In this document: piece after piece, positions 1 through 64,000 of the stretch
Layout: each line of letters opens with the position of its first letter
Numbering within the stretch: the stretch's first letter is position 1
Source of the DNA: an uncultured Bacillota bacterium
GTDB taxonomy: Bacteria; Sysuimicrobiota; Sysuimicrobiia; Sysuimicrobiales; Segetimicrobiaceae
Reading direction: 5' to 3'
Length of the DNA: 64,000 bases
Assembly: GCA_963804645.1 (NCBI GenBank)
Contig: CAWDRG010000019.1
Coordinates: forward strand, 32,001-96,000
Program-made: the position numbers and the translations under genes
Notes under the pieces: generated by a model
Database searches by the model: none
Told to the model about the DNA's origin: nothing
Seen by the model: only the letters and a program-made list of their open reading frames with translations

Positions 1-1
1 A

Positions 2-187
2 ACCGGCGGCACCTACCAGCGCGTCACGACGGCCGGCGACCTGAACCGGGTCTACACCCATCTCGGCCGCGTCATCGGCTGGGAGTTCCGGCCGGTCGAA
101 GTGAGCGGGCTGGCCGCGGTCGGGGTCGCCGCGCTGTTCGTCGGCACCATGGCCGTGTCGCTGTTCTGGATGCACCGGCTCGGCTGA
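2..187 (+). CDS. 3' end of a vWA-domain membrane protein (partial; paralog of 46893-47897)
   Basis: Frame 2 reads TGGTYQRVTTAGDLNRVYTHLGRVIGWEFRPVEVSG...WMHRLG*, nearly identical to the C-terminus of the vWA gene at 46893-47897. Confidence 0.85.
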   Translation, partial: TGGTYQRVTTAGDLNRVYTHLGRVIGWEFRPVEVSGLAAVGVAALFVGTMAVSLFWMHRLG

Positions 188-259
188 CCGGGCCGGCGCG
201 CGCCCACGCGACCCGCCTCACGCCCGCTCGTGATCGCTGCGCCGCTCGGGGGGAGTAGT

Positions 260-1957
260 GTGCCCGACCGCATCACCGTCTCTGTGGTTCAGCACCGGTG
301 CGTGGCGATCGTCGCGGAGATGGGCGAAGCCATGCTCCGCACGGCGTACTCCCAGATCTTGAACAGCAGCCGGGATTTTTCCACGGCGCTGTGCGACGGG
401 GCGGGCCGGCTTGTGGCTCAGGCCGAGCACGTCCCGATCCACGTCGGCGCGCTCCCGTGGGCGGTCCGGTCCGTGCTCGACGCGTTCGCGGGCCGCATCG
501 GCCCCGGCGATGTCTACGTGTTGAACGATCCGTATTTCGGCGGCAACCACCTGCCCGATCTTACCGCGCTGGTGCCGGTGTTCGCCGGCGACCGCCTCGC
601 GTTCTGGTCGATCAACCGCGCGCACCACAGCGACATCGGCGGCTCGACGCACGGCGGCTACAACCCCGCGGCCACGGAGATCTGGCAGGAAGGGCTCCGC
701 GTGCCGCCGCTCTTGCTGTACGACCGCGGCGCGCCGCGCGACGACGTGCTCCGGATGATCGCGACAAACGTGCGGCACCCGCGCGAGTTCCTGGGCGATC
801 TCCGGGCGTCGATCGGGTCGGCGCATTTGGGCGCGCGGCGCCTCGGCCGTCTGCTCGACGAGTACGGCGCGGGCGTCATCGCCGAGTGCGTCGACGGGTT
901 TCTCGACGGGACGGAGCGGCAGGCGCGGGCGTGCCTCCGCACCTGGGCCGACGGCGTCTACCGCGGCGAGGCGGTGCTCGACGACGATGGACACGGTACC
1001 GTCGATATCGCGATCCGCGCGACGGTGACGAAGCGCGGCGACGCGCTGCTCGTCGACCTGACCGAGAGCGACCCCCAGGTGACCGGATTCGTGAACTCGT
1101 CGCTCCCGAACACGATGTCCGCGGTGTTCATGGCGCTCGCGTATCTGCTCGATCCGGAGATCCCGAAGAACGACGGGACGTTCCGGCCGGTCGAGGTCCG
1201 GACGAAGGAGGGGACCGTCGTCCGTCCGCGCCCTCCGGCCCCCGTCACGCTGGCGACGAACCACTGCGGCCAGGAGATCGCCGAGGCCGTGCTCAAGGCG
1301 CTCGCCGGCGCGTGCCCGGACCGCGTCCCGGCCGGGTGGTCGCGGCGCTTCCGCATCGCCCTCCGCGGCGTGGATCCCCGGTCGGCGAAGCCGTTCATCT
1401 GGCACCTGTTTCACGCGCGGGGCGGGGGTGGCGCCTCGTCCGCGGGCGACGGGTGGCCCACCGCGGGCGAAGGACAGGCGGCGGGCGGCATCAAGTTCGG
1501 CAGCGTGGAGGTGACCGAGGTGCGCTTCCCGCTCGTCCTCGCGCGGCACGAGTTTCGGCCCGACTCCGGCGGCGACGGGCGGTTTCGCGGCGGGGTGGGC
1601 TCCGTGCTCGAGCTGCGCGTCGGGATCGCGGCGCCCGCCGTTGCCAACACCGCGGGGGACGGGGTGCGCCACGCGCCGTACGGGCTGTTCGGCGGCCGCG
1701 ACGGCGCGACGCACCGGTACCGCCTCGTCTCATCGGGGCGGACGCGCGTGCTCAAGACGAAAGAGGTCGGCGTGCCCGTGGGTCCGGGGGACGTCTTTCT
1801 GATTGAATCGAGCGGCGGGGGCGGGTACGGAGAGCCGCGGGCGCGCGACCGGGCCAGCCGTGAGGCGGATCTGGCCGACGGGTTCGTGACCGCGGCCCGA
1901 GGTCCGGCGCGCCCGCGCACGGCACGGCGGAGGACGCGTGTACCGCGTCGGCGTTGA
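260..1957 (+). CDS. Hydantoinase B/oxoprolinase family protein
   Basis: EMGEAMLRTAYS..DFSTAL, NDPYFGGNHLPD, HHSDIGG and GGGGYG motifs; GTG start after GGGAG. Confidence 0.9.
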   Translation: MPDRITVSVVQHRCVAIVAEMGEAMLRTAYSQILNSSRDFSTALCDGAGRLVAQAEHVPIHVGALPWAVRSVLDAFAGRIGPGDVYVLNDPYFGGNHLPDLTALVPVFAGDRLAFWSINRAHHSDIGGSTHGGYNPAATEIWQEGLRVPPLLLYDRGAPRDDVLRMIATNVRHPREFLGDLRASIGSAHLGARRLGRLLDEYGAGVIAECVDGFLDGTERQARACLRTWADGVYRGEAVLDDDGHGTVDIAIRATVTKRGDALLVDLTESDPQVTGFVNSSLPNTMSAVFMALAYLLDPEIPKNDGTFRPVEVRTKEGTVVRPRPPAPVTLATNHCGQEIAEAVLKALAGACPDRVPAGWSRRFRIALRGVDPRSAKPFIWHLFHARGGGGASSAGDGWPTAGEGQAAGGIKFGSVEVTEVRFPLVLARHEFRPDSGGDGRFRGGVGSVLELRVGIAAPAVANTAGDGVRHAPYGLFGGRDGATHRYRLVSSGRTRVLKTKEVGVPVGPGDVFLIESSGGGGYGEPRARDRASREADLADGFVTAARGPARPRTARRRTRVPRRR

Positions 1958-4001
1958 CGTCGGAGGGACGTTCACCGATCTCGTCGCCGTGGACGACCAG
2001 GGCCGCGTGACCTTTGCCAAGACGGCCTCGACCCCGGCGGACCCGTCGCTCGGCATTCTCGACGGGCTGCGCCTCTTGGCCCGCGCGCTGGGGGTGGACC
2101 TCCGGGCGCTGCTCGCGGACACCGATCGGGTGGTGCACGGGACGACGGTCGCGACGAACGCGCTCGTGGAGCGGAAGGGCGCCCGCGTCGGCCTCCTGAC
2201 GACCGAAGGGCACCGCGATATTTTAGAGATGCGCGAGGGGCTTAAGGCGGACCGGTACAACCTCCGGATGCCGCCGCCGGTGCCGCTGGTGCCGCGCCGG
2301 CATCGGCTCGGAGTCCGCGAGCGCATCGCCGCGGATGGGACGGTCGCGGTTCCCCTCAGCCGCGGCTCGCTCGCCGGCGCGATCCGATCGCTCGCACGCG
2401 CGCAGCTCGACGCGGTCGCGATCTGCTACCTGCACGCGTACCGGAATCCCCGGCACGAGCGCGAGACCCGCCGCGCGGTCGCGCGGGGGCTTCCGGGGGC
2501 GTACGTCTCGGTGTCGTCCGAGGTGCTGCCGCAGATCAAGGAGTACGAGCGGATCTGCACGACCGTCGTGAACGCGTACGTCGGGCCGGCGCTCGCGCGC
2601 TACCTGCGCACCCTCGCGGCGCGGCTGCGGGCGAGCGGGTACTCCCGCCGCGTGCTGGTGATGCAGTCCCACGGCGGCGTCGCGACGATCCCCGATTCCG
2701 TGCGCCTCGCGGCCGGCGCGATACTGTCCGGCCCGGCCGGCGGGATCGCGGGGAGCCGCTACGCGGCACGCCTGCTCGGCGCGCGCGACCTCATCACGTT
2801 CGACATGGGGGGGACGAGCACCGACATCGCCCTGCTCGAGGGCGGCGAACCGCCGCTGTCGGGCGACAAGACAATCGACGGGCATAAGGTGGCCTTGCCG
2901 AGCCTGGACATCCACACGCTCGGCGCCGGCGGGGGATCGGTGGCGACGGTGGACGCCGCCGGGCTGCTCCACGTCGGCCCCGAGAGCGCCGGCGCCCGGC
3001 CCGGGCCCGCGTGCTACGGGTTGGGGGGCACGGCGGCGACCGTGACCGACGCGAACGTCGTCCTCGGCTACCTCGACCCGGCGAACTTTCTCGGCGGGCG
3101 CACGCGGCTGGACGCGCGGGCGGCGGAACGCGCGGTCGGGCGGATCGGCGCCCAACTCGGGTGTGAGACGATCGTCGCGGCCGAGGGGATTCAGACCCTC
3201 GTCAACACCGCCATGGCGGAGGGGATCCGCATCGTGTCGGTACGGCGTGGGGTGGACCCGCGCCGCTTCGCGGTGCTGGGGTTCGGGGGCGCGGCGGGAC
3301 TGCACGCCACGCAGGTCGCCCGCATGCTCGAGATCACGCGGGTCGTCGTGCCCCGCGCCGCCGCGGTGCTGTCGGCATGGGGCATGCTCGCGACGGATCT
3401 TCGCTACGAGCTCGTCCAGACGCACGTCGGCGAGATTCAGCACATCGGCGCGGCGGGAATCCGGCGGCTGTTTGCCCGGATGGAGGCGGACGGCCGAGCC
3501 CGCCTCGGGCGGGCGGCCGACGGCCCGCTGGCGGTGCGCCGGTCGCTCGACATGCGGTACGGGGAGCAGATCTTCGAAATCGGGGTCTCCCTCGACGGAC
3601 TCGACCTGGCCGCGTCCGACCTCGTGGCGCAGATCGTGCAGCGATTCCAGCGGCGGCACGAGGCGCTCTACACGTACAGCGCCCCAGACCAGGACGTGGT
3701 CCTCGTCAACGCGCGCGTCGCGGTCGTCGGCGTGCTGCCGGTCGCCCCCGCCGAGCCGGAGACGCCCGCGGCCGGAGACCGCCCGCCCGCGCCGCGGCGG
3801 CGGCGCGTCTACCTCGGCGGCTGGCTCGACGTGCCGGTGTACCGCTGGGAGGCGCTCACGGCGGGGTTCGAGGCGGCGGGGCCGGCGATCTTCGAAGCGC
3901 CCACGACGACGGTGCTCGCGCGGCCGGGCGATCGGGTGCGGGTCACGCCGCACGGCTGGCTCGACGTGGACACCTCGGGATCGCCGGGGAGCCCCGCGTG
4001 A
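1938..4001 (+). CDS. Hydantoinase A/oxoprolinase family protein
   Basis: GVDVGGTFTD, HGTTVATN, SGPAGG, DMGGTSTD and GAGGGS motifs. Confidence 0.92.
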   Translation: MYRVGVDVGGTFTDLVAVDDQGRVTFAKTASTPADPSLGILDGLRLLARALGVDLRALLADTDRVVHGTTVATNALVERKGARVGLLTTEGHRDILEMREGLKADRYNLRMPPPVPLVPRRHRLGVRERIAADGTVAVPLSRGSLAGAIRSLARAQLDAVAICYLHAYRNPRHERETRRAVARGLPGAYVSVSSEVLPQIKEYERICTTVVNAYVGPALARYLRTLAARLRASGYSRRVLVMQSHGGVATIPDSVRLAAGAILSGPAGGIAGSRYAARLLGARDLITFDMGGTSTDIALLEGGEPPLSGDKTIDGHKVALPSLDIHTLGAGGGSVATVDAAGLLHVGPESAGARPGPACYGLGGTAATVTDANVVLGYLDPANFLGGRTRLDARAAERAVGRIGAQLGCETIVAAEGIQTLVNTAMAEGIRIVSVRRGVDPRRFAVLGFGGAAGLHATQVARMLEITRVVVPRAAAVLSAWGMLATDLRYELVQTHVGEIQHIGAAGIRRLFARMEADGRARLGRAADGPLAVRRSLDMRYGEQIFEIGVSLDGLDLAASDLVAQIVQRFQRRHEALYTYSAPDQDVVLVNARVAVVGVLPVAPAEPETPAAGDRPPAPRRRRVYLGGWLDVPVYRWEALTAGFEAAGPAIFEAPTTTVLARPGDRVRVTPHGWLDVDTSGSPGSPA

Positions 4002-5173
4002 CGCGCACCGCCGAGGTGGTCGTCATCGGCGCCGGCGTGATGGGCGCGAGCGTGGCCTATCATCTCGCCGCGCGCGGCTGCCGCGACGTGCTCGTGCTCG
4101 AGCGGAGCGACCGGGCCGGCCTCGGCAGCACCGGGCGGGCGATGGGCGGGTTCCGGGGGCAGTTTGCGACCGACGTGTGCGTGCGGCTGTCGCTCCTCGC
4201 GCGCGAGAAGCTCCTCCGGTTCCGGGACGAGCTTGGGGTCGATCCCGGGTACCGGCCGGTGGGCTACTTGTTCATGGCGCGGACCGCCGCGCAGCTCGAC
4301 ACGCTCCGGGCGGCGCACGCGGTCCAGCGGCGAGCGGGCCTGCACCAGGTGCGGGAGGTCGGGTCCGACGAGATCCCGCGGCTCTCGACGGCGGTGCGCG
4401 CGGACCGGTATGTGGGCGGCAGCTTCTGTCCCACCGACGGCTACATTGTGCCGCTCGACATCCTGCGGGGGTATCTCGGCGGCGCGCAGCGCCTCGGCGT
4501 GACGATCGAGTACGGGGTCGGGGACGTCGCCTGCCTCGCGGAGGACTCCGGCGACGGGACGCGGCGCGTGCGCGGGGTCAGGACGCGGCGGGGCGAGGTC
4601 GCGGCGCGGCACGTCGTGAACGCCGCGGGTCCGTGGGCGGCCGCCGTCGGACGCACGGCCGGGATTGAGGTGCCCGTGGTCCCGGCGCGCCGCCAGGTCG
4701 CGATCACCGCGCCGTGTGCGCTGTCAGCCGACACGCCGATGACGATCGACGTCGACGACGGCGTCCACTACCGCGTGCGGGACGGCCGCGTGGTGTTGAT
4801 GTGGCCGGTCGATACGCCGGCGGACGATCCGTTCGATACGACCTTCGATCCGCGGTGGCTCGACGCGCTGCTGCCCCGGGCGTACGCGATGGCGCCCGCG
4901 CTGCGCGATGCGGGGATCGACCCGGACGCATGCCTCTGCGGCCTCTACGAGATGAGCCCCGACAAGCACGCGATCCTGGGGCCCGCGCCCGGCGTGCGCG
5001 GCCTGTACCTCATCAACGGCTCGTCCGGACACGGGGTGATGCACTCGACGGCGCTCGGCCAGCTCCTGGCGGAGATCATCGTCGACGGGCGCGCCCACAG
5101 TCTCGACGTCCATGCGCTGCGCCCGAGCCGGTTTGCCGAGGGCGAGCCCAACCTCGAGACGGGCGTGCTCTAG
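3998..5173 (+). CDS. FAD-dependent oxidoreductase (sarcosine oxidase beta/DAO family)
   Basis: VIGAGVMGAS Rossmann motif, VVNAAGPW, GSSGHG; GTGA overlap with the upstream stop. Confidence 0.88.
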   Translation: MTRTAEVVVIGAGVMGASVAYHLAARGCRDVLVLERSDRAGLGSTGRAMGGFRGQFATDVCVRLSLLAREKLLRFRDELGVDPGYRPVGYLFMARTAAQLDTLRAAHAVQRRAGLHQVREVGSDEIPRLSTAVRADRYVGGSFCPTDGYIVPLDILRGYLGGAQRLGVTIEYGVGDVACLAEDSGDGTRRVRGVRTRRGEVAARHVVNAAGPWAAAVGRTAGIEVPVVPARRQVAITAPCALSADTPMTIDVDDGVHYRVRDGRVVLMWPVDTPADDPFDTTFDPRWLDALLPRAYAMAPALRDAGIDPDACLCGLYEMSPDKHAILGPAPGVRGLYLINGSSGHGVMHSTALGQLLAEIIVDGRAHSLDVHALRPSRFAEGEPNLETGVL

Positions 5174-5188
5174 CGATCCGGGCGGCGG

Positions 5189-5962
5189 TCAGGCGATCGT
5201 CATGCCGCCGTCGATCGCGATGCTCGCCCCCGTCATGAGCCCCGCGTCGGTCGAGGCCAGGAACAGCACGGCGCCGACGATGTCGTCGGGCGCGCCGACC
5301 CGTCGGAGCGGGATCCGGTCGAGGCGCATCTCGCGCCACGCCGGATCCGCCAAGTCGCGCCGGTTCATGTCGGTCTCAATCAGCCCGGGGTTGACCTCGT
5401 TCACGCGGATGCCGTGCGCCGCCAGTTCGTAGGCCATCGACCGCGTCAGCATCGTGGCGCCGCCTTTGCTGGCCGCGTAGTGGGAGAGATTGAGCGACGC
5501 GTAGCGCGAACTGCTGGATGCGACGTTGACGATGCATCCCTGAATCCCGTGCCGCACCATGCGCCGGGCGACCGCCTGGCCGACGACGAAGAAGCCCCGG
5601 AGGTTCGTGCGAAGAATCCGGTCCCACTCGTCGATCGGGATCTCGAGGAACGGCGTGCGGGTGAGCACGCCCGCGTTGTTGACGAGGATGTCGACCGGTC
5701 CGAGCGCCGCCTCCACCCGCCCCATCATCTGCTCGACCGCGCCTGGATCGGCCACGTCGGCCTGGACCGCCATCGCCCAGCCGCCGTGCGACTCGATCTC
5801 CGCGACCGCGGTCCGGGCGGCCTCGGCGTCGCGGTGATAGTTGATCGCGACGCGCGCCCCGCAGCGCGCCAGGCCGAGCGCGATCGCGCGCCCGATGCTG
5901 CGGCTGCCGCCCGTGACGAGCGCGCGCTGTCCGGCGAGCGTATAGCGGGTGGCTGCTGCCAT
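5189..5962 (-). CDS. Short-chain dehydrogenase/reductase
   Basis: TGGSRSIG, NNAG, YAASK; GAGGAGG RBS upstream. Confidence 0.9.
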   Translation of the reverse strand: MAAATRYTLAGQRALVTGGSRSIGRAIALGLARCGARVAINYHRDAEAARTAVAEIESHGGWAMAVQADVADPGAVEQMMGRVEAALGPVDILVNNAGVLTRTPFLEIPIDEWDRILRTNLRGFFVVGQAVARRMVRHGIQGCIVNVASSSSRYASLNLSHYAASKGGATMLTRSMAYELAAHGIRVNEVNPGLIETDMNRRDLADPAWREMRLDRIPLRRVGAPDDIVGAVLFLASTDAGLMTGASIAIDGGMTIA

Positions 5963-6141
5963 GGGGCCTCCTCGACCGACACCGAGGTTCGGGACGATGG
6001 CCTTCGCGTCTGGGCGGCCGAGGTCCTTGAGGGTCGTTCGCGCTCCACAGGAACGGGATCGGCGGCCACCGAAACGGGCCGATGCGCAGGACGTCGGGAT
6101 CGCGGACGGGGTTGCGTCCGGACATCGAAGGAGGCAGGGCC

Positions 6142-6924
6142 GTGCCCACGCTGGAGGGGAAGGCGGCAATCGTCACAGGGGCGGCATCCGGGCTCGGCCT
6201 CGCGATCGTGCGGGCGCTCGCGGCCGAGGGCGCGAGCGTCTGCGTCGCCGATCTCAACGAGCAGGCCGGGCGGGCCGTGGTCGAGGCGCTGACGCGCCAG
6301 GGGCGGCGCGCGGTCTTCAGCCGCGTGGACGTGGCAGACGCGACCTCCGCCCGCGAGATGGTGGCCGCCGCCGTGGCGGCATTCGGCCGGCTCGACGTGC
6401 TCGTCAACAACGCGGGGCTGCAGCACGTCGCGCCGATCGTCGAGTTTCCTGAGGAGCGCTGGAACTATCTCCTCGCGGTGCTGCTCACCGGGACGTTCCT
6501 GTGCACGAAGTACGCGCTGCCGCACATGATCCGCGGCCGGTGGGGACGGGTGATCAACATGGCCTCCGCGCACGGCCTGATCGCGTCCCCGTTCAAGTCC
6601 GCGTACGTCGCGGCGAAGCACGGCGTCGTCGGATTTACCAAGGCGGCGGCGTGGGAGGTCGCCGAGCACGGGATCACGGTCAACGCGATCTGCCCCGGGT
6701 ACGTCCGGACACCGCTGGTGGAGCGGCAGATCGCGAGCTTGGCGGCGACGCACCGGATTCCGGAGTCCGAGGTCGTGAGCCGGATCATGCTGGAGGGGCA
6801 GGCGATCAAGCGCCTGCTCGAGCCCGAGGAAGTCGCCGCGCTTGCGCTGTACCTCTGCTCGGACGCCGCGGCGGTGCTGACCGGCGCGGCCCTGCCGATC
6901 GACGGCGGCTGGACCGCGCACTGA
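6142..6924 (+). CDS. bdhA: 3-hydroxybutyrate dehydrogenase-like SDR
   Basis: NNAGLQHVAPIVEFP, SAHGL.ASPFKSAYVAAKHG, DGGWTA; AAGGAGG RBS. Confidence 0.85.
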   Translation: MPTLEGKAAIVTGAASGLGLAIVRALAAEGASVCVADLNEQAGRAVVEALTRQGRRAVFSRVDVADATSAREMVAAAVAAFGRLDVLVNNAGLQHVAPIVEFPEERWNYLLAVLLTGTFLCTKYALPHMIRGRWGRVINMASAHGLIASPFKSAYVAAKHGVVGFTKAAAWEVAEHGITVNAICPGYVRTPLVERQIASLAATHRIPESEVVSRIMLEGQAIKRLLEPEEVAALALYLCSDAAAVLTGAALPIDGGWTAH

Positions 6925-6986
6925 GTCCGCGCCGCGGCGGGCGGCGCGCAGCCACAACACGCCGGGGAAGGGAGCGGGAAGCGGTC

Positions 6987-7328
6987 ATGGTGACGGGGCC
7001 GGGGGGACAGGACGACGATCTGCATCTCTCCCACGAGACGCGGGCGCTGCTCGACGCGATCGGCGAGACGACCCGCAAGACGGTCGACATCCTGAACCAC
7101 CCCGCCGCTGCGCACGTGGCCGGTCATCTCACGGCGAGCATGGAGCGCCTGACCGCGGCGGCGACGGCGGTGCTGGCCGGGGCCGGCACGAAGTGTCTCC
7201 TGTGGAGCCCGTCTGCGACCATCATCTCGACGATCGACTCACGAACGGGAAACCTCCGTCTGGAGTGCCTGCACCCCCAGCCGCATCAGCACTGCTGGGA
7301 TCTCACCGGGACCCGGATCACGTGTTAG
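6987..7328 (+). CDS. Hypothetical small protein with Cys/His-rich C-terminus
   Basis: 113-aa ORF ending ECLHPQPHQHCWDLTGTRITC; fills the gap between neighbouring genes. Confidence 0.6.
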   Translation: MVTGPGGQDDDLHLSHETRALLDAIGETTRKTVDILNHPAAAHVAGHLTASMERLTAAATAVLAGAGTKCLLWSPSATIISTIDSRTGNLRLECLHPQPHQHCWDLTGTRITC

Positions 7329-7332
7329 CGCC

Positions 7333-7995
7333 GTGGAGCTGATCGCCACGGCGCTCGGGCTCAGCATGTTCGTCGTCGGACATCTGACGCAGGTCCACAC
7401 CGTCTTGGTCGCGGTCATCGGCGCGGCGGCCGTCGGCGTGGTGATGACCGTGCTGGGGTGGGCCGGGATACGGTGGACCAGGCTGCGCTCTCCTGAGGCG
7501 ACCCTCGACCTGGTGTGGGGGTGGCTCCTGTTCTGTCTCGCCGTCGGCGGACTCGGCACGTGGCTCGTCATTGGGCTCACGTTTTTAGCGAAACAGCGCC
7601 TCGGGGACAAACCCACCGCGTTCGAAGACGCGACCGCGGGCGCCATGATTGCCTTGGTGACGGCCGCGATCGCGTCACGCCAGCAGTTCTTTGCCCAGTA
7701 CGGTCCCGGTCCGTTGGCGCAGCGCTTCATCCAGCGGACGTTTCGGCGCCCGGTGGGGCCGCTTCTGGTCGGGCGGGACAACATGGACCCGCAGGTGCTG
7801 GCCTGCCGGGCGGTCGAGGAGGACGAGTTCGCGGTGCCCAACGGTGCCGTATCCGGGTGGGGTTTTCGCGCCGATTGTGCGCGCCTCCGGTTGATTCGTG
7901 ACTACTTGGTCCGCACCCCGCAGCCAGCCTTGGGACCGTGGCGTGCCCCGCGCGTGGAGAAGCAGCCCGCGGTGATTTCTGGCGATCCCCCCTAG
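7333..7995 (+). CDS. Hypothetical membrane protein (about 4 TM segments)
   Basis: Several hydrophobic segments; starts 4 nt after the upstream stop. Confidence 0.6.
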   Translation: MELIATALGLSMFVVGHLTQVHTVLVAVIGAAAVGVVMTVLGWAGIRWTRLRSPEATLDLVWGWLLFCLAVGGLGTWLVIGLTFLAKQRLGDKPTAFEDATAGAMIALVTAAIASRQQFFAQYGPGPLAQRFIQRTFRRPVGPLLVGRDNMDPQVLACRAVEEDEFAVPNGAVSGWGFRADCARLRLIRDYLVRTPQPALGPWRAPRVEKQPAVISGDPP

Positions 7996-8142
7996 CGACA
8001 GCACCGTCCCACGTCGTTCGTCACGCATCGAGCCCGCGTACCTCGCTGAATTGGAAAACGCCGCCCCCACGGTCGGCATCCGGCTCCGTGCGCGTCAGGG
8101 AGGCCGCTGTACGACGAGGCGCGCGTTGAAGTGCCACTCAGC

Positions 8143-9000
8143 CTAGCGCTGGTACAGGCGGGGGTCCAGCGCGTCGCGGAGGCCGTCGCCGAGAAAGTTG
8201 AATCCGAGGACCGTGACGAAGATCGCGAGGATCGGAAACAGGGCGGTGTGCGGCGCAAGGCCCAGGTAGTTTTTTGCCACGAAGACCATCGCGCCCCATT
8301 CGGGCGTGGGTGGTTGCGCCCCGAGCCCCAGAAACGACAGGACCGACGCGGCCAGAATCGTGTTCGCCATGCTGAGCGTGGTCGTGACGATGATCTCTGG
8401 CGAGATGTTCGGCAGCACGTGGCGGATGAGGATGCGGCCGTCCCGGACGCCGAGCGCCCGGCTGGCTTCGACGTATTCTTGGGACCGCACGCGAAGGACG
8501 GCGCTGCGCGTGATCCGGACGAACGACGGCACGGTCGTGATGCCGACGGCGATCATCGCGTTGGTGAGGCTCGGGCCGAGCGCGCCGAGGATCGCGATCG
8601 CCAGTAAGAGGCCCGGAAACGCGAGCAGGACGTCGATCGTGCGCATGATCGGGTTGTCGAGCCGCCGGTAGAAGCCGGCCAGCAGACCGAGCGAGACGCC
8701 GGCGGCGAACGCGATGCCGACCGCGATCACCCCGATCCGCAGCGACACGCGGCTCCCATAGACGATCCGGCTCAGGATGTCTCGCCCGAGGTCGTCCGTC
8801 CCAAACCAATGCGCGCGCGACGGCCCCTGAAACCGATCGAGGACGCTGGGGTGCAGCGGGTCATAGGGTGCGAGTGTCGGGGCCAACAGCACGATCAGCA
8901 CGAGCCCCACCACGATCGTCCCGCCGATGCGGGCCTGCCATGACCGCCACAGCCGTCGTGCGAGCGTGGGGCCGCCCGGCGTGCGCGTCCGTGCCGGCAT
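8143..9000 (-). CDS. Peptide ABC transporter permease (DppC/OppC-like)
   Basis: HWFGTDDLGRDILSR, EYVEASRALG (EAA loop), FNFLGDGLRDALDP. Confidence 0.92.
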   Translation of the reverse strand: MPARTRTPGGPTLARRLWRSWQARIGGTIVVGLVLIVLLAPTLAPYDPLHPSVLDRFQGPSRAHWFGTDDLGRDILSRIVYGSRVSLRIGVIAVGIAFAAGVSLGLLAGFYRRLDNPIMRTIDVLLAFPGLLLAIAILGALGPSLTNAMIAVGITTVPSFVRITRSAVLRVRSQEYVEASRALGVRDGRILIRHVLPNISPEIIVTTTLSMANTILAASVLSFLGLGAQPPTPEWGAMVFVAKNYLGLAPHTALFPILAIFVTVLGFNFLGDGLRDALDPRLYQR

Positions 9001-9008
9001 GCCGTCCA

Positions 9009-9947
9009 CTATTGATACCGGACCCGCGGATCGACGACCGCGTACACGACGTCGACGAGGAGGTTTGTGAGCACGAACGTCACCGCCAGGAACAGCACGG
9101 CCCCCTGCACGATCGGAAAGTCTCGGCTGAGGATCGCGTCCACGAGCAGCCGTCCCATGCCGGGGAGTGAGAAAATCGTTTCGGTCACGACCGCGCCGCT
9201 CAGGAGGAACCCGAACTGGAGGCCGACGATCGTGATCACTGGGAGGAGCGCGTTCCTGAAGGCGTGGCGGACGACGACGCGCAGCTCGTGCATGCCCTTC
9301 GCCCGCGCGGTGCGGACGTACTCCTGGTTCAAGCTCTCCAGCATTGACGACCGGGTCAGGCGGGCGAGCAGCGCCATGGTGCCGCTGCCGACCGTGATCG
9401 CCGGGAGCGCGATGTCCCGCCAGCCATCGACGGTGGCGAGGGACGCGTAGCCGCCGAGCGGCAGCCACCGCAAGAGGATGGCGAAGATCCACAGCAGGAT
9501 GAGCCCGACCGCGAACACCGGGACCGCGGAGCCCGTGAGGACCACGACGATCGAGGCGAGGTCGACGACCGAGTTGCGGCGGTAGGCCGCGACGATGCCC
9601 ATTGGCACGCTCACGACGATCGTCCAGACCACGCCGACGACCGCCAGCGTCAGCGTGACCGGAAACGTGGCGAGGAGCCGGTCGACGACGGGCTCGCGCG
9701 ACTGGATCGATCGTCCGAAATCGCCCCGCACGATCCGGGCGAGGTAGCGGCCGTACTGGATGTAGAGCGGCTGGTCGAGTCCGAGCGAGCGCTCGACGTC
9801 CCGCACCACATTCGGCGGCGCGTCCGGCCCCGCGATGACGAGGGCCGGGTTGCCGGGCGTCAGGTGGAGGATGAGGAACACGAGCACGGACACGCCGAAC
9901 AGCACCGGCACGGCAAGGAGGAGCCGGCGCGCGATGTACGAGCCCAT
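9009..9947 (-). CDS. Peptide ABC transporter permease (DppB/OppB-like)
   Basis: GLDQPLYIQY, EYVRTARAKG, DPRVRY. Confidence 0.92.
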   Translation of the reverse strand: MGSYIARRLLLAVPVLFGVSVLVFLILHLTPGNPALVIAGPDAPPNVVRDVERSLGLDQPLYIQYGRYLARIVRGDFGRSIQSREPVVDRLLATFPVTLTLAVVGVVWTIVVSVPMGIVAAYRRNSVVDLASIVVVLTGSAVPVFAVGLILLWIFAILLRWLPLGGYASLATVDGWRDIALPAITVGSGTMALLARLTRSSMLESLNQEYVRTARAKGMHELRVVVRHAFRNALLPVITIVGLQFGFLLSGAVVTETIFSLPGMGRLLVDAILSRDFPIVQGAVLFLAVTFVLTNLLVDVVYAVVDPRVRYQ

Positions 9948-9959
9948 GCCGACCCTAGG

Positions 9960-11552
9960 CTACGGCTTGAGTCCCAGATCGAGCATCTTGTAGAGCACGT
10001 TCGCGTGCATCTGGGGCACGACGAGCTTCGGCGAGGCGATCACGACCCGCTTCTCGTGCACCAGCGGCACCCAGATGGCGTTGCTGACGACGATCTGCTG
10101 CAGCTTCTGGTACGCCTGCATCCGCTCGGGGTCGCTTGTGCTCGCGCGGCTAAGATCCAAGAGACGGTCCGTCTCCGGGTCGGCCCAGTTGAAGCGGTTC
10201 GGCGCCGGGCGCTGCGTGCTGTAGAAATAAAAGTAGAGGACGTCCGGCGTCACGTACCGGACGTTGATGAAGAACAGATCGTGCTGGCCCGCGCGGAGGG
10301 CAGCGAGGAACGCGGTCCATTCCATGCTCTGGGGGCGAAGCTGGACGCCGACGCCGGCGAGTTCGGACTGCGCGAGGGTCACGAGCTGCTCGACGCCGGG
10401 ACCGGGTGAGTACAGGAACAGCAGCGATAGGGGCTGGCCGTTCTTCTGGCGCACCGCGCCGGGGCCCGACTGGGTCCAGCCGTCCTCGTCGAGGATGCGC
10501 TTGGCGCGGCTGGGATCGTAGTGGTACCCGATCTTCTGGACGCCGGACCACCAGCCCGGCGTGCCCGGCGCCAGCGGTCCGAACGCCTCCGTGGCCAGCC
10601 CGTAGTAGGCCCCGGCGATGATCTCTTGTTTGTCGATACCGTAATTGACCGCCTGGCGGACTTTGAGGTCGTCGAGCGGTTTGTGGCCCAGATTGAGTCC
10701 AATAAACGCGGTGTTCAGGTCCCCGTACCGGATCACCTGGACCCGCTTGTCCTTGTCGAGCAGCGGGACCTGTTCGCCAGGGATCGACTCCGCGAACTGG
10801 GCGTCACCGATCTGGACCGCAGCGACGCGCGGCGTGTCCTCGACGATCGTGTGGAACACGACCGTCCCGAACGGGGCCGGGCCGTGGTTCTTGTAGAACG
10901 GCGGTCCCCAGGTGTAGGCCGGGTTGCGGGTCACCACCAGGCGGTCGTTCCGCACCCACTCGCGCAGGACGAACGGCCCGGTGCCGTCCACCTTGCCGAC
11001 GCCCGTGCCGTAGTCGTCACCCGCCCGGGTGACCGCGTCCTGGTTGATGATGCTGGCCGAGTAGCCGGCCAAGTTGACGAGGAGGATCGACAGCGGCGTC
11101 TTGAGATGCATGACGACGGTCGTGGGATTCGGGGCGTCGACGCTCTCGACGGGGCTGATGTTGTAGGCGGTCGGGGAGCCTTTGAGGGCCTGCCAGCGGT
11201 CCATCGTGTACTTGACGTCCGCCGAGGTCAGCGGTTTCCCCGACGCGAATCGCACGCCGGATCGCAGGGTAAAGGTGTATGTCTTGCCGTCCGGCGAGAT
11301 CGTCCACTTCTCCGCCAGCCCGGGCTGGACCGTGTTGGCGTAGTCCTGTGTCACGAGGGTGTCGTAGAGCAGATAGTCCACCTCGGCGGACGACACTGCG
11401 GTCGTGCGCTGCGGATCCAGCGTCTCGGTCTCCTGGGGGCGGGCAAACGTAAACGTGGATCCGGCGGACGGCGCGCCGGTCGCAAACTGGGGCAGGACGA
11501 CGAGCGAAAGCACCACGAGTCCGAGCACGCACCACCGCGCAGGTCGACGCAT
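9960..11552 (-). CDS. ABC transporter substrate-binding protein, family 5
   Basis: Signal peptide; LYDTLV..PGLAEKW, GTGPF and VRQAVNYGID motifs. Confidence 0.9.
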   Translation of the reverse strand: MRRPARWCVLGLVVLSLVVLPQFATGAPSAGSTFTFARPQETETLDPQRTTAVSSAEVDYLLYDTLVTQDYANTVQPGLAEKWTISPDGKTYTFTLRSGVRFASGKPLTSADVKYTMDRWQALKGSPTAYNISPVESVDAPNPTTVVMHLKTPLSILLVNLAGYSASIINQDAVTRAGDDYGTGVGKVDGTGPFVLREWVRNDRLVVTRNPAYTWGPPFYKNHGPAPFGTVVFHTIVEDTPRVAAVQIGDAQFAESIPGEQVPLLDKDKRVQVIRYGDLNTAFIGLNLGHKPLDDLKVRQAVNYGIDKQEIIAGAYYGLATEAFGPLAPGTPGWWSGVQKIGYHYDPSRAKRILDEDGWTQSGPGAVRQKNGQPLSLLFLYSPGPGVEQLVTLAQSELAGVGVQLRPQSMEWTAFLAALRAGQHDLFFINVRYVTPDVLYFYFYSTQRPAPNRFNWADPETDRLLDLSRASTSDPERMQAYQKLQQIVVSNAIWVPLVHEKRVVIASPKLVVPQMHANVLYKMLDLGLKP

Positions 11553-11676
11553 TCCACGTCTCCTCGGGGAGCCCGACGGACCGGAAGCAGTTGGGCTTTA
11601 AGTAGCCGCCTATTCGAGCGGCCGGCGGACACCTCCTGCCGCACGGGCGTCGGGCCCGGCCGCGGGCCGAGTCCGG

Positions 11677-12240
11677 TTACGCGGGACGCCGCGCGATGAG
11701 GCGCGCCGTGTCGATCTCCCGATCGCCTTCCTGACGGACGCCTTCCTCGTACTCGACGACGTGCCACCCGTCGAAGAGCGCCCGGAGTTCTCCAGGGTCG
11801 AGCGCGTAGCGGCTCTTGGAGGGCGCCGTCGGAGTCCGCCGGTGCGTCTCGACGTACACGTGGCCGCCCGGCCGCACCCATCGGGCCAGCCGTTCGATGA
11901 GCGCCCGGTCCAGGAAGAACGTCTGCACCGCCAGGTCGTACGACGCCGGCCGGCACTCGAAGGTGTCGAGGTCGGCCACGACGAGGTTCACGCGAAGCGC
12001 CGCCTCGGCCGCCCGCTGCTCGACGATCTGGAGGGCTTCGAGGGAGATGTCGACCGCGTCCACGGTCCAACCCTGGCGCGCGAGCAGCAGCGCGTGACGC
12101 CCGAGTCCCGCGGCGAGATCGAGGGCCCGCCCGGGCGGCAGCGCCCGCCCCAGCGCGGCGAGGCGCGGGGCCGGCTCAACGTCGTGGCGGCGGTCGCCCG
12201 CGGCGTACCGGGCGTCCCAGCGCTGGCGGTCGGTCTGCAT
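11677..12240 (-). CDS. SAM-dependent methyltransferase (TehB-like)
   Basis: ALDLAAGLGRH, VDAVDIS and RPGG motifs. Confidence 0.85.
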   Translation of the reverse strand: MQTDRQRWDARYAAGDRRHDVEPAPRLAALGRALPPGRALDLAAGLGRHALLLARQGWTVDAVDISLEALQIVEQRAAEAALRVNLVVADLDTFECRPASYDLAVQTFFLDRALIERLARWVRPGGHVYVETHRRTPTAPSKSRYALDPGELRALFDGWHVVEYEEGVRQEGDREIDTARLIARRPA

Positions 12241-12262
12241 GGGCAAGGTCCCGGCGGCGTTC

Positions 12263-13561
12263 CTAGAAGAACGTCGCGATCCCGCCGGTCACGGCATAGG
12301 CGTCGTCCACGAGCGGGACCAGGCGCCACTTGTCGAACGTCGTGCACGGATGCGACACGTCGAAGCCGACGACGTCCCCGACGCGAAGGTCGGCACCCGG
12401 CGGCAGCTGGACGAAGGCGTGTTGGTCGTTGAGCGCGCGGACCGCCGCCCCGTCCCCGAACGGGCGCGCGGCTCCGTCCCGCCACACCCACGTCGGGACC
12501 GGAAGCCGCACGTCGTATGGGGCGTCCCGCTTGCCGAAGCCGACGATCGCGAGCCCGGGTTCGGGGCGCGACAGCACCACCGCGAGCAACTCCAGCGCCG
12601 GCCGCATGCGATCGGGGCCAATGGCGCGCCCGGCGAACGGCGACAGACGCTCGTACTGATCGACGTCGTGGGTGACGTACGCGCCGGAGCGGACGACGAT
12701 CCGCACGGGCGTGGCCGTCGGCCAAGGCGGACTCAGCAGGTCGGCCGCCCGGTCGACGAACAGGCTGCTGCCGGCGCTCACGAGGATCTCCTCACGGCCG
12801 GCGAAGGCGTGCTGCGTCATCAGCGACGCGGCGACCGCGCGCACCCCCGCGAGGAAGTCGGTGACCGCGTCCACCCGACGCTCCGGGGCAAGGGCCGGGA
12901 CCGCCCCTTCGTAGGCCTCGACGCCGGCCAGCTCAAGGACGGCGCTCGCGCGGACGGCACGCGCCACGGCAGCCGCCTCCGCCTCGCTCCGGCAGCCCGC
13001 CCGTCCTCCCGGCGCTCCGATTTCCACGAGGACCGGCAGGGAGCGGGAGGGGGCGCCCCGGTCCAGCGCGCGCGTCAGCGCGGCGACGCCGGCCTCCGAG
13101 TCGACCAGCACGTAGCACTCGAACCGGGGATCCCGGGCCAGCTCGGCGGCCAGCCACCGCGCGGCGACAGGTTCGACGACCTCGTTCGCGATGAAGATGC
13201 GCTCCGCGCCGACTGCGCGAAACACCCGCGCCTGCTGGACGGTGGCGACCGTCACACCCCAGGCGCCGGCGCGGAGCTGCCGGTCGACGATCTGCGGCGC
13301 CATCGGCGTTTTGCCGTGCGGGGCGAGCGACACACCGCGGGCCCGGCAGTACTGCGCCATGACCTCGATGTTGTGGGCGAGGGCGGCCTCCTTGAGCACG
13401 ACGAGCGGCAGCAGCAGATCCCCCGTGCGGGCGTTCCACCCCTGCGCCCCGATCGTGCCCACGGTGACGCGCGCGTCGGTGGGAGGAAAGCCTTTGTACC
13501 GAGCGTCCACGACCTCGTCGAGGATGCGCGAGAGATCCAGTCCGCCGACCGCTCGTGCCAT
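12263..13561 (-). CDS. PLP-dependent D-amino-acid deaminase/aldolase (alanine-racemase fold, D-serine deaminase-like)
   Basis: LAPHGKTPMAPQ (PLP lysine), RSGAYVTHD, GKRD, SHPCTTFDKW. Confidence 0.85.
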   Translation of the reverse strand: MARAVGGLDLSRILDEVVDARYKGFPPTDARVTVGTIGAQGWNARTGDLLLPLVVLKEAALAHNIEVMAQYCRARGVSLAPHGKTPMAPQIVDRQLRAGAWGVTVATVQQARVFRAVGAERIFIANEVVEPVAARWLAAELARDPRFECYVLVDSEAGVAALTRALDRGAPSRSLPVLVEIGAPGGRAGCRSEAEAAAVARAVRASAVLELAGVEAYEGAVPALAPERRVDAVTDFLAGVRAVAASLMTQHAFAGREEILVSAGSSLFVDRAADLLSPPWPTATPVRIVVRSGAYVTHDVDQYERLSPFAGRAIGPDRMRPALELLAVVLSRPEPGLAIVGFGKRDAPYDVRLPVPTWVWRDGAARPFGDGAAVRALNDQHAFVQLPPGADLRVGDVVGFDVSHPCTTFDKWRLVPLVDDAYAVTGGIATFF

Positions 13562-13605
13562 CGTGCTGCCCCCTTCGGATCGCGTCGCGTGCACCCGCCG
13601 GCGAG

Positions 13606-15177
13606 TCACTGCCGGGCGATCGCCGAGCGCTGCCCGCGCAGCACGTACTTCTGAATCTTGCCCGTCGCGGTCCGGGGCAGATCGTCCACGAACTTGACCG
13701 CCTTCGGCACTTTGAAATGGGCGAGATGGTCGCGCGCGAACTGGATCAACTCCGCTTCGGTGACGACCGCGTTGGCTTGGCGCACCACGAACGCGTGGGG
13801 CGCCTCGCCCCACCGTTCGTCGGGGAGCCCCACGACGGCGACCTCCCGGACGCCCGAGTGGCGGAGCAGCAGGCCTTCGACTTCCACGGACGAGATGTTC
13901 TCGCCGCCGCTGATGATCACGTCTTTGAGGCGGTCTCGGACCTCGAGGTACCCGTCCGGGTGCACGACGGCCGCGTCGCCCGTATGGAACCAGCCGTTGC
14001 GGATGACGGCGTCGGTCGCGGCCTGGTCGTTGAAGTAGCCCTTCATCACGACGTTCCCGCGGACGGCGATCTCGCCGAGCGTCTGCCCGTCGTGCGGCAC
14101 CTCGCGGTCCTGGTCGTCCACGACCCGCAGGTCCCCGGAGGTGATGAGTTCCACCCCCTGGCGCGCCTTCACCACCGCGCGCTGGTCCGCCGAGAGCTGC
14201 GCGTGCTCGGGGCGGGGCTCGCAGATCGAAATGAACGGGGACGTCTCCGTCAGCCCGTACACGTGGGTGATCTCCCAGCCGAGCTCGCCCTCGATGCGCG
14301 CGATCGTCGCAGCCGCGGGCGGGGCGCCCGCCGTGAACACCCGCACACCTCGCGGCGCCGCCCGGCGCGCGTCGTCCGGGGCGTTGGCCAGCATGATCAG
14401 TACCGTGGGCGCGGCGCAGAGCAGGTTGACTTCGAGATCCCGGCATAGGGTGAAGACACGCTCGGGCTCCACTCGACGGAGGCAGATGTGCGTGCCGCCC
14501 ACGGCGGTGATCCTCCACACAAACGTCCAGCCGTTGGCGTGGAACATCGGCAGCGTCCACAGGTACCGGGTCGCCGGGCTCATCGGGACATGGACGAGCG
14601 CGCCGATCACGTCGGTGTACGCGTTCCGGTGGGTGATCATGACGCCCTTCGGACGCGCCGTGGTGCCGCTCGTGTAGTTGACCGTCAGGAGGTCGGTCTC
14701 AGCGATCGGTGCCGGCCGGAACTCGGCGGTCGACCCCTTGAGCAGCCCTTCGTAGTCGAGCCAGCCGGCGCGGGCACCGCCGAGCGCGACGAAATGCTCC
14801 ACGGAGGGCAGCGAGGCCCTGATACCGTCGACGGCGTCCAGGTGGTCCGGATCCGCGCACACCACGCGCGCGCCGCTGTGGGTGATGATGTACGCGAAGT
14901 CGTCCGGGGTCAGCCGGTAGTTGATTGGGACCAGGACCGCGCCGGTCTGCGGCACGGCGTAGAACGACTCCAGCTGCTGGTGGGTGTTCGGCGCGATGTA
15001 CGCCACACGGTCGCCGGGCCGCACGCCGAGGCGCTGCAACTCGGCGGACCATCGGTCGCAGCGGGCGAAGAACTGTTCGTACGTGAACCGCTCGTCGCCG
15101 TCGATCACCGCCTGGCGGCCTCCGTACAGCCGTCGCGAGCGGCGGGCGAATTCGAGCGGTGTCAGCGGCGTCTCCAT
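13606..15177 (-). CDS. Long-chain fatty-acid/acyl-CoA ligase
   Basis: YTSGTTARPKG, YGLTE, WFHTGD, SGGENISS, PRTATGKIQK. Confidence 0.92.
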   Translation of the reverse strand: METPLTPLEFARRSRRLYGGRQAVIDGDERFTYEQFFARCDRWSAELQRLGVRPGDRVAYIAPNTHQQLESFYAVPQTGAVLVPINYRLTPDDFAYIITHSGARVVCADPDHLDAVDGIRASLPSVEHFVALGGARAGWLDYEGLLKGSTAEFRPAPIAETDLLTVNYTSGTTARPKGVMITHRNAYTDVIGALVHVPMSPATRYLWTLPMFHANGWTFVWRITAVGGTHICLRRVEPERVFTLCRDLEVNLLCAAPTVLIMLANAPDDARRAAPRGVRVFTAGAPPAAATIARIEGELGWEITHVYGLTETSPFISICEPRPEHAQLSADQRAVVKARQGVELITSGDLRVVDDQDREVPHDGQTLGEIAVRGNVVMKGYFNDQAATDAVIRNGWFHTGDAAVVHPDGYLEVRDRLKDVIISGGENISSVEVEGLLLRHSGVREVAVVGLPDERWGEAPHAFVVRQANAVVTEAELIQFARDHLAHFKVPKAVKFVDDLPRTATGKIQKYVLRGQRSAIARQ

Positions 15178-15585
15178 GGTCGCGGACCTCCTCCACGTTC
15201 CTGACGTGTCGGCGGGCATCCCGCCGGCGGTGAGCGGCTGCCCCGCGCGGAGCGCCGTCCGCACCGCGTGCGCTCCGCCGGTGTGAACCTAGTTCGCCTG
15301 CGGACCGCGCGTCGCCTGCGGCGCCGCCGCGCCCGGGGCGGGGCGGCCGTACGCGGCGGCCCGCGGGCGCCGACTTGTGGAGATGGCGTCTCGCGACTAC
15401 GATTGGTGGCGTGGAGGTGAGTCCGGTCGAGCATCGGCGAGACGGGAGACGCGGACCGCGGGCGGGGGCATCGATCACATACGGCAGGAGGGGACGATGA
15501 CGACCGCGTTGTTTACGAAGTTGTGTCGAGGTGCAACGTTGGACGCGGTGGGCGCAGCCACGCGGCAGCCGGGATTTGCGTCGTG

Positions 15586-16317
15586 ATGCCGTCGATCGAT
15601 CTCATCTCGCGTGCCGTCTTGGTCGCGGGCGCCAGCAGCGGGATCGGACGCGCCATCGCGCTCGGTGCGGCGGAGGCGGGAGCGCGGGTGTGTTTGTTCG
15701 CGCGCGACCGCGCGCGCCTCCAGGCGGTCGAGCGCGCCATCCTCGCGTCGGGTGGGGACGCCGTTGCGGTGGCCGGTGATGCCGCGAGCCCGGACGCGGC
15801 CGCCCTCGCGGTCCGCACGGCGGCCGACCGCTTCGGCCGGCTGGACGTGCTGGTGAACTCGGTGGGGATTAACGTCAAGAACCGGGCGCTTACGGCGCTG
15901 ACCTTGGAGACCTGGCACGAGCTGATCGCAGCCAACCTGACCGCGGCCTACGTGCTGACCCAGGCCGTGCTGCCGCTGTTCCGCGAGCGCTCAGACGGGC
16001 TGCTCATGCATATTGGCTCGATGGCCGCCAAGCGGCCGGACGTCTCCGGGGTCGGCTACCAGGCCGCCAAGCGCGGGCTGGTCGGGCTGGCCCACGGCAC
16101 GATGGAGGAAGAGCGCCAGCACGGGATCAGGGTGACCGTGGTGTTCCCGGGGTTGACCGACACGCCGCTGCTCGACCGGCGCCCCACGCCGCCGACCCCC
16201 GAGGCGCGCGCGAAGGCGCTCCAACCGGCGGACGTCGCGTTCCTGTGCCTGGCGGTGATGGCGCTTCCGCCGCGCGCCCACGTGCCGGAGATCCTGGTGT
16301 ATCCGAGTCGGTTCTGA
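15586..16317 (+). CDS. Short-chain dehydrogenase/reductase
   Basis: GASSGIG and YQAAK motifs. Confidence 0.85.
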   Translation: MPSIDLISRAVLVAGASSGIGRAIALGAAEAGARVCLFARDRARLQAVERAILASGGDAVAVAGDAASPDAAALAVRTAADRFGRLDVLVNSVGINVKNRALTALTLETWHELIAANLTAAYVLTQAVLPLFRERSDGLLMHIGSMAAKRPDVSGVGYQAAKRGLVGLAHGTMEEERQHGIRVTVVFPGLTDTPLLDRRPTPPTPEARAKALQPADVAFLCLAVMALPPRAHVPEILVYPSRF

Positions 16318-16476
16318 CGGAAGATTGATGGGAGCGGGCGGTCCTAAGGCGCGTGCCTACGCCGATCCGAGCAAGATCCGCATCGACCTCCGGGCCTGTC
16401 GTAGGTCAGTGATCCTGTCACCCCAACTGATCAATGAAAATGTCATCCCGGGGTCCTCATCTGCAGGCGGGTTTGG

Positions 16477-16976
16477 TCAGCCCCGCTTCCACGGATGATC
16501 GGGTGGCTGTGGGGGCGGCGTGCGTGGCGCGCGCGGCGGGGGAGCCACGGGCACACACCGCGGGGCTGGTTGCGGCGCCTGCGATAGGCGTCGGCACGAG
16601 AGTGACTGCCCGCGGTAAGAGACGCCTAGGGTGCCATCGAGGAACGCGTGGACGTCGACCCGCGTGTTGGCATAGCTGCGCCCGCTGGGACCCGGCAGCA
16701 GTTGGACCCACTGCCCGGCCAGGCGGATGGTGTTGTCTTGGCCGACGGTGCGGCGGTAGCGGAAGCAGCAGATGCGCTCCAGGTCACGGCGCTCGGGCGC
16801 GGGGCGCCACGCAGGCGTCTTCTGAGCCGCCGACACCGCGAAGCGGGCATTGTAGCGAGGCAGGAACCGATCCAGGACGCGTTGCGCCTGTCCGCCAAGG
16901 TGCCCGCCTTCGCGAGACGCAGTTCGATGACGAGGCGATCCTGGAAGGTGCCAAAGAGCCGCTCGACCCGACCCTT
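16477..16976 (-). pseudogene. IS1202-family transposase, C-terminal fragment
   Basis: KGRVERLFGTFQDRL..., then (after a frameshift near 16890) RTVGQDNTI...DHPWKRG*. Confidence 0.8.
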
Positions 16977-17072
16977 ATCTGGTATGAAATTATCGGATGC
17001 GCCCTCCTCCTACGAGTTGCCGGCAGTCGGCAGCGACGTGCTATGGTGAGACCATCCGGGCGAGGGGCATCT

Positions 17073-17207
17073 GGGAGCACGCAGGACGGGTAGGCCGACG
17101 TCAAGCGATGGGCTGCGAGCCCGAACCTTTATTTGGCCGCCCCTGCGACTAGCCTGGTTGCGCTGAGAGCGCGAATCCGTTCGTGTCGCGTGACCCGCCT
17201 GCCTCCC
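17073..17207 (+). ncRNA. Candidate bridge RNA of IS110 #1
   Basis: Outer stem 17073-17091/17193-17207 encloses two internal loops, each with a central hairpin; loop strands partly match the target (GTCAAG, GAACCTT) and the donor end (ATCCGT). Confidence 0.6.
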
Positions 17208-17223
17208 ATTCAGCAAAGGGGGG

Positions 17224-18465
17224 ATGCATACGCGGTTCTTCGGGTTTGACGTTCATCAGGAATTCACGCAGATCGCGATGCTGGAGGGAGACCAGCTCAC
17301 TCAGCTCGGTCGTATTCCGACCACCCCCGCAGCCTTGCGGGAGTTTGCCGAAACCCTTAGCACTCAGGATCAGGTCGTATTGGAAGCCACCACCAATACC
17401 TATGCGATTGTGCAACTGCTCCAACAGCATGCGGGCCGAGTCGTCGTTTCCAATCCGCTCCAAACACGCGCGATCGCCGATGCCAAGATCAAGACGGATA
17501 AGGTCGATGCCGAAACCTTGGTGCGGTTGCTGGCAGGTGGGTGGCTCCCAGAGGTGTGGGTGCCAGATGCAGACACGCAAGCGCTCCGTCAGCAGGTTGC
17601 GTATCGGATCGGGTTAGTCCGCCAGCGCACGCGAGTCAAGTGTCGTGTGCACAGCATCCTGTCGCGCAATTTGATCGCGAGTTGCCCCCGGAGCGATCTG
17701 TTTGGTAAGGGCGGGCGGCAATGGTTGCTGGAGCAGGCGCTGCCGCAATTGCCCATCCATGAGCAGGCCGTCGTCACGGCCAGTCTGCGCGAGTTCGATA
17801 CCGTGAGCGCGGAGCTGGCTACGATCGAGCGCACGCTCGCCGGAGGAGCATTGCCCAGGCCTGAGGTGCGCCGGCTCATGACGATTCCCGGGATTGATGT
17901 TATCGCCGCCCTAGCGATTATGGCGGCGGTCGGAAATGTTCAGCGTTTTCGTACGCCGTCAAAGCTGGTGGCGTATCTCGGATTAGATCCGCGGGTGCGA
18001 CAATCGGGGTCAGGTCCCGTCAAATACGGACGCATCAGCAAACGCGGCCCGGGGCATGCGCGTGCCGCACTCGTTGAGGCAGCATGGGCGGCGGTGAAGA
18101 GTCCGGGGCCCTTGCGTGTCTTCTACCACCGGGTCCGGAATCGGCGCGGCGGACAGATCGCCGTCGTGGCGACGGCTCGAAAGCTCGTGGTATTAGCGTG
18201 GCACTTGCTCGCCAGGGAGCAGGACTACGCGTTCGTGCGCCCGTCTCTCGTCGCAAAGAAGTGGCGCGCCCTCGAGCTCCAGGCCGGGCATCCCCCGCGG
18301 CGGGGCGAGCGTGGCGCCGCGTACGCGTACTACCTCAAACCGCTGCGTGATCAAGAGCGTGAAATTGGAGTGCAGGCCGAGCGAGCGTATACCTTGCTCA
18401 CCCAGCACTGGCAGCCGCGCCGAGCAACACAGGACGCGGGCGCCGCAAATGGGAAGCGACTCTAA
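17224..18465 (+). CDS. IS110-family DEDD recombinase/transposase #1
   Basis: FGFDVH, LEATT, KTDKVDA, TIPGI, YLGLDPRVRQSG (catalytic Ser region), VATARKL. Confidence 0.95.
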   Translation: MHTRFFGFDVHQEFTQIAMLEGDQLTQLGRIPTTPAALREFAETLSTQDQVVLEATTNTYAIVQLLQQHAGRVVVSNPLQTRAIADAKIKTDKVDAETLVRLLAGGWLPEVWVPDADTQALRQQVAYRIGLVRQRTRVKCRVHSILSRNLIASCPRSDLFGKGGRQWLLEQALPQLPIHEQAVVTASLREFDTVSAELATIERTLAGGALPRPEVRRLMTIPGIDVIAALAIMAAVGNVQRFRTPSKLVAYLGLDPRVRQSGSGPVKYGRISKRGPGHARAALVEAAWAAVKSPGPLRVFYHRVRNRRGGQIAVVATARKLVVLAWHLLAREQDYAFVRPSLVAKKWRALELQAGHPPRRGERGAAYAYYLKPLRDQEREIGVQAERAYTLLTQHWQPRRATQDAGAANGKRL

Positions 18466-19069
18466 GGCGCAGCGCCACTAAGATAATTTGACATGGACGT
18501 CGAATAGGCCCCTCGCACGGGTTCGATCGCAGCCATCGTCGCAGCAACAATCGCAGCAGCGAGGTGAGCTTCCATGGCCGCAGCGTCCGCCACGCCGCCC
18601 GCCGTGCCCTCGGTCAATCTGGCTCAAATCATCAAGCTCCTGCACACGCATCTCACGGCAGCCTTATGTAACACGGTGTTCCAGCGGGTCCGGAATCGGG
18701 AACGCCAACGCCGCTGGTCTTTGGCCGCCCTGGCTCAGTTTTGGCTCACCGTGCTCCTCACGGGCCCCCGTTCGCTGACCCAGGCGTTGCGAGAAACGGG
18801 CATCATGTTCCCCCACCTGGGGCCGGCGGCGCGCACCTCTCCGGAGGCCTTATCTGTTGAGGGACCCCGCCGTCAAGAGGGACCGTGTAACGATTTAGAA
18901 GCTATTCCCCCACCGATCGCGACCGCGGCAAAATGTGCAGCGTCCGACGGGACGATCAAAGCCGTGTCCCGAGAAGCGTTGGCAATTTCTCGCAGCCGAG
19001 TTTCGATGTCGAGATTCTGTGGAGGAATTAGGCCCGGACAATCACCTCCCGGAAAGACCGCGGAGATAG

Positions 19070-19278
19070 GAAGTCTGCGCCAGGGTGCCCAGCCTTATCT
19101 GGGTGCGCGGAGGTATAGCCTCCGGCGACATGATGAGTGATAGGTGCAACCCTGGAGCGGGCTGCGGCCGCATCCATCTTTTCGGGATGTCCACGGACAA
19201 GCCGTGGCGACATGGGCTTACTGGGAGCTGGCCGCATCCCATCTGGTGATCTCGGGCAGAAGCGCAGTAATCCCATCT
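19070..19278 (-). ncRNA. Candidate seek/bridge RNA of IS110 #2 (downstream of the transposase; boundaries approximate)
   Basis: Contains CAGATAAG (identical to one donor end plus core) and CATGTC (other end) around hairpin GGAGG-CTATA-CCTCC; GGCTT and GAAAAG flank a second hairpin and resemble the target. Confidence 0.55.
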
Positions 19279-20343
19279 TCAGGCGATCTCTGAGGCCGGC
19301 TGTTCGAACGACGGAAGGACGTTCACATCGACGGGCGCGAAGGCGCTTTCTCCCAAATTGCGAAGGATGTGGTGTGCACGGCGACAGATCTTGCGCGCGA
19401 CCGACAGACATGCCCGCTTGTGGTTGAGGCGTTCTTTGACCTTCTGGTAGTAGCTACGATCAGGGGCTGTACGCCAAGCGGCGCATTGTGCGGCTTCGTA
19501 CAGCGCCCATCGAAGCGCTTCGGGCCCCTGGCGAGAGAGATGGCCTGGAGGACGCTTGTCGTCCGATTCGTAGACGGTGATGTCCAGCCCCGCATACCGC
19601 ACTGCATCATCCGAGGACGAGAATCTGATACAGTTTCCGAGCTCAGCCCAGATGAAAACGGCGGTAATGTCGCCGACCCCGAACAGGCGCTGCTTGAGGG
19701 CGCGGCAACCTGGCTGCAGCTTTGCAAAGCGCACGAGGTAGGCATCAAGGGGCATGAGCTGGCGGTCGAGATGCTCCATCACCTCAAGCCCCGTCGTCAC
19801 AACTCGCCGCCCGGCGGCTGAAAGGTCAGCTGCGGCGAGCTGCTCCCGTCCTTGTGTCGTGGTGAGTCGGATGCTTGGTATTCCCTGATGGAACAGTTGC
19901 GCTTGGATCCGCTGCTGCCACTCTCGACGTTCATCGGCCACTGACTTGCGAAGCCGGACTAGGGTGCGAATCTCCAGCGCGTGCTCCGGAGGGAACCACG
20001 ATTCCGGGAGACGTCCAGTGAGAAGCAGCTCCACCATGTGGTCGCAATCACGGCGGTCGGTCTTGGCCCGCCGCTTCTTTCCCCTGAGAGCCGCAGTGTC
20101 TGCCGGCTCAGCAAGATGGGCAGTCAAGCCTGCCCGTGAGATTTCCTCCGCGATGAAGCGCCATCCCGTGGTGGCCTCGAGCGCAAAGTGCGCATCGCGG
20201 CCCTTGAAGGGCACGAGGAATTCTCGTACCGTTTCCCTCAGTCCAGGAGCGATGCGACCCCGTTTGATCTCGCCGGTCTCGGTGTTCAACCACTTGAATG
20301 TGATCTGCTTCCTATGCACGTCGAATGCACCTATAATTTCCAT
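19279..20343 (-). CDS. IS110-family DEDD recombinase/transposase #2
   Basis: GAFDVH, ALEATTGW, KTDRRD, YAGLDITVYESD, VARKI; GAGGAGG RBS. Confidence 0.95.
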   Translation of the reverse strand: MEIIGAFDVHRKQITFKWLNTETGEIKRGRIAPGLRETVREFLVPFKGRDAHFALEATTGWRFIAEEISRAGLTAHLAEPADTAALRGKKRRAKTDRRDCDHMVELLLTGRLPESWFPPEHALEIRTLVRLRKSVADERREWQQRIQAQLFHQGIPSIRLTTTQGREQLAAADLSAAGRRVVTTGLEVMEHLDRQLMPLDAYLVRFAKLQPGCRALKQRLFGVGDITAVFIWAELGNCIRFSSSDDAVRYAGLDITVYESDDKRPPGHLSRQGPEALRWALYEAAQCAAWRTAPDRSYYQKVKERLNHKRACLSVARKICRRAHHILRNLGESAFAPVDVNVLPSFEQPASEIA

Positions 20344-21705
20344 TGGGACCTCCTCGATAGCTCCGCCCGTATCCTGGGCTTCAGCACGTGCTTTGTGCTT
20401 GAGCCGAGGGGGCCCCTCTCTCTCAGGGAGTCCCTCTACATGTCATCTTTTTCCAACGCGCCGAGCGGCTGCGGCCCGACTTCTTCCGCGTCCTTTACGA
20501 CGAGTATGTCGCGCACCTGGTGCCGGAGGCCCGCACGACCTACGCCGCCGCCGTGGCGGGGGTGCGCGAGCGCTTCTCCGAGGTCTGGATCCTGGACGGC
20601 ACGCGCCTGGATGCGGTGGCCCATCGGCTCAAGCTCACCTGGGATGTCCGCTCGCCGTTGTTGCCGGGGTGCCTGCTGGTGTGCTACGACCTGTTCCGCG
20701 GCTTCCCCCGGCGCCTCTCGTTCTGCGCCGATGCCGGCCGGAGCGAACTGCAACACGCGCTCGAGCAGCTCCCCACCATTCCCCAAGAGACGCTGCTCAT
20801 TGCGGATCGACTGTTTGCCTCGGTCAAGCTGGTGGCGGCACTCACGCACGGGAAGGGATGGCTCCTCTGCCGCCGGAATCGTCGGCTCACCCTGCGCCAT
20901 CAGCGCTGGCTGCGCCGCGGCCAGTTCAAGGGCGGCACGCTGATGGAGCGCCTCGTCCTCGTCGGGTCGGGGCAAGGCACCCCGCCCCAGCTGATGCGGC
21001 AGATCCGCTATACCCAACATCGACTGACCATTGATCTCTTGACGTCGGTGCTGGACCCTCGGCGCCTCCCCGCAAAAGACGCGCTGGCATGTTACCGATT
21101 GCGCTGGCAAGTGGAACGGCTGTTTTCGGATCTCAAGGGCGTGCTGGATCTCCATCACTTCTACCTCGCCAGCCCGCGCGGGGTGGCCCAACAAGTCTAT
21201 GTCGCGGCCATGGTGTATGCCGCGATGCGCGTGGCGCAAGCCCGCATTGCCGGGGAGCATGACCTGACGCCGGAGGAGTTGTCGCCCACCAAGCTCTTCC
21301 CGCGCCTTGCCCGGGCCTCGCTCACCTTCGTGCTCGGGGACCTGCATTTTGAGGCGACGCAACAGGTGAATCCCCGCGTGCGTTTAATCAAGCCGGATTG
21401 GTCGGAGCTCCCTCCCATGCAGGTCGCGCTGCCGGATCTCCTCGTCGAACCTCGTCGCGGCAAACGCCGCAAGCGTCGGTTCTGCGCGAGCCGGCACCGG
21501 TGGAAATCGTTCGCGCATGTGCGCGGCGCACGTAAGTTCGAATTATGTTAGCGGCGATGACTCTAAGGCGCCGAAGCGCCAACCAGCGCGGCGGAGTTTG
21601 CATTCCCGGACTCCGCTCTTCGGTCCGGCGGTCACCCGCGTCCGCCATTATCCTACCGCGCATGCGCCTCCCGTGCCAAGCGAGGGACTTGACAATTTCA
21701 TCCGT

Positions 21706-22476
21706 GGCCTGCGGCGACGAGGCGGGGATCCACTTGATGCCCAGTTGGTGGAGCGCCCGGCCGACTTGCGTCGCGGGTACGGCGCCGGTGAGCTGCTCCG
21801 GCAGCGGCAGGCGCGCCTTGGAATCGGCCTGGAATAGGCCTGCGCGGTCGGTGTAGACGGCGGCGGGCACGCCATACCGTTGAATCAGCCGGCGGATGAG
21901 GAGGAAGTAGCCATGGGCATCTTCCTCAGGGCGAAACACCGTGGCGAGGACGGTGCCGGTCGCATCGTCGATCGCGGCATGGAGGACGAGACGAGGGCCG
22001 CGGTCTTCGAGCCACGGATGGTGGCTGCCGTCCATCTGGACGAGGAGGCCGGCCTGGGGCATGCGCTCGCGACGGCGACGATGCCGGGGCGGCCGCCGGG
22101 TGCGGGGACTACTGATCCCGGCCTTGCGGAGCAGGCGGCGGACGGTGGGGCGCGAGAGCTGGATGGCTTCGCGTTAGTCCAGGAGCTCGGTGAAGTGGGA
22201 GTCATTGCTACCGGCATAGCGGCCTTGGGCCAGTGCCAGGACCCGGGCGCGGATCTTCTCGGCGGTCCGACGCGGTGACGCACGTCCCCGATTGCCATGG
22301 GCGAGGGCGGCCGGGTCGTGCTTGCGCACGCGGGCGAGCAAGCGCCGGACATGCCGGATGGAATGGCCGAGCAGGCGTGCGGCGTCAGGCACCGGCAGTC
22401 GGCCCTCGAGGATCTGTGTGATCACTTGTCCCCGTTGCTGCTCTTTGCTGCTCAACGTCACCATCTCCCTGGTCAT
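21706..22476 (-). pseudogene. IS1202-family transposase, N-terminal fragment
   Basis: HTH region ..HGNRGR, in-frame TAA at 22174-22176, then LVQMDGSHHPW, IDDATG, YTDR, SPQA; continues as KGRVER at 16976. Confidence 0.85.
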
Positions 22477-22554
22477 GGTGCCAGGGTGACAGAATCACTG
22501 ACCAGTTAGGGGGTGACCAAATCATTGAACAATTACAGCATCGACCTCCGGGCC

Positions 22555-22583
22555 TTGTCTTGCTTGGCGTTTCGCGTTACCAT
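22555..22583 (+). promoter_or_regulatory. Sigma70-type promoter of tRNA-Arg
   Basis: TTGTCT-17 bp-TACCAT, ending 11 nt upstream of the tRNA. Confidence 0.55.
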
Positions 22584-22594
22584 GACCACGGCGC

Positions 22595-22670
22595 GCGCCC
22601 GTAGCTCAGAGGAGAGAGCGGCTGCCTTCTAAGCAGCGGGTCGGGGGTTCGAATCCCTCCGGGCGCGCCA
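22595..22670 (+). tRNA. tRNA-Arg(UCU)
   Basis: Acceptor stem GCGCCCG/CGGGCGC, anticodon arm GCTGC-CTTCTAA-GCAGC, GGTTCGAATCC T-loop, encoded CCA; 76 nt. Confidence 0.95.
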
Positions 22671-22713
22671 AGCTCAGATGGTCCAACCCGGAGACATAGG
22701 TGACAGTTCGTAC

Positions 22714-23895
22714 CTAAGACATGGGTAACACTTTCGGGCCGAACGGATTTTCGAGCGGTTCGAGCACGCGTGTCTCCAGATCAAAGTACCCCAAGTCATC
22801 ATCCATAAAGCTGACCAGCCAGATGTCATCATACACTTCTTTGATGCCGACGGCTTGTCCCACGAAGACTTGGCTGAAGTTGATCTTATGGTTGCCTAGA
22901 CAGATGCGACCGCACTGCGTGACCACGACGGTCTTGTCGTGGAGCGGATAATCGATCTCCGGCAAGCCCGTGTAGGGACGTGGGGAAGGGCGGTAGACTT
23001 GCGCCGGACACTGCATGTCCAGGGCTTCGTGCGGGCGTTCGTTGTTGAAGGTGTCGATAAATTTGTCAAACCGGGCCTGCTGCTGCAGGAGATTGGCCGC
23101 GGCGGGCTTGGTGGCTTCTTTCTTCAACGTGAGGTGCATCCGTTCATGACGGCCGTTCTGCTGGGGATGGCCGGGCTGGATGCGTTCGATGCCAATGCCG
23201 AGGCGTACCCACCAGACCGCCAGTCGGCTCAAGTTGAAGAGGGCGTGCGCGGACGCGAACGGGACGCCGTTGTCGCTGCGGATGTTGGCCGGGAGGCCGC
23301 GCTCCTTAGACAACCGCTCAAACCCTGTAAAGGCATAGGGTTCTTTGGTGGAGGAGAGCGCGTCACAGGCCAGCAGAAACCGGCTGGCGTGGTCGGTGAC
23401 CGTGAGCGGATAGCAGTAGCGGTGATTGCCCAGCAGGAACTCGCCTTTGTAATCGGTGCACCATACTTCGTTCGGACGGTGCCCAAGCGACAAGGGGGTG
23501 CCCTGCGCCCGACGCCGCAGGCGCCCACGACGCTCCACCAGGCCGTGGCGATCCAGCACCGCATGGATCGTGCTCTTCGCGGGGATGGGAATCCCTGCGA
23601 ACCGGCGCGTCAAGCGCTCGCGGATCTTCCGCGCCCCCCAGCTGGCGTGTTCGCGCTTCACAGTGAGGATGTAGTTCTCGACTTGAACGGGCAGTTGGTT
23701 GGCGTAGCGATACGGACGCCGGCTGCGGTCCGTGAGCCCGTGGATGCCGCATTCCTGATACCGATCGAAGAGCTTGTAACCGGTCTTGCGGGAAATCCCA
23801 AACTCTCGGCACAGTTCCGCCATCGACTCACCGGCGAGTCGCCGCGCGACAAACTGCATGCGTTCGTCCATCACCGAACACTCCCTCCAGGGCAT
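22714..23895 (-). CDS. IS481-family transposase
   Basis: MPWRECSVMDER, GISRKTGYK HTH, WCTDYKG, RSDNG, PQQNGRHER, RPHEAL. Confidence 0.95.
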   Translation of the reverse strand: MPWRECSVMDERMQFVARRLAGESMAELCREFGISRKTGYKLFDRYQECGIHGLTDRSRRPYRYANQLPVQVENYILTVKREHASWGARKIRERLTRRFAGIPIPAKSTIHAVLDRHGLVERRGRLRRRAQGTPLSLGHRPNEVWCTDYKGEFLLGNHRYCYPLTVTDHASRFLLACDALSSTKEPYAFTGFERLSKERGLPANIRSDNGVPFASAHALFNLSRLAVWWVRLGIGIERIQPGHPQQNGRHERMHLTLKKEATKPAAANLLQQQARFDKFIDTFNNERPHEALDMQCPAQVYRPSPRPYTGLPEIDYPLHDKTVVVTQCGRICLGNHKINFSQVFVGQAVGIKEVYDDIWLVSFMDDDLGYFDLETRVLEPLENPFGPKVLPMS

Positions 23896-23959
23896 CCGCG
23901 TCCCCCCCTTTAGGGGAGGAAGTGTTACCCATGTGTCCGGTACAACCTGTTACCTATGT

Positions 23960-24770
23960 GTGCAGCCCGTAAAGCCATACACTCAGTCGGTGAGAGTCCG
24001 ACCCGCGGAGTCGCCCAACTTGCCGCGGTAGTGTTGTCCGGCGTCTCGAAGGAGGTGACTCGCGAGACGGAAGCCCGGACGTACAAGTCTCGGCGGCCCG
24101 GCAGAGATATAAAGGCCGCGGTCGGTGGCCCAGGAGACGAGCGATGGATGGGGCCGCAACATGAAGTGAACACTGCAGCGTCGTTATTCAGGCCCACTCA
24201 GAGCTCCGGGAACGGAGTGCTCAGCGCCACAGTGGGAATGAGGGTGCCAAGTTTCTACATAGGGGACGAAGGCCAGTGTGGTTGCGGAAGAAGCTGGGCG
24301 TGTGCACGCAACCAGCCCTCCGGCGTAGGGGTGGCGGCAACATCCAAAGGGTGGATGGTCAAAGCGGGGAAGGGCTCTCACCCGTGAGGCCAGTGATATA
24401 ACCGACTTCACTCGGGAAGTTCACTGGTGGGGGAGAGTCTGGCGCATGAGGCCGTAGGAGCGATGATCGCTCCGATAACAAGGAGCGGGAGCAAAGGGCC
24501 TCTGGGAGCAGGCCAGCGTTGGAGAAGGAGAGGGTGCGGGTGCTGATAACGCGCTCGGGCTACCGCCAAGATCCGGACCGACGCTGTAGGCTGCAGCAAA
24601 CCAATCGCTCCCCAGGTACAGGCTGGGAAGGATCGGGAACGCTGCAACTGAGCGCGTGCTCTTCCAGCCGGATTGGGGAAAACCCGCTATCCGGATGATA
24701 GGGGGCGGGGTGGAACCGTGGTCAGGCTCCTTAACGGTAACCTGACCGGCGCGCCACCCTGCTACCCGAC
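23960..24770 (+). ncRNA. ORF-less group II intron (811 nt)
   Basis: 5' GTGCAG; domain V 24665-24697 (AGCCGGAT-TGGGGAAAACCCG-CT-ATCCGG); domain VI with bulged A at 24764 and 3' ACCCGAC; EBS1 ACATAGG (24257-24263) is complementary to the 5' exon end CCTATGT; no RT ORF. Confidence 0.85.
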
Positions 24771-24972
24771 CTCAGGTTGGAGGGATATAAACAAGGCGTA
24801 CCGCGCGGTCAGCACCCTTCGGAGGGCGCAAAAAAGCAGCGGGCGACGCGGCCTTTGGCTGATCGCATGCAGTTCGCCCAAGTGCATGTCGTTCTCGTGT
24901 GGTTCGCTAACGTCGGTCTGCGTGGTCGGTGCCGGCACCATACTGAACGCCTCTGCCAGTTTGCCCGCATTG

Positions 24973-25097
24973 ATTATGCTAAGCGGGTAGCATATTGTCA
25001 AGAATCAATGCTAGGCGGGTAGCACACTCAGTGGTGGAAAGAGGTCCACTGGGTTCACTGACAGTGGTTGACACTGATGCTAGGCGGGTAGTACGAT
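24973..25097. promoter_or_regulatory. Divergent sigma70 promoters with three palindromic operator repeats
   Basis: ATGCTA(A/G)GCGGGTAG(C/T)A at 24976, 25008 and 25077; leftward TTGACA-17-CATAAT (25001-24973); rightward TTGACA-18-TACGAT (25068-25097). Confidence 0.75.
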
Positions 25098-25103
25098 CCT
25101 GCC

Positions 25104-25304
25104 ATGGCGAGGAAGCGAACGGTCTTAAAGGAGAAACGCAAGAAAGACCCTCTCGCTGTGGCCCTGGGTAAACGGGGAGGGCGGGCTCGGGCCAGGAGTC
25201 TGACGAAGGAAGAGCACGTTGCCCTGGCGCGGAAGGCGGCGCTCGCACGCTGGTCCCGCGCGCGTGCCGCCGACAAGCTCTCTCGCGGGGAGCGGGCACA
25301 ATAG
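25104..25304 (+). CDS. Small basic protein (KDP.AVALG.RGG.ARA type), putative DNA-binding
   Basis: KDPLAVALGKRGGRARARSLTKEEHVALARKAALARW; ATG lies 6 nt after the -10 box (likely leaderless). Confidence 0.75.
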   Translation: MARKRTVLKEKRKKDPLAVALGKRGGRARARSLTKEEHVALARKAALARWSRARAADKLSRGERAQ

Positions 25305-25437
25305 GGCCTTTGAGCAGGGAATCCTGGAGGGTCAGCCGAGGACCAAACGAGAGAGCCAATGGGCTGGCCTGGCATGTCCGGATACGCCGACGAGGTTGAA
25401 GGCGGTCGCGCGAGCGGACCGGAAAGGGCGTCGATCC

Positions 25438-25716
25438 ATGGCGAAGACTTTTCGTGCGAAGTTTACTAAAGGACGAATCGAACCCCGGGAGGCGCTGCAA
25501 TTCCCAGACGACGCTGAATTGATCGTGACAGCTGAGGAGGTCGAGGCGAGCCGCGGCGAGGCTATCGAAGACATCTGGGCCGGATACGACCCAAAGGCCG
25601 TTGATACGGCGATCCGTGAAACCGCCGGAAGTTGGGCCGATGTCGACGCGGCCGCAGTAATCGCAGCGATTTATCGTGCTCGTGAAGAAGGAACTCGACC
25701 ACCGTCGAGGCCATGA
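25438..25716 (+). CDS. Putative antitoxin (AF2212/DUF104-like N-terminus)
   Basis: MAKTFRAKFTKGRIEPREALQFPDDAELIVT; directly precedes a PIN-like fragment. Confidence 0.65.
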   Translation: MAKTFRAKFTKGRIEPREALQFPDDAELIVTAEEVEASRGEAIEDIWAGYDPKAVDTAIRETAGSWADVDAAAVIAAIYRAREEGTRPPSRP

Positions 25717-25790
25717 TTGCCGTGTATTCTCGATGCGGACTGGGTCATTGAGTCCCTTGCCGGTCGCCCGCTCCGTGTCGACACCGTTGT
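25717..25790 (+). pseudogene. N-terminal remnant of a PIN/VapC toxin
   Basis: PCILDADWVIESLAGR resembles a VapC N-terminus (LLD.D.VI..L); the rest is missing. Confidence 0.5.
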
Positions 25791-25815
25791 GGCGCTTGGA
25801 ACCGGAGGGTCTCGG

Positions 25816-26172
25816 ATGACCGACGAAAGCGTGCAGAGATACCATGGGGACGGTGAACCCGACGACGCGGCCATCGAGGAAATTGTGCGCCGCATCCGCG
25901 CCGTCAGCCGACCCGACCGGATAATTCTCTTCGGCTCGGCCGCGACCGGCCGGATGAGCCGGGACAGCGACGTGGATCTCCTCGTGCTTGAGCGTGAGGT
26001 TGAGGATGCTCGTAGAGATATCATACGTATCCGGGAGGCACTTACCGGGCTTCCATTCCCGTTCGATGTCGTCGTGATGAGCAAAGATCGCTTCGAGGAA
26101 ACTCGCAATGTCATTGGGGGAATCGCCTGGCCGGCGGCCCGGTACGGGCGAGTTATCTATGAGGCCGCCTGA
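25816..26172 (+). CDS. Minimal nucleotidyltransferase (MNT antitoxin)
   Basis: IILFGSAATG...DSDVDLLV; GGAGG RBS. Confidence 0.88.
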   Translation: MTDESVQRYHGDGEPDDAAIEEIVRRIRAVSRPDRIILFGSAATGRMSRDSDVDLLVLEREVEDARRDIIRIREALTGLPFPFDVVVMSKDRFEETRNVIGGIAWPAARYGRVIYEAA

Positions 26173-26590
26173 GGGAGTTAAGCGCGAGTTCGTTGTCCAA
26201 TGGATCCAGAGCGCCGACGGTGATATGGCGGCCGCAGAACACTTGCTCGGTGGAGGAGCTGAACTTACTCGCGGCGCGACGTTTCATACACAGCAGGCCG
26301 CCGAGAAATTCTTGAAGGCAGCATTGGTCTGGCATCAGGTGGAGTTTCCCAAGAGCCACGACATCGGCCGCCTGACGGATCTGCTGGAGACCGTGGATAC
26401 GCACCTCGCCGATCGCGTTCGCGAGGCGTCTGTTCTGACCCCCTACGCTGTCGAGGCACGCTACCCGAGTGACCTTCCGAGACCGACCCTTGCCCAGGGA
26501 CGAGAGGCCCTTGCGATCGCTAAGCGCGTTCGCGATACTGTGCTCCAGCACCTTGCACCCGTGCTTGGATCAGACAAGAGCCAGCAGTAG
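26159..26590 (+). CDS. HEPN domain protein
   Basis: W...AD.D...A, FHTQQAAEKFLKA, PKSHDI..L, ARYP; overlaps the MNT gene. Confidence 0.88.
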   Translation: MRPPEGVKREFVVQWIQSADGDMAAAEHLLGGGAELTRGATFHTQQAAEKFLKAALVWHQVEFPKSHDIGRLTDLLETVDTHLADRVREASVLTPYAVEARYPSDLPRPTLAQGREALAIAKRVRDTVLQHLAPVLGSDKSQQ

Positions 26591-26763
26591 TATCCCTACC
26601 ATAAAAAGGTTTCATTGCTCGATCCTGTTGGACAGCGCCGGGTCGGGCCGCGGTCGGCACGGAACTGCTTGCAGCAGATGGGGTGTTATTCGGTCGTGGT
26701 GGTACTCGAAGTGGTACTGACTTGGGGGGCGGGTGCGCTGGCCAGCAGTCGTTGCAGCGAAAT

Positions 26764-26862
26764 GGATTGTATCTGAACCCGCCGGAGAGGGTCTTGTTCT
26801 TGTGCGTGGATGAGAAAGCCAGATCCACGCGCTGGACCGCACGCAGCCCTCGGTTGCCGATG
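26764..26862 (+). pseudogene. IS630-family transposase remnant
   Basis: GLYLNPPERVLFLCVDEK, then frameshifted QIHALDRTQP. Confidence 0.7.
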
Positions 26863-26866
26863 GCAC

Positions 26867-28048
26867 TCAAAACTCTGGAAGAGCGTCTAGATTGTTTGGC
26901 ACGAAATCATCAGCCACGGTTTGCAAGTACCACTGCACGACGGCCACGTTCGCGCGCCTACCATCGACCAATGTGTAGAATGTCGCAAGTGCACCGTTAA
27001 TCATCGCGACGACATCGAACTCCGGTAGCTCCCAGCGACCCTGGCTTCCCGATCCGGGGCCGCTGACGGCTTGAATGTAACGGCCATCAGCGACCTTTCT
27101 GACCGAATCGATCTGGTAATCACCGGGCGGCAAAGGAGCGGACGGCGGTGACGGGATCATGCACGCGCCCGCGGACGTCGAAAAATATGAGCTCACAGTA
27201 GTACCGTTGATGACCCCAGATGAACAGCAGACGTCACAGATCTCGTTCCAACTGCTGGAGTTTCTCGGATTCACCTGTACGGCGTCGCCATGAGGATCGG
27301 TCAACGACTCGACGAGTTCGTGCGAGAATATGAACGTCATCGTGCTCAGCGCAGCGGCATAGCTGACGTATCCATAGTTGACCTGATTGCCACCGCTGTC
27401 GGTGAAAAACGAATGCTCTCCTTGAGGCCCGCTTGGGTTGAAGCCTGGCGGCATGAAGATCATAAGGAGAGACCAGTAAACGTTATCCGGTCCAAGGTTC
27501 GGCGTATTGTAGATCGCGATCGCCTCGTTCGCGACGGTTTGAAGCGAAAACGGGTTGTTTGGCGGATTCGTTGGAATAACGAGTGGCGGTCCCACGATGT
27601 TAAATCCCCAGGTGATGTCATTGCCGCCTGAGTAGTCGGAAAGGCCGTCGAAATAGCTGTAGGTGCCAAACGTCGTTGTGGTCTTGTCTGAAAGCGCCGC
27701 GACTGAAGCGAAAATATTTCCGACCCCGGGCGATAGAGACGAGTTGGTCCACGCGCTGCCCCAGAAGACGCAGAGGACCTCGGCCCATCCGATCACATTG
27801 CCGCCGCCAACGGACACGGTGGTTCCGGCTGGGGCGTCGCAGCCACTGTGAAAGGTTGCCGCACCGCCTCGTTCGCTCGGCTGGATTGGAGCAGGATGGA
27901 GCCCCGATGCGGGTAATCGAGCGATGCCACTTGCAGATGGCAGCTGCGAGCCCCCAACTCCGGTTACGACCGCTGTCCGATAAGGTGGATGCGCCCAGGC
28001 TCTGAGTTGCCCCAGCCGCTTCTCGCGGGATGGCATGTTCGTAGGCAT
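26867..28048 (-). CDS. Hypothetical protein with a zincin-like HExxE domain and a C-terminal DUF3892-like domain (start uncertain)
   Basis: SHELVESLTDP..EICDVC; Pro-rich linker; C-terminus FYTLVDGRRANV..YLQTVAD...NNLDALPEF. Confidence 0.7.
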   Translation of the reverse strand: MPTNMPSREKRLGQLRAWAHPPYRTAVVTGVGGSQLPSASGIARLPASGLHPAPIQPSERGGAATFHSGCDAPAGTTVSVGGGNVIGWAEVLCVFWGSAWTNSSLSPGVGNIFASVAALSDKTTTTFGTYSYFDGLSDYSGGNDITWGFNIVGPPLVIPTNPPNNPFSLQTVANEAIAIYNTPNLGPDNVYWSLLMIFMPPGFNPSGPQGEHSFFTDSGGNQVNYGYVSYAAALSTMTFIFSHELVESLTDPHGDAVQVNPRNSSSWNEICDVCCSSGVINGTTVSSYFSTSAGACMIPSPPSAPLPPGDYQIDSVRKVADGRYIQAVSGPGSGSQGRWELPEFDVVAMINGALATFYTLVDGRRANVAVVQWYLQTVADDFVPNNLDALPEF

Positions 28049-28297
28049 GAACGTTCCCCCTCGCTACTAGTGTGGGGTGCATCTCCTCGAAGAGGCTTCA
28101 GCAATGGGACGCTCCAAGCGCTTAGCTTTGCGCTTATTGTACAGCATCTCGCGAGAAAAATGCCCTGCAAATGCACGGTAGTTTGCGGGGGTCACCTCGA
28201 GTCGCCTTGAGTCGGACTGATTCGTCAGACATACACACTGAATCGTGCTGAACCTGGGCGGGTCGCCCGCAGTTCTCACCAACCACGCGCCTTCTCA

Positions 28298-28326
28298 CGG
28301 GGGTTCGAATCCCTCCCGGCGAGCCA
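28298..28326 (+). repeat. Degenerate copy of the tRNA-Arg 3' end (att-like site 1)
   Basis: CGGGGGTTCGAATCCCTCCCGGCGAGCCA, 27 of 29 nt identical to 22642-22670. Confidence 0.8.
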
Positions 28327-28359
28327 GTCTGTTCAAAGATTTGCGAATCGATGGTTTGT

Positions 28360-30435
28360 TCAATTGCTGTTCTCGCGCACTACGCGGCAGATTTCCGTCC
28401 CGTATTTCTCCGCGGTGCTCATCCCAAATCCGGGGATGGCCAGTAACTCCTGGGATGTCCGCGGGCGCACGGTGGCCAGAGCCCTCAGTGTCCGGTCGTT
28501 GAAGATTCGGAATGCTGGTACGCCACGCCGGCGAGCCTCGTGCAATCGCCAGATGCGCAACGCTGCCTCAAGGCGAGAATCCGCACCGACTTCTGCCCGA
28601 ATCCCGAGACGGCTTGGCCTTGTTGTGGTCTCACACTTCATTGCCTGGTTCCGAACCGCAGTCACAGTGGCTTTGTTCTTCCGTTTGCGCTCTGCGGATG
28701 GGCGCGCCGTGTCTTTGATGAGGAACTCGATCGGTGTCCCCTCATCCACGGCGTAGCCGGTTCGCGTGAGACGGGCGTTACGGTACGGGATGTGTTTACC
28801 GTCCTTCTCGAAGACTGCGTCCGAGATATGCAGAAGTCCCGCACGCGCCATAGCACCGAGCACTTCTTCGAATGCGTCACGGCTGAAGTCGTGGGCGGGA
28901 TACAGGTCACTGTGCAGCTTGCCCGTTGACTTCGTACCACCCGTCCGCAGCGCGCCGACTACACGCAAGAACGCCGCGCGCTCCGCCTCCGTGGCGTGTC
29001 GGAACCGCTGCGCGGCGCACTTCCCCGGAGCGCAGAAGTCGCAGGTCCCACACGGCTTCTGTCCGTCAGCGAGGTCGCCGAAGTGAGACACGAGGGCACC
29101 CATGCGGCACTGGGTGCTCTCAGCGTAGCGCATCATCTGGTCGAGCTGTGCACGTTTCTGCTGACCCTGCGCGACATACGATTCGCGCCACCGATCGTGA
29201 CCCCGGCTCACGTTCTCGGCGAAGTCCACCAGAGCGCCGCCATGAGTCCAGAGCTTCTCGAGCGCTTTGTCGAAGATCTCCTCATCCATATGGAGCTGGC
29301 GCTGGAGCGCGACTTTTTCTTGAGCCTCGACCCGGAGCAGGGCAAAGATCTGCTCCAGGACCGTAAGGTCCGGATAGTCACGCTCGTGGAAGAAATCGTG
29401 GGTGTGGCGGTCCGCGTAGGAGTGCATCAGGATCGCGCGACTGGGGTTCCCGTCACGCCCGGCGCGTCCGATTTCCTGATAGTACGCTTCGAGACTGCCC
29501 GGCAAGGCCGTGTGGATCACGGTGCGAATGTCGGCTTTGTCAATTCCCATTCCGAAGGCAATTGTGGCCACCATGACCTCGATCCGTCCGCCGAGAAACT
29601 CCTCCTGGACGCGCTGGCGGTGCTGGGCGTCGAGTCCGGCGTGATAGGCCGCAGCGGGAAAGGAGGCGGCGAGTTCGGCTGCCAGTCCTTCCGCCAGCTT
29701 GCGCGTGGGAGCATAGACGATGGCCGGCCTGCGTTCCGCCTTCTGCAGTAATCGTCCGGTGAGTTCGGCCCGGTGGGAAGGCGCGATCTCGACGACCTCG
29801 ATGGCGATGTTGTCGCGCCGGAACCCGTGAACAAACCGGGCCGGCTCGGTCAGGCCCAACTGCTCGGCGATGTCATTCTGAACGAGTGGCGTAGCCGTCG
29901 CGGTCAGCGCCATCACGGGCGCCGGACGCAGGCGGGGCAAATACTGGCCCAGCAGGCGGTAGTCCGGCCGGAAGTCATGCCCCCACTGCGAGATGCAGTG
30001 TGCTTCGTCAATGGCGATCAGAGACAGCGGTCGTTTGGCCAGCATGTCCGGAAAGCCCGCCACGCGCAGGCGCTCCGGCGCAATGAACAGGAACTGCAGC
30101 TTCCCGCCGAGATAATCAAGGCACGCCTGGCGCGAGTCGGCGCGCGGGCGGCCGGAGTGGATGCGTTCGACCGCAAAGCCTCGCGCCCTGAGTTTGGCGA
30201 CCTGATCTTCCATCAAGGCAATGAGCGGGCTGATCACCAGCGTGGTCCCGCCGCGCGCGATGCCAGGTAATTGGTAGCACAGTGACTTGCCCGACCCAGT
30301 TGGCATGACCAGCAGCACGTCCCGGCCCGCAATGGCGGAGAGGCAGACGGCTTCCTGGTTCGGCCGGAAGGAGGAGAAGCCGAACGCATCTTGCAGGAGA
30401 CTCTTCAGGTCCTGCGTTGGCGAGCGCACGGTCAT
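28360..30435 (-). CDS. recQ: RecQ-family ATP-dependent DNA helicase with C-terminal HRDC domain
   Basis: MPTGSGKS, DEAHCISQWGHDFRPDY, TATAT, AFGMGIDK, QEIGRAGRDG, Zn-binding Cys cluster, HRDC (VPAFRIFNDRTL). Confidence 0.95.
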   Translation of the reverse strand: MTVRSPTQDLKSLLQDAFGFSSFRPNQEAVCLSAIAGRDVLLVMPTGSGKSLCYQLPGIARGGTTLVISPLIALMEDQVAKLRARGFAVERIHSGRPRADSRQACLDYLGGKLQFLFIAPERLRVAGFPDMLAKRPLSLIAIDEAHCISQWGHDFRPDYRLLGQYLPRLRPAPVMALTATATPLVQNDIAEQLGLTEPARFVHGFRRDNIAIEVVEIAPSHRAELTGRLLQKAERRPAIVYAPTRKLAEGLAAELAASFPAAAYHAGLDAQHRQRVQEEFLGGRIEVMVATIAFGMGIDKADIRTVIHTALPGSLEAYYQEIGRAGRDGNPSRAILMHSYADRHTHDFFHERDYPDLTVLEQIFALLRVEAQEKVALQRQLHMDEEIFDKALEKLWTHGGALVDFAENVSRGHDRWRESYVAQGQQKRAQLDQMMRYAESTQCRMGALVSHFGDLADGQKPCGTCDFCAPGKCAAQRFRHATEAERAAFLRVVGALRTGGTKSTGKLHSDLYPAHDFSRDAFEEVLGAMARAGLLHISDAVFEKDGKHIPYRNARLTRTGYAVDEGTPIEFLIKDTARPSAERKRKNKATVTAVRNQAMKCETTTRPSRLGIRAEVGADSRLEAALRIWRLHEARRRGVPAFRIFNDRTLRALATVRPRTSQELLAIPGFGMSTAEKYGTEICRVVRENSN

Positions 30436-30724
30436 GGGTGTTTCTGGCGGGGCGGGGATTCACCGCCGACTTGCGGCTGCCCCCGCCGCCGGGGCTGGCG
30501 GTGTCTGTCCCACATTGTCTGACACTTCCCTTACGTAATCGTCGATCCCTGGTTTGAGGTCCCGTCTGCGCATGGTGCCGGGTGCGGCGACCGTATTGAG
30601 TCCGACGCGGAGGTTGATTTCGGGCCCACTCGGTTCGGGATGGTGACACACCTTCCCGAATCGCGGCCAATTGTCGTGTGTCGCCTGGAGTGTCTCTGGA
30701 GTCTCTACTGAAGGTACGCCTGTC

Positions 30725-30761
30725 AGCAGGGGTCGGGGTTCGAATTCCTCCGGGTGCGCCA
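30725..30761 (+). repeat. Second degenerate copy of the tRNA-Arg 3' half (att-like site 2)
   Basis: AGCAGGGGTCGGGGTTCGAATTCCTCCGGGTGCGCCA versus tRNA AGCAGCGGGTCGGGGGTTCGAATCCCTCCGGGCGCGCCA. Confidence 0.75.
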
Positions 30762-30848
30762 GGCCAAGTAACGCAGGGGGCGCTGAGGCATCGGAGCTGC
30801 CTGATCCCCCCAAGCAGGAAATAGTTCACGCTCCCTCACCGGAAGGGA

Positions 30849-30881
30849 AGAAGCCGCGTCCGACCGTCCGACGCGGCTTCT
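30849..30881. terminator. Hairpin, probable terminator
   Basis: 12-bp stem AGAAGCCGCGTC/GACGCGGCTTCT between att-like site 2 and the convergent cupin gene. Confidence 0.5.
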
Positions 30882-30944
30882 CGGCGTTTCGGTAGACGAA
30901 CGCGCTACGCTAGCCCCATCCGCACAATCACTGGCCGCTTTTTC

Positions 30945-31304
30945 TTACTTGGGTTTGGCGTAGTCAGTCATGCCCGTAATGTCGATCATGACGACCGGCT
31001 CGTTACCAACCACCCACGCGTCGTGGCCGGGAGGAACCACGCCCACATCCCCCGGCCCAAACTCTAGTTCCGTCCCGTCGTCCATGCGCACGCGTAGCCG
31101 ACCGGAGACATGGTACGTCGTGTGCGGAGCCTGGCAACTGTCCGTCTTGGCGATTGGCTTCACCGACTCCGACCACTTCCAGCCCGGCTCAAACGTGGCT
31201 CGCCCAAATGTAATCGTTCCAATCTTGGCAAGTTCCATCTTCCCCTTCGGAAACGCACGCTTCTCGTCAGGCGTATGCAGACTCTTGCGCTCGATTCGTG
31301 CCAT
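30945..31304 (-). CDS. Cupin domain protein
   Basis: FEPGWKWSESVKP..SCQAPH..SGRL..PPGHDAWVVG; GGAGG RBS. Confidence 0.9.
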   Translation of the reverse strand: MARIERKSLHTPDEKRAFPKGKMELAKIGTITFGRATFEPGWKWSESVKPIAKTDSCQAPHTTYHVSGRLRVRMDDGTELEFGPGDVGVVPPGHDAWVVGNEPVVMIDITGMTDYAKPK

Positions 31305-31856
31305 AGCACACCTCCATGTTGTCTCACCTGGGGACGCTGCACGTCTGCATTTCCGCATATCGCATTGAGGTCCTCTACGCCGACCGTCTGGAGTCGTCAC
31401 CGAGGGCGCGCCTTCCGAGCAGCGCGTCGGGGTCCGAGTCCCTCCGGTCGCGCCAATTGCTTCACCGGTAGACGGGCTGTCCGTGTCGCCAATGACCCCT
31501 GGCCCGGTACACGTCTGCACGGAGATCGATCCCAGCAGCAGCGTTACCCGAATTTCCATAGTATGCTTCGCCGGCCCCACCTCAGACGGCCGAACATCAT
31601 TTCGACATCGATCTCAGTCATCGACGAGTCTGTTTACTCGTCGAGACAGAACTTGGATGTGTAAACCTGAAGTGGCAACCCCGCTGGGACGAAAGGCCCA
31701 TGCTCCTTTAAATAGCGCTGGGCTATAGTTTCGTTGGATCGGCGGGACGCGTAAGCCGCAGAGTCTTGTCGCCGGCGTGGTCATGTCATGCAACGACACC
31801 GCAGCGATCGTCGTCCCGCATTCAGAGCCGAGATCCATGGTGGGGGGAGGTTACAG

Positions 31857-34514
31857 GTGCCGCGCAGCATGCCCCAGACGCTGGTCGACATCATTGCCGC
31901 GCAACCCAACGACGCGGTCGCGATCGTCGGTCCGGATGGAGAGACGCTCACCTACGAGATGCTGGGACGGCGTCTCGATGCGACCGGCGCGATGCTGCGA
32001 CGCGCGGGTATCAGCCGTGGGGATCGCGTCGTGTGTGTCCTCTCCGACAGCGCGGAAGCAGCTGTGGCGCTGCTGGCGGTCGCAAGTGCGGCGGTCTGTG
32101 TGCCGCTCCATCCGTCCTGCGGGGCCGATGAATTCGACGTCTACCTCGGCGAGGTGCTGGCCAAAGCCATCCTGATCGACGGTTCGGAGTCGTCCGTGCG
32201 GAGCGTGGCACAGCGACGCGGCATGCCGATCGTCGAGATCGGCCGGCGGAACGGTGCCGTGGACGTCATCGCCCCACTCCCGGATGCCACACGCACCGCG
32301 GTCCCAACTGTCGTTCCGTCTCCCGGGGACACCGCGATCGTGTTTCGTACGTCGGGCACCACCGGGCGGCCGAAGCGAGTGCCGCTGACGCACGCGATGC
32401 TGTGCGTTCGTGCATTTCTTGCATACGAAAGTAACGCGGGGTCCCAGGTGTCGGCCGAGGATCGCTGTCTCAACCTCATGCCGCTTTGCTACTATGCCGG
32501 CTTCTACACTCTGCTGACGGCGCTCGCGGCCGGCGGCAGCATCGCGTGGCCGCAGAGCCTCGACCCCGACGCGTTTTTCGCCGCGCTCGAGGTCTTCCGC
32601 CCGTCGTGGTATGCGGCCACGCCGACGGTGCACAGCGCCATCGTTGCTCACGCCGCGCGGTACGCCGATCTGATCGCCAGGTACCCGCTGCGATTCATTC
32701 GATCCGCGACGGCGGAATTGGCGCCGCCGCTGTGGGCGGACCTGGAGCGAGTCTTCAACGCCCCGGTCGTGTCCACGTATGCGACGACCGAGACGTCACG
32801 GGTGTGCATGAACGCGCTGCCTCCGGGCCTGCACAAGGCGGGCTCGCTGGGACGGTGCGTCCCTGGGTCGGTTGGGATTCTGGACGCGCAGGGATACCTG
32901 GTGCCCGTGGGTGCGGAGGGCGAGATCGGGGTACGAGGCCCCACCGTGTTCACCGGCTACGAAGACGACCCGGAGGCCACGCGGGCGGCGTTTGTCCATG
33001 GCTGGTTCCGCACAGGGGACAGCGGCCGCATCGACGCGGATGGGTTCCTGTTCCTTACCGATCGGATCAAGGACGTGATCAATCGGGGTGGGACGAAGAT
33101 CTCACCCCACGCCGTCGAGATGGTGCTGTTAGCCCATCCCGCGGTCGCGGCCGCGGCCGTGTTCGGCATGCCCCATGCGACGCTCGGCGAAGACGTGGTG
33201 GCGGCGGTCGTGCCGCGATCGGGCAGTGCGGTGACGGAGCGTGACCTGCGCGCCTTCGCGGCGGCGCGGCTTTCGGCGTTCGAAACACCGGACCGCGTGC
33301 TGCTGGTGGAGCGGATTCCAACGAGCGCGGTGGGCAAGGTGCAGCGTCGGATGCTGGCGCAGCAGCTGGCCCCACTGCTGACCGTGCAGCACGAGATGCC
33401 GGCGACGGATCTTGACCGCGCGATTGCGGAGGTGTGGACCCGCGAACTGCGGGTGCCGACGAGTCTCCACGACAACTTCTTCGCCCTGGGCGGAGACTCG
33501 CTCACGGCGGTGCGGGTGGTCAGCGAGGTCTCCCGGATGTTCCGAACGGCGCTGCCGGTGAACACGCTGCTGCAGGCGTCGACGGTGGCGCAGATGGCCG
33601 ACCTTATTCGGCAGGGGGACCGGCTGCCGCCGTGGTCGTCGCTGGTGCCGATCCAGGCGGGACGCGGCCGGCCGCCGCTGTTCTGCGTCCACGGCGCACA
33701 AGGCAATATCCTGGATTTCCGCGAACTGGCACAACACTTGGGGTCGGACCAGCCGGTGTACGGACTACAGTCACAAGGCCTTGACGGCGTGCTCGCCCCC
33801 TACACCCGGATCGAGGACATGGCCGCCCACTACTTGCGGGAAATCGAGGCGGTGGCGTCCCACGGCCCCGAGTTTCTGTGCGGCTTTTCCATGGGTGGCA
33901 TCGTCGCCCTCGAGATGGCCCGGCAACTGCACGCCGCCGGTCGTCGCGTCGCCCTCCTCGCGATGCTGGACACCCGTTTGAACCGGTTGGCGTCTCTCCC
34001 GGGCCTCACGACCGGGCAGCAAATCGTGTTTCATGTCCGGCATTGCGGGGAGGCCGGGCTTCGACTCGCTCGGAACTCCGCCGCCGACGGCGCGAAGTAC
34101 CTGCTCCCCGGAACGGTCGCGGACACGAGGAGATCCACCCTGGGACGGCCGGATCAGCGCGATCCCGGCCCGGACGTACCTGCGATCATGAGGCGTATCG
34201 AGGAACTCAACGTGCGGGCCACCAAACACTATCGTCCCCAGGTCTACCCGGGTAAGATCGTGGTCTACCTCGCGAAAGATGCCGTCTGGTCGTCACGATA
34301 CGCCTCCCTCCTGGGATGGCGGTATCTGGCGGGAGGGGGACTGGACATCGCGGTGATCCCCGGAGATCATGACTGCTTTCTCTCTGCGCCAGCAGAATTG
34401 GCGGCCAACCTCCGGGCCAGAATTGATCAGATCCTCGAAACATCTCGGATGTCGCATCCCGCAGTGGCCCATCACGAGCGGGCGGCCGGCATCGCGAGTG
34501 AGGGACGGGCATAA
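31857..34514 (+). CDS. Stand-alone NRPS-like A-T-TE enzyme (acyl-CoA-ligase-type A domain)
   Basis: TSGTTGRPKRVPLTH, WFRTGD, INRGG.KISP; carrier protein FFALGGDSL; thioesterase GFSMGG and PGDH; GGAGG RBS before GTG. Confidence 0.88.
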   Translation: MPRSMPQTLVDIIAAQPNDAVAIVGPDGETLTYEMLGRRLDATGAMLRRAGISRGDRVVCVLSDSAEAAVALLAVASAAVCVPLHPSCGADEFDVYLGEVLAKAILIDGSESSVRSVAQRRGMPIVEIGRRNGAVDVIAPLPDATRTAVPTVVPSPGDTAIVFRTSGTTGRPKRVPLTHAMLCVRAFLAYESNAGSQVSAEDRCLNLMPLCYYAGFYTLLTALAAGGSIAWPQSLDPDAFFAALEVFRPSWYAATPTVHSAIVAHAARYADLIARYPLRFIRSATAELAPPLWADLERVFNAPVVSTYATTETSRVCMNALPPGLHKAGSLGRCVPGSVGILDAQGYLVPVGAEGEIGVRGPTVFTGYEDDPEATRAAFVHGWFRTGDSGRIDADGFLFLTDRIKDVINRGGTKISPHAVEMVLLAHPAVAAAAVFGMPHATLGEDVVAAVVPRSGSAVTERDLRAFAAARLSAFETPDRVLLVERIPTSAVGKVQRRMLAQQLAPLLTVQHEMPATDLDRAIAEVWTRELRVPTSLHDNFFALGGDSLTAVRVVSEVSRMFRTALPVNTLLQASTVAQMADLIRQGDRLPPWSSLVPIQAGRGRPPLFCVHGAQGNILDFRELAQHLGSDQPVYGLQSQGLDGVLAPYTRIEDMAAHYLREIEAVASHGPEFLCGFSMGGIVALEMARQLHAAGRRVALLAMLDTRLNRLASLPGLTTGQQIVFHVRHCGEAGLRLARNSAADGAKYLLPGTVADTRRSTLGRPDQRDPGPDVPAIMRRIEELNVRATKHYRPQVYPGKIVVYLAKDAVWSSRYASLLGWRYLAGGGLDIAVIPGDHDCFLSAPAELAANLRARIDQILETSRMSHPAVAHHERAAGIASEGRA

Positions 34515-34648
34515 CGGCCGGCCCGATCTTCGCTGGAGTGACTCGATGTGAATCGGGCTGCCGGGACCTTCAGGGCTGTGCGGTGGGCTGACCTACGCGT
34601 GGCGTGTGATGTCTCGTCCGTCGCGTCTGCCATCGCCAATCGTGCGCC

Positions 34649-35170
34649 TCAACGAAACACCGGGTCAACCGCTGCGAGCGCCGCGTAATCGACCTGCCAA
34701 TCCTGTCCGTTGGCGCGCATGTTGACGCGCACCGGCGTAGTCCGCGTCCGACCCGCGGTGGTCCGTACCGTCGCGGTGAAAGCGGCTACCGCGGTGTCTC
34801 CGCGGAGGGATACCTGGACGCGGGTCAGCGAAAACGCGGCGATCGCCGAATGCTCCATAGGAGTGGGCCAATCAGCCGGGCGATTGTAGGTGAACCGCTC
34901 CACCCAGGCCTGCGCCTGCGCGGCGCCGGCGTGCGCGAACCCGTCGTACACCTGCGTGACGGCATTCTCGGCGAGTGCGGCCGGCGTAGACGGATAGCCG
35001 ACGAGCAGACCGGCGGTCTGATCCGCCGTCACCGCGTCATGGGCCCAGTGCCAGGGCGGCACGTCCGGGAACGGTGCGGCGACGCTTGCCTGAGGCGCCG
35101 CGCACAGGAGGGCGGCGAACGTGAAGCCGATCATCCGGCTTCCGGTCACGACTGCGCGAAATCTCCTCAC
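34649..35170 (-). CDS. Secreted protein with an SLH-like motif
   Basis: Signal peptide followed by PFPDVPPWHWAHDAV...GLLVGYP. Confidence 0.7.
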   Translation of the reverse strand: MRRFRAVVTGSRMIGFTFAALLCAAPQASVAAPFPDVPPWHWAHDAVTADQTAGLLVGYPSTPAALAENAVTQVYDGFAHAGAAQAQAWVERFTYNRPADWPTPMEHSAIAAFSLTRVQVSLRGDTAVAAFTATVRTTAGRTRTTPVRVNMRANGQDWQVDYAALAAVDPVFR

Positions 35171-35561
35171 GCGCGATTCCCCCTTCGGCAGCCTTCCTCC
35201 ATATTAACGAAACGGCGGCGGTGCCGGTTCGATGTGCCGGAGTCACCTGTGACCGCGGTCGGGGGTGACCTCCGAGGTCCCGAGGGCTGGCGCCGCTGCC
35301 CAGGTTGCCAGCGCGCGGCCGGTTGGCCGGCCGGATATCGCGAGGTCGCGGGCGAACGCCCAGAAGGACACTCCGATCTGGGCGACGAAATACGACCGGG
35401 CAGTGGCAGATCGTTCCGGTGAGGCGCGGACGTTGACCGGGGGGTGGGCCAGGAGCCTGCCCCTTGTTGTGTTATGTTGGGCGATCGTGGGATCGTGCCG
35501 TCGCGGTGGAAGCGACCGTGTTGGATCCAGCGCCCAACCGGATAGCTGAGAGGGGGACCTC

Positions 35562-36440
35562 ATGAAGTGGCGGTGGACGGGGTTGCGGATGTTCTTGGCG
35601 GTCGCCTCGCTGGCGGGTCTGCTGTGTTCGATCGTGACGGCCGCGAGCGCCGACACCAACATGTACGACGGCCAGTGGCGCTTTACGTTCGTGCCCTATC
35701 TCTGGTTTCCGACGATCAACGGCACGCTGAATTTCACCACACCCGGCCCACGCGGTGGTGCCAACCTTCCCGGACAGACTCCTCCCGGGACCAATGTGGG
35801 CGTGACGCTTGGACCCAACAGCTACCTCGCCAACTTGAATTTCGCGTTCCTGGGATACTTCGAGGCGCGCAAGTCGAACTGGTCGGTATTTGCCGACTTG
35901 GTTACTATGAGTTTGTCGAGCCAGACTTCCGAGGTGACTACGTTCGACATCGGCCAGGGTCGGGTCAATCTCGACCCATCGGTGAATACCAGCACGTCTT
36001 CCTCGTTCTCAACCACCCTCGCTACGCTCGCCGGCAGCTACACGGTCCTGCACCAGAATAACACCACCCTGGACGTGTTCGCCGGCGCCCAATTGGCGAG
36101 CGCGAACGCCGGCGTCAGTTGGACGCTGACCGGGCCGCGCGGCATGTTTCCGCAGTCGGGAACCGCCAGCGGGAGCCAGCAGGTGATCGCGGGGATTGGC
36201 GGCATCAAGGGGAACATCCAGCTCGGCGGCGCCGACAGTCGGTGGTTTATTCCTTATCTCTTCGATGTCGGAGGCGGTGGGTTCACGACGTACCAGGCCA
36301 TGGCCGGCATCGCGTACGCCTTCTCGTGGGGCGACGTCGCGCTGACGTACCGGCATCTGTACATCGACATGGGATCGGGGAACTTGGTGCAGAATTTCAC
36401 GATGAGCGGGCCGATGCTCGGGGTGGGATTCCACTGGTGA
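35562..36440 (+). CDS. Putative outer-membrane beta-barrel protein
   Basis: Signal peptide, W.F.FVPYLW, alternating amphipathic strands, C-terminal GPMLGVGFHW. Confidence 0.75.
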   Translation: MKWRWTGLRMFLAVASLAGLLCSIVTAASADTNMYDGQWRFTFVPYLWFPTINGTLNFTTPGPRGGANLPGQTPPGTNVGVTLGPNSYLANLNFAFLGYFEARKSNWSVFADLVTMSLSSQTSEVTTFDIGQGRVNLDPSVNTSTSSSFSTTLATLAGSYTVLHQNNTTLDVFAGAQLASANAGVSWTLTGPRGMFPQSGTASGSQQVIAGIGGIKGNIQLGGADSRWFIPYLFDVGGGGFTTYQAMAGIAYAFSWGDVALTYRHLYIDMGSGNLVQNFTMSGPMLGVGFHW

Positions 36441-36845
36441 GATCGCGGCCGGCGACCGTGTCCCGGCCACGTGGATTCATGCTCCTGAACGGATCGCTCC
36501 GACCCGACGCTGCTCGATAGTGTGCAGTGGGTTGCTCGCGGGTCGACTCGCTCCGAGTCGGGCCTGGTACGCGCTCGAGTGAACTGACTCCGGCGAAGCC
36601 GCACGCGATCCGGCCCATCGTCCACCGGGGGCCGCGCGGGCGTGTCCGAAGCACCCCGTGTGTGTGCGGCGCCGACGCAGGTATCTCGCATCCGGATGGC
36701 AAACCCCGCTGTGGAAGGATCGCGCGGCCCGGCCGCGGCGAGCCTTGCGTCACGCCCACGTGACGTCGCGCCCGGTCGGCGGGTGGGTCGGGGCGCGTAT
36801 GGTGTCGGGCCGCGCCTCGGGTCGATGGGCGAAAAGGGGGATGAG

Positions 36846-37496
36846 ATGCATATCGCATTTGGCGCCAAGGTCGTCGACGCGGATGGCAAGGCAGTTGGCA
36901 CGGTTCGCTACGTCGTGCTGAACCCGGACACCCGCCAGGTTGACGGGCTCGTCGTGCACCAGGGGATCGTCCGAAGCCGCGAAGTGGTGGTGCCGATGGC
37001 GAAGGTGGCGGGCACCGATCAACCGATTCGGCTCGCCTTGAAGGCCGCGGATCTCGACAACCTGTCCCTCTTCAACCCAGCGCACATTCGGCGCATGCCG
37101 GATCATTGGGACATGCCCATCGGATTCGACGAGCGCGACCTGTTCATGGTGGGCGGGGCGACCTGGGCGGAAGCGACTCTGCCGTTTGAACAGACTTCCC
37201 ACGCCGTGTCGGGAACACCGCAGTGGGAGAAGGACACGAACAAGGCGGACTACGATGCCCCGGAGCCGGACATCGCGAAGGGCACGCCCGTCTACGACAG
37301 CGCCGGCAAGCGCGTCGGCGATGTCGAGTCGATCGACATCGACCAGGCGTCGCGGAAGATCACGTGGATCGTCGTGCGGAAGGGACTCCTGTTCGGGCGG
37401 GACACGACGATTCCGGCGAGCCTCATCAAGTCGGTCACGGATCGCGTGACGCTCAACGCGCCGGCCGACGCCGCGAAGAAGCTTGAACCGAAGTAA
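36846..37496 (+). CDS. PRC-barrel domain protein (two repeats)
   Basis: GAKVVDADGKAVGTV and GTPVYDSAGKRVGDV repeats. Confidence 0.85.
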   Translation: MHIAFGAKVVDADGKAVGTVRYVVLNPDTRQVDGLVVHQGIVRSREVVVPMAKVAGTDQPIRLALKAADLDNLSLFNPAHIRRMPDHWDMPIGFDERDLFMVGGATWAEATLPFEQTSHAVSGTPQWEKDTNKADYDAPEPDIAKGTPVYDSAGKRVGDVESIDIDQASRKITWIVVRKGLLFGRDTTIPASLIKSVTDRVTLNAPADAAKKLEPK

Positions 37497-37578
37497 GCCT
37501 CCGGTGCGGAGACCGACCCGGGTCGTGATCCGCACGCCGGGCGCGGCACGTGATCACGGACAGCGCAGGGGGCGACCG

Positions 37579-38133
37579 ATGCGTGCTGGGCATCATGGGA
37601 TGAAGACGGCGGCGTGGCTGGGGGCGGTCGTGACGGCCGTGCTGCTCATGTGGTCAGGGCCGGCGGGGGCGGGCGTAACCGTGCACGTGCCCGCGAGCAC
37701 CCACGTCGGTCTTGAGTTCATGACCCCAGTGTACACGGCCACGGCCGTCAATGGAAACACCGTCAACTTTCGGATCGCCGCGGACGTAATCGTCAACCGC
37801 TACGTCGTGATCAAGCAGAGCACCCCGCTGACGGGCACGGTGACCAGTGCGACGGGCCCCGGCAGGTTCGGCCGGCCGGCACGGGTGATGATCGGGTACC
37901 TCAGCGTGAAGGCCGTCGATCGTCGGCCGCTTGCGCTGAACGGGTTCGAGATTTCCCCGCAGCGCACGGGCCGGGCGGGAGCCGCCGGCGCGATGGCGGC
38001 GGGGGCGCTGCTCACCCACAGCGCGTGGGGCCTGCTCGGCGGTGCCTTGGTCAAGGGGAACGATGTGCAGGTGCCGGTGCATTCCGTGATCGGCGTCACC
38101 ACGCAGGCCCCCGCGACGGTCGTGGTCCCGTAA
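37579..38133 (+). CDS. Hypothetical secreted protein
   Basis: Signal peptide-like N-terminus; beta-rich; followed by a strong hairpin. Confidence 0.7.
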   Translation: MRAGHHGMKTAAWLGAVVTAVLLMWSGPAGAGVTVHVPASTHVGLEFMTPVYTATAVNGNTVNFRIAADVIVNRYVVIKQSTPLTGTVTSATGPGRFGRPARVMIGYLSVKAVDRRPLALNGFEISPQRTGRAGAAGAMAAGALLTHSAWGLLGGALVKGNDVQVPVHSVIGVTTQAPATVVVP

Positions 38134-38182
38134 CCGCAGACACCCTCCGCACCGCTCCAGTCAGGTCTCGACCGAGACGAAA

Positions 38183-38216
38183 GCACCGTGGCGCCCCAAC
38201 CGGGGCGCCACGGTGT
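38183..38216. terminator. Hairpin between convergent genes (probable bidirectional terminator)
   Basis: GCACCGTGGCGCCCC-AACC-GGGGCGCCACGGTGT. Confidence 0.75.
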
Positions 38217-38318
38217 TGACTCAGGCCTGCCTCGACGAACGGACCTAGCGCGTCTTCGGCCGATGCGCGTGCGTCATGCTGAGAAGACCGACCGGCCAGC
38301 CAGCAGTGGTGCCGTGCG

Positions 38319-38939
38319 CTAGTGAATCGTGTACTTGGTCAGCGTGACCGACTTGTTCCGCACGTCCGCCGGCCACGCGGCCTCCGGCCCGAACGTGATC
38401 TTCACGATCGTCTTCGCCGCCGGCGAGTACCAGGCGAAGCCCGTGCCGACCTGCTGCTGCGCCGGGGGATTGCCACTCGGCATCGTCAGGACCGAGCACA
38501 GCAGCTCCACCGCGGAGAACGTCCCGGCCGGCACCGTCACCGATTGCACCGGGCCGACGCGCCACACGAAGTCAGCCTTCGTCCCCTTGTCGATCCACCG
38601 TTTGTTGGCGGTGAGGGGCCACTTCAGGAACAGGAAGTTGCCGATCTGCTCGCGCTTGAACATCGCGCCCCACTCCATGTTGGGCCGCACGCCGGCGCCC
38701 ATCCCAGCGATCGTGTAGGACCCGTCGGTTGCGGCGCTCTCGACGGTCATAGCCACCGCGCCGCCCATGGGGCCCTTCCACGTCCACGTGTCACCGTGGT
38801 ACCATGTCGGCGCGGTCAGCGGAAGCTTCGCCATCGCCATGGGCATCGACTGTGCGTTGAGCTGCAGCGGGAGCATGCCCGCTACCAAAACTAATCCGAG
38901 GATCGCTGCGAACGTGCCAAGCTTGAACCTACGAACCAC
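38319..38939 (-). CDS. Hypothetical secreted protein
   Basis: Signal peptide; APTWYHGDTWTW, WPL, SVTVPAGTF and WYSP motifs typical of exported beta proteins. Confidence 0.75.
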   Translation of the reverse strand: MVRRFKLGTFAAILGLVLVAGMLPLQLNAQSMPMAMAKLPLTAPTWYHGDTWTWKGPMGGAVAMTVESAATDGSYTIAGMGAGVRPNMEWGAMFKREQIGNFLFLKWPLTANKRWIDKGTKADFVWRVGPVQSVTVPAGTFSAVELLCSVLTMPSGNPPAQQQVGTGFAWYSPAAKTIVKITFGPEAAWPADVRNKSVTLTKYTIH

Positions 38940-39078
38940 GATATCACCTTCCCCTTCGATTGGTTTGGTGCAAGTTGTGGAACCGCACGTGCCCACAAAA
39001 ATGCCCCGGTCGCAAAAGGCCGGGGCTAGGCCAGTCGACTCGTCTCTCACTAAAACCTTAGCATTCCCCAATGAGGGT

Positions 39079-40509
39079 TGTCAACCGATCGAATCAACTC
39101 ACCTAAAATCTTACTATGAGCCGCATCGTCAAATCACGAAGGATCTTACCGGGCGCGCCGTCCCAGTCTATCGCCCCGGAGGCCCCGGTGACCCCTGCCG
39201 CTCGTCGCGAATACGTCCGCGCCGTTCGCCCACGCTACACGCTTGCGCCGCGCAAACACCGGCGCGCGATCCTGGACGAATTCTGTGCCACGACCGGGTA
39301 CCATCGCAAATACGCGATCACGGTGCTAAACGGCCCGTTGCCCACACCGGCCCCCCCACGCCGTCGGCAGCCCGTCTATGCCGAGCAGACGGTCACCGTG
39401 CTCGCGGCGATTTGGGAGGCCGCGGGATACCCCTGGTCCGCACGGCTCCAGGCGCTGCTGCCGCTCTGGTTGCCCTGGGCCCGCCGTCATTTCACCATCC
39501 CGCGGGCGGTGCTGCGTGCGCTCCCCAAGATGAGTCCCAGTACGATCGACCGGCGCCTGCGCAGTCGGAAGCGCCAGATCCGCCGTCGGCTCTACGGCCG
39601 CACCAAGCCTGGCACGTTGCTCAAGAGCCATATCCCCGTCCGCACCGAGCACTGGGACGTCACGGCCCCCGGCTTCGTGGAAGTCGACTTGGTCTCCCAT
39701 TCCGGCAACTCGGCCGTGGGGGACTTCCTCCAATCGCTCAACCTGACGGACATCCAGACGGGGTGGGTGGAGTCTCGGGCCCTCCTGAGCAAGACGCAGC
39801 GCGGCGTGCAGCGGGCGCTCGCGGAGCTGCGGGCGGCGCTGCCCTTTGCGCTCCGCGGCCTCGATTCCGACAATGGCTCGGAGTTCATCAACACGGTGTT
39901 GTGGGAGTATTGCCGAGGGTCGAAGATCGAGTTCACCCGCAGCCGGCCCTACAAGAAAAACGACAACGCCCACGTGGAGCAGAAAAACTGGACCCACGTG
40001 CGCAAGCTGTTGGGCTGGGACCGCTACGACTCCGCCGAGGCGCTCACGGCGATCAACGACCTCTACCGCCACGAACTGCGCCTGATGATGAACCTCTTTC
40101 AGCCGTCGGTCAAGCTGGTCGGCAAGACGCGGGTCGGCGCCAAGGTCCACCGGACCTACGATCGCGCGCAAACGCCCGTGGATCGGCTCCTCGCCTCCAA
40201 ACAGGGCGATCCGCGACAACTCCGGACCTTAGCGCGCCTGCGGGCCAAGATCGATCCCTTCGCCTTGGGGGCCGCCATCGATCGCAAGCTCGAGCGCATC
40301 TATCAGCTGGCCAACCGGCGTCACAGTCCCCGCGCCAGCACCCCAGAGGCCCGCCCGGTCGACGCGCGGTTCCAGCCGCGCGCGCACCACTGGAACAACG
40401 ACTGGTTGTTTGCCAAGCGACAGGATCGTCGCGCCACCGCCGGTTCCGCGGTAAGAACTTAAATGACCTGACGATACCCTCTCCGGTAAGGTTCTTTAAT
40501 GACTTGACA
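39079..40509 (+). mobile_element. ISNCY-type (integrase-core) insertion sequence; ends approximate
   Basis: TGTCAA...TTGACA termini; tandem repeats CGGTAAG..ATGAC.TGAC at the right end with inverse copies at the left; no TSD found. Confidence 0.65.
39116..40462 (+). CDS. Integrase-core (rve) DDE transposase
   Basis: ILDEFCATTGYHRKYAI, EVDLVSH, DSDNGSEFIN, RSRPYKKNDNAHVEQKN. Confidence 0.92.
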   Translation: MSRIVKSRRILPGAPSQSIAPEAPVTPAARREYVRAVRPRYTLAPRKHRRAILDEFCATTGYHRKYAITVLNGPLPTPAPPRRRQPVYAEQTVTVLAAIWEAAGYPWSARLQALLPLWLPWARRHFTIPRAVLRALPKMSPSTIDRRLRSRKRQIRRRLYGRTKPGTLLKSHIPVRTEHWDVTAPGFVEVDLVSHSGNSAVGDFLQSLNLTDIQTGWVESRALLSKTQRGVQRALAELRAALPFALRGLDSDNGSEFINTVLWEYCRGSKIEFTRSRPYKKNDNAHVEQKNWTHVRKLLGWDRYDSAEALTAINDLYRHELRLMMNLFQPSVKLVGKTRVGAKVHRTYDRAQTPVDRLLASKQGDPRQLRTLARLRAKIDPFALGAAIDRKLERIYQLANRRHSPRASTPEARPVDARFQPRAHHWNNDWLFAKRQDRRATAGSAVRT

Positions 40510-40689
40510 CGCCGATCCGACTCGGCGGCCGGCGCGCGCAAATGTAACGACGCGCCACCGCGGAGCGTGTTCGTCGCGAGCACGCGGTGACCGGGGCGCG
40601 GCAAGGTGCGGCCCCGCACCGCGGGGAAGTTCGTCCGCCGACGTCCGGACGCGATCGCGCTGGTGGCGGCTGAGGGAGGGTTCCGGGGA

Positions 40690-41424
40690 ATGGTGACCAT
40701 CGAGACTCTGATCGTGGCCAGCGTGCTCGCCGCGACCTATCTCGGGGCCGCGCGGGTGACGGTGGTCCGGGGAGGGTTTGCCCGTCGATGGCTGTCGGCC
40801 GCCGCCGGCGTCTCTGTCGCCTACGTGTTCATGGACATCCTCCCGGAGCTTGAAACACAGCACCAGCTTTACGTCGCGGCGATTGGGGAGAACGCGTTTT
40901 TCACGGAGCAGCGGATCTATATTGCCGCGCTCATCGGGTTCGTGCTGTTCTATGGATTCGATCGCTTTCTCTTCCGGCGTGCGGCCGGTGGGGACACGCC
41001 CGCCGAGCACAACGCGACCGATGCGGCCTTTTGGGTGCACGTCGGCGGCTACGCGGTGTACAGCTGGTTGATCGGGTACCTCCTGATCGAACGAGCGGAC
41101 TTGGGCGCGCGGGTGCTTGCGCTGTACGGCATCGCCATGATGCTCCACCTGACCTTGGTCAGCCACACGCTCGTCCGGCGTCACGGCCAGGCGTATACGC
41201 GGGTCGGTGCATGGATCCTGGCGGCGAGCATTCTCGCGGGGTGGGCGACCGGTGTGATGATCGAGATGCCCGTCGTTGTGATCGCGCGAGTGTTCGCGTT
41301 CGTGGCCGGCGGGATTGTGATGACCAGCATGAACGAGGAGCTCCCGGCCGGACAGGACGGAAATTTCTGGTGGTTCTCCGGGGGCGCGGCGGTCTACGCG
41401 TTCATTCTCCTCGCGACTCACTGA
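40690..41424 (+). CDS. Multi-pass membrane protein (ZIP-like)
   Basis: SAAAGVSVAYVFMDILPEL, AFVAGGI...NEELP; about 7-8 TM segments. Confidence 0.75.
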   Translation: MVTIETLIVASVLAATYLGAARVTVVRGGFARRWLSAAAGVSVAYVFMDILPELETQHQLYVAAIGENAFFTEQRIYIAALIGFVLFYGFDRFLFRRAAGGDTPAEHNATDAAFWVHVGGYAVYSWLIGYLLIERADLGARVLALYGIAMMLHLTLVSHTLVRRHGQAYTRVGAWILAASILAGWATGVMIEMPVVVIARVFAFVAGGIVMTSMNEELPAGQDGNFWWFSGGAAVYAFILLATH

Positions 41425-41529
41425 CGGCGAGACGGCGCTCCGCGCAGCCATGCCAGTCGTTCGCGCGGTATCCTGAATGAGGGGGGATGTGTCCGGCGCC
41501 GAGCTGCCGGTGCCCCCGTACAGCGCCGG

Positions 41530-42531
41530 TCAGAACTTGCTCAAGAGGAGGCGCACGGCGACGGCCGTCAGGATGCTGGTCCCGATGGCCACCATCCGCG
41601 CCATGACCGCCTCGCCCACCGGCCACCTCTGAATCGTCGCGACGTGCTGCTCCAGTGCTTTGGCCGCGTTGATGCGTCCGATCTGCGCCGTGAGGGCGTC
41701 CAGCGACCACTCGGCCTCGACGGGGGCGAACGCCTCGCCGTGGAGCCGTCGGACGTGGACGAGATACCGCCGCCTCGCGGCGATGAGCTGCTCGTGAAGC
41801 CGGTATAGGGAGAGGAAGAACGCCGCAATCCCCACGGCGAAGTGCCCCAAGACATAAATGGTGGACTGCCGGTCATGGGCGGTCGCGAGGGCGAAGGGAA
41901 CGAGTGCCACGACGAACAGCGTGAACGCCGCGGAGGCCAACTGCCCCAGCGGAGCCAGGCCCAGGCTCCGATCTTGGTGAAACGCTCGGAGCCGCAACGG
42001 TTGCCGTCCGAGACGGTCCAGCCCGAGAAACAGCGTCACGATCGCCCACATCGCACAGTTGCTCGGCAGCCATCCGACGGCGAGGAGCAGGGTGACGGCG
42101 ATGGCGCCCGGCGTGGGATGGCGCAGGAGGTCGTAGCTCCAGACCGACGCGGTCAGCGGACAGAGGAGCAGCGGGCCGATCGTGCTGTTCATCAGACGAA
42201 ACGGATGCGTCCTGGGGTCCGTCGCACGCGCGCCGACCAGTTCGTCGATGAGCGGCTGCAGCGCGTTCACGCGCCGCGCGAGCAGCCGCACCCCCCACAG
42301 CGAGAGGATGTTCACGTACGCGGACCCGAGCGAGAACGCCATGCCGGGGTACGCGGGGACGTGGTACACGCGGTGCGCGAGTTCGTACGTGATCAGCGTG
42401 AGACTTCCCCAGAGGACGACCCACAACGCCCACGGCGGGCCGAGCTTCGCGAGGACGCGCTCGGACAGGGGGGCGATCATGCCGGCTGCGGCACGATCGT
42501 CGAGGGGGGTGTTCACGACGCCGACGGCCAT
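41530..42531 (-). CDS. Hypothetical multi-pass membrane protein
   Basis: About 7 hydrophobic segments; DRSLGLAPLG and terminal WP motifs. Confidence 0.7.
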   Translation of the reverse strand: MAVGVVNTPLDDRAAAGMIAPLSERVLAKLGPPWALWVVLWGSLTLITYELAHRVYHVPAYPGMAFSLGSAYVNILSLWGVRLLARRVNALQPLIDELVGARATDPRTHPFRLMNSTIGPLLLCPLTASVWSYDLLRHPTPGAIAVTLLLAVGWLPSNCAMWAIVTLFLGLDRLGRQPLRLRAFHQDRSLGLAPLGQLASAAFTLFVVALVPFALATAHDRQSTIYVLGHFAVGIAAFFLSLYRLHEQLIAARRRYLVHVRRLHGEAFAPVEAEWSLDALTAQIGRINAAKALEQHVATIQRWPVGEAVMARMVAIGTSILTAVAVRLLLSKF

Positions 42532-42671
42532 GGGTGCTCGACGGCACTAGTACGGGGAGCGGAGGGACGGTCCCTGCTGCGCCGGACGCGCCTTCGCGCA
42601 GGGCGGCGCACGGTCCCGGCGAAGACACCCGGCGTACGGGCGGGTTCGGTGGGCCGCGGAGGAGGCGCATC

Positions 42672-43859
42672 GTGTACGATCTGGTGTTGACGGGCGGCAC
42701 CCTCGTCGATCCGGCGCAGGCCGTCCGGGCCGTCCGGGATGTCGCATTCGCCGCCGGGCGCGTGGCGGCGGTCGGGACCGGGCTCGCCGCGGCCGGCGCC
42801 GCGGAGGCGATCGACTGCAGCGGGCGCATCGTGGCCCCGGGCATGATCGACCTGCACGTGCACGTGTTCTGGGGGGTGACGTATCTCGGGATCGAAGCCG
42901 ACCCGAACTGCATCGCGAGGGGCGTGACGACGGCCGTCGACGCCGGGTCGGCCGGGGCCGACACCTTCCCAGGGTTCCGCAAGTACGTCATCGATGTGGC
43001 GGCCACGCGGCTGTTCGCGCAGCTCAACATCTCGTCGCAGGGCATGATGAACAGCCAGATCGGCGAGCTGGACGAGCTGCGGTACGCGAACGTGCCGCGC
43101 GCGGTGGCGATGATCGAGCGGCACCGGGACGTGATTCTCGGCGTCAAGGTGCGGCTGACCCGGAACAGCATCGTCGGCCGCGCCGCCGGCATCCGGCCGC
43201 TGTACCTGGCGCGCGAGGCGTCGGACGCGGTCGGGCTGCCGATCATGGTCCACCCGCAGGACGCGTGGTGCGCGTCGCTGGACGACATCCTCGCGGTGAT
43301 GCGCGGCGGCGACATTCTCACGCACTGCTTCCACGGGCTGTCGCACGGGATTCTGGACGCGGACGGCCGCGTGCGTTCCTCGGTCCGCGCGGCGATGGAG
43401 CGCGGGGTCATCTTTGACGTGGGGCACGGGGCGGGCAGTTTCAGCTGGCAGGTGGCCGAGCGGACGCTCAAGCAGGGCGTCGAGCCGCAGACGATCTCAA
43501 GCGACCTCCACGCCCAGAACGTGCACGGCCCGGTGTACGACTTGGCGACGACCGTGACCAAGTTTCTCCACCTCGGCCTTCCGCTCGAGACGGCACTCCA
43601 CAAAGTCACCGCCACGCCGGCGCAGGTCATCCGGATGGCGGACGAGATCGGGACGCTGCGGGTGGGCGCCTGGGGCGACGCGGTGGTGTTCGATTTCGAG
43701 GAGGGGCCCGTTACTCTCACGGATTCGCACGGCGAGACGCGGGTGGGGCGCCAGCGGCTCGTACCACGCACGGTCGTGCGCGCGGGCCGTGTGTATCGGG
43801 AGCCGGGCGGGCCGAGCGCGTCGCACGTGCACCAGCACGGCCACCATCATCACGGATAA
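42672..43859 (+). CDS. Dihydroorotase-like amidohydrolase/deacetylase
   Basis: PGMIDLHVH, GVTTAVDAGSAG, DVGHGAGSF, ISSDLH; His-rich tail. Confidence 0.9.
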   Translation: MYDLVLTGGTLVDPAQAVRAVRDVAFAAGRVAAVGTGLAAAGAAEAIDCSGRIVAPGMIDLHVHVFWGVTYLGIEADPNCIARGVTTAVDAGSAGADTFPGFRKYVIDVAATRLFAQLNISSQGMMNSQIGELDELRYANVPRAVAMIERHRDVILGVKVRLTRNSIVGRAAGIRPLYLAREASDAVGLPIMVHPQDAWCASLDDILAVMRGGDILTHCFHGLSHGILDADGRVRSSVRAAMERGVIFDVGHGAGSFSWQVAERTLKQGVEPQTISSDLHAQNVHGPVYDLATTVTKFLHLGLPLETALHKVTATPAQVIRMADEIGTLRVGAWGDAVVFDFEEGPVTLTDSHGETRVGRQRLVPRTVVRAGRVYREPGGPSASHVHQHGHHHHG

Positions 43860-43968
43860 GGCGGCGGCCTGGGACGCGGAGTCGCCTCCGGTCCGTCGAC
43901 CGGATCGAGGCGGGTGATTTCGCGCGGGGCCGTGGGTACCGCGGTACGCATCCTCGGGAGGTGAGGCG

Positions 43969-44559
43969 ATGCACCCGACACTGCATCCGGACATGGAGCG
44001 GTTCGTCGACGACGTGGCGGCGATCGTGCGCCGGGGCGGAGGCGAAGAGGTCGTCACCGCGAGCGTGGCCGAGCGCCTCGAGACGCTCCTCGGGTCGGCC
44101 GGCGTCCTCGATCCCCGATGCACCACCCCGCATGTCGATAACTACGTCCTCTATCCGGTGTGGGTGGCCCCCGACGGCGGCTTCTCGGTCGCGGCCGCCG
44201 TGTGGAACGTCGGGCAAGTCACGCCCATTCACGACCACGGCACCTGGGGGGTCATCGGGATCTACCGCGGGGTCGAGCACGAGGTCCGCTACGAACTCCA
44301 GCGCGGCCCAGCGGGGCATGCGCTCCGCCAACTGTCGGAGCGGGATATCCGTGCGGGCCACGTGATCGTGTGCTGCACCTCGGATCACGACATTCACCGC
44401 GTGAGCTGCGGGTCGCCTGTGCCGTGCGTCGGCATCCACGTGTACGGCGCGGACATCGGGACGCTGCCGCGCCATGTCTACGATCCGGCGACCGGGCAGA
44501 TGCGGACGTTCGTGTCGGCCTGGACTCCACTCGACGCGCCGCCGCCGGGCGGCGAGTAG
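43969..44559 (+). CDS. Thiol (cysteine/3-mercaptopropionate) dioxygenase family protein
   Basis: GQVTPIHDHGTWG, DIHRV, IHVYGADIG; GGAGG RBS. Confidence 0.85.
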   Translation: MHPTLHPDMERFVDDVAAIVRRGGGEEVVTASVAERLETLLGSAGVLDPRCTTPHVDNYVLYPVWVAPDGGFSVAAAVWNVGQVTPIHDHGTWGVIGIYRGVEHEVRYELQRGPAGHALRQLSERDIRAGHVIVCCTSDHDIHRVSCGSPVPCVGIHVYGADIGTLPRHVYDPATGQMRTFVSAWTPLDAPPPGGE

Positions 44560-44723
44560 CGCATCTCGGTTCGCGCGCGCAGCGTCCCGATCTGCGCCCG
44601 CGCGGCCCCGCGTTGTCTCGAGGTGCCTCCGAGCGGAGGGATGGGTTCCGCCGCCGCGAACTGACTGGGGCAGGACCGCCGCCGTCCGCGGCGTGCGGAG
44701 GTCACAGGGTTGGTGATCGGGCC

Positions 44724-45866
44724 ATGATCCCATTCGACCGAGAGCGGTTCGAGCGCGCCGCGCGGAAGCGCGGCATCGACGTCGTGCTGGCGACCAGCCG
44801 CCACAACGTCGCGTATCTTACCGGCGGCTATTACAACATGTTTTTCGCCCGCGACCAGCGCTTCGGGGCCGGCCAGTACCTGTCGGCGGTGGCCGTGCCG
44901 GCGGCCCGCATCGAAGGGGCGTTCTACATTGGCCGGGACAGCGAGCGGGACTTTCTCGCCGCGTTCGGACCGCTGTGGATCACCGACGTGCAGTCGGCCC
45001 CCCGCCGCCCGAACATGACGGTCGAAGTCGCGGCGAAAGCCGCCGAGCTGCTGCGCGCCCGGGGACTGGGAGCCGGGACGATCGCGGTGGAGCTGCCGTT
45101 CCTGCCCGCCGACGCGTTTGCCGTGCTCCGCGGCGAGCTGCCCGGCGCGACGTTCGTCGACGCGACACCTGCGCTCTCCGACGTGCGCGCGGTCAAGCGG
45201 CCGGGTGAGCTGGAGCGGCTCGAGCTGGCGCACCGCCGGGTTGCCGACGCCATTCACGCGACGTTTGCGGCGGGCCGGCCGGACGACACGCTGCGGGACC
45301 TGGCCGCCGCCGTCGAGCGCGGCGTCGAGGAGCGCGGGGCGGAGTACCTGTACGCCCTGACGAACGTCGGCCCCGGTCTGGCGCGGGCGGCGACCTCGGA
45401 ACGCTGGGGGCGCGGCCGTCCGCTGCACATCGATGCGGGTGCCGAGGTCGACGGCTATCGCGCCGACGTCGCGCGCATGGGATCGATCGGCGCCGCGCCC
45501 GCCCGCGCGCTTGAGATGTTCGAGGCGTGCGTCCGCGCCCAGGCCGGGATTCGCGGGCGCGTCGGGCCCGGCGTGGCGTGCCGCGACCTGTGGCGGATCG
45601 GCACCGACGCGATGGCCGCCGGACCGTTTGGGCGGTTTGGGAAGTTCCAGGCCCACGGCATCGGTCTGGTGAGCCACGAAGTGCCCGCGGTGACGCCGGA
45701 GAGCGACGCGGTGCTGGAACCGGGCATGGTCGTGTCGGTCGAGACCGATTACCTCGATCCCGAGATCGGGCACATCAAGCTGGAGGACTCCGTCGTCGTC
45801 AGCGGCGCGGGATGCGAAGGGCTCGGAGACGTACACCGCGGGTGGTCCACGGTCGCCGGCGCGTAG
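44724..45866 (+). CDS. M24 (Xaa-Pro peptidase/creatinase-like) family protein
   Basis: RAVKRPGE, IDAG..GYRADVAR, HGIGL..HE, GMVVSVE, IKLED. Confidence 0.85.
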   Translation: MIPFDRERFERAARKRGIDVVLATSRHNVAYLTGGYYNMFFARDQRFGAGQYLSAVAVPAARIEGAFYIGRDSERDFLAAFGPLWITDVQSAPRRPNMTVEVAAKAAELLRARGLGAGTIAVELPFLPADAFAVLRGELPGATFVDATPALSDVRAVKRPGELERLELAHRRVADAIHATFAAGRPDDTLRDLAAAVERGVEERGAEYLYALTNVGPGLARAATSERWGRGRPLHIDAGAEVDGYRADVARMGSIGAAPARALEMFEACVRAQAGIRGRVGPGVACRDLWRIGTDAMAAGPFGRFGKFQAHGIGLVSHEVPAVTPESDAVLEPGMVVSVETDYLDPEIGHIKLEDSVVVSGAGCEGLGDVHRGWSTVAGA

Positions 45867-46015
45867 CGGCGGCATCCGTCCGGCACGTCCTCACGTCTAT
45901 CGGCTCCCCCGATGGTGCATAACGCGGCGAGAGGGGCTCCATCTCGTCCCCGGCGATCGTTTCTCGGCCGCACATCGCGGACGCGTGGGCGGTTGCGCAG
46001 GAAAGGAGGAGCGCC

Positions 46016-46831
46016 GTGCGGCCGGTCGCTGCTGCCGTCGCGCTCGGATTCATCATCCTGACCACCGGCATCGCCCGAGGGCAGGTTCCCGCCGCGGGCG
46101 CGGAGGGGATGTCGGTGACCGACGTCCCGCTTGCGAACGGGGCCGTCGACCGCACGCTCCTGCTGATGCCGTCCGGGCCGCCGCGCGCGGTCCTGGTGAT
46201 GTTTTCCGGCGGCGACGGGGTGCTCCACATCGACCCGACCGGTGCCATCGGCATCTCCGGCAACTTCCTCGTGCGCACGCGCGACCTGTGGGTCCAGCAG
46301 GGGTTCGCCGTGGCCATTCCCGACGCGCCGAGCGATGCTGCGGCGGGCCTCCAGGGGCGCCGCCTCAACCGAGGCTACGCCGACGTGATCGCGCGCGTTG
46401 TGGCCTTTGTCCACGCCGAGACGCAGATGCCCGTGTGGCTCGTTGGCACCAGCGCGGGGACGCCCGCGGCGGCGTTCGGTGCCGCGATGCTCCCGCATGA
46501 CGCGGTGGCGGGTCTGGTGCTGACCTCAAGCGTGAGCCGCGCCGTCCCCGACTCGCCGGAGACGGTCTTTCAGGCAAACCTGAAGGTCATTACCGCGCCC
46601 ACGCTCATCCTGTCGAACACCCACGACGAGTGCAAGTCCACGCCTCCCTCCGACGGCCCCCGGATCAAGGCGGCACTCGGCCGCGCCACGCCGGTCGAGT
46701 TTCAGACCGTGGCGGGCGGGACGCTTTCCGAGTCCACCGATCCGTGCGATTCGTACGCGTACCACGGGTTTTACGGGATTGAGCCGCAGGTGGTGCAGAA
46801 GATCTCGGACTGGATCCTCCGGCATTCCTGA
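46016..46831 (+). CDS. Secreted alpha/beta hydrolase
   Basis: Signal peptide, GNFLVR, VGTSAGT nucleophile elbow, HGFYG. Confidence 0.85.
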   Translation: MRPVAAAVALGFIILTTGIARGQVPAAGAEGMSVTDVPLANGAVDRTLLLMPSGPPRAVLVMFSGGDGVLHIDPTGAIGISGNFLVRTRDLWVQQGFAVAIPDAPSDAAAGLQGRRLNRGYADVIARVVAFVHAETQMPVWLVGTSAGTPAAAFGAAMLPHDAVAGLVLTSSVSRAVPDSPETVFQANLKVITAPTLILSNTHDECKSTPPSDGPRIKAALGRATPVEFQTVAGGTLSESTDPCDSYAYHGFYGIEPQVVQKISDWILRHS

Positions 46832-46892
46832 CGCGTTCGGCCGGGGGACGATCGACCGAACCAGCGACGCCCGGACCGGCGCGCGGCCCGGG

Positions 46893-47897
46893 TCAGCCGA
46901 GTCGGTGCATCCAGAGCAGCGAGACGGCCATCGTGCCGACGAACAGCGCGGCGACGCCGAGCGAGGCGATCCCGCTGACCTCGATCGGCCGGATCTCCCA
47001 CCCGATGATATGGCCGAGCCGCGTGTACACCCGGTCGAGATCGCCCTGGGTGGTGACGCGCTGGTACGTCCCGCCGGTGGTGAGCGCGATCCGCTTGAGC
47101 GTTTCCTCGTCGAGCTGAATATAGGCGTTGCGTCCGCCGAGTTCCAAGAACGTCCCCTCCGGACGCCCCAGCCCGATCGTGTACACCGTGACCTTCAGCT
47201 GTTTGGCCACGGCCGCGGCTTCCTCCGGCGGCACCCCGCGGTTGCTCTGCCCGTCGCTGAGCAGCACGACCGTCGCGGGGACCAGCCGGTCGGTATCGAC
47301 GGGCGGCGTGGCCGGGACCGTGGGCGCACTGTACGCGTTGAGGGGGTTGGTGAGGCGCGGGCGGCCGGGCAGCGCGTACACCGCCTCGAGCAGCCCGTCG
47401 CCGATCGCGGTCGCAAACTCGACCTGGAGGTTGTTGATCGCGTCGATCACCTGCGCGTGCTCGGCGGTCGGTGGCGTGACCAGGGTGGCGTAGCTGCTGA
47501 ATGAGACCAGCCCGACCTTGGTGTCTTTCGGCAGCGCCGTGACGAACTTCACCGCCGCCGCCTTCGCCGCGTCGAGCCGGCTCGGCGTCACGTCTCTCGC
47601 ACGCATGCTGCGGCTCACGTCGATGCTCATCATCACGACCGTGCGGTTGTCGGGGGTCGGCACGGCGGCAACCGGACGCGCGACCGTGAAGATCACGGCG
47701 CACAGGGTCGCGAGATAGAGGACCGCCGGCACGTGGCGGCGCCAGCGGCCGCCGGCCGCGGCCGCGCGCGTCACGAGATCGAGGGTGGAGTACGTCATGC
47801 GCTCCCGCGGGGGGCGCCGCACGATCCAGATGTACGCGCCGACGAGCGCGGGCACCGTGAGATAGACGAGGAGGGCCGCCGGCCAGAGGAAGCTCAT
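46893..47897 (-). CDS. vWA-domain membrane protein (BatA/MoxR-partner-like)
   Basis: MSFLWP N-terminus, IDVSRSM MIDAS, TAIGDGL, LLSDG, YTIGLG, C-terminal TM segment. Confidence 0.88.
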   Translation of the reverse strand: MSFLWPAALLVYLTVPALVGAYIWIVRRPPRERMTYSTLDLVTRAAAAGGRWRRHVPAVLYLATLCAVIFTVARPVAAVPTPDNRTVVMMSIDVSRSMRARDVTPSRLDAAKAAAVKFVTALPKDTKVGLVSFSSYATLVTPPTAEHAQVIDAINNLQVEFATAIGDGLLEAVYALPGRPRLTNPLNAYSAPTVPATPPVDTDRLVPATVVLLSDGQSNRGVPPEEAAAVAKQLKVTVYTIGLGRPEGTFLELGGRNAYIQLDEETLKRIALTTGGTYQRVTTQGDLDRVYTRLGHIIGWEIRPIEVSGIASLGVAALFVGTMAVSLLWMHRLG

Positions 47898-48230
47898 CGT
47901 CGTCCGCGCGCTCGGGCGTCGGCCGACGGACCGCCGCACCGGGCGGCCGCCGTCATGCTCACGATCGTGTGTGGCTCCGTCACGCGCGTCACCATGCGCG
48001 CGGCCGCCGGGGCGAGATCCTGACGGCGTCGTGCGAGCACGCTCGACGTCGCCCGCCGCGTCGACCCATCGCCCGTCCATTATACGCGTTGGGCGGACGC
48101 CGCGGGGGAAGACGTGCGCCATCGGCCCGACGCGTCTCCGATAGGATCGCGTCCGGATGCTGGCGAACGAGCACAGCGCGGCGCGAGGCGATGCGATCGG
48201 CATCCGCCCCGGCGCCGATCACACCTGCCG

Positions 48231-49217
48231 ATGATTGCCTACATCGTTCGCCGGTTGCTGCTGGCTACGCTGACGGTCGGAGTGATCAGCGCGCTGTCGT
48301 TCGTCATTATCAAGCTGCCTCCCGGCGACTACGTGACGAGCTACATCGCCGAGATGGAGGCCGGCGGCGGCACGGTCAGCCAGGCCGAGGCGGACGCGCT
48401 GCGCCACCAACTGGGACTGGACCAGCCGCTGTACGTCCAGTATGGGAAGTGGATGGGGCGGCTGCTGCGGGGGGACTTCGGCGTGTCGCTCGAGTACCGG
48501 CGGCCGGTCGTCGACGTCATCGGCGATCGGCTGTGGACCACGATCACGCTGTCCCTCACCGCCTTGTGCTTCACGTGGGTGCTCGCGCTGCCCCTCGGCA
48601 TCTACTCCGCCGTGCGGCAGTACTCGATCGGCGACTACGTGGCGACATTCATCGGTTTCGTCGGCGTGGCCGTCCCGGGATTTCTCCTCGCGCTCGTGCT
48701 GCTGTACGCCAGCTTCGTGCTGTTCAACGCCAAGGTGGGCGGGCTGTTCTCGCCCGCGTACCTCGACGCGCCGTGGAGCGCCGGGCGAGTCTGGGATCTG
48801 GCCCGGCACCTGCCGCTGCCGGCGCTGATCCTGGCGATCTCCGGAATCGCGCAGACGATGCGGATCATGCGCGCGAACCTGCTCGACGAGCTGCGCAAGC
48901 CCTACGTGACGACCGCCCGCGCGAAGGGCCTGAGCGCGACGCGCGCGCTGCTGAAGTATCCCGTGCGGGTGGCGCTCAATCCGTTCGTGAGCACCGTGGG
49001 ATACTCGCTGCCCTACATCGTCTCCGGCAGCATCATCGTCTCGATCGTCCTGAACCTGCCGACCGTCGGGCCGCTGCTGGTCACCGCGCTGCTCGCGCAG
49101 GACATGTTCCTGGCCGGGGCGATCATTTTGATGCTGGGCGTCATGACCGTCGTCGGCACCCTCGCGTCGGACCTCCTGCTCATGTGGGTCGACCCAAGGA
49201 TCCGGCTGGAAGGCTGA
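48231..49217 (+). CDS. Peptide/oligosaccharide ABC permease (DppB-like)
   Basis: GLDQPLYVQY, YVTTARAKG, DPRIR. Confidence 0.92.
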   Translation: MIAYIVRRLLLATLTVGVISALSFVIIKLPPGDYVTSYIAEMEAGGGTVSQAEADALRHQLGLDQPLYVQYGKWMGRLLRGDFGVSLEYRRPVVDVIGDRLWTTITLSLTALCFTWVLALPLGIYSAVRQYSIGDYVATFIGFVGVAVPGFLLALVLLYASFVLFNAKVGGLFSPAYLDAPWSAGRVWDLARHLPLPALILAISGIAQTMRIMRANLLDELRKPYVTTARAKGLSATRALLKYPVRVALNPFVSTVGYSLPYIVSGSIIVSIVLNLPTVGPLLVTALLAQDMFLAGAIILMLGVMTVVGTLASDLLLMWVDPRIRLEG

Positions 49218-49219
49218 CC

Positions 49220-50347
49220 ATGGCGACGGTCCGGGAGTGGGACGGCGCGGCCGCGGGCGCGGAAGATCGGGCATCGGTGGCCACCCAGTGGCAGCTCATG
49301 TGGTGGCGGTTCCGTCGGCACCGCCTGGCGCTCGTGAGCGCGGGGCTCATCGCCGGCCTCTACGTGGTGGTGCTCGGGGCCGACTTCGTCGCCTACTCCG
49401 ATCCGCTGGCCTCGAACGCGCAGCGCTCACTGATTCCGCCCCAGCCGATCCATCTCTTCGACCGCGGCGCCTTCCGGCCGTTTGTGTACGCCGTGACCGG
49501 CGCCCGCGATCCGAACACGTTCCAGCGGGTCTACGTCCAGGACCGGAACACCAAGCGGCCGATCCGGCTCTTCGCCCGCGGCTTCCGGTATCGGCTGTTC
49601 GGGGTGATCCCGCTCGACCGCCATCTGATCGGCGTCGCCGGCGCCGACGCGGAGGACGCGCTCTTCGTCCTTGGGACCGACGTGCAGGGCCGGGACCTGT
49701 GGTCCCGCCTCATGTACGCCACGCGGACCTCGATGACGATCGGCCTGGTCGCCGTGGCGCTCAGCCTATGCCTCGGCGTCGTCCTCGGGGGCCTCTCCGG
49801 GTTCTACCCGGGCCTCGTCGACATGGTGATCCAGCGTGTGATTGAGATCATCCGGTCGATCCCCACGATCCCGCTTTGGATGGGACTCGCGGCCGCGATG
49901 CCCCAGACCTGGAGCGTCACGCGCGTTTACTTCGCGATCACGATCATCATCTCGTTCATCGGATGGACCGACCTCGCCCGCGTGGTCCGTGGACGGTTCC
50001 TGGCGCTGCGCCAAGAGGAGTTCGTGACCGCCGCGGAGGTCGCGGGCGCCAGCGTGCCGCGGATCATCTTCCGCCATATGGTGCCCTCGTTTCTGAGCCA
50101 CATCATCGCCGCGACCACGCTGGCGCTGCCGGCGATGATCATCAGCGAGACGTCGCTGAGCTTCCTCGGTCTCGGTCTGCGGCCGCCGGCGCTGAGCTGG
50201 GGCGTCCTGCTTCAGAACGCGCAGAACATCGAGTCGGTCGCCCTGTCTCCGTGGCTGATGAGCCCGGCGGCGTTTGTGATCCTCGCGGTCCTCGCCTTCA
50301 ACTTCCTGGGCGATGGGCTCCGGGACGCCGCGGATCCCTATGGCTAG
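49220..50347 (+). CDS. Peptide/oligosaccharide ABC permease (DppC-like)
   Basis: QWQLMWWRF, LGTDVQGRD, FNFLGDGLRDAADP. Confidence 0.92.
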   Translation: MATVREWDGAAAGAEDRASVATQWQLMWWRFRRHRLALVSAGLIAGLYVVVLGADFVAYSDPLASNAQRSLIPPQPIHLFDRGAFRPFVYAVTGARDPNTFQRVYVQDRNTKRPIRLFARGFRYRLFGVIPLDRHLIGVAGADAEDALFVLGTDVQGRDLWSRLMYATRTSMTIGLVAVALSLCLGVVLGGLSGFYPGLVDMVIQRVIEIIRSIPTIPLWMGLAAAMPQTWSVTRVYFAITIIISFIGWTDLARVVRGRFLALRQEEFVTAAEVAGASVPRIIFRHMVPSFLSHIIAATTLALPAMIISETSLSFLGLGLRPPALSWGVLLQNAQNIESVALSPWLMSPAAFVILAVLAFNFLGDGLRDAADPYG

Positions 50348-50407
50348 GGCCCCGCGGCGCGTTCGCGGGCGGGACGCCTGCGCGGCCTGGGCCGCAGGCC
50401 GCGGCGG

Positions 50408-51436
50408 ATGAGCACGCCGGCGGCGCCGCCGCTCCTCTCCGTCCGCGGCCTGCGGACGTATTTCTTCCCGGACGAGGGGATCGTCAAGGCGGTCGACGGG
50501 GTGGATCTCGACGTGCGCCCCGGACAGGTGCTGGGGGTCGTTGGGGAGAGCGGGTGCGGCAAGAGCGTGACCGCCCGGTCCATCCTCGGGCTCGTCGAGC
50601 GTCCGGGACGGATCGTCGGGGGCGAGATCTGGCTTCGGCGCGGCGCGCCCGGCGCCGAGCGGACGGTGGACTTGGCGCGGCTGGATCCCGACGGGCCGGA
50701 GATCCGCTCGATCCGAGGCGCGGAGATCGGCTTCATCTTCCAGGAGCCGATGACGTCCTTCAGCCCCGTGCACAGCATCGGCAACCAGATCACCGAGGCG
50801 ATCACGATCCATCGGGCCGTGCCGAGGGCGGAGGCCCGGCGCACGGCGGCGGCGCTGCTCCGCCAGGTCGGCGTCTCGCGGCCGGAGCAGCGTCTCGACG
50901 AATACGCCTACCAGATGAGCGGCGGCCTGCGGCAGCGGGCGATGATCGCGATGGCGCTCGCGGGAGGTCCCCGGCTGCTGATCGCCGACGAGCCGACGAC
51001 CGCGCTCGACGTCACCACGCAGGCGCAGATCCTCGACCTGCTCCGCCGTCTCCAGACCGAGCGGGGCATGGCGGTGATCCTGATCACGCACAACCTCGGC
51101 GTCGTGGCGGAGATGGCGGACGAGGTCGCGGTGATGTACCTCGGGCGCGTCGTTGAGCGCGCGCCGGTCGACGAGATCTTCTACGCGCCGAAGCATCCCT
51201 ACACGCGGGCGCTCCTGCGGTCGCTCCCGAGCGTGGAGGCGGTGCCGCTCACCCGGCTGCCGACGATCAGCGGCTCGATCCCGCACGCGTACCAGCGTCC
51301 GGCCGGCTGTCCGTTCCACCCGCGGTGCCCCGAGCGGATCGCGGGCGTGTGCGACGTCGACGAGCCGGCCGAGACGTCGGTCGGGCCCGGCCATACGGTT
51401 AGGTGCGTGCTCTACGCGCCGGGCGGCGGCCGATGA
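50408..51436 (+). CDS. ABC ATP-binding protein (DppD-like)
   Basis: [33 protein letters not shown]. Confidence 0.93.
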
Positions 51437-52503
51437 ACGCCGGCGGGGGGCGCGCGGCCCCGGTGCTGGAGGTGCGGGGCCTGCGGAAGGTGTTTCCGAT
51501 CCGACACGGGTTTCTGCGCCGGCGGGTCGGGGAAGTGCGGGCGGTCGACGATGTGAGCTTTGTGATCGAGCGCGGGGAGACCCTCGCGCTGGTGGGGGAG
51601 AGCGGGTGCGGCAAGACCACGACCGCGCGGTGCATCCTGCGCGTCATCGATCCCACCGCGGGGCAGATCCTGTTCCGCCGGCCCGACGGGACCGCGGTCG
51701 ACCTGGCCGGGATGCCCCGGGCCCGCGTCCGCCCGCTGCGCCGACATCTCCAGATGATCTTTCAGGATCCCTATTCGTCGCTCAATCCGCGCATGACCCT
51801 GCTCGACATCATCGGGGAACCGCTGCTAGTCCACGGCATGCGGGACCGCCCCCAGCGCGTCGCGCGCGTGCGCGAGCTGCTGCAGCTCGTGGGGCTGCGG
51901 CCCGAGTACCTCCAGCGGTATCCGCACGCGTTCAGCGGCGGGCAGCGGCAGCGCATCGGCATCGCGCGCGCGCTCGCGCTCAATCCCAGCGTGGTCGTCG
52001 CCGACGAGCCGGTCTCGGCCCTCGACGTGTCGGTCCAGGCGCAGATCCTCAACCTGCTCCTCGACCTCCGGCGTGAGCTCGGGCTCACGTACCTGTTCGT
52101 CGCCCACGACCTGAGCGTGGTGAAGCACATCAGCGACCGGGTCGCGGTTATGTACGTGGGTCAGATCGTCGAACTCGCGGAGACGACCGCGCTGTACGCC
52201 GCGCCCAAGCACCCCTACACCGCGGCGCTGCTCTCCGCGGTCCCGAAGCCGGACCCGCGGGCGCGGTCCACGCGGATCGCGCTGGAGGGGGAGGTTGCGG
52301 ATCCGTCGCGTCCGCCCTCCGGATGTTACTTCCACCCGCGCTGCCCGTACGCGGTCGACCTGTGCCGGACCGCGGCCCCGCCGCTGGTGGAAATCGCTCC
52401 CGGGCGCCTGGCGCGGTGCCATCGGGCCATGGAGCTCCATCTCGCCGGCGTCCCCACGGCCCCGCCGTCCGGCGGTGCGGGTACGCCGATGCTGCGGAGG
52501 TGA
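51433..52503 (+). CDS. ABC ATP-binding protein (DppF-like)
   Basis: [24 protein letters not shown]. Confidence 0.93.
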
Positions 52504-52508
52504 GGGTG

Positions 52509-53471
52509 ATGCAGTACCGTCAGCTGGGACGCACCGGGTTGCGCGTGTCCGTGTTCGGCTTGGGGACCAACGCGTTTGGGGGACGCGCGGATGAGGCGAC
52601 CTCCATCGCCCTGATTCACCACGCGCTCGAGCACGGCGTGAACCTGATCGACACCTCGAACCGCTCGCCCGCGACCCCGACCATGACCGAGCTGTCGGAG
52701 ACGATCATGGGCCGGGCGCTTCGGGGGCGGCGGGACCAGGCGATCATCGCGACCAAGTGCGGGAAGAAGACCGGCGACGGCCCGAACGACGCCAACTGCT
52801 CGCGCTGGCACATCCTGCAGGAGGTCGAGCGCAGTCTCCGGCGCCTGCAGACCGACCACATCGATCTGTACCAGATCCATTGGTTCGACCCGACGACCCC
52901 GCTCGAGGAGACGCTCCGGGCGTTCGACGACCTGGTCCGCGCCGGCAAGGTCCGCTACGTCGGCTGCTCCAACTACACCGCGTGGCAGCTGTGCAAGGCG
53001 CTGTGGACGAGCGACCGGCACGGGCTGGCGCGGTATGATTCCGTCCAGCCGGCGTACTCGCCGGCCGACCGGCGGATCGAGCCCGAGCTCATCCCGCTGT
53101 GCCTCGACCAGGGGGTCGGCGTGCTCGTCTACTATCCGCTCGCCGGCGGGATCCTCACCGGCAAGTACCGCCCCGGGAGCGAGCCGCCGCAGGGGTCGCG
53201 CGCGCGGACCCAGCCGGGCTTCGCCGCCCAGCTGAACGCGCGCAACCTCGCGCTCGCGGTGGAGATGGAGCGGCTCGCCGCGGACGTGGGCGCGACGGTC
53301 GCGCAGCTGACGCTGGCGTGGGTCATGCGGCGGCCGGGGGTCACGAGCGCGCTCGTCGGCGCGACGACCCTCGCGCAGCAGGAGGAGAACCTCCGGGCGG
53401 TCGATCTGCCGCTCAGTGAGGGCACGCTGCGGCGGATCACGGAACTGTCCGATCCGTTTGTGGCCTTCTAG
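52509..53471 (+). CDS. Aldo/keto reductase
   Basis: YRQLGRTGLRVS, SLRRLQTDHIDLYQIH, GKVRYVGCSN. Confidence 0.92.
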   Translation: MQYRQLGRTGLRVSVFGLGTNAFGGRADEATSIALIHHALEHGVNLIDTSNRSPATPTMTELSETIMGRALRGRRDQAIIATKCGKKTGDGPNDANCSRWHILQEVERSLRRLQTDHIDLYQIHWFDPTTPLEETLRAFDDLVRAGKVRYVGCSNYTAWQLCKALWTSDRHGLARYDSVQPAYSPADRRIEPELIPLCLDQGVGVLVYYPLAGGILTGKYRPGSEPPQGSRARTQPGFAAQLNARNLALAVEMERLAADVGATVAQLTLAWVMRRPGVTSALVGATTLAQQEENLRAVDLPLSEGTLRRITELSDPFVAF

Positions 53472-53495
53472 GAGGTGGGGACGGCGGTGGCAGCG

Positions 53496-54503
53496 ATGGA
53501 GCGCGGAGAGCGGGTGCGCCGGGCGCTCGCGGGCGGCCCGGTGGATCGGCCGCCGATCAGCTTCTGGTGGCACAGCTTCACCCGGGAGAACGCGGCCGAC
53601 ACACTGGCCGCGGAGACCGCGGAGCAGTTTCAACGGTACGCGTGGGACTTGATCAAGATTCAGTCGCGCGCGACGTCGTTCGCGGAGGGCTGGGGCGTGC
53701 GCTACCAGCCCTCGACGGCGCCGGCCGTGTCTCCCGTCATCATCGAGCGTCCGGTGCGGTCGGCCGCCGACCTGCGGCGGATCCGCCCGCTGGAGCCGTC
53801 CGCCGGGGCGCTCGGCGAGCAGCTGACGCTGCTGCGCCTGGTGCGGCGGGCCGTCGGGCCGGATGTGCCGATCCTCCAGACCGTGTTCGCGCCGGCGATG
53901 GTGCTGTCGTACCTGCTGGACCCCGGGCCGGCCGGCGCGGCTCCGCTGCGGGACCTGATCCGCGCCCACGGGGCGGATGTGCACGCGGCGCTGTCGGCGA
54001 TTCGCGACACGATGGCCGCCTACGCCCGCGTGTGCCTCGCCGGGGGCGCGGACGGGATCTTTCTCGCGGTGAAAGCCGCGAGCGCCGATCAGATGACGCG
54101 CGCGGAGTACGAGGAGTTTGGGCTGCCGTACGATCGGGCGGTCCTGGACGCCGCCGCCGGGGGATGGCTCAACATGCTCCATCTGTGCGGGCCGCGCCTC
54201 TACTTCGACGTGGTCGACCGGCTCCCGACCCCGCTCGTGAACTGGGCGCTCGAGCCCGGCAACCCGACGCTGGCGGAGGGACGGGACCGGAGCCGGCGCG
54301 CGGTGATCGGCGGGGTCACCCCGAAGCCTGGACTCCTCGATCTGTCTCCCGAGCAGGTCGAAGCCGAGGTCGGCGCGGCGATCGCGGACACCGGCGGCGT
54401 GCGGATGATGATCGGACCGGGCTGCTCGATCCCTCCGGACACGCCGGAGGCGAACCTGCGGGCCGCGTGCGCGGCGGTGGCGCGATACCGGGCCGGCGCG
54501 TAG
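53496..54503 (+). CDS. Uroporphyrinogen decarboxylase/methyltransferase superfamily protein
   Basis: VDRPPISFWWH, QTVFAP, GADGIF, MLHLCG, GPGCSIP. Confidence 0.8.
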   Translation: MERGERVRRALAGGPVDRPPISFWWHSFTRENAADTLAAETAEQFQRYAWDLIKIQSRATSFAEGWGVRYQPSTAPAVSPVIIERPVRSAADLRRIRPLEPSAGALGEQLTLLRLVRRAVGPDVPILQTVFAPAMVLSYLLDPGPAGAAPLRDLIRAHGADVHAALSAIRDTMAAYARVCLAGGADGIFLAVKAASADQMTRAEYEEFGLPYDRAVLDAAAGGWLNMLHLCGPRLYFDVVDRLPTPLVNWALEPGNPTLAEGRDRSRRAVIGGVTPKPGLLDLSPEQVEAEVGAAIADTGGVRMMIGPGCSIPPDTPEANLRAACAAVARYRAGA

Positions 54504-54687
54504 GGGTGAGGTCTGCGCGCGGCGGCGGGCCGCGCCGCGGGTCGGCCACCGGCGACCATCGCCCGCGTCTCGTGGGAGGAAACCGCCCGGTGCCTTGGAA
54601 CACCATCGGGGCAGGTGTGCGCCTCCCGTACACGAGCCTCGCCCCGCGCGCTGCGTCGGCGCCGACGCGGCTTGGAGGATCCCCCGG

Positions 54688-55512
54688 ATGAAGCTCGGGT
54701 ATACGATCTCCGTGTCCGACGCGCCGGCCTCGGCGCCCGTCGATCCGTCCGCGGCGCTGCTCGACGTGCTTCGGGTGCTCGGGGACCTCGGCTTTGACGG
54801 CGTTGAGCTCTCGATTCGCGATCCTGCGCGCATCGATCTCGACGCGGTCGCGTCCCTGGCGGCGTCGCTCGGGATCGTCGTGCCGGCGATCGCGACCGGG
54901 CAGGCGTACACGCAGGACGGGTTGTCGCTGACCGCCCCCGAGGCGTCGTCGCGCGAGGGCGCGGTGGCGCGGCTCTTGGCCCAGGTCGAGGCGGCGGCCC
55001 GCCTGCAGGCCATGCTGACGATCGGGGTGATCCACGGGCCGATCCCCGCGGGGGAGCGCCGCGAGCAGGCCGAAGAGCGGTTGCTCGCCGCGCTGGGCCG
55101 GGTCGCGCAGGCGGCCCGCCGCCGCGGCGTGCGCCTCGTGGTCGAGCCGATCCAGCGGTATTCGACGAACTGGCTGCACACCGCGCATGAGGTGATGCAG
55201 CTGCTCGGGCGGCTCGGGGAGGAGAACGTCGGGGTGCTGCTCGATACCTTCCACATGAACATCGAGGAGGCGGATCCGGCCGCGGCGATGCGCGAAGCCG
55301 CGCCCCGCCTGTGGCACTTTCACGTCGCCGAGAACAACCGGCGCGCGCCGGGGTGGGGGCATTTGGACTTTGGGGCGAGCGTCGCCGTCCTCCGGACGCT
55401 GGGGTACGACCGGTTCGTGTCCGCGGAGGTGTCGCAGGAGCCGACCCTCGAGGCCGCGGCCCGGCAGACGCTCTCGGTGATGCGGCCGCTCGTGCCTCGC
55501 CGGCGCGGGTGA
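54688..55512 (+). CDS. Sugar phosphate isomerase/epimerase (IolO/IolI-like TIM barrel)
   Basis: GFDGVEL, IATGQAY, VEPIQRY, LDTFHMNIEE, NNRRAPGWGHLDF. Confidence 0.85.
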   Translation: MKLGYTISVSDAPASAPVDPSAALLDVLRVLGDLGFDGVELSIRDPARIDLDAVASLAASLGIVVPAIATGQAYTQDGLSLTAPEASSREGAVARLLAQVEAAARLQAMLTIGVIHGPIPAGERREQAEERLLAALGRVAQAARRRGVRLVVEPIQRYSTNWLHTAHEVMQLLGRLGEENVGVLLDTFHMNIEEADPAAAMREAAPRLWHFHVAENNRRAPGWGHLDFGASVAVLRTLGYDRFVSAEVSQEPTLEAAARQTLSVMRPLVPRRRG

Positions 55513-55579
55513 GTCGAGGTTCTGCGCGTGTCGCGGCGCACCGTGCCGCGTTCGCAGCATCGGACTGGGGGGTGGGGCG

Positions 55580-56377
55580 ATGAACCTGTACGCGAAGCAC
55601 GACGCAGCGACCGGACTGCGCGAGGTATTCAATCCCGGAAACTCGGAGAGCGGGGGGCTCGAGCTGGCCCTGCTGCGGCTCGACGCGGGCGGTTCGATTG
55701 AGACCGCCGCCAAGGGACGGGAGTCGCTGCTGACGATCCTCGGGGGCCGCTGCGGCGTCTCGGTGGACGGCATGGGGAGCTGGAAGGGACTGGGCGAGCG
55801 CGCCAACGTCTTCAGCGGGGTCGCGGCGTCGGTGTACGTGCCGGCCGGGGCGCCGTACCGCGTGGTCGCCGAGGGCCCGCTCGAGGCGGTGATCTGGCGG
55901 GCCCCGGCCCAGCCCGGCGGGCAGGCGTACGTCATCCAGCCGTCCGACGTCGCGGTCGCCGTGCGGGGCACCGGCGCGTTTCGCCGGCGGGTGCACACGA
56001 TCCTCGATACATCCCGTCCGGCGCAGGCGCTGGTCGCCGGCGAGACGTTCAACGAGCCGGGCGCGTGGTCGAGCTATCCGCCGCACAAGCACGACCGGCA
56101 CGATCCGCCGAACGAGGTCAAGCTCGTCGAGATCTACCACTACAAAGTCGATCCGGCCCAGGGCTTCGGCATGCAGCGCGTCTATTCTCCGGAGCGCCAC
56201 TTTGACGAGACGTACATCGTCGAGGACGGCGACTCGGTGCTCATCCCGTTCGGGTTTCACCCCGTGGTGGCGGCGCCGGGGTATCAGCTGTGCTACCTGT
56301 GGGCGCTCGCGGGGGAGGGGCGCACGCTGAAGATGCAGGAAGACCCAGCCCACAGCTGGGCCGGCCGCGCGAAGTAG
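55580..56377 (+). CDS. iolB: 5-deoxy-glucuronate isomerase
   Basis: WSSYPPHKHD, EIYHY, GFGMQRVY, GFHPVVAAPGY. Confidence 0.88.
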   Translation: MNLYAKHDAATGLREVFNPGNSESGGLELALLRLDAGGSIETAAKGRESLLTILGGRCGVSVDGMGSWKGLGERANVFSGVAASVYVPAGAPYRVVAEGPLEAVIWRAPAQPGGQAYVIQPSDVAVAVRGTGAFRRRVHTILDTSRPAQALVAGETFNEPGAWSSYPPHKHDRHDPPNEVKLVEIYHYKVDPAQGFGMQRVYSPERHFDETYIVEDGDSVLIPFGFHPVVAAPGYQLCYLWALAGEGRTLKMQEDPAHSWAGRAK

Positions 56378-56389
56378 GCGAGCCCGCGC

Positions 56390-57559
56390 ATGGCAGGGAG
56401 ACGGCCGCAGCGCTTGGCCGGGATGGCCGGCATCGGCGTCGATGCGATCGGCGCCGCCGCCGACGCGCTGGGCGACCCGTCGGTCCTGCGGTTCGAGAAC
56501 CTGGACACGGATCTGCGGCCCCATCCGGTCGTGATCGACGCGACCCGGCGGGCCCTCGTGGACGACCGCAACAACAGCTACCTGCCGTTCGTCGGGCAGG
56601 CGCGGCTGCGGGAGGCCGCGGCCGCGCACGTGTCGCGTCTCTCCGGCGTGCCGTACTCCGCCACCCGCAACGTGATCATCTCGGCCGGCGGGCTGTCCGG
56701 CATCCTCAACGTCCTGCTGGCTCTGATCGACACCGGCGACGAGGTGGTCCTGACCGACCCCACGTACATCGGACTGATCAACCGGGTGCGGCTCGCCGGC
56801 GGGGTGCCCCGCCTGGCGGCGTTCACGGACGATCGAGGCGAGTGGCGTCTCGACGTCGGCGCACTGCGCGCGGCGGTGACGCCGCAGACGCGCGCGCTGC
56901 TCATGATGAGCCCGTCGATGCCGTCGGGCGCTGTGCTGCGGCGGGACGACTGGGAGGTCGTCGTCGGGCTCGCCCGCGAGCGCGATCTGTGGCTGATTTA
57001 CGACGCGGCGATGGAGCGCATTCTGTACGACGGCCGGGCGTACGTCCACCCGGCGTCGCTGCCGGGCGCGGCCGACTGCGTCGTGACGGTCGGCGCCGCG
57101 TCCAAGGAGCTGCGCATGATCGGGTGGCGGGTCGGGTGGATCGTCGCGCCCGAGCGCCTCATGGCGGACTTGGCCCTGGTGTCGATGGGCAACGTCGTGG
57201 TCCCGGTCGGCATCGCACAGGAGGCGGCCGCGGCCGCCCTCGAGTTAGGCGACGCCGACGTGCAGGCGGCCGTGGCCGAGTGGGGCCGCCGGCGCGACGC
57301 GCTGCTGGGCGAACTCACCGGCCTGCCCGCCGTCATACCGGGCGGCGGCTGGTCGCTGTTGGTCGACGGCGCGCCGCTGGGTCTGACCGGCGCCGAGATG
57401 TCCCGGCGCCTCCTCGCGCGGGCGGGCGTCGCCGCGACGCCCATGGACGGCTGGGGGGAGGTCAACGGCGGGCAGTTTCTGCGCTTCGTCTTCGCGAACG
57501 AGCCGGTCGAGCGGATCCGCGGCGCCGGCGCGCGGATCAGGGCGGCGCTGGGGGTCTGA
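56390..57559 (+). CDS. PLP aminotransferase class I/II
   Basis: DPTY, IYDAAM, SKELRMIGWRVGW. Confidence 0.88.
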   Translation: MAGRRPQRLAGMAGIGVDAIGAAADALGDPSVLRFENLDTDLRPHPVVIDATRRALVDDRNNSYLPFVGQARLREAAAAHVSRLSGVPYSATRNVIISAGGLSGILNVLLALIDTGDEVVLTDPTYIGLINRVRLAGGVPRLAAFTDDRGEWRLDVGALRAAVTPQTRALLMMSPSMPSGAVLRRDDWEVVVGLARERDLWLIYDAAMERILYDGRAYVHPASLPGAADCVVTVGAASKELRMIGWRVGWIVAPERLMADLALVSMGNVVVPVGIAQEAAAAALELGDADVQAAVAEWGRRRDALLGELTGLPAVIPGGGWSLLVDGAPLGLTGAEMSRRLLARAGVAATPMDGWGEVNGGQFLRFVFANEPVERIRGAGARIRAALGV

Positions 57560-57609
57560 TCGGGTCGCGGAACGAGCCGCGTCGGGCCGGGAGTGACGAG
57601 CCCCCTCGT

Positions 57610-58857
57610 TTACTTGACACCGGGGGGCGAGACGGAGACCGTGGGATCGGCCCAGCGCGTGTTGGGGATCAGCGGATACCAGGCCGGCCGGCCCGGGTCC
57701 CGGTCATAGGGGTAGCCGCCGACCCGGCGGTAGTGTTCGGCGTAGCGCCCGAGACGTTCGCGGTCGAGCCGGACGCCCAGGCCCGGGGCGGTCGGCACGG
57801 CGATCGCCCCGCCGCGATACGGGAGCTTGCCGCCCTCGAGAATGTCGTCGGTGAGCTGATGGTAGTGCGCGTCCGCGGCGAACGTGAGGTTGGGGAGGAC
57901 CGCGCCCAGGTGCAGCATCGTCGCGAGCTGCACGCCGAGCTCTCCCGAGGAATGCACGCCGATCCCCAGCTGGAACGTCTCGCACACGCCCGCGGCTTTG
58001 ACGCACGGCCGGATACCGCCCCAGAACGTGGTATCCAGCAGCACCACGTCGACCGCGGGCTGCAGCACGTTGGCTGCCAGTTCTTCGAAGTTGATGACCA
58101 CGGTGTTGGTCGCGAGCGGGACGCGGACGCGCTCCCGCACGCGGCGGAGGCCGTTCATGCCCCAGGTCGGATCTTCAAAATAGTCGTTGCGGAGGGGCTC
58201 GATCGCGCGGCCGAACCGCGTGGCCTCCTCGACGCTGAGCACCGCGTTGGGATCGTAGCGAAGCGAGTCCTCGGGGAATGCGGCCGCGAGCGCGCGGTAG
58301 CAGTCGAGCTCGTAGTCCGGCGGGTAGACGCCGCCCTTCAGCTTGTGCGTGCGAAACCCGCAGCGCCGCTGCAGGTCGCGGGCGTGCGCGAGCAGCTGGT
58401 CGATCGTCCGCACCTCGCCCGCCGCCGGGCCCGCGTACCGGAAGAAGAGGTAGCTCGCGAACGGGATCTCGCTCCGCAGCGGCCCGCCGAGCAGCACGTG
58501 CACGGGCACGCCCAGCGCCTGTCCCGCGATGTCGAGGCAGGCGAACTCGATCGCGGCGTGCAGCTGGGTGCGGTTGTTGTAGAGGCTCGCGGTCGGGTTG
58601 CTGATCTTGAACCGCAGCGCCTCGAGCTCGAACACCGAGTGGCCGACGAGGTACGGGGCGAGCGCCAGGATCGCCTGTTCCGCGCTCTCGCCGCCGCCGC
58701 CCAGCTCGCCGAGGCCGACGAGCCCGTCGTCCGACCGCACCTCGACGATCGTCCGGACGAACCGGCCCCAGTGCGCGCCGTTGCTGTGCAGCAGCGGCGC
58801 CTCGAGGGGCACGGCCACGGTCGTCGCCCGAAGGTCGGCGATGCGCGGCGGGTTCAT
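57610..58857 (-). CDS. Enolase-superfamily (glucarate dehydratase-like) protein
   Basis: HKLKGGV, RYDPN, YFEDP, LATN, GVHS, ADAHYH. Confidence 0.88.
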
Positions 58858-58906
58858 CGGGCAGGCCGCTGCGGTGTCGGCTGTCTTCCCACGGCTCCGG
58901 GACCCG

Positions 58907-59287
58907 CTACTTCTTCTTCTCGGCTTCCTCGATCAGCGTAGCGACCGTGGACACTGTCGCCACGGGCTCGACCGCCACGATGTGGTTCGGGTTCAGCACC
59001 ATGCGGTCCGGGCCGTGCCACTGGGTTGACAACCGCACCAGCGTGTTGCTGACCGCCTTGGTGTTGGGGTCGACCTGGGATTGGACGTAGTAGACGTCGC
59101 TCAGCACCGGGTGGGCGGTCCCATATCCCGACAGCCGCCCGAAGTAGACGACGCCGCTGTCGAGCATGACCGCCTGGAACGGGGTCGTCCAGGTCGGCGG
59201 GGCCTCGCGCTCCCAGTACCATGCCGCCCCCCCCACCACCACGATGAGCACGGCGACGATCACGATGATTCGCTCCAATCTTGGCAT
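58907..59287 (-). CDS. Hypothetical single-pass membrane protein
   Basis: N-terminal TM segment, then [23 protein letters not shown]. Confidence 0.75.
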
Positions 59288-59505
59288 ACAGCACCTCAAG
59301 TCGTGTGATATGTCGACGGGCGACGTCCACGTCCGCCATCATACTACACTACTACGTCTGTTCAAGGCCCTGGGACTCTCGTCGGATGCGGCCGAGCGGG
59401 AGCCCTCGCGCCGGCGCCGGACGCAAGGGGAGATGCGCACTGCGTCGAACCCCCTCGAAGGCCGCGTGCGCGGCGGGCAGGCGCGATCTCGACGGAGGTG
59501 GACGC

Positions 59506-61578
59506 ATGGCAACCCTGCGGGGACGTCGCGAGGTGTTCCGATGGCTCGCCCGCTGCGCCGGGGCGGCGGCGGTCGTCCCATCGCTCTGGACGGCGCTCGG
59601 ACGGACGCCGCCGGCGGCGCGGGCGGCGGTGTCGCGCATCGGCGCGTCGCTGATCGGGAAGCTCGAAGGTCCGGAGGTCGTGACGGATCCCTCGCGGTTC
59701 CCGAAAACCCTGAGCGAGGCGCCCGCGCTGCAGGCGCTCGTCGCGGCGGGCAAGCTGCCGGCGGCGAAGGACCGGATCGGAGACGATCCGCTGGTGCTGA
59801 AGCCGGCGCACGACATCGGGAAGTACGGCGGCACGCTGCACCTGGCGTTCACCGGTCCCGCGGATTTCGTCGGGGGTGTCCGGTTCGGGTCGGGGCCGGA
59901 CTCGCCGCTGATGTACGACTACACCGGGCACACGATCGTCCCGAACGTCGCCAAGGGATACGAGATCAGCAAGGACGGGCGGGTCATCACGCTGCACCTG
60001 CGGCGCGGGATGCGGTGGTCGAACGGGACGCCGTTCACGGCGGACGACTTCCTGTTTTGGTTCGAGGATATGTACGGCAACAAGGACCTCGTCCCCCAAT
60101 CGGAAGAGCTGATGCAGGCCGGCGGCAAGCCGATCGTGATGGAGAAGGTCGACGCGTACACGGTCCGGTACAATTGCCCCGCCCCGAATTTCCTGTTTCC
60201 CCAGCAGCTGGCGGGAGGGACGCACGTCGCGAGCCCAGCGTGGTACGGCCTCACGGGGCTCGGCGGCTACGCGCCGAGCCAGTACCTGAAGCAGTTTCAT
60301 CCCAAGTACACCTCGGCGGACGAGCTGCAGCAGAAGTTCCGGGCCGCGAAGTTCGACGATTGGGTGAGCTACTTTAAGAACCGCAACTCCTGGCACCTCA
60401 ATCCGGACCTGCCTGTGGTCTCGCCCTGGAAGTCCGTGTCCGCGGCGACCGGGTCGGTGTGGGCGCTTGAGCGCAACCCCTACAGCATCTGGATCGACAC
60501 CGCCGGGAACCAGCTGCCGTACGTCGACCGGGTCGAGATGACGCTCACCCAAGACCTCGACGTGCTCAGCCTTCGCGCGATGTCGGGGGACATCGACTAC
60601 CAGTCGCGCAACATCCTGATCGACAAGATGGCGCTGTTGATCCAAAACCAGTCGAAGGGTAACTATCAGGTCCACCTGGACCCCGGCGAGTACGGCTCGG
60701 ACATGGCGCTGTTCTTCAACATGAGCTTCGACGCCGATCCGGAGATCGCCAAGTGGTTCAACACGACGGACTTCCGACGCGCCCTCGCGCTCGGCATCGA
60801 CCGCGACCAGATCAACGAGGCGTTTTGGCTGGGGACGGGCACGCCGGGCTCGGTCGTCCCGGCGGAGACCAACGCGTACAACCCGGGCCCGGACTACCGG
60901 ACGCTGTGGGCGACCCACGACCCGGCGCGGGCAAACGGGATGCTGGACCGCATCGGGCTCAAGGCGAAGGACGCGGAGGGCTTTCGCCTGCGGACCGACG
61001 GCAAGGGGCGGCTCAGCATCACGGTGACGACGATCTCGGCGCAGCTGCTGCCGTTTTCGGACATCTGCGAGATGATCAAGGAACAGTACAAGCAGATCGG
61101 CATCGACCTGGTCATCCAAGAGGTGGAGCGAAGCCTCGCGCTGACGCGGGCCGCCGCGAACCAGCAGCAGCTGGCGGCGTGGCCGAACGACGGCAGCGAC
61201 CGGCTGTTCGTCTCGCCGGTGCACGTCTTCCCGTACGAGGAGAGCAACACCGAGGTCACCGGGCCGCTGTACGCGCGGTGGTTCAACACGGACGGGACGC
61301 AGGGGAAGCAGCCCCCGCCCTGGATCCGGCTGATGATGGATGACTGGCGCAAGGCGTTCGGCGTGCCCGCGTCGGAGCAGATCCGCCTCGGCAAAGAGAT
61401 CTGGCGGACCGCGGCCGACAACGTCATCGCGATCGGCGTGGTGGGCCTGGGGCCGGCGTCGACCGGCGTGCGCGTCGTGAAGACTAACCTCGGGAACGCG
61501 CCGTCCCGGGAGCTCAACTGCTCGCCGCTCTTCAGTCCGGGCGTCTCCCGGCCGCAGACCTTTTACTGGAGGAGCTAG
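59506..61578 (+). CDS. ABC substrate-binding protein, family 5, with Tat-like signal
   Basis: GRREVF twin-arginine-like motif; GKYGGTL, PFTADD, ERNPY..GNQLPY; GGAGG RBS. Confidence 0.9.
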   Translation: MATLRGRREVFRWLARCAGAAAVVPSLWTALGRTPPAARAAVSRIGASLIGKLEGPEVVTDPSRFPKTLSEAPALQALVAAGKLPAAKDRIGDDPLVLKPAHDIGKYGGTLHLAFTGPADFVGGVRFGSGPDSPLMYDYTGHTIVPNVAKGYEISKDGRVITLHLRRGMRWSNGTPFTADDFLFWFEDMYGNKDLVPQSEELMQAGGKPIVMEKVDAYTVRYNCPAPNFLFPQQLAGGTHVASPAWYGLTGLGGYAPSQYLKQFHPKYTSADELQQKFRAAKFDDWVSYFKNRNSWHLNPDLPVVSPWKSVSAATGSVWALERNPYSIWIDTAGNQLPYVDRVEMTLTQDLDVLSLRAMSGDIDYQSRNILIDKMALLIQNQSKGNYQVHLDPGEYGSDMALFFNMSFDADPEIAKWFNTTDFRRALALGIDRDQINEAFWLGTGTPGSVVPAETNAYNPGPDYRTLWATHDPARANGMLDRIGLKAKDAEGFRLRTDGKGRLSITVTTISAQLLPFSDICEMIKEQYKQIGIDLVIQEVERSLALTRAAANQQQLAAWPNDGSDRLFVSPVHVFPYEESNTEVTGPLYARWFNTDGTQGKQPPPWIRLMMDDWRKAFGVPASEQIRLGKEIWRTAADNVIAIGVVGLGPASTGVRVVKTNLGNAPSRELNCSPLFSPGVSRPQTFYWRS

Positions 61579-61603
61579 CCGGGGTGAACCCCGGCGCCCC
61601 CCC

Positions 61604-62800
61604 ATGAGCACGCGCCAGCAGGTCAACATCGGGATGGTCGGCGCCGGGTTCATCGCGGAGACGCGCGCTCGGTGCTACGCGGGCGTCACCGGGTGCGACG
61701 CGCGGATCGTCGCGGTGATGAGCCGCTCCCGCGAGCGCGCCGATGCCTACGCGCGGAAGTACGGCGTGCCCGACATCTACGGCGACTTCCAGGAGTTGCT
61801 CGCGAGACCCGACATCGACCTGGTGGACTTGTGCGTCCCGAACCACCTCCACCGGTCGATGACGGAGGCGGCCGCCGCGGCAGGCAAGCACATCGTCTGT
61901 GCCAAACCGCTGACCGCGTTCGACGGCGGCACCGCCGCCGCGGATACCGATTTTCGCACGGTGCCCCGGACCGAGATGCTCCGGGCGGCGCTCGAGAACG
62001 CCGACGCCATGGTCGCCGCGGCGGAGCGGGCGCGCGTGCACCTCATGTACGCCGAGAACTGGGTGTACGCGCCGCCGATCACGAAGGCCGACCGGTTGAT
62101 CGCCGCCTCCGACGGGGTGATTCTCGAGATGCGCGGCGGTGAGTGTCACAGCGGGTCGCACTCTCCGTACTCGCGCGAGTGGCGCCACGCCGGCGGCGGC
62201 GCGCTGCTGCAGCTGGGGGTGCACCCGGTCGGCGCGATGCTGCACTTGAAGCGCCAGGAGGGCCTGCGCCGCAGCAGGCAGGCGATCCGGCCGTCCGCGG
62301 TGGTCGCCGAGGTCGGCGACCTGACCAAGACGCGCGGGTTTCAGGAGGAGCGCGAGCACTGGGTCGGCGTAGGATGGGTCGACGTGGAGAGCTGGGGCGC
62401 GCTGATCATCACCTTCGACGACGGCAGCCGGGGGATCGCCTGGGCGTCTGAGGCGGTGCTCGGCGGCATGGAGAGCAGCCTCGAGATCTTCCTGTCGAAC
62501 GCCCACCTGAAGTGCAACATGGAGCACACCGGCCTCGTGGAGGCGTACGCTCCGAGCCCCGCGGTGTTCGAGGGCGAGTATCTGATGGAGAAGCTCGAGA
62601 CGAAAGCCGGCTGGAGCGCCCCCGCGCCGGACGAGGACTGGGCGCAGGGACACCGGCACGTACTGCAGGACTTCGTCGAGTGCGTGGCCACCGGTCGTGC
62701 CCCGCTCGCGGACGGCCGGCTGGGACGGGATGTGATCGAGACGGTCTACGCGGGCTACGTGTCCGCCGCCGAAGGGCGCCGCGTGGCGCTGGGCCGCTAG
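61604..62800 (+). CDS. Gfo/Idh/MocA oxidoreductase
   Basis: IGMVGAGFIA, PNHLH, GKHIVCAKP, GGGAL...HP. Confidence 0.9.
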   Translation: MSTRQQVNIGMVGAGFIAETRARCYAGVTGCDARIVAVMSRSRERADAYARKYGVPDIYGDFQELLARPDIDLVDLCVPNHLHRSMTEAAAAAGKHIVCAKPLTAFDGGTAAADTDFRTVPRTEMLRAALENADAMVAAAERARVHLMYAENWVYAPPITKADRLIAASDGVILEMRGGECHSGSHSPYSREWRHAGGGALLQLGVHPVGAMLHLKRQEGLRRSRQAIRPSAVVAEVGDLTKTRGFQEEREHWVGVGWVDVESWGALIITFDDGSRGIAWASEAVLGGMESSLEIFLSNAHLKCNMEHTGLVEAYAPSPAVFEGEYLMEKLETKAGWSAPAPDEDWAQGHRHVLQDFVECVATGRAPLADGRLGRDVIETVYAGYVSAAEGRRVALGR

Positions 62801-62836
62801 CCCGCGCCGACGCCGTCGGGACAGGAGACGCGACCG

Positions 62837-63853
62837 ATGCGCGTCGGGGTTGACCAGTACACGCTGAAGCACCTCGACGGGGTCCGCGGGAGTGCGCTGC
62901 TCGACCTCGTCCGCGCCCACGGCCTCGACGGCTGCCAGTTCCGGGACCCGCACGAGGTGAGTCCCACGCTGGACCCCGCGGAGCTGCGCGACGTGCGCGC
63001 GCACGCCCGCGCGCACGGCATGTATCTCGAGGTCGGGATCTCGTGTCCGAATCCGCACGCGCCCGGCCCCGTCGCGCTCCAAGACGGCGGCGGCGACCTG
63101 CGCGCGGGACTCCGGCGCCAGCTCGAGGCGGTCGCGGCGGCGGCGGAGGGGACGCGGTCGGTCCGCTGCTTCGTCGGCAGCCGGGGGGCCCGCCACCGCC
63201 ATCCCGTGCCGTGGCCGCGGCAGGTCGCGGACACGATCGCCGTGGCGCGGGACCTGACGCCGATCCTGCGGGACCTCGGGCTCAAGCTCGCGTTCGAGAA
63301 CCACGCCGAGGCGAGCACCTTCGATCTGGTCCGCATCGCGGAGACGCTGGGGAGCGACGTGGCCGGCATCACGCTCGACACCGGCAACATCGCGATCACG
63401 GTCGAGGATCCGCTGCTCGCCGTCCAGCGGGCGGCCCCGTACACGATCGCCACGCACGTGAAAGACGGGATCGTCGTGTTCGCGGACGACGGGCTCGTCT
63501 ACAATCCCCGTGCGTGCGGCGACGGCGTGGTCCCGATCCCCGAGATCCTCCAGACGCTGTCCGCGACGGCACCCGATCTCACCGTCTCGATCGAAGATCA
63601 TGGGGGACTCTACGAGATCCCGATCTTTGAGGATGAGTTTGTGGCGACCCTCCCCGATCTGCAGCCGCGCGAGATGGGGCGCGTCGTCCGCCTGGCGCGC
63701 GAGTGCGAGCGGCGGATCGCGGCGGGGACGCTGGACAGCCTGGAGGCTGCGGAGCGGACTCCGTGGGAGGCGCGCGTGTTTCCGCGGCTGGACCGCGCCG
63801 CGGCGTACGTGCGGGCGGTGGTCGGGCGGCTCGAGTCCCCGGCGCGCGGCTGA
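62837..63853 (+). CDS. Sugar phosphate isomerase/epimerase (xylose-isomerase-like TIM barrel)
   Basis: LAFENH, LDTGN, EDP, THVKD, CGDG. Confidence 0.85.
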   Translation: MRVGVDQYTLKHLDGVRGSALLDLVRAHGLDGCQFRDPHEVSPTLDPAELRDVRAHARAHGMYLEVGISCPNPHAPGPVALQDGGGDLRAGLRRQLEAVAAAAEGTRSVRCFVGSRGARHRHPVPWPRQVADTIAVARDLTPILRDLGLKLAFENHAEASTFDLVRIAETLGSDVAGITLDTGNIAITVEDPLLAVQRAAPYTIATHVKDGIVVFADDGLVYNPRACGDGVVPIPEILQTLSATAPDLTVSIEDHGGLYEIPIFEDEFVATLPDLQPREMGRVVRLARECERRIAAGTLDSLEAAERTPWEARVFPRLDRAAAYVRAVVGRLESPARG

Positions 63854-64000
63854 CCGCTTCCCGGTCTTCACGGGTCGCGGTCTCGGGGCCGCGCCGGGAG
63901 GCGGCGCCGAGAACCGGGCCGCCCGCGTCGCGCGGGCCATCGATCACTGAGGAAGGGGGGAGAGGCATGCCGCGAGCCGCGAGACGCGCCGGGCCGACCC

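Follow-up and report, generated by a model that had tools for sequence, protein, structure and literature searches.

How do four insertion sequences come to lie one inside another in a single intergenic spacer, and did each land there by chance or by recognition of the sequence it entered? The nest occupies the spacer from a short-chain dehydrogenase gene to the gene for tRNA-Arg(TCT), in a window of 64,000 nucleotides (the whole stretch of DNA analysed). Its host is a peat/soil bacterium with a 69% G+C genome. The same locus also carries an IS481-like element and a group II intron. The nest itself is ordinary in kind, all of its elements belonging to known families; the interesting part of the case is homing into transposase genes.

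The initial annotation described four layers with eight junctions, and each of its coordinates was reproduced. The layers are given here from the outside inward, the two elements of the IS110 type being called IS110-1 and IS110-2.

16380-16396, no strand: left-hand repeat of the 17-bp target-site duplication around the outer element, an exact match to 22538-22554
22538-22554, no strand: right copy of the same duplication, an exact match to 16380-16396
16397-22537: outer IS1202-family (ISNCY) element with TGT...ACA ends and imperfect inverted repeats of roughly 50 bp
16397-16976, minus strand: outer element piece 1, with a TGT terminus and the C-terminal part of the transposase from KGRVER onward
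21706-22537, minus strand: outer element piece 2, with the N-terminal HTH, the greater part of the catalytic domain (as far as SPQA) and the other TGT terminus
16977-21705, plus strand: IS110-1, IS110 group, 4,729 bp as it stands and about 1,630 bp without the insert, with ends common to its relatives
17224-18465, plus strand: recombinase ORF of IS110-1, 413 aa, intact, with a TAA stop at 18463-18465
21560-21705, plus strand: right end of IS110-1, cut off from the ORF by IS4 and contiguous with 18457 in IS4-free forms
18459-18469, no strand: left-hand repeat of the 11-bp duplication actctaaggcg made by IS4 at its target, which includes the TAA of the IS110-1 ORF and equals 21560-21570
18470-21559, plus strand: IS4-family element, own DNA 1,492 bp (18470-18851 and 20450-21559), split by IS110-2
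18852-20446, minus strand: IS110-2, IS1111 group, 1,595 bp, with CTT at 18849-18851 and 20447-20449
20343-19279, minus strand: recombinase ORF of IS110-2, 354 aa, complete

The order of insertion (outer element, IS110-1, IS4, IS110-2) follows from the topology of the nest. Relative sequence ages fit this order: IS4 and IS110-2 have identical copies in the genome, and the outer element is degenerate, its nearest relative being only 70% identical. The search for un-nested copies that the annotation had proposed yields a counterpart for every layer, in the same genome, in a sister genome (G004) or in metagenome contigs.

The intact IS1202-family relative in the same genome (C19:124051-125364) is 70% identical to the outer element, collinear with it across 16976/21706, and scores 383 with NF033594 against a cutoff of 250. 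It reads SPQA/KGRVER without interruption (the slash marks the insertion point), in the frame of the host across the IS110-1 site; the claim that removal of a layer restores the outer sequence thus holds here. The transposase combines an HTH with a DDE domain that has Q at E+7 (KGRVERLFGTFQ), the window copy itself being broken. Together with the TGT termini and a direct repeat of 17 bp here and 16 bp in both G004 copies, these features place the element in the ISTde1 subgroup; the duplication reaches 18 identical bases if an ambiguous T is counted. With the 438-aa transposase of that intact relative as the tblastn query, a frame change is located near 16892-16908 and an in-frame TAA at 22174-22176. 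The annotation had read this stop and frameshift as a mark of age. Both lesions are present and the outer element is indeed the oldest layer, but the lesions themselves are recent, judging from metagenome variants: one that already carries IS110-1 lacks the 2-nt insertion at 16892, and another contig has G at 22176, giving CAA and not TAA. A joint of 16379 to 22538, as expected of an empty chromosomal site, occurs in two runs of one study with a shorter side of only 25 nt and is a hint only.

IS110-1 encodes a complete recombinase, as the annotation had claimed for both IS110 elements. The protein matches PF01548 (DEDD_Tnp_IS110; 4.5e-19), PF02371 (Transposase_20; 1.5e-24) and NF033542 (246.9 bits against a cutoff of 140, covering positions 1-342 of 343). 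Its non-coding ends measure 247 nt on the left and 146 nt on the right. At the left end the sequence is AT(C/G)(T/A)GGTATGAAA, at the right end TTGACAATTTCATCCGT, both in agreement with at least seven relatives. If circularised, the ends would bring together TTGACA (21689-21694) and TATGAA (16983-16988) at a spacing of 17 nt, a potential of the sequence only. IS4-free homologues of 1,630 bp are represented by both copies in the sister genome (90% identical to IS110-1), and metagenome contigs in runs X1 and X7 join 18457 to 21559, the IS4-free form of IS110-1. No second copy was found in the same genome, where only relatives of 64-66% occur, and IS110-1 is accordingly single-copy. The element may still be mobile with its 3.1-kb cargo.

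Two modules, each a stem with an internal loop, are predicted in the left end:

17081-17202, plus strand: predicted bridge RNA core of IS110-1 (alignment of 15 relatives, RNAalifold)
17093-17138, plus strand: target-binding module of the predicted bridge RNA, with loop sides 17098-17108 and 17124-17133
17145-17189, plus strand: donor-binding module of the predicted bridge RNA

Among the 38 predicted pairs, 12 show compensatory changes. Across the alignment 92.9% of cells are paired, compared with 35-45% in slid controls, and on four of the five measures none of 500 shuffles comes up to the real alignment. Mean identity is 57% in the columns of the target loop and 88% in the remaining core. One side of the loop reads as the left target flank does, the other as the reverse complement of the right flank. 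Over eight target classes, the 7-nt left flank matches the element's own loop at 47 of 56 positions, and a single one of 40,320 permutations is as good. Support from the right flank is weaker, guide matches there being poor in about half of the relatives. The window copy itself matches imperfectly, at 5 of 7 positions on the left and 4 of 6 on the right. Because the right end of these elements always ends in GT and the left flank in NT, the "core" of IS110-1 is not a clean duplication. Rfam has no family for the non-coding ends of either IS110 element (15500-24500 at E up to 1; the whole window at gathering thresholds). The bridge RNA of IS110-1 is probably made and used.

A further test of targeting comes from the sister genome. 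There, two IS110 copies that differ at 2 of 1,630 nt (99.88% identical) occupy the same site in two host elements, which are 89.1% and 93.6% identical and are bounded by different 16-bp duplications. Near-identical copies at the same site in diverged hosts mean that the insertion was targeted. The same arrangement of an IS1202-family element with IS110-1 occurs in G000, G004 (twice), G022 and G006, and the sequence comparisons indicate that IS110-1 entered the IS1202-family transposase gene by RNA-guided recognition of a site struck independently in several genomes. An equally good site in the intact IS1202-family copy of the same genome is empty.

Members of the IS110-1 clade also reside in transposase genes of other families, namely IS481-like, IS3-like and IS21/Mu-like. 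When flanks were scanned in all reading frames (choice of the longest frame being unreliable in G+C-rich DNA), 14 of 22 clade loci proved to lie within transposase genes. Motifs at such sites include SPQA/KGRVER (IS1202-family), TDNG (IS481-like) and NGxxER (IS3-like). We lean, by a modest degree, toward a broader reading in which the clade, spread over at least four phyla, carries bridge RNAs tuned to codons of conserved catalytic-domain motifs in DDE transposases (rve-type and Mu/IS21-type) of unrelated IS families, and its members are parasites of parasites. A literature search of limited coverage returned no paper on IS110 elements that target transposase coding motifs.

The IS4 layer is present intact elsewhere in the genome (C11:130372-131863), with no differences over 382 and 1,110 nt and an 11-bp duplication of its own. 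This copy has a single CTT at the IS110-2 site and reads continuously through EA-F-FQR, and here too removal of the inner layer restores the outer one. The two ORF pieces in the window (92 and 366 aa) are free of stops, as claimed for the rejoined ORF, and equal the 459-aa C11 protein apart from one F codon split by IS110-2. The transposase matches PF01609 (DDE_Tnp_1), and the intact copy scores 128.6 with NF033592 against a cutoff of 115. Terminal inverted repeats of 22 bp match at 18 positions, and 11-bp duplications are found at three sites. An 11-bp duplication is consistent with the IS4 subgroup. The target is an 11-mer centred on TCTWAG that tends to hold stop codons, as seen at only four sites in this genome; at two of the four, IS4 sits right at the stop codon that ends the transposase gene of another element, a harmless position. 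Contigs from all four metagenome runs join 18848 to 20447, giving IS4 without IS110-2. The annotation had suggested that excision of IS110-2 could reactivate IS4. Scarless excision would restore the gene exactly, but such reactivation carries little weight, given that C11 already has an identical, intact IS4.

The innermost element, IS110-2, has Pfam matches in its recombinase and scores 171.1 bits with NF033542 against a cutoff of 140 (positions 5-340 of 343). Its non-coding ends are 103 nt (short) and 427 nt (long; 18852-19278, downstream of the ORF), with subterminal repeats GAGGGAC/GTCCCTC near the ends. Two further features are predicted:

19085-19245, minus strand: conserved block in the right end, candidate bridge/seek RNA (three-way alignment with relatives from G031 and G081)
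Predicted circle junction: …CAACAGAT-AAG-ATGACATG…

An identical copy (C10:186496-188090; 1,595 of 1,595) stands in unique DNA, with an rve transposase gene on one side and a group II intron on the other, and its site has the flank motif CC.GAG.CCTT/CTTTTT in common with that in the window. A search of 94 genomes of the phylum yielded only two relatives. In these three sequences both loop sides of the candidate guide change along with the targets, the right-flank guide needing a register shift of 1 nt, and none of the 49 pairs of the fold is compensatory, so the fold is a prediction only. From these alignments the site in IS4 appears to be near-cognate for short guides, the guide assignment itself being predicted. 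The sequence CCGGAGGC in the right end matches the IS4 target perfectly and was rejected as the guide because it forms a conserved hairpin stem, which relatives with different targets retain.

We put at roughly 0.8 the probability that the nest is real and arose by four insertions in succession, with IS110-1 guided by its bridge RNA and IS110-2 by a near-cognate match. An ISTde1-type element of the IS1202 family would have entered the spacer first and made the 17-bp duplication. IS110-1, directed by the bridge RNA that its 247-nt left end encodes, would then have inserted in the transposase gene of this element, at a point four codons upstream of that for the catalytic glutamate (SPQA/KGRVER). 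The IS4-family element, with its TCTWAG-centred preference, would have followed 4 bp past the IS110-1 stop codon, with an 11-bp duplication. Finally, IS110-2 would have entered the IS4 transposase gene at a site near-cognate for its own right-end guide RNA, by scarless recombination around an AAG/CTT core. The annotation's view of mobile elements as "preferred or safe-harbour targets" was too general; the three inner layers point to separate modes, namely RNA-guided site recognition, a TCTWAG-centred 11-mer and a near-cognate guide match.

Nests could also form without targeting, if insertion were near random and survival were restricted to dispensable DNA such as insertion sequences. IS4 fits this account in part, its four sites having in common only TCTWAG, an A+T-rich stop-codon word in a 69% G+C genome, and two of them lying harmlessly just at transposase-gene stop codons; the IS481-like element and group II intron at the locus fit it as well. 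We nonetheless regard passive accumulation as an unlikely explanation of the whole, since it fails for the same-base insertion of near-identical IS110 copies in two diverged hosts, for guide-flank covariation and for the flank motif common to both IS110-2 copies. Considerably less probable is the spread of the IS1202-family element and IS110-1 as a unit after one old insertion, not by repeated targeting. The recurrence of the arrangement in G000, G004 (twice), G022 and G006 would suit such inheritance, and three Svornostia loci with the same flank could be copies of a composite; yet the IS110 parts in G004 are 99.88% identical where the host parts reach only 89.1% and 93.6%, and clade members lie in IS481-like, IS3-like and IS21/Mu-like genes too.

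Among contigs of four public runs, none bridges the IS110-1/IS4 or IS4/IS110-2 junctions of the window with at least 31 nt, so that support for the nested order comes from the assembly together with the correct duplications. A lone contig over 18469/18470 was discounted, having 29 nt on that side and the C11 flank at its other end. That an assembler threaded repeat copies into one another is very hard to credit: IS4 and IS110-2 are multi-copy with identical copies elsewhere, and across the inner junctions short-read contigs of the four runs give un-nested forms only, but those runs may hold other strains, and a mis-join, which falls in shared sequence, would make neither an 11-bp duplication of IS110-1 sequence around a complete IS4 nor a complete CTT-flanked IS110-2 with IS4 in register on both sides.

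Read as successive insertions, the nest documents four events cleanly and completely, showing which came after which and how old each is relative to the others, and the IS110-1 relatives form a natural series of bridge RNAs in which target loops have been rewritten many times on a fixed scaffold. The data suggest a lineage of RNA-guided recombinases that has come to specialise in conserved motifs within the coding sequence of other transposases. Were this so, its landing site would be multi-copy, dispensable and horizontally travelling, and the host element would be disabled on landing, a new ecological relation in which one mobile element silences another. The lineage would also offer ready-made natural guide/target pairs for studies of mismatch and wobble tolerance, and would call for caution in annotation, because IS110 elements can resemble 4-5-kb composites.

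Comparison with known systems begins with the outer layers. Members of the ISTde1 subgroup of IS1202 are described as having TGT termini, a 15-17-bp duplication and a Q seven residues past the catalytic E (bioRxiv 10.1101/2022.12.17.520857). The window copy has the termini, the duplication length and the HTH plus DDE architecture with Q at E+7 in common with them, and differs in being dead, split by IS110-1 and marked by a stop and a frameshift. With the IS4 family (IS4 subgroup), the window element has in common a DDE_Tnp_1 transposase, terminal inverted repeats and an 11-bp duplication.

According to two reports, elements of the IS110 group carry their guide RNA in the left end and those of the IS1111 group in the right; the family excises without a scar, and circle formation puts a promoter back together at the junction (PMC11208160, PMC11187229). 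Like the IS1111-group elements ISEc11, ISKpn4 and ISPa11 (Siddiquee et al. 2024, PMC11187229), IS110-2 has a short left and a long right end and subterminal inverted repeats, without a true target duplication; unlike in those seekRNA elements, its guide RNA is only predicted, from three sequences. IS110-1 resembles IS621 and the IS110 group (Durrant et al. 2024, PMC11208160) in its DEDD and Transposase_20 domains and long left non-coding end, in an RNA built of two internal-loop modules, of which the target module varies and the donor module is conserved, in loop sides that each match a different DNA strand, and in a -35 box in the right end with a -10 box in the left. Its recombinase, at 413 aa, is longer than that of IS621, the likeness being one of domains and layout. 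It further differs in that its donor side ends in GT and its target side in NT, where IS621 has a shared CT core, and in that its targets are codons in the transposase genes of other elements, where those of IS621 are REP repeats.

Expanded IS110 elements of up to 9.2 kb are active, and about half of those above 2 kb hold another transposase or integrase, as a preprint reports (bioRxiv 10.64898/2026.08.14.744561). At 4.7 kb, with extra DNA between ORF and right end, IS110-1 resembles these cargo-bearing forms; unlike theirs, its "cargo" is just two later insertion sequences. Finally, a known member of the IS110/IS1111 superfamily likewise lands specifically in another mobile element. The site of that member is a non-coding terminal repeat, whereas that of IS110-1 is coding sequence for conserved catalytic-domain motifs, and insertion therefore destroys the transposase of the host element.

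Four insertion sequences, each lying within the next, separate a short-chain dehydrogenase gene from tRNA-Arg(TCT) in this 5.3-Mb genome (69% G+C, 22 contigs). When the coordinates were re-examined, the positions given for the four layers in the initial annotation proved exact. The spacer around the tRNA gene is a site where mobile DNA has piled up, with an IS481-like transposase gene and then a group II intron domain following the tRNA gene beyond the nest.

Features of the nest and its flanks (window positions)
15523-16317: short-chain dehydrogenase gene, on one side of the nest
16397-22537: outer IS1202-family element; transposase gene on the - strand, in two pieces
16977-21705: IS110#1; ORF 17224-18465, 413 aa
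18470-21559: IS4-family element; 11-bp repeat actctaaggcg on both sides
18852-20446, - strand: IS110#2; 354-aa ORF, with an end of 103 nt upstream and 427 nt downstream of it
22595-22670, + strand: tRNA-Arg(TCT), on the other side of the nest
22714-23895, - strand: intact IS481-like transposase gene, 393 aa (NF033577, 217 bits, just under the cutoff of 224)
23984-24164, + strand: group II intron domain (RF02003, 58 bits)

Farther along, and unrelated to the nest, a gene for a 908-aa single-module protein with adenylation, carrier and thioesterase domains (31788-34514, +) lies near a RecQ-type helicase gene (28360-30435).

The outer element lies between the copies of a 17-bp direct repeat (16380-16396, 22538-22554) and ends in TGT…ACA, with an imperfect inverted repeat of about 50 bp that also occurs at the ends of a relative. 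The only other IS1202-family copy in the genome is an intact one on the same contig (contig positions 124051-125364; 70% identical; NF033594, ISNCY family, 383 bits, cutoff 250). By tblastn, this intact relative's 438-aa transposase matches the outer element at 64% identity over residues 1-261, up to SPQA, and the match resumes beyond IS110#1 with residues 258-283 (KGRVERLFGTFQDRL…). The host transposase, cut four codons ahead of its catalytic E, is dead; its gene is also interrupted by an in-frame TAA (ELLD*REA) and shifts frame near 16892-16908. In the stretch around the intact relative (contig positions 123500-127500), a 469-aa ORF with weak IS481/rve similarity comes directly after it, and an additional IS1202-type end lies at contig positions 126866-126939.

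The insertion order, from the outer element through IS110#1 and the IS4-family element to IS110#2, is fixed by topology and rests on the assembly and on correct duplications. The two innermost layers are recent, because each has an identical twin elsewhere in the genome. A search for copies outside the nest, as the initial annotation had proposed, recovered an intact IS4 on contig C11 (130372-131863; 459-aa transposase, NF033592 128.6, cutoff 115), from which the window pieces differ at 0 of 1,492 nt, and an IS110#2 on contig C10 (186496-188090) identical at 1,595 of 1,595 positions, whose neighbours on either side in unique DNA are an rve transposase gene and a group II intron. Decay of the outer element had been read as consistent with greatest age; it is indeed the sole decayed layer, but its lesions are young. 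Peat metagenomes were the best-matching public runs. Among contigs from four public runs, a 1,862-nt one from run X1 has IS110#1 already in place inside the host element but is 2 nt shorter at 16892, so that the window frameshift is a 2-nt insertion; in a contig from run X2 the base at 22176 is G, and the window's TAA reads CAA there.

No second IS110#1 was found in the source genome; its left part is matched in 13 of 61 related genomes, and G004, of the same genus, holds two copies (90% identity), each inserted at one and the same base of an IS1202-family element and each lacking the IS4, which makes them empty-site controls for the third layer. Metagenome contigs joining 18457 to 21559 (X1, 147 nt on the short side; X7, 79 nt) provide the same control. 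The IS4 repeat includes the TAA of the IS110#1 ORF, and the IS4 ORF pieces (92 and 366 aa) equal the C11 protein except at the F codon split by IS110#2. At the IS110#2 site the intact IS4 has a single CTT, a form present in all four runs; scarless excision of IS110#2 would give back an exact IS4, identical to one already in the genome.

The C11 copy is nested too: the 11-bp repeat around it, tgtcttaggta, holds the TAG with which an IS481-like transposase gene stops, and a tRNA gene adjoins. In this second nest (C11, 129800-132400) the intact IS4 lies in the terminal part of a further copy of the IS481-like element, and the tRNA gene is 85% identical to that of the window. An 890-bp element on C9 (256710-257599), with two IS4-type ends and the 11-bp duplication ggtcttaagag, looks like a miniature IS4 derivative without transposase. 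TCTWAG is common to four target sites, those of the window and C11 copies, the C9 derivative and a relative on C22.

IS110#1 encodes both IS110 domains, matches NF033542 ('IS110 family RNA-guided transposase'), and has kept its ORF intact along with the RNA region and the two termini. Although it now spans 4.7 kb, it may still move, because IS110 elements with cargo up to 9.2 kb have been reported active (10.64898/2026.08.14.744561). The left ends of 15 relatives align at 73% mean column identity, even where protein identity is only about 50%, and RNAalifold predicts an outer stem enclosing two modules of stem, internal loop and hairpin. In the pair test, 92.9% of cells are paired, against 35-45% with slid partners, and 12 of 38 pairs show compensatory changes; of 500 shuffles, 0 equalled the real alignment on four of the five measures, and 25 did so on the fifth (further pair types). 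This test supports the predicted fold.

Hypervariability is confined to the two sides of the first loop (57% mean column identity, against 88% in the rest of the core and 80% in the second loop). The 3′ side carries left-flank sequence followed by bases resembling the element's own start, and the 5′ side reads as the right flank in reverse complement, with one base more. When each of 8 target classes was represented by a single element, the 7-nt left flanks agreed with the loops of their own elements at 47 of 56 positions, a value reached by 1 of 40,320 permutations, the true one. Right-flank matches are good at L003, L016, L023, L025/26, L030 and L041, partial in the window (4/6) and at L006, L018 and L022, and poor at L019, L020, L029 and L031; loci with a good left but poor right flank are reminiscent of insertions that a 2026 preprint (10.64898/2026.08.31.748434) calls 'half-match'. 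In the second loop, which is conserved, the 3′ side contains ATCCGT, the bases with which the right end terminates. Right ends of the clade all finish GT (…CATCCGT), whereas left flanks end TT, CT, AT or GT (window 16975-16978, 21704-21707), so that donor and target 'core' agree only in T for most members. In a strain variant of IS110#1 from run X1, 99.7% identical, five of the six substitutions lie inside the two target-loop sides, which together make up 21 nt (between 17098 and 17133; binomial 1e-9); this looks like natural guide re-writing or exchange between copies. A circle form would set the right-end TTGACA 17 nt from the left-end TATGAA, a spacing that would follow the IS110 family rule of a promoter rebuilt at the circle junction (PMC11208160).

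The clade has entered transposase genes repeatedly. Among 22 loci, which are kin and hence dependent, 14 lie in transposase genes of five distinct target classes, 5 lie elsewhere and 3 are unassigned.

Landing sites of IS110#1 and its relatives
IS1202-family transposase genes: window, G004 twice, G022, G006 (BLAST collinearity; Pfam)
rve_3 transposase gene: G002
IS481-like transposase genes: Svornostia, four loci (L028 by flank identity to L025)
Transposase gene: Gaiellaceae MAG, one locus
IS3-like transposase genes: Roseomonas, Falsiroseomonas
Mu/IS21-type C-terminal domain: gammaproteobacterial MAG (26.2 bits, slightly below the cutoff of 27)
Antitoxin-like gene: L003 in G052 (HTH_3, 22.9 bits, just under the Pfam cutoff)
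Antitoxin-like gene: L019 in G011 (VapB, 21.3 bits, just under the Pfam cutoff)
Other three non-transposase loci: SnoaL neighbour; cupin/DUF998 neighbourhood; spacer between MobA-like and LEA genes

The G004 composites carry two different 16-bp duplications. Only 2 of 1,630 nt separate the IS110 parts, against host-part identities of just 89.1% and 93.6%; two hosts that had already diverged were therefore entered at one and the same base by a single IS110 lineage. The antitoxin-gene sites (L003, GCCCTT|CGCCTG; L019, GCCCTT|CTTCGT) resemble the IS1202-family target and may be off-target or half-match insertions. The SPQAKGR site of the intact IS1202-family relative (gaCCTTT|CGCCTG) is empty, although its fit to the IS110#1 guide equals or exceeds that of the occupied site.

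IS110#2 has subterminal repeats GAGGGAC/GTCCCTC and CTT at each side. Insertions of its type follow …RAAAG, with AAG on both sides (flanks of three relatives in G001; full relatives in G031 and G081), and two short stretches of its predicted right-end RNA vary along with the target. In the first, CGAAAAGA, CGGAAGA and CAAAAGA accompany left flanks AAAAAG, GGAAG and CAAAAG, respectively; in the second, AGCCC(A), CCTCC and AGCCCC accompany GGGCT/GGCCT, GGAGG and GGGGCT. The fold is a prediction, and we give this guide assignment about even odds. On this reading, if the assignment holds, the IS4 site GAAAAAG|GCCT would be near-cognate; the same site in the C11 copy is empty.

All four elements belong to known families with known mechanisms. 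A limited literature search found no paper on an IS110 clade aimed at transposase coding motifs; the supplementary target tables of IS110 papers may bear on the point. Within the IS1202 family, TGT ends, a 15-17-bp repeat and Q seven residues past the catalytic E, the traits of the outer element, mark the subgroup ISTde1 (bioRxiv 10.1101/2022.12.17.520857). IS110#2 has the layout of the IS1111 group, with a short upstream end, a long downstream end and subterminal repeats (PMC11208160, PMC11187229). Known targets of IS110/IS1111 elements include REP repeats, attC sites and the terminal repeats of Tn21-family transposons (PMC11187229, PMC11208160).

Follow-up and report, generated by a model that had tools for sequence, protein, structure and literature searches.

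A probable left-end bridge RNA with reversed guide order in an ISMch4-like IS110-family element

The left non-coding end (16977-17223) of an IS110-family element from an uncultured Bacillota bacterium very probably encodes a bridge RNA for the 413-residue DEDD/Ser recombinase of the same element, judging by sequence comparison with its relatives. The first internal loop of this RNA would bind the target and the second the donor, with the guides in both loops reversed relative to those of IS621. The element was found in a stretch of 64,000 nucleotides (GCA_963804645.1 CAWDRG010000019.1:32001-96000), here called the window, and positions are counted from its first letter. That the 5′ non-coding end encodes a bridge RNA was the original prediction for this DNA, and it is borne out by covariation of the fold among 88 relatives and of the loops with the flanking sequences.

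The element, its ends and the interrupted gene

The element is ISMch4-like and composite. It extends from 16977 to 21705 on the plus strand, its own DNA being 16977-18470 plus 21572-21705, about 1.63 kb. These limits follow from the sequence of the ends and from two empty sites. An intact, uninterrupted paralogue of the host gene (contig C19, ~124,740-124,900) aligns through the insertion junction with neither gap nor duplication, and in a peat-metagenome contig base 16976 runs directly into a related right flank. Both confirm the target as originally reconstructed, CGACCCTT|GGCCTGCGG. The left target and core (GACCC-TT) occupy 16970-16976 and the right target (GGCCTGCGG) 21706-21714, both in the host transposase gene and given here on the plus strand. 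Another metagenome contig, of 1,862 nt, holds the element without its nested IS4 insertion (joint 18457 to 21559) and ends at 21705. The junctions TT|AT (left) and GT|GG (right) are present in all five close relatives, and the element ends are kept in relatives L009-L012.

The transposase gene (17224-18465, plus strand) specifies an IS110-family RNA-guided transposase of 413 amino acids, recognised by Pfam (DEDD_Tnp_IS110 and Transposase_20) and NCBIfam (NF033542, 246.9 bits). In alignments to the solved IS621 and ISCro4 chains, its residues D9, E54, D92, D95 and S261 fall opposite the catalytic ones. The left non-coding end measures 247 nt, while the right end comprises only about 140 nt (18466-18470 and 21572-21705) and is split in this copy by a 3.1-kb nested insertion. 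Its displaced part (21572-21705, plus strand) contains a -35 box, the right inverted repeat and the left donor with its core, ATCC-GT, the last six bases of the element (21700-21705). The left subterminal inverted repeat ATGAAATTATC (16984-16994, plus strand) and its right counterpart (21691-21701, plus strand) share eight exact bases and match at 10 of 11 positions.

A -10 box, TATGAA (16983-16988, plus strand), and a -35 box, TTGACA (21689-21694, plus strand), were recognised by reading the sequence. Across the element ends they read TTGACA-N17-TATGAA, which would place the boxes 17 bp apart in a circle, and the TTGAC box is also conserved in the right ends of relatives. We consider this a putative circle-junction promoter, by likeness to the junction promoters described for IS621 and IS1111 (PMC11208158). 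Excision as a circle would join the right-end -35 box to the left-end -10 box, and the resulting promoter could drive both the RNA and the transposase gene. The circle-junction joint was not seen among the contigs of four metagenome runs.

The nested IS4-family element (18471-21558, plus strand) is flanked by a 13-bp direct repeat (18458-18470 and 21559-21571), sits directly past the stop codon of the IS110 transposase, has imperfect terminal inverted repeats and lies outside the bridge system. It is itself interrupted by a second, unrelated IS110-family element (18849-20446, minus strand). The IS4 element without this inner insertion (joint 18848 to 20447) occurs in all four metagenome runs, and contigs hold the IS4 element both ways. 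The inner IS110 encodes a 354-residue transposase (19279-20343) that is about 30% identical to the 413-residue protein; its upstream end is short (~103 nt) and its downstream end long (~430 nt). The covariance model R1, described below, has no match in the inner element; any guide RNA of that element would be of a different type and might be encoded in its right end.

The gene interrupted by the outer element encodes an ISNCY-family transposase. Its N-terminal part, with HTH and rve domains and an internal stop, was identified by Pfam and NCBIfam at 21706-22476 (minus strand), and a C-terminal remnant lies below 16976. The insertion splits the codons for SPQA|KGRVER, as had been read originally from the sequence, and the intact paralogue is assigned to the ISNCY family by NCBIfam (NF033594, 383 bits against a cutoff of 250). 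The original label of the interrupted transposase, IS1202, is a putative group assignment, and the Glu in KGRVER is presumably catalytic. In the intact paralogue (contig C19, ~123,990-125,414, outside the window) the SPQAKGRVER site is empty. The host gene is decayed, with an in-frame stop in the N-terminal part (~22174) and a frame change near 16890; a metagenome copy is without two bases at 16892. An Rfam scan of the whole window found only a tRNA gene (22595-22667, 69.6 bits), about 120 bp past the start of the host gene (22476), and, 1.3 kb further on, a group II intron D1-D4 domain (23984-24164, 58.2 bits). Rfam has no family at 16900-17300, even at E ≤ 10.

Fold of the RNA and its relatives

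The minimum-free-energy fold of the left end gives the layout of the original prediction, and sequence indexing places all the stems, loops and motifs at the coordinates proposed there. The outer stem P1 is formed by 17073-17091 and 17193-17207. Within it, P2 (17093-17098, pairing with 17133-17138) closes the target loop, loop 1. The 5′ strand of this loop, CGUCAAGCGA (17099-17108), is assigned as right target guide from family covariation and is followed by hairpin P3 (17109-17123), which contains GGGCT-GCG-AGCCC at 17110-17122. The 3′ strand, AACCUUUAU (17124-17132), is assigned as left target guide from covariation with the left flank; read as top strand, it corresponds to LT(-5..-1), the core and the first two left-end bases. 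The donor loop, loop 2, is closed by P4 (GCGAC, 17145-17149, pairing with GTCGC, 17185-17189). It consists of a candidate right donor guide, UAGCCUGGU (17150-17158), which has a weak signal and was assigned by symmetry, the hairpin GCGCT-GAG-AGCGC, and a 3′ strand (17174-17184) that includes the left donor guide AUCCGU (17175-17180). All of these features lie on the plus strand.

The stability of the fold is not above that of shuffled sequence (z = +0.82 and -0.34), so that the case for structure must rest on comparison with relatives. These were collected by a protein search (42-94% identity) and with a 16-base motif in the linker between the loops, which yielded 80 metagenome loci. In a hand alignment of 16 sequences (A2, which is 16 of the 17 rows of A1, L002b having been dropped as a chance match of the anchor motif), 87.4% of the cells are paired, compared with 39-47% when the strands are slid, and 13 pairs show double changes. 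In an alignment of 88 sequences, which was fitted to model R1 and therefore leans towards the model, the figures are 90.6% and 38-48%, and 21 of 38 pairs have changed on both sides. All five pairs have changed on both sides in each of helices 1 and 2, the outer segments of P1, as have four of five in helix 3, the inner segment, and three pairs in P3. Covariation among the aligned sequences shows that the RNA would fold as an outer stem holding two internal loops, each split by a hairpin.

Model R1 matches the window once, at 17066-17212 (plus strand, 154.5 bits), and gives 88 matches in 100 sources searched together. Among the 88 relatives loop 1 is hypervariable, differing in almost every lineage, and loop 2 is nearly constant. 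A variable target loop beside a conserved donor loop is the pattern described by Durrant et al. (PMC11208160). An annotated ISMch4-family element, with a transposase 52% identical in amino acid sequence, is matched by R1 in its left end at 122 bits. No R1 match was found upstream of the Rhizobium-type transposases (L035-L087, ~33% amino acid identity); that branch must use a different RNA, and these elements were left out of all claims.

Four paralogous elements with the same RNA type are present in the genome (C19, ~114.6-116.0 kb; C6, ~107.9-109.3 kb; C21, ~2.0-3.5 kb; C17, ~852.9-854.3 kb). They are 51-54% identical in amino acid sequence, and one is degenerate. They share a common left flank of at least ~80 bp, and each adjoins a distant IS110-family gene (~25% amino acid identity), which again looks like an IS within an IS.

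As most IS1111-type elements carry their guide RNA in the right end, the left structure might be secondary and the functional RNA located at 18466-18470 plus 21572-21705. The guide order and subterminal inverted repeats are indeed IS1111-like, and the right end has conserved hairpin-like segments. However, the right end is only ~140 nt long, R1 matches the left end alone, and all four guide segments are located in the left end, which is the long non-coding end of this family. We regard a right-end guide RNA as highly improbable. A functional RNA at 21571-21705 had been named originally as an outcome that would overturn the prediction; the guides and the sole R1 match are in the left end instead.

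Guides, donor sites and targets

For comparison of the guides with flanking DNA, left junctions were placed without regard to the guide; they were set by the -10 motif, with an offset of 6 or 7 and a T preceding the element. A first regular expression for that motif left 32 of 75 loci ambiguous. Letting the left guide fall anywhere within 135 nt upstream was rejected in favour of fixed junctions, its null being too high (cognate 6.46 versus 5.62); at least 8 of 9 bases matched under that scheme in 12 of 71 cognates versus 0.6%. With junctions fixed, the nine-base left guide (loop-1 3′ strand) matches the top strand at a mean of 5.90 of 9 positions in cognate pairs (n = 50), compared with 3.30 in 2,192 non-cognate pairs. 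At least seven bases match in 21 of the 50 cognates and in 0.7% of the non-cognate pairs. The match is carried by LT-4 to LT-2 (0.76-0.90), the first core base (0.76) and the first base of the left end (0.70), and LT-5 is unread (0.16). Nine of the 50 left guides match at four positions or fewer, several of these being loops of 10-11 nt that are out of register.

On the right side, the donor hexamer beside a -35-like box served to set the junctions. The right guide (loop-1 5′ strand) is complementary to the core T and RT at 4.71 of 8 positions (n = 45), compared with 2.41 in 1,796 non-cognate pairs; six or more match in 20 of 45 cognates and in 0.9% of the non-cognate pairs, and three or fewer match in 12 of 45. 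The pair counts for both guides come from related sequences with shared ancestry and are not independent events. The matches of the window itself are imperfect, at 7 of 9 for the left guide and 5 of 8 for the right.

From these comparisons both strands of loop 1 covary with the flanking DNA, and on this sequence evidence loop 1 is the target-binding loop. Guide-target covariation was the check put forward with the original prediction, and it came out in favour (21/50 and 20/45), as did the assignment of loop 1 to the target and of loop 2, whose 3′ strand tracks the right end, to the donor.

The register of the right guide differs from that first proposed. In the family register, the 5′ strand of the loop ends with a base opposite the core T, and the six bases before it pair with RT1-6. 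The original reading has GUCAAG (17100-17105) pairing across LT7-core-RT1-3 and GAACCUU (17123-17129) pairing with GACCCTT, for a programmed site GAACC-TT-GAC (GAACCTTGAC). Taken alone, the window agrees with it, as GUCAAG forms five Watson-Crick pairs and one G-U pair with CTTGGC and GAACCTT matches GACCCTT at 6 of 7 bases; moreover, the register does shift in a few relatives, L113 having four spacer bases and L155, L140 and L134 being shifted by one. Against this, the fixed family register gives match rates of 0.49-0.78 at RT1-6 in 45 relatives, compared with 0.23-0.31 in controls. L009 and L010 (94% amino acid identity) are inserted at the same codons in a homologous gene, where the encoded motif is QGKG. 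Their right guide departs from that of the window exactly where it faces these codons, with C-to-G in the RNA answering G-to-C at RT2; the two elements fit the family register (seven Watson-Crick pairs and one wobble of 10) better than the earlier one (four and one of six). The 12-mer deduced from the family register is found with 11 of 12 bases at the homologous site of the paralogue, and an A-to-G difference at 17104 in the metagenome copies creates a pair at RT4 in the family register only. The earlier register is consequently improbable in our estimation, and the target first put forward, GTCAAGGTTC, has its 5′-strand portion three to four bases out of register.

Read in the family register, the RNA of the window would specify about ACCTTT|CGCTTG, which on the other strand is the codons CAA GCG AAA GGT (QAKG). 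The occupied site, CAG GCC AAG GGT, matches this ideal 12-mer at 9 of 12 bases, and all three mismatches are at third codon positions; the element would sit in a near-cognate copy of the QAKG motif in the ISNCY transposase gene. The site in the intact paralogue (ACCTTT|CGCCTG), still empty, is one of six one-mismatch copies in the genome, which has no exact copy.

A copy of the element at the same locus in three peat-metagenome runs from two studies shows six differences from the window in 1.86 kb, of which five (17099, 17104, 17125, 17132 and 17133) are in the target loop or its closing pair. This suggests exchange of a target-loop patch between copies, whether by gene conversion or by reprogramming of patches; given that contigs may be chimeric, the differences are reported as an observation.

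In loop 2 the donor hexamer occupies positions 2-7 of the 3′ strand and reads ATCCGT in 73 of 88 relatives. Among 45 loci with sufficient DNA downstream (at least 1,700 nt), the exact hexamer is present at a right-end-like site in 31 and absent in 14. Ten loci have a non-consensus hexamer. In six of them the variant recurs at the right end of the same element (ATGCGT in L004, AAGGAT in L017, ATCGGT in L105 and L125, ATAGGT in L025 and L027), where it comes after a -35-like TTGAC box; of the other four, one differs there by a single base, another by two bases, and two have nothing comparable. The sequences show AUCCGU in the 3′ strand of loop 2 to be the predicted left donor guide, identical to the right end plus core (21700-21705), and the six variants uphold the original assignment of ATCCGT as guide for the right end.

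The other strand of loop 2 (consensus UUGCCCGGU) had been described as having no clear donor match. It can pair with the CCGG-rich starts of left ends, and the candidate right donor guide scores 3.46 of 7 compared with 2.87 in the control, a weak test because the loop strand and the start of the left end are both conserved. Contrary to that description, this strand has a plausible match to the first left-end bases, though a statistically weak one.

The donor hexamer ends in T in 87 of the 88 relatives; at the left junction a T was imposed by the search rule, so the left side is not independent evidence for the core T. Hiraizumi et al. (PMC11208158) describe a second core base T that is near invariant, a variable first base and a top-strand cut after T9, and the core and cut position proposed here fit that account. 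Because RD1 and RT1 are usually the same base, a handshake reading of the post-core base and an extended core would look alike. By this scheme the folded RNA would hold the target in loop 1 and the donor in loop 2, where the 3′ strand AUCCGU represents the right end plus core and the 5′ strand probably pairs, on weak evidence, with the first six left-end bases. Recombination would join LT-NT to the left end and the right end-GT to RT, in keeping with top-strand exchange immediately after the invariant core T, as solved for IS621.

The region could also be a mere structured leader of the transposase mRNA, controlling translation or stability, with flank matches due to chance. The ribosome-binding site and start codon (17208-17226) adjoin the RNA directly with no terminator between, and the fold energy is unexceptional, as that explanation would have it. 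A leader, however, would have no reason to alter its loop strands in step with DNA beyond the element, as happens across dozens of independent insertions, or to keep a donor hexamer that tracks the right end, and we give this explanation very little credence beside that of a bridge RNA.

At 61 loci, a Pfam scan of the open frames next to the junctions gave transposase domains at 24, and many flanks have no match. An IS256-type Transposase_mut gene is interrupted in nine loci (L091, L107, L111, L120, L133, L136, L156, L163 and L164); right flanks end at position 332-334 in seven loci and left flanks start at 335 in four, with both seen in two loci. The flanks meet at 334|335 of 379 positions and are hence cut at the same codon. 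Genes of the rve/IS481 type are cut at the DNG motif; flanks end, for example, at rve position 65 and resume at rve_3 position 2. Further matches are to the Mu transposase C-terminal domain and IS66 and, outside transposases, to a SnoaL protein, TrwC relaxase, RHS repeats and a recombinase zinc ribbon.

Guide order among IS110-family systems

In both loops the right guide (a candidate in loop 2) is on the 5′ strand and the left guide on the 3′ strand. The 3′ strands are identical to the top strand (LT plus core; right end plus core) and the 5′ strands complementary to it. IS621 has the opposite arrangement, with left guides 5′ and right guides 3′ (text and Supplementary Table 1 of PMC11208160). 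The IS621-type layout assumed originally does not hold in this respect, the guides being on opposite loop strands in both loops. The two have other features in common. In both, the RNA lies in the left end upstream of a DEDD/Ser recombinase gene, an outer stem encloses two internal loops, of which the first is variable and for the target and the second conserved and for the donor, both strands of each site are read (in our donor loop with a candidate right guide) with an overlap at a core whose second base is T, and a junction promoter, putative here, is split between the ends. Besides guide order, the two differ in the core (CT in IS621; NT here, with TT in the target and GT in the donor), in the left guide, which is short here (~4 bases, core and one more), in the recombinase (326 versus 413 amino acids) and in the inverted repeats (2-3 bp in IS621, 8-11 bp here).

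With the right guide ahead of the left in either loop, each can be read as a circular permutation of its IS621 counterpart, in which the capped hairpin and the closing stem swap places. The order around the loop (left guide, helix, right guide, helix) is kept, and only the capped and the continuing helix are exchanged. We infer this relationship by analogy with IS621.

The four IS1111-type seekRNAs described by Siddiquee et al. (PMC11187229), which are encoded downstream of tnp, have the top-strand complement first. Those of ISEc11, ISKpn4 and ISPa11 resemble the RNA of the window in carrying this complement 5′ of the bottom-strand complement, and IS1111-type elements also have subterminal inverted repeats (7-17 bp; here eight exact bases, 10/11). 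Their RNA, in contrast, is downstream of tnp in the right end, whereas here it is upstream and the left end is the long one, and their transposases have 330-350 amino acids rather than 413. The seekRNA of ISEc21, of IS110 type, is like ours in coming from the upstream non-coding region and in having short matches to both target strands; its bottom-strand match comes first, opposite to the order found here (PMC11187229). ISMch4, an ISfinder name used in RefSeq annotation, shares the R1 RNA in its left end and 52% of transposase residues, and differs in loop 1, where its 3′ strand is AGCCGUUAU. A further member of the superfamily, known from a title alone, is likewise aimed at a mobile element, but its target is a terminal repeat and not transposase codons.

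On sequence evidence, the family of the window combines an upstream RNA and a 413-residue transposase with IS1111-like guide order and 8-11-bp subterminal repeats. IS110 bridge RNAs as such are well described: Durrant et al. (PMC11208160) report a predicted bridge RNA in 85.7% of IS110-group entries, and many of the 86 bridge-RNA models of a 2026 preprint (bioRxiv 10.64898/2026.10.21.760802) are said there to "visibly deviate" from IS621. The text of the papers searched describes no left-end RNA whose guide order is reversed, and full-text searching gave no paper with the name ISMch4 or describing its RNA. The RNA is apparently a new variant in this respect, although the layout may already be among the structures of Fig. 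6d of Durrant et al. or the 86 models of the preprint.

It is conceivable, and we propose it only tentatively, that these elements form a distinct architectural class of bridge RNA. Such RNAs would be encoded in the left end with both loops permuted (right guide 5′; left guide 3′, extending one base into partner DNA), and guide order would be untied from the position of the RNA gene. The ISMch4-like class, with at least 88 members, would be largely specialised for conserved catalytic-motif codons of other transposases (ISNCY, IS481/IS3, IS256, IS66 and Mu-like), that is, for IS elements preying on IS elements, and its target loop would be exchangeable as a patch between near-identical copies. 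If true, this would be contrary to the guide-order rule for IS110 versus IS1111, which was drawn from few tested elements. That published rule, which ties guide order to where the non-coding region lies, is broken by the family of the window.

Bridge RNAs underlie a new class of programmable recombinases, for which nearly all design rules derive from IS621 and elements close to it. A widespread natural family that keeps the two-loop logic with its guides on the opposite strands would mean that the loop module tolerates circular permutation, and would offer a second scaffold for engineering and structural work. For an RNA-guided element, the invariant catalytic-motif codons of other transposases would be a safe landing site present in many copies, of which the window gives an instance: the element occupies a near-cognate site, and a better match 70 kb away is still empty.

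Follow-up and report, generated by a model that had tools for sequence, protein, structure and literature searches.

ORF-less group II introns of Thermosynechococcus elongatus reportedly use the IEPs of co-resident introns in trans, and these copies are said to be close derivatives of the ORF-containing introns with which they reside. The autonomous intron RmInt1 is reported to have its target inside an IS transposase gene and not in a terminal repeat. RmInt2 of Sinorhizobium meliloti GR4 sits in the inverted repeats of ISRm17, and RmInt2-deltaORF is mobilised by the RmInt1 IEP (PMC4615759). Both homing into IS repeats, as by RmInt2 into ISRm17, and ORF-less introns mobilised in trans are already published.

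Here, we analysed a 64,000-nt stretch of DNA from an uncultured Bacillota bacterium (the window), in which an ORF-less group II intron splits the left end (IRL) of an IS481-like element. The original prediction of a 'parasite of a parasite' was correct, but it has a precedent in RmInt2 and ISRm17 (PMC4615759). RmInt2 naturally targets the inverted repeats of an IS, and the window intron likewise lies in an IS repeat, in all 5 copies of the genome and all 3 close copies from metagenomes. The two are also alike in their recognition of exons by EBS1, EBS2 and EBS3, where a 4-bp EBS2/IBS2 pairing suffices for RmInt2 (PMC4615759). RmInt2 differs in that it encodes its own IEP, has putative sites in both ISRm17 repeats and resides in another IS family (PMC4615759). 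In contrast, the window intron has no ORF, occupies only the left end (0 of 4 outer sites at the right end, IRR, are occupied) and lies antisense to the transposase of an IS481-like element. RmInt1, the IEP of which lacks En, is similar in that its homing target is a multicopy IS, ISRm2011-2, which makes it another 'parasite of a parasite' (PMC4615759 and PMC1802570). Unlike RmInt1, the window intron lies in a terminal repeat and has no RT. With the T. elongatus introns it shares the ORF-less state and multiplication alongside RT-encoding introns (Mohr et al. 2010, PMC2882425); it differs from them in that its nearest resident RT-encoding intron is only 52% identical in D1.

The intron and its host insertion sequence

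The 1293-bp host element starts 9 bp downstream of a tRNA-Arg(TCT) gene (Table 1), and its ends are imperfect repeats of ~50 bp with two sub-repeats each. Among five IS models, the transposase scored highest with the NCBIfam IS481 model NF033577 (217.1 bits, under the cut-off of 224), compared with 106 bits for the IS3 model. It also matched Pfam LZ_Tnp_IS481 (30.8, cut-off 22.2) and rve. Three complete IS copies are flanked by 3-bp duplications, GAT in the window and TCA and ACG at the other two. A second 393-aa ORF (26867-28048) was considered as another IS copy and rejected, as it had no Pfam or NCBIfam match.

The intron is inserted 13 bp inside the IRL, on the + strand and antisense to the transposase gene, and points outward from the IS. 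It spans 811 nt, beginning with GTGCAG and ending with ACCCGAC. Deletion of the intron in silico gave TGTTACCTATGT|CTCAGGTTGGA, in agreement with the IS right end when this is read as its reverse complement. The same junction is intact in seven intron-free IRLs of six related genomes, in which the target is uninterrupted. The positions first proposed for the intron, the 5' exon, ACATAGG, domain V and the bulged A all agreed with the sequence.

On sequence grounds, this segment is a group II intron lacking an ORF. It was matched by the Rfam model RF02003 (group-II-D1D4-4) with 58.2 bits (E 3.4e-10, gathering score 49). The longest internal ORF has 143 aa and no Pfam match, and an RT is not encoded. 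The consensus fold, based on an alignment of 11 relatives corresponding to 10 distinct rows, comprises 231 pairs. In this fold 97.8% of the cells were paired, compared to 36-44% when the partners were slid, and compensatory changes occurred in 82 pairs (7-15 when slid). None of 500 shuffles reached the observed values. As judged from the alignment, covariation shows the six-domain (D1-D6) group II architecture, and the earlier claim of an ORF-less intron is borne out.

Read from its letters, the lower stem of D5 has 9 bp and includes AGC; a CU bulge separates it from an upper stem of 4 bp, which is closed by 5 loop nucleotides. RNAalifold paired 8 of 9 lower-stem positions and left the triad G single. 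Helix 34 in D5 is paired to 100% across the 10 distinct rows with three compensatory pairs; the same holds for D6, with two compensatory pairs. A24764, which bulges unpaired out of helix 35 at a distance of 7 nt from the 3' splice site, is conserved in 11 of 11 aligned sequences. The terminal consensus of group II introns is GUGYG...AY; the 5' end of the window intron (GUGCA) agrees with 4 of 5 consensus positions, and its 3' end is AC. G24444 (J2/3 position 485), located between DII and DIII, covaries with the last intron nucleotide, as in a gamma-gamma' contact.

The Rfam D5/D6 model RF00029 yielded zero matches in 23800-24900, even at E<=10, and none of the five intron copies was among its 11 genome-wide matches at E<=1. 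The original prediction had named a missing domain V/VI match as an observation against the intron; this match is indeed absent, yet the D5 and D6 helices are fully paired in all distinct rows. Because covariation supports the D5/D6 fold, we treat the miss as a limit of the model and not as an argument against the identity of the intron. The D5 of the intron is atypical, and the Rfam model misses 5 of 5 copies. At the wobble position of the D5 triad the window copy carries A24695 (U736A), resulting in G.A. Two of the five genome copies have G.A and three have G.U, which is likewise found in a metagenome relative; the resident intron with a 460-aa RT has the same G.A at this position. The window copy may be impaired by G.A at the wobble of the catalytic triad.

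Contigs from RNA libraries in Logan run from 23914/23947 into the intron with an unspliced 5' junction, for which DNA carry-over is possible. Other contigs join TATGT directly to CTCAGGCCGCTCA. Since these were only 90-95% alike, other strains with IS copies that lack the intron are their probable source. A spliced product was not seen among the Logan contigs, and no sigma-70-like promoter was found in 23600-24900 or upstream on the + strand.

Table 1. Features of the IS481-like element and its intron (window positions).
Feature	Position	Strand	Basis or remark
tRNA-Arg(TCT)	22595..22670	+	ARAGORN; Rfam tRNA 69.6 bits
Left copy of 3-bp target-site duplication, GAT	22677..22679	.	Sequence
IS right end (IRR): outer 25-nt repeat and inner repeat, intron-free	22680..22730	.	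Sequence
Vacant IBS1-identical motif CCTATGT in IRR	22694..22700	-	IBS2 equivalent ACTG, not CCTG; +4 is C, not A
IS481-like DDE transposase, 393 aa	22714..23895	-	Pfam rve, rve_3, HTH_32, LZ_Tnp_IS481
Inner part of IRL, 5' exon; IBS2 CCTG 23946-23949, IBS1 CCTATGT 23953-23959	23925..23959	+	Sequence, covariation
ORF-less group II intron	23960..24770	+	Rfam RF02003; consensus fold with covariation
Domain I	23966..24368	+	Consensus fold; covariation with exons
EBS2 CAGG	24189-24192	+	Within Domain I
EBS1 hairpin	24246-24273	+	EBS1 ACATAGG in loop at 24257-24263
EBS3, G24328 (intron position 369)	24328	+	Within Domain I
Domain II	24369-24443	+	Consensus fold
Domain III	24445-24504	+	Consensus fold
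Domain IV, ~158 nt, no ORF	24505..24662	+	Consensus fold, Pfam scan
Domain V: AGC triad, 2-nt bulge, 5-nt GAAAA loop	24665..24697	+	Helix 34
Domain VI, extended; bulged A24764	24701..24767	+	Helices 35-37
Outermost 13 bp of IRL, 3' exon; IBS3 is C24771	24771..24783	+	Sequence, empty sites, covariation
Right copy of 3-bp duplication, GAT	24784..24786	.	Sequence

Exon recognition and target choice

The motif ACATAGG is the 7-nt complement of the end of the 5' exon, CCTATGT. By our own arithmetic, ~0.05 occurrences of a given 7-mer are expected by chance on one strand of 811 nt. The motif occupies the loop that caps a D1 hairpin, where an EBS1 had been anticipated, and its role as EBS1 is supported by covariation: in 9 of 9 lineages, 6-7 of the 7 loop positions are complementary to the cognate 5' exon, compared to a mean of 3.3 for non-cognate exons. 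In the majority of lineages, the EBS2 loop pairs with exon positions from about -16 to -9, where several pairs were read by eye. In the window intron, EBS2/IBS2 comprises only 4 bp (CAGG with CCTG at -14..-11). In 17 of 18 copies the EBS3 nucleotide at position 369 complements exon +1, and only a tandem intron departs from this; position 369 was the sole alignment column to pass the covariation test with exon +1 (G, U or C versus C, A or G). The EBS1, EBS2 and EBS3 pairings found in the alignment point to exon recognition of the IIB type, in which the first nucleotide of the 3' exon is contacted by EBS3 in D1 and not by delta next to EBS1.

The genome contains five intron copies, 99.5-100% identical and free of indels, all of them in an IRL at the site ...ACCTATGT|CTCAGG. 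On three metagenome contigs the intron recurs in this same end of the IS, and samples that hold the element include peat and soil; in total, 8 of 8 close copies with readable flanks (five genome, three metagenome) are located in the IS left end. No vacant perfect target is left in the source genome, where every IRL is occupied. Diverged relatives of 73-81% identity were found at unrelated sites, with EBS1 changed to match. The proposed specialisation on IS481 end motifs is therefore upheld by the close copies, but not by the right end, which is unused, nor by these diverged relatives. IS-end specialisation is a trait of the sublineage of the window intron and not of the whole family.

As the original prediction had stated, the same 7-nt motif is present and vacant in the other IS end. 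Perfect IBS1 lookalikes in the genome are empty at 4 of 4 outer IRR sites and at one inner repeat, and, compared with the IRL, these lookalikes deviate at -14, within IBS2, and at +3 or +4 of the 3' exon. That EBS1-IBS1 pairing sets the target is thus only part of the picture: the pairing covaries in all nine lineages, but the right end shares IBS1 and is nevertheless empty, and therefore EBS1 alone is insufficient to define the target. EBS2/IBS2 and EBS3 contribute to target choice, and protein contacts probably add to it.

Candidate helper reverse transcriptases and the probable spread of the intron

An RT acting in trans had been postulated for an intron of this kind. There are 12 open RVT_1 frames of six types in the genome, but D1 identity to the resident RT-encoding introns is 42-52%, and the closest, the 460-aa-RT intron, marks the upper end of this range. 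Five of the six RVT_1 types also match GIIM and one matches RVT_1 alone; an endonuclease match at E<=0.01 is absent from all six. When the genome was queried with the intron by BLASTN at low stringency, nothing outside the intron family was returned. Local alignment of D4 with the regions upstream of six RT genes gave chance-level scores of 17-19, and no IEP-binding sequence common to D4 and the resident RT-encoding introns was found. A comparison with the 460-aa-RT intron by an EBS1-type loop was dropped, as the loop had no match to the assumed 5' boundary. In the sole other genome with a family member (G006), nine RT matches were found, the best being 48% identical to the 460-aa RT. By sequence comparison, none of the 12 RT/maturase genes appears clearly cognate.

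The window intron is most probably a non-autonomous, ORF-less intron with exon recognition of IIB type that has retrohomed in trans into the IRL of an IS481-like element. Transcription would proceed on the + strand, out of the IS and against the direction of the transposase gene, and the transcript would fold into the six-domain ribozyme. An RT/maturase from a resident RT-encoding group II intron would bind the RNA in trans, aid splicing and form an RNP. This RNP would locate its DNA target by pairing of EBS2 CAGG with IBS2 CCTG at -14..-11, of EBS1 ACATAGG with IBS1 CCTATGT at -7..-1 and of EBS3 G369 with C+1, and the intron would be reverse spliced between TATGT and CTCAG. As the RTs have no endonuclease domain match, the cDNA would probably be primed from the nascent strand at the replication fork. 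Transposition of the IS end is probably impaired by the split of its repeat 13 bp from the tip.

The individual copies bear on how the intron spread. The private substitution A736 is found in the window IS and in an IRL stub (C11) adjoining an IS copy of 91% identity, and A160 is found in an IS copy of 99% identity as well as in an IRL relic of 35 nt (C15) without IS body. These private substitutions are common to copies in different contexts, which suggests that the intron spread independently of whole-IS transposition, and it seems to have moved recently. It is unlikely that the intron entered the IS only once, was then immobile and was copied as a passenger of a 2.1-kb IS-plus-intron unit. 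Three such units exist with their own 3-bp duplications, and for these complete IS copies IS and intron may indeed have moved together. The IS copies (99.4-100% identical) and the intron copies are also similarly young, and neither D1 nor D4 comparison identified a helper RT. However, the intron in the C11 stub is 99.9% identical and another copy resides in the C15 relic; private intron substitutions do not track IS relatedness, and the wider family plainly retargets via EBS changes. Furthermore, an IRL split by 811 bp at 13 bp from its tip would be an unlikely good transposase substrate.

Spread at the DNA level, in which intron-bearing IS ends would convert those of other copies through homologous recombination or gene conversion and without an RNA intermediate, is highly improbable. 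In its favour, more than 1 kb of near-identical IS homology is available on one side and every IRL in the genome is occupied, but homology on the 3' side is just 13 bp, and upstream the C15 relic and the C11 stub give only ~35-50 nt. In addition, the pseudo-sites in IRR and inner repeat were never converted despite strong local similarity, and target choice follows the EBS2 and EBS3 pairings. We see very little likelihood that the window copy is catalytically dead or splicing-only because of G.A in D5, and that the element is a relic without present function. Substitution U736A itself, the lack of an RF00029 match, the absence of a promoter-like site and the fact that spliced RNA was not seen would all fit a relic. 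Against this, A736 is present at two loci, so that this copy was either copied after the change or the change arose twice, and the resident 460-aa-RT intron carries the same G.A. The remaining domains are intact, and indels are absent from the five copies.

The wider intron family

Retrohoming in trans, the reading that we favour, can be set beside the features of the wider family. Its members are all ~800 nt long (15 of 15 full-length metagenome relatives fall within 797-812 nt), reach down to 73% identity, over which range the ORF-less state is common to them, and occupy at least seven target classes. Core variants comprise G.A, A.C or A-purine at the wobble of the D5 triad and a U1...G(n-1) pair of the termini. 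An RT was not demonstrable on any of 27 metagenome contigs of the family. Two metagenome sequences (L211 and L192) tried as RT-encoding members turned out to be truncated copies, whose match stops at D3 and which have no RT. A 17-mer scan of genome contigs gave at least 114 loci, with no true relative by BLASTN among the matches listed, the word being too short for the size of the collection. Tentatively, and somewhat short of calling it probable, we suggest that the family could be an old lineage long without its own RT, which would move in a SINE-like manner by the RT/maturases of distantly related introns and retarget via EBS1, EBS2 and EBS3.

The locus provides a cleanly resolved, natural non-autonomous group II intron living on an IS end-repeat, the target code of which (EBS1, EBS2, EBS3, gamma-gamma') is readable from the covariation of natural relatives. 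The occupied IRL and five empty perfect-IBS1 lookalikes serve as natural controls, which mark -14 in IBS2, together with +3 or +4 of the 3' exon, as candidate discriminators. Our findings leave the established view of group II introns as it was. Searches with D5 models can miss introns with an atypical D5, as was pointed out in a 2015 review (PMC4424553), and the family described here consists of ORF-less bacterial introns that escape such searches by their atypical D5. If this is truly an old RT-less lineage, such lineages would be under-counted in bacterial surveys, and the need for a closely related cognate IEP would be no rule.

Intron identity and fold

At gathering thresholds, Rfam gave two matches in the whole 64-kb window, a tRNA and RF02003 (group-II-D1D4-4), the latter at 23984-24164 with 58.2 bits against a threshold of 49 (E 3.4e-10). 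RF00029, the D5/D6 model, had no match on 23800-24900 at E≤10, and none of its 11 matches in the whole genome (E≤1) lay at copies of the window intron. The predicted group II intron was thus recovered by the D1-D4 model but not by the D5/D6 model. Read directly on the sequence, all coordinates originally proposed for the intron, its exons, the ACATAGG motif, D5 and the bulged A were correct (Table).

Table. Features of the intron and its host element
Feature	Position	Strand	Basis or description
Intron, GTGCAG...ACCCGAC	23960-24770	+	811 nt, sequence read directly
5' flank end CCTATGT	23953-23959	+	sequence read directly
3' flank start CTCAGGTTGGAGG	24771-24783	+	sequence read directly
ACATAGG	24257-24263	+	sequence read directly
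Putative D5	24665-24697	+	sequence read directly
Bulged A	24764	+	sequence read directly
D1	intron 7-409		RNAalifold
D2	intron 410-484		RNAalifold
D3	intron 486-545		RNAalifold
D4	intron 546-703		RNAalifold
D5	intron 706-738		RNAalifold
D6	intron 742-808		RNAalifold
Transposase ORF, 393 aa	22714-23895	-	Pfam rve, rve_3, HTH_32, LZ_Tnp_IS481

A consensus fold obtained with RNAalifold from 11 family sequences (10 distinct) showed the canonical six-domain layout. The fold was scored on the same sequences from which it was predicted and is therefore somewhat favoured, although the margin is large: 97.8% of its cells were paired (36-44% with partners slid by 1-3 columns) and 82 of 231 pairs showed compensatory change (7-15 with partners slid likewise). 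None of 500 shuffles reached any observed fold measure. Position 485, between D2 and D3, and the final nucleotide of the intron change in concert (C/G or U/A), corresponding to gamma-gamma'. A branch of this ORF-less family, from metagenome contigs and the related genome G006 (L210, L189, L188, L199, L213, L061), starts with UUGCAG (U for G) and ends with GU rather than AC. In this branch the first and penultimate bases switch jointly (G1/A to U1/G), and the last base covaries with J2/3, gamma-gamma' becoming A-U. Its members occupy different targets, each matched by EBS1 and EBS3, so that the unusual U1/GU termini seem compatible with mobility.

Read by eye, D5 has a lower stem of 9 bp, which contains the AGC triad, followed by a 2-nt bulge and an upper stem of 4 bp; its terminal loop is 5 nt long and not a GNRA tetraloop. 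RNAalifold paired eight of the nine lower-stem positions and left the triad G unpaired. Three of the genome copies have the usual triad G.U, as do several metagenome relatives, the 99% one among them. U736A leads to G.A in the window copy and one other genome copy, and the resident 460-aa-RT (reverse transcriptase) intron has G.A at the same position. Across the D5 columns (718-751) of the 11-sequence alignment, the pair opposite the catalytic-triad G thus varies between G.U, G.A and, in other family branches, A.C or A opposite a purine with an extra base; the triad reads AAC rather than AGC in 5 of the 11. A.C is isosteric with G.U when protonated. The failure of RF00029 is probably explained by these triad variants, the pentaloop and the long D6.

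The host element and the choice of its left end

The intron is antisense to the transposase ORF, whose best NCBIfam model was IS481 family transposase with 217.1 bits, slightly below the cut-off of 224 and about twice its IS3 score. Copy comparison placed the IS ends at GGTCCA (22680) and TGGAGG (24783), each made up of two sub-repeats, and 3-bp duplications flank the window copy (GAT) and two other complete copies (TCA, ACG). Without the intron, which lies 13 bp inside the left inverted repeat (IRL), the IS measures 1293 bp. The IS matched in 20 of 61 genomes searched, the source genome counted. Seven intron-free IRLs of six genomes carry ...ACCTATGT/CTCAGG... uninterrupted, with point differences in some, and in two the 27 nt upstream of the junction are the same as in the window. 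These IRLs confirm the exact insertion point and show that the IS predates the arrival of the intron.

The window IS copy, which starts at 22680, lies 9 bp past a tRNA-Arg (22595-22670). Sequence resembling the 3' end of a tRNA (...TGGCGCGCCC, reverse strand) borders two other genome copies and most right inverted repeats (IRR) in related genomes (L214, L216, L217, L221, L234, L238-L241). IS insertion appears to be site-specific, about 9-10 bp downstream of tRNA genes and with 3-bp duplications. The outermost IRL nucleotides (24771-24783; compared with L196, L207, L216 and L220) occur as CTCAGGyTGGAGG, resembling the IRR tip, in three source-genome copies, and as a CTCAGGyCGsTCA-like form in the two others, metagenome copies and all relatives. 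Just outside the IS, three direct copies of an 18-nt ATGCTAGGCGGGTAGCAC-like motif (24976-25094; spaced 32 and 69 nt) may represent operator- or iteron-like sites. A 393-aa ORF at 26867-28048 (-), equal in length to the transposase, had no Pfam or NCBIfam match and is not a second IS copy.

ACATAGG, proposed as EBS1, was located in a hairpin of D1 (24246-24273), where it occupies the terminal loop. When the homologous heptamer of each of nine lineages was set against the final 7 nt of its own 5' exon, 6-7 of 7 positions paired (ACATAGG/CCTATGT, TTAGAGT/ACTCTAA, CTCAGAC/GTCTGAG, CTATTTC/GAAATAG, ATAGCGC/GCGCTAT, CCCTATT/AATAGGG, GCAGAAA/TTTCTGC and two near-duplicates), compared with a mean of 3.3/7 for non-cognate combinations, in support of this assignment. 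For EBS2, a loop near intron 226-234 pairs with exon positions of about -16 to -9 in most lineages; in several cases the pairing was read by eye, and the script's best-match column chose other stretches in some lineages. The window intron has 4 bp, CAGG (24189-24192) with CCTG (23946-23949). A single alignment column, intron position 369 (G24328), is complementary to nucleotide +1 of the 3' exon (G with C, U with A, C with G). This holds for 17 of 18 copies; the remaining copy has another intron immediately downstream. By this complementarity, position 369 is an IIB-type EBS3.

No unoccupied perfect target was found in the source genome. Five sites with a perfect 7-nt IBS1 and C at +1 are empty (four outer IRR repeats and one inner repeat). 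Targeting of IS-end motifs, as originally predicted, thus applies to the left end but not to the right. All five empty sites carry A for C at -14, so that the 4-bp EBS2 pairing is weakened; T at -14 in one occupied site would still allow a G.U pair. The 3' exon of the empty sites differs as well: the four right-end repeats deviate at +4, the inner repeat at +3. In this correlative test, the left-end choice fits a determination by RNA pairing plus protein contacts.

Copies, mobility and candidate helpers

The source genome contains five full-length copies with 99.5-100% identity and one fragment, and a 75% paralogue occupies an unrelated position (C4:158167-158962). The flanks of all five close copies are alike from about -35 to +7: three sit in complete IS copies, one in an IRL stub ∼4.3 kb from an IS variant of 91% identity, and one in a 35-nt IRL relic without IS body. 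A near-full-length homologue (73% identity) was present in only one of 60 relatives, G006. A 22-nt D3 word retrieved 27 metagenome contigs, all with a BLASTN match to the intron; 15 carry full-length copies (797-812 nt, 73-99% identity), and an RT gene could be demonstrated in none of the 27. Three 99% contigs (L195, L196, L207) share both IS and junction with the window, so that the predicted association with this IS end holds for 5/5 close genome copies and 3/3 such contigs. The ORF-less state is common to relatives down to 73% identity, and no close RT-encoding relative was found.

Between the 91% IS and the IRL stub (C11:12445-18047, L066) lies an IS110-family element (DEDD_Tnp_IS110 and Transposase_20 ORFs), itself split by a gene for a 686-aa large serine recombinase; a near-identical recombinase adjoins the C15 intron copy. 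In contig L204 two intron copies stand head to tail with no exon between, and six metagenome contigs (L190, L191, L198, L201, L208, L212) hold multiple partial copies in rearranged order. These arrangements suggest homing into occupied sites or other intron copies. Strong RF02003 matches at C9:703523-703660 and C22:4445-4581 (90.9 and 85.4 bits), with no RT match nearby, may mark further group II introns from a different lineage, either ORF-less or truncated.

Three IS copies form complete composites with the intron, and here both may have moved by co-transposition. The five close copies differ at four positions. A736 is common to the window copy and the copy adjoining the 91% IS variant, while A160 links the IRL-relic copy with one from a 99% IS. 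Relatedness among the introns therefore does not follow that among the IS copies, which argues for retrohoming, or at least for transfer independent of whole-IS transposition.

The source genome has 12 open RT frames of six types (406-465 aa as reported). Among one representative per type, Pfam detected RVT_1 with the maturase domain GIIM in five and RVT_1 only in one; little sequence follows the maturase domain, and no endonuclease match was found (E≤0.01). Most introns of these frames also match RF02003. In D1, the ORF-less intron is 52% identical to the 460-aa-RT intron, 50% to the 442-aa one and 42-45% to the others. Neither BLASTN similarity nor common D4 sequence was found with the resident RT-encoding introns, whose RTs are candidate helpers. 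En-less IEPs depend on replication-fork primers. Lagging-strand targets are discussed in PMC4615759. Twintron-like nesting occurs twice (C15:384663-388650 and C5:192652-196644; L027, L022, L032, L041-L044): the 460-aa-RT intron lies inside the maturase-coding part of a 406-aa-RT intron, of whose GIIM just positions 3-38 are left, and two D5/D6 matches follow in succession downstream.

Expression and relation to known systems

Sequencing runs with the intron stretch were labelled peat, soil, bioreactor or unspecified metagenomes, and six were RNA libraries. Assembled contigs from RNA libraries cross from the 5' exon into the unspliced intron. Contigs with the intron-less junction were only 90-95% alike and hence probably derive from other strains. 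No sigma-70-like promoter was found upstream of the intron.

According to PMC4615759, RmInt2 copies lie within inverted repeats of ISRm17, a 4-bp EBS2/IBS2 pairing is enough, and an RmInt2-deltaORF donor retrohomed on a chimaeric target with the RmInt1 IEP. The window intron resembles this system in its location in IS inverted repeats and in the length of its EBS2/IBS2 pairing. The observation behind the original prediction is confirmed, and its interpretation is supported with qualifications. The intron in the IS481-like IRL is a well-resolved further case of an already known type of element, with modest points beyond the textbook: use of the left end only, antisense orientation to the transposase, ORF-less relatives down to 73% identity and an atypical D5.
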